DNA of 64,000 nt, taken from assembly GCA_964016885.1 (NCBI GenBank), contig OZ024743.1, positions 33,170,001 through 33,234,000 on the forward strand, in the 5' to 3' direction. The notes below the pieces were generated by a model that was not told the DNA's origin, ran no database searches, and saw nothing but the letters and a program-made list of their open reading frames with translations. Position numbers and translations under genes: made by a program. The stretch is from Eledone cirrhosa. Its lineage: Eukaryota. Numbering within the stretch: the first letter of the stretch is position 1; each line of letters starts with the position of its first letter. Positions 1 through 64,000 of this stretch are shown piece by piece.

Positions 1-169
1 TATAAATATGTATGTATATATATATACATATGTATATGTATATATATATATATATATAAATATGTATATGTATATATATATATATATATATAAATATGTA
101 TATGTATATATATATATATAAATTTGAATGTATATGTATATATATATATATATAAATATATATATATAA

Positions 170-215
<46 letters not shown>

Positions 216-242
216 ATATGTGTATATGTGTAAATATATGTA

Positions 243-275
<33 letters not shown>

Positions 276-951
276 GAATGTATATATGTAAATATATATG
301 TATATAAATATGTGTGTATATATGTAAATATATATATATATATATGTAAATCAATATGTATATATATGTGTATATATGTAACTATATATGTATATATATA
401 TGTGTGTGTAAATAAATATGTATATATATATGTGTGTGTGTATATATGTAAATATATATGTATATATATATGTAAATCAATATGTCTATATATGTGTGTG
501 TATATATGTAAATATATATGTATATATATATGTGTGTGTATATATATATATGTGTGTGTATATATGTATATATATGTATATATGTGTATATATCTAAATA
601 TATATTTATATATGTAAATATATATGTATATGTCTTAATATATATATGTATATATATATATATGTGTGTGTGTGTATATATATATATGTATGTGTATATA
701 AGTATATATATATATAAGTATATATATATGTGTGTATATAATGTCTATATATGTATGTGTATATAAGTATATATATATATATATATGTATGTCTATATAA
801 ATATATATATGTGTATATAAGTATATATGTATGTGTATATATATATGTATATATGTATATATGTATGTATATATATGTGTGTGTATATATATGTATATAC
901 ATATACATGTACGTATATATATGTATATATGTACGTGTATGTATGTGTGTG

Positions 952-1024
<73 letters not shown>

Positions 1025-1046
1025 TCACATACATATGTGTGTGTGA
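1..1046. repeat. Degenerate (TA)n/(TATG)n/(TG)n microsatellite array
   Basis: Almost entirely TA/TG/CA dinucleotides; ORFs here translate as YIYI low-complexity artefacts. Confidence 0.97.
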
Positions 1047-3606
1047 TAATAATGGATGATGCGGATATCAATCTATCTATCTTTATATAAATAACCACGT
1101 CTGTAGATTTTCATAGAAACAAATCTATAGTTAAACTATAAACTAGTAATAAGCGGCAGACTCGGAGGAAACTAGTAGTGGTTTACGTCGGCAAGTAATA
1201 ATTAATAGAAAAACTCGTGTGTTTCACTAGAAAGACAATATTTCAGTGCAGTTTTGCACTGATTTTTCTTACTTTTTTTCTCCTCAAATTGCTTATGCAA
1301 GAAAAATATAAGAAATGTTTTGGGAAAACATTCGTTTTATTAATTAACGTAATAAAAATAGAATTGTTAAAGAAATGAACATTTAGTCAATATAGATATT
1401 ATTTATGCAGCTGTTTGAATCTAAGATTAGTGATAATTAGAATTACTGTATAGTGAAGGTGTGGGTGAGGGTTATATTACACGCCCCTCCCCTCACATTC
1501 TCCACGATTCTAATTCTAATTATAGTTAGTATCATTACACAATTAATGATATAATAATACTAACGTAAACATTTTAATACGATTCCATTACCCAGAATTT
1601 CATGACACTTTAATCATCTTATTTTAGCTGTAGAAAACAAAACAAAATAGAAAGGAGATAAATAAGTATGTTTATTAATGTAGTATTTTCTTTATAGAGG
1701 TCGCCTTCTCTAATAATAGTTGCTTGGTCGCCTATTATTAGAAAAGTTGGTGAATTTGATGGTCTTATATCTATGGCGCTTTCTATTTTCGTCAACACTA
1801 TTATAATTACCGTTATAGTTAGTGTTGGTCATTATTATCCCTGCTACTTTACACGATGATTACTACTGCTATCACTGCACTGATTACTGCTGTATACCCC
1901 TCCCCCAACAACATACAACCACCACCACACACACCTTATTCTCATCAGACATCATCTTTTACACTTTAGTCAGGAGGATCGCTACATTATTAGACAGAAA
2001 TTCTAAATTGTGTCGTCACTTTTATCGCACAAAACTCCACAACGCAAGTCTTTATTGTCAACCTACATAGACATATGATAGATAGATAGACATGCATGCC
2101 ACATACAACAAATGAAAAACAATAGCCGACGTTGAGAGTAACTAGTCTGTTCGTGACAGTCCCTATAAACTAGTCGTATCACCCATTGTCATATCACACA
2201 TACCCCTATTATTGTTTGTTGTATTTGTGACCATTATTCACTCACCTGTGATAGGCAGACACCTCAGTTACCTACTTCAAACGTTATCAATATATCTTCG
2301 ACTCAATATATATTTCTTATTCATCTAAGCCATCTGTTTCGTTTTTCTTTCTTTTTGTGTTTATTCATTTTATGATTTTTTATTTTTAGTTTTATTTTAC
2401 GAGCATATATAACCAGTGGCGGATTGGGGGGATGGGGTTATTCTAGCTTGGCTGAAACCACAAAATTTAAAGGGCTTCAAATTATAATTTTTTTTTTTGT
2501 GCTACCATACCATAAATAAATTATACGTTATGAAATGTCTAGCCAAAACACCCGTATAAGCTTAATCCACCCCAGTCTCTGTCAGTAACAACCTGTTTCA
2601 CACCCTTACATCAGTCTGTTTTCTCTAGCTTACTATTTTTTTTACTTTTATGCATTAACTTTGAATTACTTAATAGTCAGTCGCCAGCCGCTCATCTCAC
2701 CCTTTTCCTCATATTTTCTACTGCCTCCCCTCCTCTTCGATAAATACACGAAACATGACTAGAAATGAAATGTTAGATTCAATTCATCTTTCGTGTAGTA
2801 GAAATGGCAGGAAATGTATCTACCATCACCAGCTCCATTACAACTATTCCGTTAAGATAATTCTACTCTGTAAAATCGTTCCTTTTTCCCATTTTAAAAA
2901 ATATATATAAATCTTTTTTTTTTTCCTATGCATAATTATGTGAACTAACACCGGTTACATTTCTATTGCTAATCTCGAGTCTCCGCTTCATCGCTTCATA
3001 CGTACTATATAAATCTATCTACACACACACATACCACACACACACTACTTCACTAAACAAACACACATAGCCTTATCTTTGCAGCTATATCTAATTCCAT
3101 CTTCTACTACATTCAAATATGCATGTGTTCTACCTACCCTTTCGAAAACTGCGATGTTTCTATCAGATCAGGAAATTATCTTCGGAAAAAATCGCCCACC
3201 CCCTTTATTTATTTATTTATTTATTTATCAATAAATATAAAACATCGACGCTCAGTTTGACTTTTATTAAATCTACACATGCATTTTTTTAATTTTATTT
3301 ATTTATCTATTTATTCATTTATGTATTTATTTTGCTACCACAGACAAATGTACGATTTCGATGTCATGTAATTTAATAGTTCCTGCTCTTAGCATCGATA
3401 CAAGCAGTGTTAATGTGTTGACAATAGTGTCAGTACTACTTTCTCTTTCACTATGGATATCATTTAACGTCCGTTGTGCGTGTATCTATCTATTTGTTCT
3501 CTCTCTCTCTCTCTCTTATATAGAAATACTGTTGGCTTCTTGCTCAATAATTTCTATACTTTTCATTTATATATATATAAATATATATATAAATGAAAAG
3601 TATAGA

Positions 3607-3638
<32 letters not shown>

Positions 3639-3671
3639 TATCAATGCAAGGGGGCGGGTCGTGCCTCAATA

Positions 3672-3721
<50 letters not shown>

Positions 3722-3751
3722 TTGCAGGGGGGGGGGGGTCGTGCCTCAATA

Positions 3752-3791
<40 letters not shown>

Positions 3792-3892
3792 TGCCGAAAT
3801 TAGATTAAAGATGCCTTGTCTGAGAATATCAGAAGCATGTAATTGTTTGATGTTTATTATATATATATATATGTCAATTGACTTTTAAGTTA

Positions 3893-3923
<31 letters not shown>

Positions 3924-3927
3924 ACAA

Positions 3928-3962
<35 letters not shown>

Positions 3963-4159
3963 GCTTGTTGCTTAAAAGTAAACCAGAGAAGAGAAACAAT
4001 TGTGGTAGTTGTATCCATCGCTAGATGTATTTCTATAGTGGTTCATTTATAATTGTAGTTGCTTGCCTCATTCAAGAATTCAAAGATTTACGTCACTCTT
4101 GGACCTGAAAAACAAAAATGGATTTAAATATAAAATCCAGTTTGTTACAGCGTAATAAT

Positions 4160-4291
4160 TATTTCTACTTTTGGCACAAGGCCAGCAATTATTTCAGTGC
4201 ATTACTGGTACTTTATTTTATCGACCCTCTCGGCACGATTTGAACTCAGACCGTTAAGGGCCATAACTCTATGCTGCCAATCCGCCGCCCT
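4160..4291 (-). mobile_element. tRNA-derived SINE, Nin/Deu-domain-like family (internally deleted)
   Basis: Reverse complement matches the copies at 23696/48832/53523 (GGCGG..TTGGCAG head, TCTGAGTTCAAAT B-box, GGGTCGATAAAATAAAGTACCAGTAATG); flanked by near-identical GTTACA(G/A)CGTAATAAT at 4144-4159 and 4296-4311 (probable TSD). Confidence 0.75.
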
Positions 4292-4899
4292 TTACGTTAC
4301 AACGTAATAATATCAAGAAATATGTGTGTGTGTGTATGTATGTTTGCACATATAAAACAGACTTTCAAAGGATTCCACTGTTGTGCTTTTATTTATTAAT
4401 TTATTGAAAATTCATTTGCTACTCGACTTCCTCCTTCGTTTTTCTTCTTCTCCCTGCTTCAACTTAAAAGACTCCGATTTCGCTCGTTTTGAGTTAAGTC
4501 GTCTTCGATTTGTTTATATCGGAAATGCGATTCCTTCAAATGCGTTGCCGGTTAAACAATTTACCCAAATATTTGGGGTGTGGGGGCATTTATTTATATT
4601 ACGTGAAAGTCAATATTACACGTACCGATATTATTTTTATTTTTATTTTTTTTGTTATTTATTGTATTTATTTATTTTTTGATTATTTTCACTTAATTGT
4701 TTCTTTCATTATCGTTATCAGGAGTTTCATCTTACTGTTCATATTTCCTGATCATGTTAACAATGTAACCCCCCCCCCCATCACCACCACTAGTACCTCT
4801 CTTTTCATGCCGCTGCTGCTGCTACTACTGCATTCTCTACTAACATGCGCTCCCACCTATTTATTTCATTTTATTTATTTATTTATTTATTTATTACTG

Positions 4900-4949
<50 letters not shown>

Positions 4950-5324
4950 TCAATGCCAAAGTAGACAATATTGTATATTTTCATATTAATTGAGATTACT
5001 CTCTGTTGCTAACTCTAAGTTTCGCGGATTGCGCAGCTGTGTGTGGCGGCATTCACCAATTCATTCATTCATATATCTCTATATACGTATGTATGGATAT
5101 ATTTATATATACATATATTTATATATATACATATTATTACTGTTATATGCTTCTCCAATTATGCCCCCCAAAATTCGAAGATTCCATTTAAAACCTCTCG
5201 CTAACTACCCCATTTGTTCTAAATAATCTTCTCTTTGCTAACTACTCCATACCCCTCCCCCCCCCCACTCTCCACCTTATTATTTGGACCAATCACAAGT
5301 CAACGGCCTATGCTATCACTTCTG

Positions 5325-8300
5325 GTTGCTTTTCGATATGATGGATGGACTAAGGAATTTCTGGAGAGTCTGAAGAATCTGGACACCCGAAGACAATGCC
5401 AAAGATAACGACAAATTCACCTCATGTTGCCGGACGAAAGGGCAAGGCCCCCTCCTCTTTGTTTCGGCCGCGGATGGCCAACATAGCCCCAACCCCATCC
5501 CCCTCACCCATCCCTGCGCCCCATCCTCCAAACACAATCCAAAACTTCAGAGTTGGTACCATAAATGTAGGCACCTTAAAAGACCGCTCTAACGAGGTTG
5601 TAGAAATGCTTGAACGTAAGGAGGTTGATGTTTGCTGTATCCAAGAGACCAGGTGGAGGTGCGCGATGCTAGATTCATTGTGGGTAAAAAACGTTGCTAT
5701 AAGCTTTTCTGGGTGGGAAATGACAATGGGATAGGTGGGGTAGGAATCATGTTAGCAGAAAAATGGGTGGATAAGATAATAGATGTAAATAGAGTAAATG
5801 ACAGAATAATTAAAATAAGACTTGTTCTAAATAGAACTACTGTGACAGTAATATCGGCATACGCGCCCCAATCCGGACTGCCTGGCGCTATAAAAGACAG
5901 ATTCTATGAGACACTGATGCTCACTACCTCCCAAATAACCGACAGTGACTATATAATTATTGCTGGCGACCTAAATGGCCACGTTGGTCAACATTGTGAC
6001 GGCTATGACGGAATCTACGGAGGCTATGGGTTTGGTACTAGAAACGAGGAAGGCTCCAGAATCCTGGAATTCTGTGATGCAAATAACCTAACTATCTGTA
6101 ACACTAACTTCAAAAAACGAGACAATCACTTGATCACCTACAGATCAGGGGAACATACCAGCCAGGTAGATTATATCCTTACCAGAAGACGTGACAGGGT
6201 GTCTGTTGTAATCACTAAATCCCTCCCCCATGAAGAATGCACCTCCCAACATAGACTGATAATTAGCGACCTCATAGTCAGGACGAGACGTACTCGACAG
6301 CAGAAGAGGATTATCCTCAGGAGAAAAATATGGAAGCTAAAGGACCCCACAGCCAGAAATAAATTTAAAAGCATATTACTTGATGCTTTCGACAGTAAGG
6401 AAGAGCAATTAGAGTGGTACAATATAGAGGAACAGTGGGAATTCCTGAAAGCAAACCTGCTGATGGCGGCAGACGAAGTCTGTGGCTGGAGCAGGCCTGT
6501 AGGCAGGAGGAGAGTAACATGGTGGTGGAACAGTAAGGTGGAGGAGTCAATTAAGGCCAAAAAGCAGGCTTGGAAAGTATGGAGGGATGGGGGAAGTAGA
6601 GAAGACTATCAAGTGGCCAGGGTGGAAGCTAGGAGACAAGTGTACTTCTCAAGAATGGAAGCAGAGGAAAAAAGTTCAAGCATGTTCTACAACGCGAGGA
6701 CCAAAAACGTGAGGTGTTCAGGATTGCTAGGCAATGTATCAAGGAAAACCGTGATATTGTCGGGGAGAAGTGTGTACTTAATGATGATGGCGTACTTGCC
6801 ATCACCGACGCTGATAAGAAGGTAGCTTGGAAGTGTCACTACGAAAGGCTACTAAATGAGGAGAATAAATGGGAGAAAGACAGTCTCCCCCACATCGACC
6901 CAATAGAGGGACCAGCAGTGTTAGTCGAGGGTAGTATAATAAGTAAGGCAATCAAAGATATGAAGACGGGTAAGGCGGCTGGGCCTTCAGAAATAGTTGC
7001 TGAGATGCTGAAGGCATCTGGAACAGTGGGACACACCATGGTCACCCGGATAGTAAACCAAGTCGTACAGAATGGGGTTGTTCCGTAGCAGCAGCATCAT
7101 TAACTGTTATAAGGGTAAAGGAGATGCCCTAGATAGGAGTAACTATAGAGGCATTAAATTAATCGACCAGGTCATGAAGGTCACGGAAAAAGTAATAGCG
7201 CAACTAATCAGAGAGAGAATTGATCTAGATGAAATGCAGTTCGGGTTTGTGTCAGGCAAAAGTACCACAGACGCTCTTTTCATTGTACGACAACTACAGG
7301 AGAAGTACCTAGCTAAAAGTAAACCCCTATACTTAGCTTTTGTCGACTTGGAGAAAGCCTTCGACAGAGTCCCCCGTTCCATTATCTGGTGGGCTCTTAG
7401 AAAACTAGGTGTTGACGAATGGCTTGTGAGAGCTATACAAGCCATGTATAAAGAAACAGTCAGCAAGGTTAGAATTAACAACGAATATAGTGAAGAGTTT
7501 AGCGTAAAAGTTGGTGTCCATCAGGGCTCTGTTCTTAGCCCCCTACTATTTATTATTGCCCTTCAGGCTATAACAGAGGAGTTCAAGACTGGCTGCCCAT
7601 GGGAACTCCTATACGCAGATGATCTAATGCTCATAGCTGAATCAATGGCCGAGCTAGAGAAGAAATTCCAAACATGGAAGCACGGCCTAGAATCAAAAGG
7701 CCTTAAAATTAACCTGGCTAAGACTAAAGTTCTAGTTTGTAAGAAAGAAAATAAGGCGGCGGTCCCTTCCGGGAAGTGGTCATGCTCAGTGTGTAGGACA
7801 GGCGTAGCTAGAAACTCCATTTTATGTCCCAAATGCAAAGTATGGGTGCATAAAAGATGTAGTGGAATCACAGGTAAGCTAACTAAGAACATAGATTTTA
7901 CATGTGGCCGGTGCTCTGGTGCAATAAGTAGCAGCAAGTGCCCACAAAATACTAGCTCTTTCAATTGCGCAGAGGGTTCTATAGAAATAGTGGACAGCTT
8001 CCGTTACCTGGGTGACAAAATCAGCAGTGGGGGAGGGTGCTCTGAAAGTACAGTAGCTAGAGTCAGAACTGGATGGAAAAAGTTCAGAGAGCTTATACCA
8101 CTATTAGCCGCTAAAGGGTTCTCCCTAAAAATGAAAGGCAGGTTGTATGATGCCTGCATACGAACAGCTATGTTGCATGGCAGTGAGACCTGGGCATTGT
8201 GCGCAGAGGATATACGCAGACTAGAGAGGAACGAAGCTTGCATGCTCCGCTGGATGTGTAATAGTAATATACGTGAACAGCAAAGCATAAACTAACTAAG

Positions 8301-8948
8301 GAAAAAATTAGAAATAAGAGGGATCAGATGTTGTTTACTCGAGAGAAGGCTACGTTGGTATGGTCACGTGATGCGCATGAAAGACGACAGCTGTATAACA
8401 AAGTGCAGGGCAATAAAGATAGACGGTAGCCACGGAGTAGGCAGACCCAGAAAAACCTGGGACAACTTGATAAATTCCGACCTCACACACTTACACCTCT
8501 CCAAGACAATGTCACTGGACCGTGACCTTTGGCGGTACTCAGTAATAGAGAAGACCCGCCTTACCTAAATACAAAGTAAAACCTACTACAGTCAGTAGGC
8601 ACCTCTAACAAAATAGACCCCGTCCCACCACCCCCACCCCATCCACACCACCCCTTCAATGTAAAGTTATGTTGGTCCCACAACATCCAGGCCGAAACAA
8701 ATGAGATCGTGTAGGTGTCACGACAAAAAAACATACAGTCCACGCTGTAATGTGGCCGTGTAGGCAACACGGTAAAAACCTCCCAGCACTACACTGTAAA
8801 TGTGGTTGGTGTTAGGAAGTGCATCCAGCTGTAGAAAACCCGCCAGACAGTCCTATGCGAGCAAGTCAACCACTCTTGCCTCAAGTGGGAAAACTCCCGT
8901 CCAAACCCATGCAAGCGTGGAACATAGACGTTAAACGATGATGATGAT
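5325..8948 (+). mobile_element. Full-length RTE-clade LINE, disrupted
   Basis: 5' end GTTGCTTTTCGATATG matches the 5' end of the intact copy at 19313; endonuclease and RT coding pieces; 3' UTR with GTTAGGAAG..CATCCAGCTGTAGAAA motif; (GAT)4 tail followed by (AT)n. Confidence 0.95.
5396..8568 (+). pseudogene. RTE LINE ORF (AP endonuclease + RT + PHD-like finger), broken
   Basis: ORF pieces 5396-5734, 5632-6825, 6714-7088, 7072-8295 and 8368-8568 are co-linear with the intact 1056-aa ORF; frameshifts near 5660, 6670 and 7085 and a nonsense codon at 8293-8295; motifs GDLNGH, QGSVLSP, YADD. Confidence 0.93.
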
Positions 8949-9214
8949 ATATATATATATATAAACACATACATGATTACCGTTCAGCGTCAAATATATA
9001 TATAGTACAGAATTTTGGGTTTTGTCTGGCACACACTGTTAAAAACGCTCCAAAATTTTCAATTTAAAATTCATGGAACACAATTGAAAGTAAGACAAAG
9101 ATGGAGATGGAATGCAAATGTTCTCAGAGGTCTAAAATACTTCCATTCATGCCAGAAATCAGTGTTCTCTGCCAACAGTCTCTCTCACTATATATATATA
9201 TATATATATATATA

Positions 9215-9378
9215 AAGTTTATCCCGAGTTCAATCGGGGGTAAGGTACTCAATGCAAAGCAGAGTATAAATATTTGATATAGAAATAGCTTCTACAGGAC
9301 TAAAACTGTTTCATTTGGGAGAAATCATCTGAAGATCTAAAGGTCCCCTGTTCAATCCCGAGTTTCGGCATGCAGGCG
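9215..9378 (-). mobile_element. Short non-coding hammerhead-type element (related to 57309-57504), overlapping a tRNA-Phe-like sequence
   Basis: Shares TAAGGTACTCAAT, AGCAGAGTATAA and TTCTACAGGACTA.AACTGTTTCATT with 57345-57420; minus strand reads CAGATGA..GAAA-CAG..CTG-TA (degenerate core); (TA)n on both sides. Confidence 0.65.
9329..9370 (+). pseudogene. tRNA-Phe(GAA) 3' half (anticodon loop to acceptor end)
   Basis: CTGAAGATCTAAAGGTCCCCTGTTCAATCCCGAGTTTCGGCA closely matches the 3' half of metazoan tRNA-Phe as recalled; upstream GAAATAGCT and TTGGGAGA match its 5' half but are separated by an insertion. Confidence 0.8.
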
Positions 9379-9388
9379 TATATATATA

Positions 9389-10013
9389 TTCACGTGAACA
9401 GCAAAGCATAAATGAACTAAGTGAGAAATTAGGTATAAGAGGAATCAGATGCTGTTTACTCGAGAGAAGACTACGTTGGTATGGTCATGTGATGCGCATG
9501 AAAGACGACAGCTGTATAAAAAAGTGCAGGGCGATCAAAATTGACGGAAGTTACAGAGTAGGCAGATCCAGAAAAACCTGTGGCGATTTGATAAATTCCA
9601 ACCTCACACACTTACACCTCTCTAAGACAATGTCACTGGACTGAGATCTTTGGCGCTACGCAGTAATACAGAAAACCCACCTTGCCTATGTACAAAACGA
9701 AACCTACAGTTAGTAGTCACCTCTTAATCAAATATACACCCCTTCCTACTACCCCAACTCCCCCACCCCCGTCAACACCACCCCTTTCTCTGTAAAGTTA
9801 TGTTGGTACCACAACATCCAGTCCTAAATAAATAAAGTTGTGTAGGTGTCACGACAAAAAAACACACAGTCCACGCTGTAATGTGGCCGTGTAGGTAACA
9901 CGGTAAAAACCTCCCAGTCCACACTGTAAACGTGGTTGATGTTAGGAAGGGCATCCAGCCGTAGAAAACCTACCAGACAGTCCTATACGAGCAAGACAAC
10001 CAATCTTGCCTCA
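9389..10013 (+). mobile_element. RTE LINE 3' fragment
   Basis: Near-copy of 8271-8884 (ORF C-terminus [11 protein letters not shown] and 3' UTR); lacks the terminal tail. Confidence 0.92.
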
Positions 10014-10106
10014 ATTCCAATATACATATACCCATCCTCCACTTCCTCCAAGTGTGAACCTAATATAACTGTGTAAAATTTCCACCTGTGTTTTGTTTGC
10101 TTCATC

Positions 10107-10139
<33 letters not shown>

Positions 10140-10140
<1 letters not shown>

Positions 10141-11300
10141 TCATCATCCAGTCACTTCTGATACCGATTGAACCCAATTTCTCTCTCAGTTCATCTGCCT
10201 TTCTCTCACATTTACAGTGTACACCCTACGAAGCATGATAGCTTTATTTCTCTCTAGCCTACACATGTCTTCTGCAGACACTGCCCATGTTTCACTACCA
10301 TGAAGCACCGAACTTTGCACACAGGTGTCATACAGTTGTCTTTTTATACGTAGGGAGAAGCCTTTTGTTGTCAACACAGGAAGAGCTCTCTAAACTTCTT
10401 CCATCCTTTCCTTATTCTAGCTATTGTGCTCTCAAAGCTGCCTCCTCTGCTTCTAATTAGGTCACCTAGATAGCAGACACTATCAACCATTTCTATGAAT
10501 CCTTCATGTGGTTGGAAAAGGTTTATATCACTGACACTCTTCCCCTCAGTTACCCCAGTGCATCTTTTACATACAAAGTCTTCCCTATTAGTCTACCTGT
10601 TATCCCACTACATCTCTTGAGTACCCAAGATGTACATTGTGTACATCATATAGAGGTTATGCCTACTTCTTTTCTACATAGTGAGTCGGGCCACTGAAGG
10701 AATCAAGTTCCTATTATCTATACTACTTAATAGCACTTTAGATTTGGCTAAGTTTATTCTCAGCCTTTGGGATTCCAAATTCTGTTTTCATAAAACCATC
10801 ATTTAAAATCTATTTTAAATGATGATGATATATATAATATATATTTCATCCTCCCAAGCAGCTTTGCCACGTTTGAGCTCTTTAACCGTTTTTGTGACCT
10901 CAGCCTCTGGGAGATTATTCACTGCTCCCAGATGTACCTTACTTACATCCAAAGATGCTGTTGTGATCGGGTTGAGAAGATCAGCAAAGTATTCTTTTCC
11001 CCCTGCAAGATGCACCTCTCTGAAGGGGGGAGAACCCCAGATGCATTCTTGATAGCAGGTGTGGAGGAGCGCTTCTTATTACAAAATCTGTGGATGGTCT
11101 GCCAGAACACTTTATTTGCTGATCTGAAGTCGGATTACAGCTTCACCCCAAAGTCCTCCCATGTCTTAACTTTTGACGCCTTTACTGTCTCTGCTGTGAC
11201 TTTTCGTGTCTGCTTATATCACAAATGCAAGAAGGAGGATTTATTTCCAAGCCAAGCTTTGTAGCTTTGTAAGCCTCCTTCTTTGCTCAGTTATGTTAGC
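10140..11300 (-). mobile_element. Older, degenerate RTE LINE fragments (at least two pieces)
   Basis: Minus-strand peptides [29 protein letters not shown] and EAEVTKTVKELKRGKAAWEDEI resemble RTE RT regions. Confidence 0.8.
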
Positions 11301-11311
11301 ACCACTTCTAA

Positions 11312-11627
11312 TTAAAGTGGTCGTGCTGGTGACACGACAAAAAACACCCAGTCCACTTTGTAAGGTCGTCATACTGGTGACATAATAAAAAAAGTACCCA
11401 TTCCAATCTGTCAGTTGATTGATTTTTGTGCCACGATAAAAAGCCTCTAGTCCACGCTGTAAATGTGGTTGGTGTTAGGACGGTCATCCAGTGATAGAAA
11501 CCAAGCCAGAAACAGTTCTGTATGAGCAAGACATGGTTGCCTGATGTGACTTGTCTCATATTGGGACAACTCATCTAACCAATGCTAGCATGGAAAATGT
11601 ACATTAATCAATGATGATGATGATGAT
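11312..11627 (+). mobile_element. RTE-type 3' UTR/tail fragment with internal ~40-bp repeats
   Basis: GGTGTTAGGACGGTCATCCAG motif, GCTAGCATGGAAAATG and (GAT)n tail. Confidence 0.8.
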
Positions 11628-11649
11628 ATATATATATATATATATATAT

Positions 11650-11740
<91 letters not shown>

Positions 11741-12815
11741 TTTTGTCCCTTTTTGTCCATTATATTGCCAATGGATATTTTTCTATAGTTTGATTAAAAT
11801 TAAATAAGTACATTTGTTATTTAATTGATTTGGTTACAATTACTCATGAAGTTATTTTAATGAGTTAAATTTTATTTTACCCATCAATATTTCATTATAT
11901 TCTCTGCATTAGAATTCTACCCTTTGATATCAGATATTTTTTTAGCCCTTTTTTGTTCATCTCTAAGCCACAGGATGTAAAATGTTTTGCATATATTTCT
12001 CTTTGTTCTTGATTTACAACAAATTAGCTGTTCATTCAAATGTTGTAATACAATTATTAATTTTTTATGTCTCTACAATTATTCTCAGAAGAAATAGAAA
12101 AAAATATATATTCTACTTGAATAATAACATGTGCTCATTATGTAGTTAAAAGGAATGTTTGCGTTGTTATTTCCATTGCTGATATTATCTGCCCAATACA
12201 ATTCATGACAGAAGTGCCACTGCTTTCACATTGACAGAAGACCTAAACCCAGAAAGTATAAAGCCAAAACAGAAACTGTGACGCTTCCCATCGAATTCAT
12301 TAATATTTTGGCCAATCAATTGCCCATGGATTGGTACTTTATTTATTGACCTCAAAAGAATGAAAGGTACAGTCAGCCTTGGCAGAATTTTGACTCAGAG
12401 CACAAAGAGCAAGAATAAATATGAAAGCATTTAATCTGAAACTCTGATGACTGACAATTTGTTGCCATTATAAATGTTTATATATAATATAAAAGAGAGT
12501 TGTTTATTAGTTGGTGTCTTCGCACATCACACAAAAACAAAAACTGACAATCAAAAAGTAAGCGCACTAATGGAATAAGGTTATACCCAGAAAGGTTTAT
12601 TGATACTCATTTTATAACATCAAAAAGGAAGAAAATCATCCTGGGTATGCTAACCAACCCAACTGCTATTTTTAGCAGGTTGGGAGACAACCATAAGAGA
12701 TTGTCTCTACATTGTTAGCAATGCTCGTGTTTTGCAGCCAGTGTCTCCGTGCATTTGAACTCTGGTTTACACATACACATATATAATTATCTACATCTAG
12801 ATGTAAAATAAAAGA

Positions 12816-13354
12816 TTGGAACTTCCATCATCCTTTTGAGAAACCTGGACCAAACACATCTATGCAATGACACACACTTTACAGTCAGACAGAAGATGAA
12901 CCATCTCCTAGAGGCCACTATTCTTGGAGGCAATCATCAAGGAGAAAATGCATTTATTCCCAAGATTCCTCTCATCGCTTCCTCTACTGAGATGCCATTC
13001 AAATTCTCAAGACTTCAATTCCCTGTTAGAGCCAGTTTTGCTATGACCATAAATAAGGCTTCAAAGTTGTAGGATTGAATATGAGAGAATCACCTTTTAC
13101 CCATGGACAGCTATATATAGGTTGTTCACAAGCGGGAACATCTAGAAATCTTCATATACTATGCTCGAATAGTAAAACGAAGAATCTGGTGTGTCTGGAA
13201 GATTTTAAAAGTTGTTGTTTTTTTTTTGTCACACACACACACCAGTCTTGCCTCATACTGTAGACCAGACAACGCATCCAATACAGTCACATTCTTTGCT
13301 ACCTGTCTTCTCTTCTCATCTGTTTATCTGTGCAAAGCTAGATACCTCAGCTAG
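12816..13354 (+). mobile_element. Helitron 3' relic: PIF1-like helicase C-terminus and probable 3' end
   Basis: Peptides LRNL..LCN.T, FIPKIPL, FKFSRLQFPVRASFAMTINKA and FTHGQLYIGCS are typical of the Helitron helicase C-terminus (frameshifted); probable terminus ..GATACCTCAGCTAG|T at 13354. Confidence 0.85.
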
Positions 13355-13633
13355 TAGTCTATAAATATGTATGTTAAGTTCATTCATTTTGTCTTCAGTT
13401 GCAGCCTTATCACACTATTAGTAAAAAAAGAATAGTATTTTAGTGATTATCAAATATTTTGTTTGGTATGAAGCTCAGGTTATGTACATTTTACCCTGAT
13501 ACTAAGATTTTAGTTTGCAAGTAGTCTATATGTATAAGTTCTCCCAAACAATGAAGGGAACAAATATAATAACAAGCAAGCTGGTGGCATTTAGGTCATG
13601 AGAACTATTCGTGGTGGTGGTCCAAAAGTTCTG

Positions 13634-13897
13634 TTAACCCGTATCCGACCAGAATTCTCTCACCTCTTTCTGTTCAAACTGGCTGTAACTGACCGCTGAT
13701 ACTGATGTTAAACTATTGTCCTCAAAATAAATAATATCAAAATCTCATAGATTTGATATTATGTGAGATATTATGTGAGATAAAGCTTTTACCGTGAAAA
13801 TACATTGGTATCATCATCACCGTTTTACGTCCGTTCTTCCATGCTAGCATGGGTTAGAGGGTGTTTATATAAAGTAATGTAAATGCTAAAGGGTTAA
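13634..13897 (+). mobile_element. piggyBac-like MITE (family of 21709-21928), left end degraded, small RTE-tail insert
   Basis: Internal CCAGAATTCTCTCACCTCTTTCTGTTCAAACTGGCTGTAACTG shared with 21850-21905 (minus) and 45800-45850; right end TAAATGCTAAAGGG-TTAA. Confidence 0.7.
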
Positions 13898-15650
13898 ATA
13901 TACTTATAAAATATATTCTATTGAAAGGAAATTGTTATGTCATATGTATGTGTATAAGAAGAATATTTGTGGAACAATTGTATTAACAAAATATGGTATT
14001 CAAGATTGATTTTTAGATTTATCACGAGTTCACTATTTGTAATAACTGACCTGTGAAGAATTTTAAAGATTTCCAAGATTTAGTTTTTAGCAATCAATTT
14101 TCACAAATGTAATTCTATGTTTATGTGATATATATATATATATATATATATGAAAATATGGGTGAGAAGAATACTGCTGGTTGCACATGGATAACATGTT
14201 ATAAAATGAGTCCCTCATCAGTGATTTACCAAACGATCATGGGTATTTCATCGCATTAAAAATCACTATATATATATAGGGGGGGGGGGGTATATGAAAT
14301 AATTTGAGACTGAAAAAGTCATGTTATTAAATTTATTCTATATATCTTATTGCTGACAACAATTATTATTTTACACTTATCTTAACTGTTTGTTAAACAT
14401 ATGTATTATGTAAGTATATAGAATGGTGTCAAGGTGACTCTTGTTAGAAGTTTACAAAGTATGTGTAGTGCAGACAAAATTTCGCTATGTGATGATAGTT
14501 TTGTAAAGGTGTAAAATTTGGCAAATGGTAAATTATTGTTTTCTGTTAGTGATAATGATGGGTAGATGGAGAAAAATTGAAAAGTTGGTTGATATATTTG
14601 TGGCAAATAACCAAAAGGCTCAGTTGCATTTAAGGAGAGAAAATTGTCTGATGTTTTGTGGATGAATGACTTTTTGGCTCATGAAATGTCAAATTTTGGC
14701 ATGGTTTCATATTTGAGGAAGATAAACTAGCTGCTGGGTGGAAGTGGAGGAGTGCTGAAGACAAGCCTTAGGGAGGTGTTACTCTCAGACTGTTGCAAAA
14801 ACAAATTGATGTACTAACCGAGAGGAAATATTTTGGGAACAAGTTCAAATGTTTGATAATTGTAATTATGAGAAATATTTTAACTGATTAATTATGAATA
14901 CAGAAAAATTACAATGTTTGCATCATAAGACATAGAATTATATCATCTTTCGTGTTGTACTATATCTGGTGTTTGTTTCAAGATTTTATGGCACTAACTT
15001 TAAATTTTAAATCTTTTCATACCCTCATTTCAATCAATTATTGGATAAGTGGGTGTATAAATTTATTTTTCCTAATATCATACTCAGGATCCATAAGTTA
15101 GACTTTTTTTTTTTGTTAGCTTAGTAAGCTGATATACAGAAAGTGATACACTTGCCTAAGGCATTCTCAAAACTATCGACTAGTCTCTTCAGGGTTGGGG
15201 ACCATGGACTAATGCTAATCTATATGATGCTATATATTCATAATTCTCATCAAGAAAAACGTAACATTGGTAGTCCAAAATCTTCATCCAACCATTACTT
15301 GGAAGCTGGATACCAAGCCTCAGCTCATCTGTCTTCATCACAAGGATGAAGCTCTTGACCACTTAAATGGTTGTCACCAAGGTGAATAAGGAATCCCATC
15401 TACACCGGTTTTGAAATCAGAGTGATCTTTCTCCTAGACTGTTATTCATTCTTGTAAAGAATTGTATCTCATTAAAAATTGAAGTCTTTAGTTTACTGAA
15501 AATGTCCACAGTGATCTGTCCACTAGTAAAACTACTAAAAATATTTGAATTAACATATAATACTTGTTTTTAGATATTTCATGTTAAATCATTACATAAT
15601 TTGAAGAATTTAAGAGAAAAGTTAAAAAAAGAAAAAAAGTGTGGATGGTA

Positions 15651-18600
15651 ATCATCATCATCATCATCATCAACGTTTAACGTCCGTGTTCCACGCTTGC
15701 ATGGGTTTGGACGGGGGTAGTCCCACTTGAGGCAAGAGTGATTGTCTTGCTCGCATAGGACTGTCTGGCAGGTTTTCTACAGTTGGATGCCCTTCCTAAC
15801 ACCAACCACATTTACAGTGTGGGTCTGGGAGGTTTTTACCGTGTTGCCTACACGGCCACATTACAGCGTGGACTGTGTGTTTTTTTGTCGTGACATCTAC
15901 ACGATCTCATTTGTTTCGGCCTCGATGGCGCGGCACCAACATAACTTTACATAGAACGGGGTGGTGTGGATCGGGTGGGGGTGGGGGTGGTGGGACGGGG
16001 TGTATTTTGTTAGAGATGCCTACTGGCTGGAGTAGGTTTTACTATATATTTAGGTAAGGCGGGTCTTCTCTGTTACTGAGTACCGCCAAAGGTCTCGGTC
16101 CAGTGACATTGTCTTGGAGAGGTGTAAGTGTGTGATGTCGGAGTTTATCAGCTCGTCCCAGGTTTTTCTAGGTCTGCCTATTCCGTGACTACCGTCTATC
16201 TTTATTGCCCTGCACTTTGTTATACAGCTATCGACTTTCATGCGCATCACGTGTCCATACCAACGTAGCCTTCTCTCGAGTAAACAACATCTGATCCCTC
16301 TTATCTCTAATTTATTCCTTAGTTCGTTTATGCTTTGCCGTTCACGTATATTACTGTTACACATCCAGCGGAGCATGCAAGCTTCGTTCCTCTCTAGTCT
16401 GCGTATATCCTCTGCACACAATGCCCAGGTCTCACTGCCATGCAGCATTGCTGTTCGTATGCAGGCATCGTACAACCTGCCTTTCATTTTTAGTGAGAAC
16501 CCTTTAGCAGCTAATAGTGGTATAAGCTCTCTGAACTTTTTCCAACCAGTTCTGACTCTAGCTACAGTACTTTCAGAGCACCCTCCCCCACTGCTGATTT
16601 TATCGCCCAGGTAACGGAAGCTGTCCACTATTTCTATAGAACCCTCTGCGCAATTGAAAGAGCTAGTAGTTTGTGGGCACTTGCTGCTACTTATTGCACC
16701 AGAGCACCGGCCACATGTAAAATCTATGTTCTTAGTTAGCTTACCTGTGATCCCACTACATCTTTTATGCACCCATACTTTGCATTTAGGACATAAAATG
16801 GAGTTTCTACCTACGCCTTTCCTACACACCGAGCACGACCATTTCCCCGAAGGGACCGCCGCCTTGTTTTCTTTCCTACAAACTAGTACTTTGGTCTTAG
16901 CCAGGTTAATTTTAAGTCCTTTTGACTCTAGGCCGTGCTTCCATGTTTGGAATTTCTTCTCTAGCTCGGCCATTGATTCCGCTATGAGTGTCAGGTCGTC
17001 TGCGTATAGGAGTTCCCATGGGCAGCCTGTCTTGAACTCCTCTGTTATAGCCTGAAGGGCAATAATAAATAGTAGTGGACTGAGAACAGAGCCCTGATGG
17101 ACGCCGACTTTTACGCTAAACTCTTCACTATATTCGTTGTTAATTCTAACCTTGCTGACTGTTTCTTTATACATGGCTTGTATAGCCCTCACAAGCCATT
17201 CGTCAACGCCTAGTTTTCTAAGAGCCCACCAGATAATGGAGCGGGGGACTCTGTCGAAGGCTTTCTCCAAGTCGACAAAAGCTAAGTAGAGGGGTTTACC
17301 TTTAGCTAGGTACTTCTCCTGTAGTTGTCGTACTATGAAAAGAGCGTCTGTGGTACTTTTGCCTGACACAAACCCGAACTGCATTTCATCTAGGTCAATT
17401 CTCTCTCTGATTAGTTGCGCTATTACTCTTTCCGTGACCTTCATGACCTGGTCGATTAATTTAATGCCTCTATAGTTACTCCTATCTAGGGCGTCTCCTT
17501 TACCCTTATAACAGTTAACGATGATGCTGCTATGCCAGTCCTTCGGAACAACCCCGTTCTGTACGACTTGGTTAACTATGCGGGTGACCATGGTGTGTCC
17601 CACCGTGCCAGATGCCTTCAGCATCTCAGCAACTATTTCCGAAGGCCCAGCCGCCTTACCAGTCTTCATATCCTTGATTGCCTTACTTATTATACTCCCC
17701 TCGACTAACACTGCTGGTCCCTCTATTGGGTCGATATGGGGGAGACTGCCTTTCTCCCAATTATTCTCCTCATTTAGAAGCCTTTCATAGTGACACTTCC
17801 AAGCTACCTTCTTATCAGCGTCGGTGATGGCAAGTGTGCCATCGTCGTTTAGTACACACTTCTCCCCGACAATATCACGGTTTTCCTTGACGCATTGCCT
17901 AGCAATCCTGAACACCTCACGTTTTTGGTCATCGCGTTGTAGAACATGCTTGAACTTTCTTTCCTCAGCTTCCCTTCTTGCTAAGTACACTTGTCTCCTA
18001 GCTTCCCTCCTGGCCACTTGATAGTCCTCTCTACTTCCCCCATCCCGCCATACTTTCCAAGCCTGCTTTTTGGCCTTAATTGACCCCTCCACCTTACTGT
18101 TCCACCACCATGTTACTCTCCTCCTGCCTACAGGCCTGCTCCAGCCACAGACCTCGTCTGTCGCCAACAGCAGGTTTGCTTTCAGAAATTCCCACTCTCC
18201 CTCTATATTGTCCGACTCTAAATGTTCTTCCTTACTGTCGAAAGCATCAAGTAATATGCTTTGAAATTTATTCCTGGCTGTGGGGTCCTTTAGCTTCCAT
18301 ATTTTCCTCCTGAGGATAGTCCTCTTCTGTTGTCGAGTACGTCTCGTCCTGACTATGAGGTCGCTAATTATCAGTCTATGTTGGGAGGTGCATTCTTCAT
18401 GGGGGAGGGATTTAGTGTTAACAACAGACACTCTGTCACGTCTTCTGGTAAGGATATAATCTACCTGGCTTGTGTGTTCCCCGGATCTATAGGTGATCAG
18501 GTGATTGTCACGTTTTTTGAAGTTAGTGTTACAGATAGTTAGGTTATTTGCATCACAGAATTCCAGGATTCTGGAGCCTTCCTCATTTCTAGTACCAAAC

Positions 18601-19313
18601 CCATAGCCTCCATGGATTTCGTCGTAGCCGTCACAATGTTGTCCAACGTGACCATTTAGGTCGCCTGCGATAATTATATAGTCACTGTCGGATATTTGGG
18701 AGGTAGTTAGCATCAGTGTCTCATAGAATCTGTCTTTTATAGTGCCGGGCAGTCCGGATTGGGGTGCGTACGCAGATATTACTGTCACCGTAGTTCTATT
18801 GAGGACAAGTCGTATTTTAATTATTCTGTCGTTCACTCTATTTACGTCTATTATCTTATCTGCCCACTTTTCTGCTACCATGATTCCTACTCCACCCAGC
18901 CCATCGTCGTTTCCCACCCAGAAAAGCTTATAACAACGTTTTTTACCCTCAATGAACCTAGCAGACCCACCCCTCCACCTGGTCTCTTGAATACAACAAG
19001 CATCGACCTCCTTACGTTCAAGCATTTCTACAACCTCGTTAGCGCGACCCTTTAGGGTGCCTACATTTATGGTACCAACTCTGAAGTTTTGGATTGCGTT
19101 TGGGGGTTGGGGGCGGTGAGGGGCGGGGGGCGATGGGGTTATGTTAGCCGTCCGCGGTCGAAACAATGAGGAGTGCTCGCATTCTCGTCCAAGGGGTGAA
19201 TTTGTCTTTATCTTTGGCATTGTCGCTGAGCGTCCAGATTTTTCTCTCTCACCTCCACTCTCCAGGATTCCGCAGTCCATCCATCCATCATATATCGTAT
19301 ATCGAAAGGCAAC
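15651..19313 (-). mobile_element. Full-length, apparently intact RTE-clade LINE
   Basis: Short 5' UTR, single uninterrupted ORF, ~400-nt 3' UTR and (GAT)n tail (ATC repeats at 15651-15671); no TSD recognised. Confidence 0.97.
16050..19220 (-). CDS. RTE LINE polyprotein: AP-like endonuclease, reverse transcriptase, internal C4HC3 (PHD-like) finger; 1056 aa from MPKIKTNSP
   Basis: EN motifs GTINVGTL, IQETRW, SAYAP, GDLNGH, VDYIL, SQHRL; RT motifs YRGIKL, QFGF, FVDLEKAFD, QGSVLSPLLF, YADD, FRYLG; start ATG at 19218-19220 is conserved in the copy at 5396. Confidence 0.96.
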   Translation of the reverse strand: MPKIKTNSPLGRECEHSSLFRPRTANITPSPPAPHRPQPPNAIQNFRVGTINVGTLKGRANEVVEMLERKEVDACCIQETRWRGGSARFIEGKKRCYKLFWVGNDDGLGGVGIMVAEKWADKIIDVNRVNDRIIKIRLVLNRTTVTVISAYAPQSGLPGTIKDRFYETLMLTTSQISDSDYIIIAGDLNGHVGQHCDGYDEIHGGYGFGTRNEEGSRILEFCDANNLTICNTNFKKRDNHLITYRSGEHTSQVDYILTRRRDRVSVVNTKSLPHEECTSQHRLIISDLIVRTRRTRQQKRTILRRKIWKLKDPTARNKFQSILLDAFDSKEEHLESDNIEGEWEFLKANLLLATDEVCGWSRPVGRRRVTWWWNSKVEGSIKAKKQAWKVWRDGGSREDYQVARREARRQVYLARREAEERKFKHVLQRDDQKREVFRIARQCVKENRDIVGEKCVLNDDGTLAITDADKKVAWKCHYERLLNEENNWEKGSLPHIDPIEGPAVLVEGSIISKAIKDMKTGKAAGPSEIVAEMLKASGTVGHTMVTRIVNQVVQNGVVPKDWHSSIIVNCYKGKGDALDRSNYRGIKLIDQVMKVTERVIAQLIRERIDLDEMQFGFVSGKSTTDALFIVRQLQEKYLAKGKPLYLAFVDLEKAFDRVPRSIIWWALRKLGVDEWLVRAIQAMYKETVSKVRINNEYSEEFSVKVGVHQGSVLSPLLFIIALQAITEEFKTGCPWELLYADDLTLIAESMAELEKKFQTWKHGLESKGLKINLAKTKVLVCRKENKAAVPSGKWSCSVCRKGVGRNSILCPKCKVWVHKRCSGITGKLTKNIDFTCGRCSGAISSSKCPQTTSSFNCAEGSIEIVDSFRYLGDKISSGGGCSESTVARVRTGWKKFRELIPLLAAKGFSLKMKGRLYDACIRTAMLHGSETWALCAEDIRRLERNEACMLRWMCNSNIRERQSINELRNKLEIRGIRCCLLERRLRWYGHVMRMKVDSCITKCRAIKIDGSHGIGRPRKTWDELINSDITHLHLSKTMSLDRDLWRYSVTEKTRLT

Positions 19314-21708
19314 GTTCTTCATAAATATATTCATAGGATTAAAGATGAGAGAATTAAAGTAAATTTAAATAAAAGAGAAACATGTTAACTTTCTGAAAGA
19401 TTGTTAACATTGCTGAAATAGGGTTAAATAAGAAAACTATAAGCACAGCTAAAACTGTGTATCTTGTGAGGAGAATATGACCAAATTGATTCATTTTCTG
19501 TAGAGTTCGCTTAATTAACCCTTTTGTTATATTTGAAATTGTAATGGAGGGATTTACTAAAATTATTAATTGTTTCATTACTAAGATGTATTTGTAAAAT
19601 AACTTAACCAAAGGTTAATATAACCTTAGAAGGTTTTAATTTACATAGGAACCCTTTAAAATGGGTGGTTTGAGGTGGGGGTGGTAGTAAAATGTTAAAA
19701 AAATGTTTTTTATGCTAAAATCTATAAAAATCATTTCCCTGAAAATTTCTTAGAATATTACGTTACCTTATAATTCGAATACCAGCTGTAAGGAAACTAT
19801 ATTACGGGAGATCATAAGATTCAAAATGTTTGACAGAGAAAAGTCAATTTTAACTTCATGTACGTATATGGAAGATATCAATGTTTTCACTTTCATCTCC
19901 ACCATAAAGGGAAAGGAATTACCTTCAAATGCCATTGATTTCACAATTTGTTCTTGATTGCTTCAGGTTTCCTTACATCATCATAAGACTTCAATATATA
20001 GGCTTTTCTTATAAAATCAACTATTGATTTCTATCTGTAGCACTCTGTCAGAAATTTATAGAGAAGAGATGGAGTTGATCAAATCAATCAGTGTGTTATT
20101 AGTACTCATTTAGTTGACCTTGGCAGAATAATAAACAAAAAACAAACACCAGTAAAATTTAAACATAAAATGTAGATGAATGCAATTGTATAAAACCTAT
20201 TTCTGACAAAACACTACTTTTATAAAAGCAAGCCAAAAAATATTGAGGTTTGATATGTTGTTCATAGTTTGATCATATATCCACTTTCCAAGACAACATA
20301 TGTCAGATAACCACATCATGCTCATACATTCCATATTTTGGTATAGTTTCTATACTTGGATGTCCTTGCTAATGTCAATCACTTTACAAACTGTACTGAG
20401 TGTATGTTATAGAATAATAATAATTATAATGAAATTATTGTGTTCAGTGCTCAGGTGCACTACAACTCATCAAAGGTGCATGTATAGTACATAGAATAAT
20501 GTACAAATGTCAGGAAAATGAACATGGCACTAAGTGTGTGGAATTCTATTTATTAGTTGTTAGTCAAATTGAAATACAACACACATAAACATTAGCACAC
20601 ACACCTCCCTCCATACTTGTCTGTTAAAGTTAAAGCTGATGTTCCTCTTCATGAGCGCCAATGATAGGCATGTACATGGGTGAAAAGTTCTGTGTGAGAC
20701 ACACAAATTCGATTGTTGATGTTGCACTTGTGGACAGAATATTATTTGGTATTACTGCTGTCAAACCAAGCATCTGTCTGTTTGCAGTTACCTGCTTAGA
20801 GTGAAGCTTAGCCAGGTCAGAGAGATGCTGAGAGGTAAAGTAGCACCAGTCTTGCCCGTCTTTTCCTGCCTCTCAACTCTCTCACACGCACATGAACACT
20901 AACACTTTCACTCAGACATATACACTTTCATATACACTCTAAATATATCACTATAAAATGCAAATGAACTTGAAAAATTAGTTAGAAATATGTCAAAACA
21001 AATAACCACAGTGAATTTAAACAAATTATACTGAAATAATAGGTAATTAAGTTTTATAATTATTTGATAAATGGCTAAAGCCAAACTAAACAGCCTTCAG
21101 TCATGGAATTCCAATTATATGAGATTATACACACAAAGAAAATATTTTTAGATAGACAAAATATTGTTTTACATTGAAACAAAACTGTTGCAAAAAGCAT
21201 CTATTCTCTAATCAAACAATACAACTAATTAGAAATTAATTGTTATGGCAACTTTCCAATGATTAAGAAAATCACACATTAATGTATAATGAACAGAAAA
21301 ATAAAATCTAAACTTATTGTGTTTCTTCAGCCAAAGGCCAAGGTAAAATGGTTCAATAAAATGTTTTTTACATATAATTTTTTATGTTCTACATCCTAAT
21401 TGATCATAATAATGTTTTAATAAATTCTAATACTCTAGGATTTTACAGGGTTATGTGTTTGCAGAATTGTTTATTCTTAGACTAAATAAGTTAATTTTTT
21501 TTTTCACTATTTTCTTAGCTTTCATTTGTTCCCTTGTTGGGGTCACGAGAAGAAAGAGCTGTTGTTTTGTAGTGAGTTTGGAAGACTAGCATGGTGTGAT
21601 TCCATGTATTGTCAGGGTTTTTTTGATGTGATAAATTCACTCTTTCATAGGTGGAAACGGGGTAAAATACAGGATATCTGGGTTTGGGTAAAGTAGAGTG
21701 TGACTTAG

Positions 21709-21928
21709 CCCTTTAGCATTTACATTACTCTATATTAACTATTGTATTTTTATGGTAAAGGCTTTATCTCACATAATATCTCACATAATATCGAATCTAT
21801 GTGATTTTGGTATTATTTATTTTGAGAAAAATACCTTAACATCAATATGAGTGGCCAGTTACAGCCAGTTTGAACAGTAAGAGGTGAGAGAATTCTGGCC
21901 GGATATGGCCAGTTTAAATGCTAAAGGG
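21709..21928 (-). mobile_element. piggyBac-like MITE
   Basis: 14-bp TIRs CCCTTTAGCATTTA / TAAATGCTAAAGGG; TTAG on both flanks (21705-21708, 21929-21932). Confidence 0.85.
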
Positions 21929-23695
21929 TTAGATCACTAAGGTGCTACATGGGCTATGTAGACCGCTCTGGGTCACCTGGAAATGTGGCTGATTAACAGG
22001 GCTCAGGTATAACTATAACACACCTACCAAGTTAGTAGAAATCACAATAGAAAGAAAAATGTATAAATATTTTAAACGCATCAGTTCATTCATTTATAAA
22101 TTAATCAGTTTCCTGGTGCTTAATTGTTGTTGTTGTTATACAGTAGCAAAATAATTCTATAGGGAAGATTAAATGGGAAAGACAATAAATAAAATTGTGA
22201 TAAATATAAATTATGAAATTAAAAGAAAAAGAATTACCAATTCTGTATGAACATGAATGTCAGTTTTCTCATGGTTGATGGTAATTTTAACACTACTACT
22301 ACTACAAAGCTATTTATTTTAAAGTGTACATATTTAGTTAAGAATGTATCAATTTTATGTAAGAACATTTGTTTACATAAATTATCAAAAGATTAACAAT
22401 TTGCAGAAAGATATTAAAAAAGCAAAAAAAAAAGCAGAAAAAAAGACAGAAGTCAAGCGCATTCAATTACATACCAAAATAAGAAATGCAGGAATTTCTC
22501 TCTAATAATTGTTCAGGCATTGCCATAGGTAATAGTGAGGCTGAAGCACTGGAATAAGAAAGCACCATCATGAGCATTGCCTAATATAACAGTAAGAAAA
22601 GTTGCCAACAGTAATAAGAACTTTATTATCACTATAAAGCCCTAATATTTTCTATACATGGTATATTTTTAAAGTCATTTAGCTAAAACTCACTGTTTCT
22701 AGTTGTAATATCAGCAACAGTAGTGGTTTCAATATTTTTCTCACTGCTCTTATATTCTCAATCAGCCCTTTCACGACTGTATTTCTAACAAAATACATCC
22801 CGATTCAGTTAATTAATGAAGGGTTTTGATGGGTTTATTAAGATTATCAATTATTTTGTTTATTAAAATAATAACTTAACATATGGCTCTTATATAAAAT
22901 TATGTTGGAAAATTTCAATTTAAATAAATGGATGGTTTTCTTTCATCTAACTAGAGTCAGTTTTGGGCAAATTGGTATCACAAGGATTAAACCAGCTTTT
23001 CTCTGGTTTCTTTTTTCTTTATTTATATATTCATTTTTTATCACATTTAATTATAAGTTTCTTAGCTCAAATATAGGACCTTTGTATTTTGTATATTTTT
23101 TTTAAGAGTATAGAAGGTCATGTTGATAGGGTAGTGGCCTATTAGGTGAAAGATTTGTCATTTGTTTCCTATTATCAGCACTGCATTGTAAGGAACCAAT
23201 ACACTTAACCCTCAAATATCCCAATCCACCTAGCTGTAAACAAATTCTTAGATAATAACAAATAGTTTATTAGCTTGCACACTTGTGAGTCTGGAGAAAA
23301 AAATGGAAAATTGCTTCAAAGTTATCTTCACAAAAATCACTACATATCAGTTATCATCATCATCACTCATCTATTTTCCATGCTTGCATGGGTGTGGAAG
23401 AATGGACGTAAAACAGTGATGATATATAATGGACGTCTGTACAGCTTCTATTTGTCAAACTTCACTCACAGAGAATTAGTCAATCCAATGCCATAGTGAG
23501 AACACACCCCCCACATATCATGCTGTGCGACCAAACCTAAAACTGTGATTTCAAAACAAACTCTTTACACACAACCACTCCTGTATCTTTTACTAACCAA
23601 ATTTATATATTTTCCACTGTATAATAAAATAGATAATTGTAAGTAATATGTTTAGCTCCAATTTACTTCAATTATTAAATATCATTATCATTAAG

Positions 23696-23882
23696 GGCGG
23701 GGGATTGGCAGTATCGGTAGAAGGTCGGACGCCATACTTTGCAGCCTAGAGTTACACCCTTTTATAGTCTGAGTTCAAATCCCGTCGAGGTTAACTTTGC
23801 CTTTCATCCTTACAGGGTCGATAAAATAAAAGTACCAGTAATGCACTGGGTATTTGCTGGCCTTGTGCCAAATGTAGAAACA
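23696..23882 (+). mobile_element. tRNA-derived SINE, Nin/Deu-domain-like
   Basis: A-box TGGCAGTATCGG, B-box GAGTTCAAATC, central TTTGCCTTTCATCCTTACAGGGTCGATAAAAT..GTACCAG; 12-bp TSD ATTATCATTAAG at 23684-23695 and 23883-23894. Confidence 0.88.
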
Positions 23883-24152
23883 ATTATCATTAAGCTCATT
23901 CTTATTAACTCTTGATATCCTGTACCACATAAAATCATGTGGTTTTGAGTGGTAAAGGATCTTAAGAAATATTGAAAATATTCTTGAAAAGTACAAAACA
24001 GTCCTATGACTGCATTACATTAACATTTAAAGTATTTACTCTAACACAATCATCTGTTCACAAATAATAATATAATAAACATTTGAATTAACAATTTTTT
24101 TCTTTAATCTTTTCTCCTAAATCATTACCAGATGTTAAGAGTTAAGCTAGTG

Positions 24153-24535
24153 CAGAGGTTCTCAAACTTTTGGGGCCATTGCCCCCCCCCCCCCACACAC
24201 ACACACCCACTCACGGCCATGTAATACCCTCAGCGCCCTAACCCTATTTCCAGAGAGACCTACCTACATGCAAATTGTAAATAATATATAATAAATAAAA
24301 TCATTAATATATAATAAATAATTGTTTCTACTTTAGGCACTATAATATATACTATGTATAAATAAATAAATATTATATTTTTTTTTACTATATTTATATA
24401 TAATATGTATCATTTGATATTTGATATACTATTATATCATTTCTACTGCCCCCTTTCCGCCCTCATAGGCCCCAGCATCCCCTGGACCTTCTCAACACCC
24501 CCTGAAATCTGTAGCGCCCACTTTGAGAACCTCTG
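24153..24535. mobile_element. hAT (Charlie-like) MITE
   Basis: Perfect 14-bp TIRs CAGAGGTTCTCAAA / TTTGAGAACCTCTG; 8-bp TSD AGCTAGTG / AGCTAGAG. Confidence 0.92.
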
Positions 24536-25152
24536 AGCTAGAGTGCTATTTGTCATATCACAAATAAATTTAGAAGTATATATCTATCACTGTGGGTAAC
24601 TGTAGGTAAATAAATATAAATGTATAAATGTTTTGATAAGAAATAAATATAAATAAATTCACTATACCTGTAAAATTACAAATATATGATAAATACATAT
24701 ACACTACTGCATTAAACTAACACTGTCTGAATATAAATATGTCAAGTTTACGTATTTCCCCATAGATTATAAAATGATGAATTTAATATATACTGCAAAT
24801 ATAGTATTACACTAATACAGTGTTTTGAGTAAAAAAAAGAAAGCAAAAAAGATGAGAAAAGTAATATATATTTTCCTATAGATTTATTCCATTCATCAAA
24901 AAGGATGAAGAAAGTGTGAATAAAAAAACTTTGGAAAAATACTATAAACAGACGATGTTCACTTCTGTGTGAAAGTGTATGTATATATATATATATGTGT
25001 GTGTTTGTGAATGCATACATATATATGTGTGTGTTTGTGTATTTGTGTTTCTGCGCAGCTTTCTTTCAACTATTTACCTATAACTTTGGTCAGTATGTAT
25101 ACTTCTACTTCAACTTATATGTTAATTCTCTCTCTTCCCCTCTCTCTCTCTG

Positions 25153-25183
<31 letters not shown>

Positions 25184-25196
25184 GTATATATGTGTG

Positions 25197-25227
<31 letters not shown>

Positions 25228-25241
25228 GTATATATATACAC

Positions 25242-25275
<34 letters not shown>

Positions 25276-25302
25276 GTGTATATATACATATCACTCTATA
25301 TA

Positions 25303-25353
<51 letters not shown>

Positions 25354-25439
25354 ATATATGCATATATATATATATATATGTGTGTGTGTATATATGCATA
25401 TATATATATATATATATATGATGATGATATGTGTATATA

Positions 25440-25514
<75 letters not shown>

Positions 25515-25687
25515 GTGTGTATATATACATATATATGTGTGTATATATACATATATATATATGTGTATATATACATGTATATATAAACATATATATATAT
25601 GTGTATATATACATATATATATATGTATATATAAACATATATATATATGTATATATATACATATATATCTATGTATATATATATACA

Positions 25688-25840
25688 TATATAATATAGA
25701 GCAGTTTTATAAATAAATATTGACATACCCTTAAAGAATGCGACTATTTCTGTTGGAAGCCCCCGGGAGCTTCGAACAGAAATGGTCGCATTCTTTAAGG
25801 GTATGTCAATATTTATTTATAAAACTGCTCTATATTATAT
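25688..25840. repeat. Fold-back palindrome, ~76-bp arms
   Basis: ATAATATAGAGCAGTTTTAT..GAAGC CCCC|GGGA GCTTC..ATAAAACTGCTCTATATTAT; about 3 mismatches; no spacer. Confidence 0.95.
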
Positions 25841-25887
25841 TTTATCTGATGAAAGCACACCATAATTGAAATATGTATAATGAAATA
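25838..25887 (+). ncRNA. Minimal type I hammerhead ribozyme candidate
   Basis: Stem I TATTTTAT / ATGAAATA, CTGATGA (25846-25852), weak stem II, GAAA (25868-25871), near-palindromic stem III TATGTA, AUA cleavage triplet. Confidence 0.6.
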
Positions 25888-26055
25888 AATATGGTTTTAT
25901 AAATATAGTTTCCATTTGTTAATATATCGTATTTTTACTCCAATAATTTGTTGAGTTCTTTATATCAGTTATGAAAATATTTGCTTGTTGTATCCCAACA
26001 ATTTAAGTAGAACTTCTACATGTATATGTATATATATATATATATGTGTGTATAA

Positions 26056-43909: not shown

Positions 43910-44847
43910 GTAAGCGCAAGGTCATAACAAGTCATATCACATAAACAACCACCATTATTCTTATTATATTCATCAGAATGTTCTTAATAGATTCATCTAA
44001 ACTAATTCTTCTTCAGTCATACAATTCTCAGAATCCCAACCAGCTTCAGTATACTACTATTGTTGTGGCCTATGCATAAATATCAATGCAGAATATTCTA
44101 TAACCAAAAATATCAAAGTAATTAAAACAAATTCCAATATTTAAGAATATCTAGGAAATATCCCACCTGTTATGTATGGTTTCATAGAACTTTTTCTTTC
44201 ATTTTTACTCTATGAAAGACTCATGATTTTGATGAAACTGTTCATTTAGAATATCTCTATAGTACAGAATGTAAATATATTTTTGCATTAATAGAGATTA
44301 ATACTCAAAACACAAAAGTCATAAATCATTCACTTGATTTAAGTGTTTTTCCAATCCAAATTGTTAATCAATGTAGAAGATTTAGTGTAGATTTTATTTG
44401 TGACTTTAAGGAATATCATTCTATACCAAGTAGCCATTACATTTTCAATGTTCATTGAATTGACCCTTTCTGCTGATGGTTGTCCTAAGTATTGATTTTT
44501 GTTGGGCCTAAAGTCAATATTTTCTTTCCATTGTTGATCTTCTGTGGTTCATTGATAAATTTTATTGCCTATTCTTCTTGTTAGTATGTTAGTATTATCA
44601 TGTGCTGAGCTCATGAGCTGATTACAAATTATGGTTCTGCATTTAAATATATATCCATTTATCCACATATAAGAAATTTGCATGCATTTGATTGATTATA
44701 CATTAATTCTTCAAGTCATAATTGTAACAATAGAAACTATAAACTAGTATGGAGCATGTAAAATAGCTTTATATATATATAAAAGATTGTAGTGCTGTAG
44801 TTTGCTTGAAGAAAATCTCTCTCTCTTTCTCTCTCTCTCATATATAT

Positions 44848-44889
<42 letters not shown>

Positions 44890-45002
44890 AATACTGTAGT
44901 TTGCTTGGATAATGTTAATATATATAAGAATGTTGTAGTTTGCTTAAAGAGTATATATGTGTGTGTGCATGCCTGCACAACATATACACACACACGCATA
45001 TG

Positions 45003-45071
<69 letters not shown>

Positions 45072-45775
45072 GGCATATGTATGGTGCTCATATACAGAAA
45101 TTATAAGGAAATCACATGTGCAATTAACTATGTGAAATGTTGAGGACATCAATTATAATTAAAGATTTATTCTTTATAACATTAGTAAAAACAATTCAGC
45201 AACATAGAATTTGCATGCAATAGTTTATTACTGAAGTCGTTTGTTGTTTTCTTGTTTTGTATTTATTTCATGCAATCCATCCATTTCATATTTTCTTCAA
45301 CTATAAAATGAAAAACGGAATATATTCACTAAAACAGATAACTTTGATTTTTTTTAACCATTTCGTTATCATATTTTTAATAAAAAACACTGCCTATGAT
45401 TTTCAAATCATTTTGAAAACAATTAAGATATTTGAGGGATTTTGTAATATATTTTCTCATTATTAAACTAAAGTTTGAATCATTATTTTAAAAAATTCTT
45501 ACATAAAATTATGATAAAAATATGAACTCTATAACCCTTCTGATACCAAACAGTCTGAAACTTTTCTTAGTTCTAATATACATAACTGTTTATTTTAAAA
45601 TGTTTATCCTCATCATCACCCACACCATTTTCTACCATTTTCTAAAATCCTTCCATCATAATTTTATGTAAAAACTTTACATAATGTTCCAAGCACAAGT
45701 TTAATAAAGAGAGTTAGTTATATTAATAAATCTCTCCAAATTCTTGATTTATTTTCAAGCATCTTATACATTAAC

Positions 45776-45985
45776 CCTTTAGTATTTAGACCAGCCATAT
45801 CCGGCCAGAATTCCCTCACCTCTTTCTGTTCAAACTGGCTGTAACTGACCACTCATACTGATGATAAGGTATTGCTCTCAAAATAAATGATATTAAAATC
45901 TCATAGATTCGATATTATGTGAGATAATTATATGAGGTAAAGCCTTTACCATGAAATATAATAATAAATATAGAGTAATGTAAAC
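45776..45985 (+). mobile_element. piggyBac-like MITE (family of 21709-21928), right end degraded
   Basis: TTAA-CCCTTTAGTATTTA left end and shared internal sequence. Confidence 0.75.
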
Positions 45986-47165
45986 ACACACACACATATA
46001 TATATGCACCTCAGTATTATGCAATACTGCAATACCACCTTCATGTGCGAAATTGCATTCTGTTGGCTGAAGAGGAAGGTGAATGCTTTTGTTCATTTGT
46101 TCCATGCATTTCTTTTTTTTTTTTTCATTTTCTACATTGCTATATATATATATATATTCATAGAAATAGCAGCCAAATCACACAGAATAGACACTATCAC
46201 CTATTAAATAATGTGTTTTTCAGAGATTTTTTTAAAACAATTATAATAAAAATTGTACATCAATATATCTCGCTATCCATCTACCTGCCTACCTATCAAT
46301 CTATCTATGTCTACTTAACTATTTATCAATCTACATATTTGTATATCTATCTCCTGATGTATATTTACCAATGTATCTATCTTTGGAGAAGAACAACAAA
46401 ACCCAAATCTTAATAGCAGTCTGAAAATATAAAGATAGGTAAAAGGACAGATAGATGGTTACATAGGTAGAACAAAGTCATCGTTATTTAGGGAACATGT
46501 TTGATAGTAAATAATGAAAATTATTGTAATTGATTAAAATGAATATAAAATGGAATACTGTGATGGCCGAATGAAGATTGTCAAGGAAAATCACAATTTC
46601 AAGTAACTTTACATAGAATATTATAATCAGGGAGGTACTAAATTAAATATTTTTTACTATAAACCCCATCATTTTTGACAGGTACTATGTTAGTGTATAT
46701 ATATATATGTGTGTGTGTGTGTGTAGATATATATACACACACATACACATACATGTATGGACATACATATAAATACACATATACAACAAGCTTTGCACAG
46801 CTTACATTTACCAATTTTATTCACAAGACATTGATTGACCCAAGGCTATAGAAGACACTTGCCCAGTGTGTCACACAGTTGGAGAGAACCCAAGATAATA
46901 TACATATGAATATACACCTTTATTATAAATATATGTATGTAATAAAGTTGTATATGGATACCTATCCAATAGGTTTATATATAATAAACATTCATATAGT
47001 CTTGCTGAGAATATTTAAAGTTATGATCATATCACAGCTACACCAGTACGATTACATCTTCAGATATTCACAGCAAGACTTTATATATATATATATTTAC
47101 CATACATAAACATATATATGGATGCATATAGTCCTTTATTCTGAATCACAATAATATATATATAA

Positions 47166-47317
47166 GGAAAAGTGAATGGCTTAGTGGTTAGAGCATTGGG
47201 CTTGCAATCAAAAGGTTGTGAGTTCAATTCTCGGACCGGGTGATGTGTTGTTTCCTTGAGCAAGACACTTTATTTCACGTTGCTCCAGTTTACTCAGCTG
47301 TAGAAATGAGTTGATAG
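47166..47317 (+). mobile_element. CORE-like SINE, head and core only
   Basis: Matches 42861-43010. Confidence 0.85.
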
Positions 47318-47460
47318 GTCCATATCATTAAATCACTCAAGACACCTCCAGCGAGATATACCTTGGAGGAGGCCAGCTAAACCTGCATAGTTGTGAGCTG
47401 TAACAGCAACAACATATATAAGGAAAGTAGATATTAAAACAACAATGATGATAATGATGA

Positions 47461-48362
47461 TCTATATATATAAAACTGAGGATGTCTGTCTGTGTGTGAG
47501 TGAGTTTGAATCCCTAAAACTCGAGAAGCACCCAACCGACTGTTTTCAAACTTTACACATGTAATACTTGTGTTTCAGGGAGTGTTCTGAGCAAAAACAA
47601 ATTCAAATTTCCAGTGCCCTAGGGACCGCATTAGGCGTTTTAGCGATCTCTCTATATAATTCTTAGTCTTTCTCTTTTTAGATAGATACATACATATAAC
47701 GTTGCGCCCTTATAATATATGTCTGAATGTCTAGCTGTCTGCATTACATCACTTCCCTGAGGATGTCTGTGTGTGTGAGTTTGAATCCCTAAAACTCGAG
47801 AACTACCCAACCGACTTTTTTCAAACTTTACATGTGTAATATTTATGTTTCAGGGAGTGTTATGCACATAAAATTCAACTTTTTTATCCCATAGGGCCCG
47901 CATTAGGTGAAAAACTGCGTTTTTTCAGGTTTTTAGGGGTTTTCGAGGCGTTACGTCAGACTGATTTCCTTGAAATTGTAACTATGTATTAGTCAGCCTC
48001 TTCTTCATACCATGAGCAAAGAAAATCCAACTTTTTTATGGCCTTAGGTGAAAAACTTCATTTTTTTCAGCTTTTTAGGGCTATTTTGAGGCGTTACATC
48101 TAGCCGATTTTCCCAAAATTTCAAGGCATATTATGCACATAAAAGAAAATCATTTTCTTGATCCCCTAAGGCCCGCATTAGGTGAAAATCTACATTTTTT
48201 CCTGGTTCATTGAGGAAAATCTTAAAGATTATCCAGCCATCAGAGTATTCGGTTTATTTTCTTTACATATTGTCCAGGCATGCAGTTTTTCCACGATTAG
48301 GTCTGTTGGAGGCCCGCGTTCCAAAATACCTTATCCCATGCAACGCCGGGTACCACTGCTAG
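47461..48362 (+). mobile_element. Non-autonomous Helitron
   Basis: A|TCTATATATATAAAA 5' end; 3' CCCATGCAACGCCGGG hairpin-like motif then CTAG|T; internal ~150-bp direct repeat (from ~47476 and ~47757). Confidence 0.85.
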
Positions 48363-48634
48363 TATGTAATATAGTCTGTGCATGTGTGTGGCAAAACTGG
48401 GTCATACATAAGCCCATCTATTTTGATATGAGTTTTGATTAAGTACTGACTTAGTCTATGATCACACATCCAACCCATGCCAGCATGGAAAGATGGATGT
48501 CAAATTATGATGACTATGTATTGATATAAATATATTCAAATGTGTATGCATGCATGTATGTGTGTGTGAATACATATATATATATATATATATATATAGA
48601 CAGTTCTTTTTCCTATTCTTTCATTGTTTAACAT

Positions 48635-48668
<34 letters not shown>

Positions 48669-48729
48669 CATGTATGTGTGTGTATATATACATTAAATAT
48701 GTTACCAAACACTGTTAGTTATATCATAA

Positions 48730-48775
48730 TTTAATTTACATATGTTTCATCCTCCTGGGACTTGTCAGAATTAAA
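48730..48775 (-). ncRNA. Minimal hammerhead ribozyme, probably inactivated (G8A)
   Basis: Minus strand: TTTAATT-CTGACAA-GTCC CAGGA GGAT-GAAA-CATATG-TA-AATTAAA. Confidence 0.7.
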
Positions 48776-48831
48776 ACAAGATATAAGTACCTCGTCTAAA
48801 GACAAAACATACTAGAGAATGTTTTGTTTAC

Positions 48832-49020
48832 AGCGGTGAATTGGCAGTATCGGTAGAGAGTCGGACACCATGCTTTCTAGCATAGTTACGTCCCTTTACA
48901 GTCTGAGTTCAAATCTCGTCGAGGTTAACTTTGCCTTTCATCCTTACAGGGTTGATAAAATAAAGTACCAGTAATGTGCTGGGTAATTGCTGGCCTTGTG
49001 CCAAATGTAGAAGCAATTAT
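48832..49020 (+). mobile_element. tRNA-derived SINE, Nin/Deu-domain-like
   Basis: Near-copy of 23696-23882. Confidence 0.88.
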
Positions 49021-49584
49021 ATATATGTATATAAATGAGTGAATAAGTTATTGTTTTATGCCCCGATTTCCATGCTTGATGGATTGGATGAAACCAGAGC
49101 TTATGTGGCCTTCATAAGCATTCAGCAAATAATAGAACAAGAAGGAGGCTAGTCCATCACAGAGATGATCCCCAGCTGTCACTGATAATCATGCTTTGCT
49201 GCATGAACTGGAGCAACATGAAATGAAGTGCCTTGCTCAAGGACATGCACACACACACACACATGCAGCCACACACACACGCACACACCAATATGTATAG
49301 TATGTATAATTTATATGTAGATGAACAATTAATAAATGTAATTATTGATTGTTCATGACAATAATTGTGTTAGTCATAAACAGGTCTTAAAGACATATTT
49401 AAATTAAGATATCTAATGATGAAATCTAATTATGGAATGCCAATATACTGTTTGAGCATCCAATGGATTATTTAATATTTTCCAATATCTAAATATATTA
49501 TTTCTTTTGAGAAGCCGGATCCAGCCTGTGAAAGAGATCTCTCTCTTTACCACCCCCCACCCCCCTCATATATATCTATCTATC

Positions 49585-50873
49585 TAGAGTGGGTAAAATT
49601 TCTGAGATCCATGGATGAGTTCTCTCCAGCGGTCTCTGTCCCTCATTATCGCTACCATGTCCTGCGTCTCCAAGATACCAATGGCTGTCCATAGGGCATC
49701 AACATGTGTTAACCTCGGTCTTCCTTTTCCAGTGTGGCCATGCAGGGGCTCCCACAAGAGCATTGAGTGCAGTGTCAACTTGGACACTGACCAAGAACTC
49801 ACTCAGATGGTGGATGGGTGCTACATGAGAATGCTCATATATATGTCTATATATATATGAATGCTCATATATATATAGACACTTGCCCAGGGTGCCACTC
49901 AGTAAGTTTGAACCACCATATGGTTAGTGTCAGTTCTCTCTTCAGTTCATGTATCTGAAGGTAACTCTTGAGACCAGCAAGAGACAAACTCTTCTGTATG
50001 TATTACACAAATACTGAATAATGTCAAAATGTTGAATATCTTGCTCTCCTTTTCAAACAAAGTGTTTATACACTGCATACAGTGGAGGATTTGTTTTCAA
50101 ATTTGTGAACATCCTAGTTATGCTTTTTCTTCAACTTTCCTTATTCTTTGCAAAACAATTCCAATCACCCAGAAAGAATTTGCACTTTCTTAAGCAATCA
50201 CTATACCTGAACTTTTATATTTACCATCCTGTAGTTCTCCATAGAGCATATGCTTTGGAAGACTTTTTATGATGAAAGATTCAATACTCAACAGCCCATA
50301 TCTTATCTTTGTGTCATGTTAGAAGATGATTCTATATAAATCTATGAATGATTTACTTTCCCTTTTTTTGTGTTAATAAATATTGTCTTTTACTTTTCTC
50401 TTGCTTTTTTTTCTATTTGAATATATTTTGCCAGTTTCTCATTGATGTTTTTGTATTTTCTTCTACATCAATATAATCTTCCGTTTCTATAAGAGGTCAT
50501 TCATACTTTTGGATTTATCAAATGACTTAATGCTGGTTAATTTACTTTTGCCTTTGTTCCTTATCCATGCAGTTTCTCTAAATCTGATAATGTCTTATTA
50601 TTTTGAGAAATGTATGATTTTTGTGAAGCTCTTCCACCACAATATTACTTTATTGCCAGAGTTTTGTGATTCAAAATAGTGGCTGTGATATATAGATAGT
50701 AGAGGAAGACCATGAAAAACATGGGCGGAGGTGGTGAGAGCAGACCTCAAATCACTGAAGCTCATGGTGGAGATGATGAAGGACCATGACAAGTGGAGAG
50801 ATGCTGTGCTGAATAGGACCCTTCCCACCCTTGCAAGCAGGGAAAAGCGGATGTAAAATGATGATGATGATGA
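49585..50873. mobile_element. Cluster of old RTE LINE fragments
   Basis: Minus peptides MLLWEPLHGHTGKGRPRLT (49584-49802) and LPKHMLYGELQDGK (~50220-50265); plus-strand RGRP.KTW..WRDAV followed by a (GAT)n tail (50700-50873). Confidence 0.7.
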
Positions 50874-53522
50874 TATATATATATTTCAAAGCAGTTATCA
50901 TCAATTATAATTCATCTCTTTAACCATCAAATACTATTAGCTGAGAAGGTCTGCATTATTTTATATGATTATTCTTACTGACACAAAATAAAATACTTTT
51001 GGGGGTAAAGTTACACTTTATTTGATTTATATCCACTACATCCTTGGTTTCTATTGTATCAACTACAATGGAGTAGAAAACAAAATTAACTTAGAAATGA
51101 CATAGAGGGATGAAACTAAATACTGTTTCAACTAATCTCTTTTGTTTCCTTCCACAATTCTTCAAGCTTATAATTGACAAGAATATTGTTATAAATCGTT
51201 AAGCTGCATATTTATTTAAATTAGATAAATTCTTTGTATTTTGTTCTTTTTACTTTCATTCTGTTGCAAGGTGGGTAGCAGAATAATTACTTGTACTTTT
51301 AATTTCTCTCTTTCTCAGTGGGGCTGTTTGAAATTTCACTCAGAAACCATTCGTGTTAAATTAATGAATATATGAAGGTTTCATGTTGCTTGTTTTGGTG
51401 TTGTCTACGGCCTTTACTTATCCCATTTAATGCAAGATGAATGGTTCCCATTAACGAGACCCCCTACCTGTAAAAAGAATCCAGTTAATATCTAAATTTG
51501 CATTACTATTCAACCCATACTAGCATATAAATCATAAACGTGGGCTTGAAGCAAATCAAAAGACTATTCAGTTATGGACAAAAGATTGGTTTTATATATC
51601 CAATTACTTCACTTATTCTTCAGTAGATCTTTAAGAATAACTCCGCCAACTGATAATATAGCTGATACATTTCATTGAGCAACTACATCCATATATCTTT
51701 ATTCTCACTGCCCTATTAATGCTTCACTTGCTTCAGAAAAATGTGATAATATGCCTTGTTCTCATCTTTCACCTTTCCTATTCTCTTGAATATTCGATCA
51801 AATGTTTTTATCTTTTTCAATGATGGAATAATTTCAACAGATTCTGGATTTCATATATTTACATGATATTAGAGCAGCTGTTTTTTTCCAGTTGGCAGCA
51901 CTCTTTAATGTTAGATACTTAACTCTAAAATCTGAGTGATGAGTAGTTGTTATTTTTCTGAAACTGTGTCTGCAATGAAGTTTAGATTTGTAACTGTTCG
52001 TAGGTAGGAACTCTTTAAAACAGATGATTTTGTTTCACAGAATAAGAAGTGGTTTTGTGTGGGTTAGTATTAAAATAGTTAAATCATTGAATATTTTAAG
52101 TAGGGAGCTAGATACTATGTCTATCAAAGATGTATGTTAAAAATAAAAGAATTCTGTAAATTTTATAGACTCTATAAGTACATATATATACATGCACTCA
52201 ATATTTCATCTTCTAAACATTGTCCATTTGTTTATGTATTACTAAGTGTTTTGAAGATGAAATTTATTTTTTGCTCGCATAAAATCACAGGTGTAACATT
52301 TAAATGAATGAAAGAAGTATTTGAGTATAAATAAACTTTGGCACAAATCTGTTTGGATAATGATTGTCAGAAAAATATCATTCTAAGAAGAGAAGCTAAT
52401 TCAAAGTAATTTGGAAGAAGATATATTCCCTGGAAATATTCCAGAGGGAATAATTACTAAAATGGACATATGCTGCAAATGAGAGGAAAGAAATGTCCTT
52501 AAAACGAGAGATCTTGTTATAACTTACAACTTTGCCAACATTGATTCAAAGCAGTAGATATCCATCACTATCCAAGTTGACAAATTTGGTGTGAGGTGGA
52601 GTTAGTTTTAGTTGGAATCATCTCAAATATCTAAAGTTATTGAATTTTCTCACTTTATTTTTTATTTACTTCTTCCCTCACCATTTTTATGCTGAATCCC
52701 TTTTACTACTGACATGGAATTTAGTGATTAAAACAGAAGAGAAAAAGTCCCAATGGATCTTCAATGTGATAGTAGTAAATATATTATGTATTACATATGG
52801 ATTTTTAAAAAATGTCATGGTTATACCAACTCTGCCATTTATCTGCTGCATGTTTGAGAAGTAGAAGCAATGAGCTTCTCATTAAGGTTTATATGAAGCA
52901 TTTCATTAGTCAATTTGACTCAGTAATATTCTTTTAGTAGTTTCAGTCATTAGATAGCGACCATGCTAGGAGATTTGGTTGATTATATCAACCCCAGCAC
53001 TTATATTATTCAAGTCTGCTACTTGCTTTATCATTTTTTTCTTGTTAAACTGCCAAGTTACAGATCATAAACAAATAATAAATGTAAGCTCAGAAGTGGA
53101 CTCACACACACAGACACACGCACATGGTAGACTTCTACACAGTTTCCTTCTACTAAATTTCCCTGACAAGACATTGGTCAATATAAATAATAAAGGATTA
53201 AATATTCCTTAATATTGACAAATATAGACGAGATTACAGGTGTAGTAGTTATGAGATTTATGATGAAGATGTTATTGTTGAGCAGAAATCATCCATAGTC
53301 ACCTTGTCTTCAGAGTCATAGTTTATCTTGGAAGATATTATCCATTATGTCCTTTCTCTTTTAAACCCTTTCATTACCATATTTCTAATAAAAGTGCTGC
53401 CCATTATTTTCCTATGATTTGGAAAATAATCAAGAATTTGAAGAGATTTAGTAATATAAGTTATATGTATGGATCCCTAATTCCTGATGGAGACATTGAG
53501 GCATTATTATGATATACATACT

Positions 53523-53715
53523 AGGGCAGTGAATTAGCAGTATCGGTAGAGGGTTGGACGCCATGCTTTCTAGCATAGGTACGGCCATTTATGGTCTGAG
53601 TTCAAATCCCGTCGACATTAACTTTGCCTTTCATCCTTACGGGGTCGATAAAATAAATTACCAGTAATGTACTGGGTAATTGCTGGCCTTGTGACAAAAT
53701 TAGAAACAATTATTA
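53523..53715 (+). mobile_element. tRNA-derived SINE, Nin/Deu-domain-like
   Basis: Near-copy of 23696-23882; flanking ATTATTATGA(T/G)ATACAT repeat resembles a TSD. Confidence 0.88.
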
Positions 53716-54696
53716 TGAGATACATCTTTGATATTTCAAACATTGTGGAGCCCATCCCTCTACAGATCTCAACATTGTTGATTTCTTACAGAGAAGGAGT
53801 TTAAGAGGAAGAGAGTGACAAAAATACTATCTGCTGGTTGTGGTTGCAACATTCTGGCAGATGCATCACCATTTTTCTGGTGACTGGAAGTTCGATTTGA
53901 ACTAAAAATGTACAAAACCAGAGCAGGTGCCACAAAGCATCCTATCTGGCTCTTTAAAAATTAAGCCAGTCCACTGTCCCTAAACAGGTATTTTGTTTAT
54001 TGACTTTGAAAGGATGAAAAGCAAAATTGACCTTGACAAATTTTGAAATTAGAATGCTAAGTGGTGTCAGAACAAATACTAAAGCATTTAATCCAACATG
54101 ACTGACAATTTACAATCTTAGAGTTAGATAGAAATAGAGGTATATTTTTTAGCTGGAACATTTTAAAATTTGCCACAAGCTCCCTCTAGCTATTTAGTTA
54201 ATAATCACCCACTTTAATTCTGTTGTGCTATATATATATATATATATATATATATAGCGAGAGAGAGATTGCTTTGTTTGCTCTTCATGATATCACATAA
54301 AGATAGGTTCAGTAATCTATAAGTTTTAAAATTATAGACTTTTTCATTACTTTTACAACCCCATGTAGATTCATAACTGTTTAGTATGCATTGTATAAAG
54401 ATTCATATACCTGCAGACAAATAATTTTTTCAGATTTTAGCAGCATGAGTCTGATGCAAAGAAGTCGGAGGTGTAACAAATTGTGTATTTCACTCATAAT
54501 TTACATATATTTATAGAGGATATCATATTTATAAGTATATTCTATGAAGGTAATTTTAACATATTGCCCAAAACCAGATACCTAAATGCAGTAATTCATT
54601 GCATATTAATACATTCATCTCATATATATATGTATATATATTTATATATATACATATATGTATATATATATGTGTATATATATACACATATATATA

Positions 54697-54763
<67 letters not shown>

Positions 54764-54766
<3 letters not shown>

Positions 54767-54863
54767 AGCAAGATAATCACTCTTGCTTCAAGTGGGAAAA
54801 CCCCCGTCCAAACCCATGCAAGTGTGGAACACGGACGTTAAACTTTGATGATGATGATGAAGA

Positions 54864-54868
<5 letters not shown>
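54764..54868 (+). mobile_element. RTE LINE extreme 3' end
   Basis: Matches 8857-8948, (GAT)n tail, inside (TA)n. Confidence 0.88.
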
Positions 54869-54905
<37 letters not shown>

Positions 54906-54909
<4 letters not shown>

Positions 54910-56105
54910 AAGCAGGGACTAGAAAGAAAGGGTCTCAAAGTCAACATGACAAAGACTAAGGTCCTTGTAAGTAGACGAGAAAACAGAACCCAGATCCCCT
55001 CAGGGAAATGGCCTTGCTCAGTATGTAGGAAAGGTGTAGGTAGGAACTCCATTCTCTGCCCCAAATGCAAACAATGGGTACACAAGAGATGTAGCGGGAT
55101 CTCAGGAAGCTTAATTAAGAATGTAGGATTCACATGCAGCAGCTGTGCTGAGACAGCAAACAGCAAACAGCCACAGGAAACAAGTACCACCAATCTCTGG
55201 GAGGGCCCTGTAGAAACAGTTGACAGCTTCTGCTACCTAGGTGACCGAATTAGCAACGGAGGTGGGTGTTTAGAAAGTGCAATAACTAGGGTAAGAACGG
55301 GATGGAAGAAGTTTAGGGAACTACTACCACTGCTAGCTGCAAAAGGCTTCTCCCTCAGAATGAAAGGCAGACTGTATGATGCGTGTATCCGAACAGCGAT
55401 GTTGCATGGTAGCGAGACCTGGGCGCTGAAGGTGGAAGACTTACGTAGATTAGAGAGAAACGAAGCCTGCATGCTCCGATGGATGTGTAACAATAATATA
55501 CGTGAACGACAAAGCATAAATGAATTGAGAGAGAGACTGAGCATAAGAGGAATCAAATGCTGTGTGCAGGAGAGGCGGTTGCGCTGGTATGGACATGTGA
55601 TGCGTATGAAGGATGATAGCTGCATAAAAAGGTGCAGAGCACTAGAAGTTGATGGAAACCGCGGAGTGGGGAGACCCAAGAGGACCTGGGATGAGGTGAT
55701 AAAAGCCGACCTTACCCAATTACACCTCTCAAAGACAATGACACACGACCGTGACTTCTGGCGTCACGCAGTAATACAGAGTACCCGACCTCCCATGGGT
55801 ACAAGCTGAAGCATATAGACAATATGCCCCCACGCCCCCCACCGCAAGGTGGTCGTGGAGGTGCCACGGACAAAAAGCACCCAGCCCACACTGTAAAGTG
55901 GACGTGTAGGCCCCACGGAAAAAAAGTACCCAGCACTCACTGTAAATGAGGTTGGTGTTAGGAAGGGCATCCAGCTGTAGAAACCAAGCCAAATCAGTTC
56001 CTGTATGAGCAAGGCATGGTCAGCCGACCAGACACTGCCCACAACAGGACAACCCGTCTAACCCATGCTAGCGTGGAAGAGCGGACGTAAAACGGTGATG
56101 ATGAT
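54906..56105 (+). mobile_element. 5'-truncated RTE LINE of a second subfamily (open frame to 55809)
   Basis: [21 protein letters not shown]4HC3 finger..[17 protein letters not shown]; diverged from the main family; own 3' UTR and (GAT)n tail; (TA)n flanks. Confidence 0.94.
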
Positions 56106-56194
<89 letters not shown>

Positions 56195-56224
56195 AGATCA
56201 AAAGATGGTTAAAGGAGTTCCATG

Positions 56225-56295
56225 TATTTTATTATGCGCATTTCAAAAACAAACATCATCATGCAATAATATTTGTGTTTTCATCAGATAAAACA
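56225..56295 (-). ncRNA. Type I hammerhead ribozyme
   Basis: Minus strand: TGTTTTAT-CTGATGA-AAACACAAATATTA..TGATGTTTGTTTTT-GAAA-TGCGCA-TA-ATAAAATA; 8-bp stem I, ~13-bp stem II, palindromic ATGCGCAT, AUA triplet. Confidence 0.82.
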
Positions 56296-56493
56296 GGAGA
56301 ACATGATATGAAGGCTAAAAAACACCTGTGGACAGTGCAGTTTTAAATCAACATATGAAAAGTGGTTTTAGATTGATGTGTGATATTGGGAAAAATATTT
56401 TATTTAGAGAGGGGGGGTGGAAAGGATGAAAAGGGAAGGAGATGAGATCCGATATCTGCATTGCTTTATTGTACTACAATAAAACTCACCTCC

Positions 56494-56532
<39 letters not shown>

Positions 56533-56537
56533 ATATC

Positions 56538-56562
<25 letters not shown>

Positions 56563-56569
<7 letters not shown>

Positions 56570-57265
56570 CAAATAACGAAACAAAATTAAATTTCGTTTC
56601 GTTTGTAACTCACTTTTGTATGACTGACGCTTAAACAATTAAGTTAAAAATGTACATCTACATATGCATACTGAAATACTAGTGTGTATATGAATACACA
56701 CACGTATACATATGTAGGTGTACAAAGTCTTTCACTGGTCGCTTTACAGTGAGCGGCCCAGCTATTCTGTATGTAAACACACAGACAAACCGGTTTTTAG
56801 AGTCATACTGGTTTTTCGGGGGAACACCTTCCCCCTATTCTCCAGAAAGCCAGACAAGGAATATTGAACTAGTTTCGTTGTTGTTACAACTCATCAGCAA
56901 TATTTACCTATCTACCGGCCTTTCTGGAGAATTGTAAAAGCACATATCGTTATATGCTTTTTCTATGAAAATTAGTAGTGGGCAGACTAATTTGCATAGA
57001 GTGTGAGTACGCACCGGTTCAGCGGAGACGATAAAAACAAATAACGAAACGAAATTAAATTTCGTTTCGTTTGTAACTCACTTTGGTATGACTGACGCTT
57101 AAACAATTAAGTTAAAAATGTACATCTACATATGCATACTGAAATACTAGTGTGTATATGAATACACACACGTATACATATGTAGGTGTACACCTACATA
57201 TGTATACGTGTGTGTCACACTAGTATTTCAGTATGCATATGTAGATGTACATTTTTAACTTAATT

Positions 57266-57270
<5 letters not shown>
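56563..57270 (-). mobile_element. Retrozyme/Penelope-pLTR-like non-coding element: 468-bp period partial tandem plus inverted end
   Basis: 162-bp direct repeats at 56563-56724 and 57031-57192; fold-back centred at 57189/57190 extending to 57270; internal hammerhead; (TA)n on both sides; no credible ORF. Confidence 0.8.
56860..56904 (-). ncRNA. Minimal type I hammerhead ribozyme (all core nucleotides canonical)
   Basis: Minus strand: AATATTG-CTGATGA-GTTGT AACA ACAAC-GAAA-CTAG-TT-CAATATT; perfect 7-bp stem I, 5-bp stem II, palindromic ACTAGT, GUU triplet. Confidence 0.9.
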
Positions 57271-57309
<39 letters not shown>

Positions 57310-57375
57310 GTTATTCCGGGTTGAATCGGAGGTAACCACAGTAAGTAAGGTACTCAATACATAGCAGAGTATAAC

Positions 57376-57960
<585 letters not shown>

Positions 57961-58150
57961 ATATATATACACATATATATGTACATACATATGTGTATAT
58001 ATATATATACATGTATATATATATCTATATATATATATATATATATACATATGTGTATATATATATACATATATATATATATACATATATATGTTTATAT
58101 ATGTATATATATATATACATATATTTATATATATATAGATATATATTTAT

Positions 58151-64000: not shown

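Follow-up and report, generated by a model that had tools for sequence, protein, structure and literature searches.

A two-part island between (TA)n tracts

The window, the whole stretch of 64,000 nt from Eledone cirrhosa that was analysed, contains at 9215-9381 an island with a (TA)n tract on each side, and the island is made of two pieces, the 3' end of a Penelope-like element and the 3' half and trailer of a tRNA-Phe, fused head-to-head (Table 1). Judging from fold and alignment, 9215-9329 is the 3' end of a Hydra-clade element, namely its tail and most of a type I hammerhead on the minus strand, and sequence matching assigns 9329-9381 to nt 32-73 of tRNA-Phe plus genomic trailer, with a tandem tRNA array 84 Mb away as the source. 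The pieces have a single base, 9329, in common with no (TA)n between them, and the TAT at the end of the tRNA piece overlaps the right (TA)n tract, beyond which lies a truncated LINE-like fragment that we take to be RTE-like.

A sequence-only reading of this region had described GAAATAGCT (9282-9290), a 21-nt insertion (9291-9311), CATTTGGGAGA (9312-9322) and AATCAT (9323-9328) on the plus strand as an almost whole tRNA-Phe, with CAGATGA..GAAA-CAG..CTG-TA on the minus strand. Direct reading confirms that all of these words are present, and the blocks do match tRNA genes, but they belong to two pieces and not to a single tRNA that is read in two ways, and the supposed insertion is native element sequence. 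Nor was the element inserted into a tRNA-Phe gene: the tRNA 5' flank, nt 1-3 and nt 24-31 are absent, the 5' blocks are those of the element family and 84 Mb separate the locus from the donor array. Recombination with tRNA-Phe, which was also suggested, holds as a single chimeric insertion and in no wider sense.

Table 1. Features of the island and of its sister copy, in window coordinates.
Feature	Position	Strand	Basis or remark
Left (TA)n tract, target site	9189..9214	.	direct reading; (TA)n also at sister copies
Penelope 'tail', start of the element's 5' leader	9215..9273	-	right boundary approximate
Small terminal hairpin of tail, B-box-like word in loop	9223-9238	-	fold
Pseudo-LTR end with 5'-truncated type I hammerhead	9274..9329	-	fold and alignment
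Element block equal to tRNA-Phe nt 4-12	9282..9290	+	sequence match
Stem I, 3' strand	9292-9287	-	fold
GUA cleavage site	between 9293 and 9292	-	fold
Stem III	9309-9294	-	fold
GAA core	9312-9310	-	fold
Element block (complement of stem-loop II) like tRNA-Phe nt 13-23, 10/11	9312..9322	+	sequence match
Stem II, loop UCCC	9323-9314	-	fold
Hammerhead core G5-A9	9329-9325	-	fold
tRNA-Phe(GAA) nt 32-73, array type, anticodon loop to discriminator	9329..9370	+	sequence match
3' trailer of array tRNA-Phe gene, without CCA	9371..9381	+	comparison with array units
Right (TA)n tract, then truncated LINE-like fragment	9379..9389	.	direct reading
Sister copy, younger subfamily, usual palindromic form	57309..57504	.	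tailed arm and inverted tail-less arm

The 42 nt of tRNA match the genome's own tRNA-Phe(GAA) genes, as annotated by ARAGORN, and a 53-base comparison that includes the 11 nt of trailer leaves two mismatches to the closest of the 163 array units sampled, so that by this measure the tRNA piece is recent; a G-to-A change private to the window piece is also found in 10 array units. The piece carries an intact B box (9350-9358), has G37 and A58 unchanged and ends a few bases before the TTTT terminator of the array. The genome holds 249 matches to a 19-base word of the piece; of the 100 matches listed, 94 fall in the array on the window's own chromosome (C4, ~117.36-117.71 Mb), whose 1259-bp unit holds tRNA-Phe, tRNA-Asn and a degenerate Lys-like gene. 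Unlike the five dispersed Phe loci compared, the piece has the T-stem variant and trailer of the array; a U-C mismatch marks the T stem of the array Phe and is missing from the dispersed genes.

ARAGORN found no tRNA gene in the whole window, and Rfam gave neither tRNA nor hammerhead at 9150-9450. The genome's own tRNA-Phe(GAA) scores 62.9 bits with RF00005; the window locus has no match to this model, no cloverleaf and an A box split by 21 nt. Over the whole window Rfam returned only microsatellite noise and one other hammerhead. This second, unrelated hammerhead (56844-56915, minus strand; HH9, 38.6 bits against a cut-off of 52) has a complete CTGATGA core and lies in a stretch with repeated ends (~56600-57110) that could be a retrozyme-like unit.

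The fusion is found once. A pattern across the element-to-Phe junction has three genome matches, the window locus and two unrelated ones, and a pattern from the array-type Phe trailer into (TA)n matches the window locus only. We rejected a tRNA-derived SINE or Sm-alpha-like family, since the unit of tRNA and hammerhead is single and the two other matches are unrelated. A search for captures of other tRNAs with T-loop words, a pattern that is blind to the Phe type, gave 101 matches, none of them a capture among the 100 listed, which comprise inverted arms with mutations, SINE-like sequences and unrelated ones; none of nine inspected loci contained a tRNA. A further T-loop-word search gave 231 matches, mostly C2 satellite among the 100 listed; the long satellite-like array at C2:414.96-415.16 Mb and beyond matches this pattern by chance. 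Captures of tRNAs other than Phe may therefore exist in this genome.

The element family, its ribozyme and the ends of its arms

A 24-base core of the element has 31,276 exact matches in the 3.0-Gb genome, against 1,273 for the pattern of the window's subfamily. In the 40 best-scored relatives, none of the 39 others reaches past query base 127, and none of 29 relatives inspected runs on into tRNA. Full-length copies (5 of 5; L124, L143-L146) have a 758-codon open frame, which from its first Met encodes 713 aa; directly upstream of it is the same hammerhead, which in L144 appears again past a long 3' region. The reading frame is flanked on both sides by hammerhead-bearing pseudo-LTRs. The predicted protein combines a reverse transcriptase (YRDD at 347) with GIY-YIG (YIGMT at 602) and contains RWR (38), DKT (116), CNCLNKETC (566), CDLC (666) and CMH (694), although the Pfam GIY-YIG scores of 17.4 and 13.9 bits are below the cut-off of 22.6. 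The single frame with C-terminal GIY-YIG and the DKT, CxCX5C, CxxC and CxH motifs, all read from a sister subfamily and not the window's own, are marks of the Hydra clade (PMC8557442), and the layout also agrees: a (TA)n target, a pseudo-LTR with hammerhead, a tail and an inverted 5' copy. L121 and L143-L146 are young, near-identical full-length elements with open 758-codon frames, and their 3' region holds ~2 kb of TA/TG microsatellite. The endonuclease region has 62,589 first-look candidates in the genome.

In L144 the 3' repeat stops right after the hammerhead, whereas the 5' repeat continues, ahead of the reading frame, through sequence like that of 9215-9273; because only the 5' repeat carries this stretch, we identify it as the Penelope 'tail'. 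In the window copy the tail has a 13-nt deletion that is common to two other copies (L002 and L004). A word in its hairpin loop (9226-9235) had been taken for a second B box, but its next base is G and not the invariant C, and younger subfamilies have GTTGAATC instead.

The strand of the ribozyme is that of the element, i.e. the window's minus strand. The first core strand retains G5-A9, with U4 changed to A (CAGAUGA); tRNA sequence stands in place of U4 and of the 5' strand of stem I, and a C-G pair of stem II is broken. Core and stem I are therefore incomplete for the type I hammerhead, and because of these three defects the window hammerhead is predicted to be inactive. Changes in the core generally abolish hammerhead activity. 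With core U4 and stem I lost on one side and the A box split on the other, both halves of the island look dead, and the locus is probably a functionless relic. The hammerheads of the family have the CUGANGA and GAAA core, three stems, UH site and compensatory changes of type I. In 12 aligned copies picked for variety, 94.9% of the pair cells are standard pairs, compared with 28-45% in slid controls, a figure that carries no probability since the copies are related by descent; two stem I pairs have changes in both partners, stem III does not vary at all and loop II varies freely. Family-wide, loop II marks successive subfamilies, with stems II and III fixed. Rfam reported no hammerhead family at cut-off for copies L013 and L144, and on the plus strand the CUGAAGA of the tRNA has no GAAA after it from which a hammerhead could be built.

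How sister arms end was determined for 85 distinct arms of the subfamily. An inverted second arm of at least 16 nt follows in 44 and a short one in five; 15 end in microsatellite, 14 continue upstream and seven are joined to unrelated DNA. None ends in a tRNA, and none in a short stretch of foreign sequence that (TA)n closes off, which suggests that capture is rare. In 70 of 77 truncated arms the stop lies no more than 25 nt from loop II, a count that may overshoot into the palindrome, and five of them stop at the exact base of the window copy. That 70 of 77 end at the hammerhead core or stem I may reflect a strong stop, or RNA templates that are short and reach only to the 5' edge of the ribozyme; the outcome is thousands of 150-250-bp palindromes.

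The sister copies likewise sit in (TA)n, and the tRNA piece holds the position and polarity of their usual second arm, with its sense strand running into (TA)n. It starts with CTGAAGAT, the sole 8-mer of tRNA-Phe within one mismatch of the core word CTGATGAT, with which 27 of the 85 sister arms (22 long, 5 short) restart. The sister copy in the window is homologous to the island, as the sequence-only reading had recognised (82% over 97 nt), and consists of a tailed arm (57309-57439) and an inverted tail-less arm (57442-57504), with the CTGATGA core complete in each; the differences that had been called tRNA-matching are mostly differences between subfamilies. Directly left of this second hammerhead element is a perfect inverted repeat of ~150 nt (57111-57259). 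At another locus (L247, C8:59280200-59281100) an element arm that is fused to a SINE-like repeat recurs as an inverted duplicate, in which (TA)n closes off 45 nt of the SINE, in appearance a local rearrangement.

Likeness to the tRNA 5' half and origin of the joint

The element sequence of the window resembles the missing half of the tRNA. Compared with tRNA nt 1-31 it scores 30, which is reached by none of 5000 dinucleotide shuffles (maximum 26; p=0.0002), and block 9282-9290 agrees with nt 4-12 at 9 of 9 positions. Elsewhere the top score is 25 in the 85 subfamily arms and 19 in 81 unselected arms. Two bases account for the excess, A at 9287 and T at 9316, where the first 100 subfamily matches have G in 95 and C (a CpG) in 89, respectively, and the tRNA-like base in 5 and 11. 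Both tRNA-like bases occur together in 8 of the 1,273 subfamily matches, compared with ~7 expected under independence, so no conversion is needed; the seven other copies have no tRNA attached. The sequence-only reading would have taken a solitary tRNA-bearing copy with an insignificant 5'-half match for a chance juxtaposition. The window copy is indeed the only one with tRNA, but its 5'-half match is significant.

The proposal that the hammerhead family arose from an antisense tRNA-Phe gene, with the window copy as its relic, draws on this likeness, on a typical subfamily copy that also weakly resembles the tRNA 5' half (p=0.014) and on the presence of GAAATGGC in the oldest subfamilies. We nevertheless find it barely credible. 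In the seven copies of other subfamilies the likeness never reaches significance (p 0.23-0.88), only the window copy runs into tRNA-Phe, and the D-arm match hangs on a 4-nt loop that takes 25 forms in the 81 unselected arms, with GGGA in just one. Within-group distances, from which subfamily ages were taken with 3-11 copies each, are 0.147 for AAAA, 0.113 for GGGA, 0.058 for TTTA and 0.041 for ATTA (5, 11, 6 and 10 copies); as GGGA falls between AAAA and TTTA/ATTA, the tRNA-like loop is a middle stage, and the oldest group, AAAA, has no D-arm match. The subfamily trees, built on 130-200 nt without an outgroup, have weak inner support, and a metagenome scan for outgroups gave 161 pattern matches, none confirmed. 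Among the entries of File S2 of PMC8557442, Hydra-clade hammerheads of cnidarians, echinoderms, a crustacean and a hemichordate share the core layout, with unrelated stems and loops and without the match, and the tRNA piece itself is recent. An origin of the ribozyme from an antisense tRNA was rejected, the likeness residing on a freely varying loop and missing in older subfamilies; by its layout, the ribozyme appears to be inherited from the Hydra clade.

Starting from the observed identity, orientation and boundaries of the pieces, their donor array and their single occurrence, the reading that we favour, and to which we give an even chance, is one insertion in which the enzyme cut both (TA)n strands and copied its own RNA and a pre-tRNA-Phe from opposite ends. 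The top strand would have been extended on the element RNA from the tail and would have broken off in the hammerhead core, as most sister arms do, while the bottom strand would have been primed by TAT on the UAU of the precursor trailer and extended towards the anticodon. The two cDNA ends would then have been joined, probably aided by the chance likeness between the element cDNA and the tRNA 5' half, and the same likeness may have led to two bases being converted to those of the tRNA. Neither self-cleavage nor transcription as a tRNA would be expected of the product.

A single event is argued for by the tRNA piece holding the place and polarity of the inverted arm, by the absence of (TA)n between the pieces, by a junction at the family's stop hot spot and by the Phe chimera being one of the eight copies with both tRNA-like bases. 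A pre-tRNA template is argued for by the retained array trailer, the missing CCA, the end just short of the terminator and the unchanged copying of G37 and A58; in mature tRNA-Phe these bases are modified and reverse transcriptase stalls there. In vitro, another Penelope protein in purified form has been shown to cleave and extend both strands, initiating at sites without homology to the target (PMC11167929), and antisense tRNA-half chimeras of LINE-1 have been ascribed to twin priming (bioRxiv 10.1101/2025.02.02.635956). Against this reading, the case is a single one; a search for the empty site gave none, the left flank returning only 69-89% paralogues, and the (TA)n flanks make any target duplication unreadable. 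The joint lies outside the matching blocks, with one shared base only. That the sole Phe chimera lies among the few best-matching copies suggests that the likeness either favoured the joint or became closer through it, an argument tempered by a wide scan, which favours striking coincidences. As isolated RNAs the two halves form a strong duplex (-23.9 kcal/mol, p=0.003); when whole molecules may fold on themselves, 4, 8, 3 and 7 of 60 shuffles bind equally well and the Lys-like array gene binds better than tRNA-Phe. Tethering by RNA pairing is thus unsupported once self-folding is allowed.

A DNA-level template switch could also account for the joint and, although unlikely, is a serious contender. 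A palindromic copy or intermediate ending in ...AAATCAT-CTGA would have broken, its 3' end would have paired with a tRNA-Phe gene of the array, and after ~50 bases of copying it would have returned to (TA)n at TAT. The start of the tRNA piece at its one near-match to CTGATGAT fits this well, as do the resemblance of a palindromic copy to the tRNA gene in three blocks, ~280 targets on the same chromosome (estimated from the array span and the 1259-bp unit) and the two tRNA-like bases, which mismatch repair would explain; TAT is the first 3-base target match for a DNA template too, so that RNA and DNA templates are indistinguishable. The switch requires, however, an invasion 84 Mb away on short, broken homology, whereas the piece lies wholly inside the precursor transcript in the sense expected for a cDNA, and breaks in the anticodon loop are the usual ends of LINE-1 chimeras (bioRxiv 10.1101/2025.02.02.635956).

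An origin of the tRNA fragment independent of the element, either as a patch or as sequence lying at the site anyway, with a coincidental 5'-half likeness, is quite improbable in our view. With more than 31,000 core matches in the family, seven of 85 arms joined to unrelated DNA, seven copies that have both tRNA-like bases without a tRNA, and a wide scan that picks out coincidences, chance has much room; but a single (TA)n tract houses both pieces, with no (TA)n between them, they meet at the stop hot spot, no other array-type Phe trailer abuts (TA)n in the genome, and few copies match the missing tRNA half as well as the host copy does. An assembly or library chimera is very improbable: although no listed contig from four other runs, which have a small share each, are made from other samples and include no listed RNA run, bridges the junction, the piece exactly matches none of the 163 sampled array units (2 differences at best) and both pieces show age-like divergence.

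Comparison with known systems

Self-priming has been proposed for the head-to-head ends of Penelope-like elements (PMC3846280), whereas the purified enzyme extends both target strands (PMC11167929). A second arm copied from a foreign RNA is impossible by fold-back, and therefore a catalogue of chimeras, in a genome with more than 31,000 copies, would be a direct test of how head-to-head ends form. The wider claim that the second arm is a separate cDNA made off the other target strand on any UAU RNA, not a fold-back, that this locus, with a pre-tRNA as second template, proves it and that chance likeness makes the join, we hold to be somewhat more probably wrong than right. On that wider claim, Penelope enzymes would pick up transcripts of polymerase III, which would be an initial step on the way to SINE-like hybrids. 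The locus is no evidence for a ribozyme growing out of a tRNA. tRNA capture is known for LINE-1; for Penelope-like elements we found no report in print in a search that left most subscription journals outside.

A close parallel is offered by the tRNA/LINE-1 chimeras of Law and Burns (bioRxiv 10.1101/2025.02.02.635956), which likewise consist of half a tRNA antisense to the element with a break in the anticodon region, are rare (21 human loci) and have been proposed to arise by twin priming. These are mostly 5' halves (nt 1-37) with target duplications, whereas here a 3' half with genomic trailer is joined to a Penelope-like element in (TA)n. The schistosome Sm-alpha/Sj-alpha hammerhead SINE-like elements (PMC2770079) also combine tRNA-related sequence and a hammerhead in one repeat; they are amplified families, while the present unit is single, with its parts on opposite strands, a broken core and no A box. 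Non-LTR retrozymes (bioRxiv 10.64898/2026.07.22.740005) similarly carry a type I hammerhead from a Penelope pseudo-LTR, but as direct repeats in tandem that include two or more complete hammerheads, in contrast to the lone truncated end described here.

The element type and its hammerhead are already described, and the family may be catalogued already. The Hydra clade of Craig et al. 2021 (PMC8557442) shares the C-terminal GIY-YIG, DKT, CxCX5C linker, CxxC and CxH, the (TA)n targets, a canonical hammerhead near the end, the tail and an inverted truncated copy. It has RWK where our element has RWR, and its members are under 3 kb, compared with ~5 kb here, where the long 3' region (~2.7 kb in L144) is filled with microsatellite; the hammerhead also differs from the one listed for the cephalopod family Hydra-1_oBim. 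What sets the window copy apart from the clade as described there is that its second arm is foreign.
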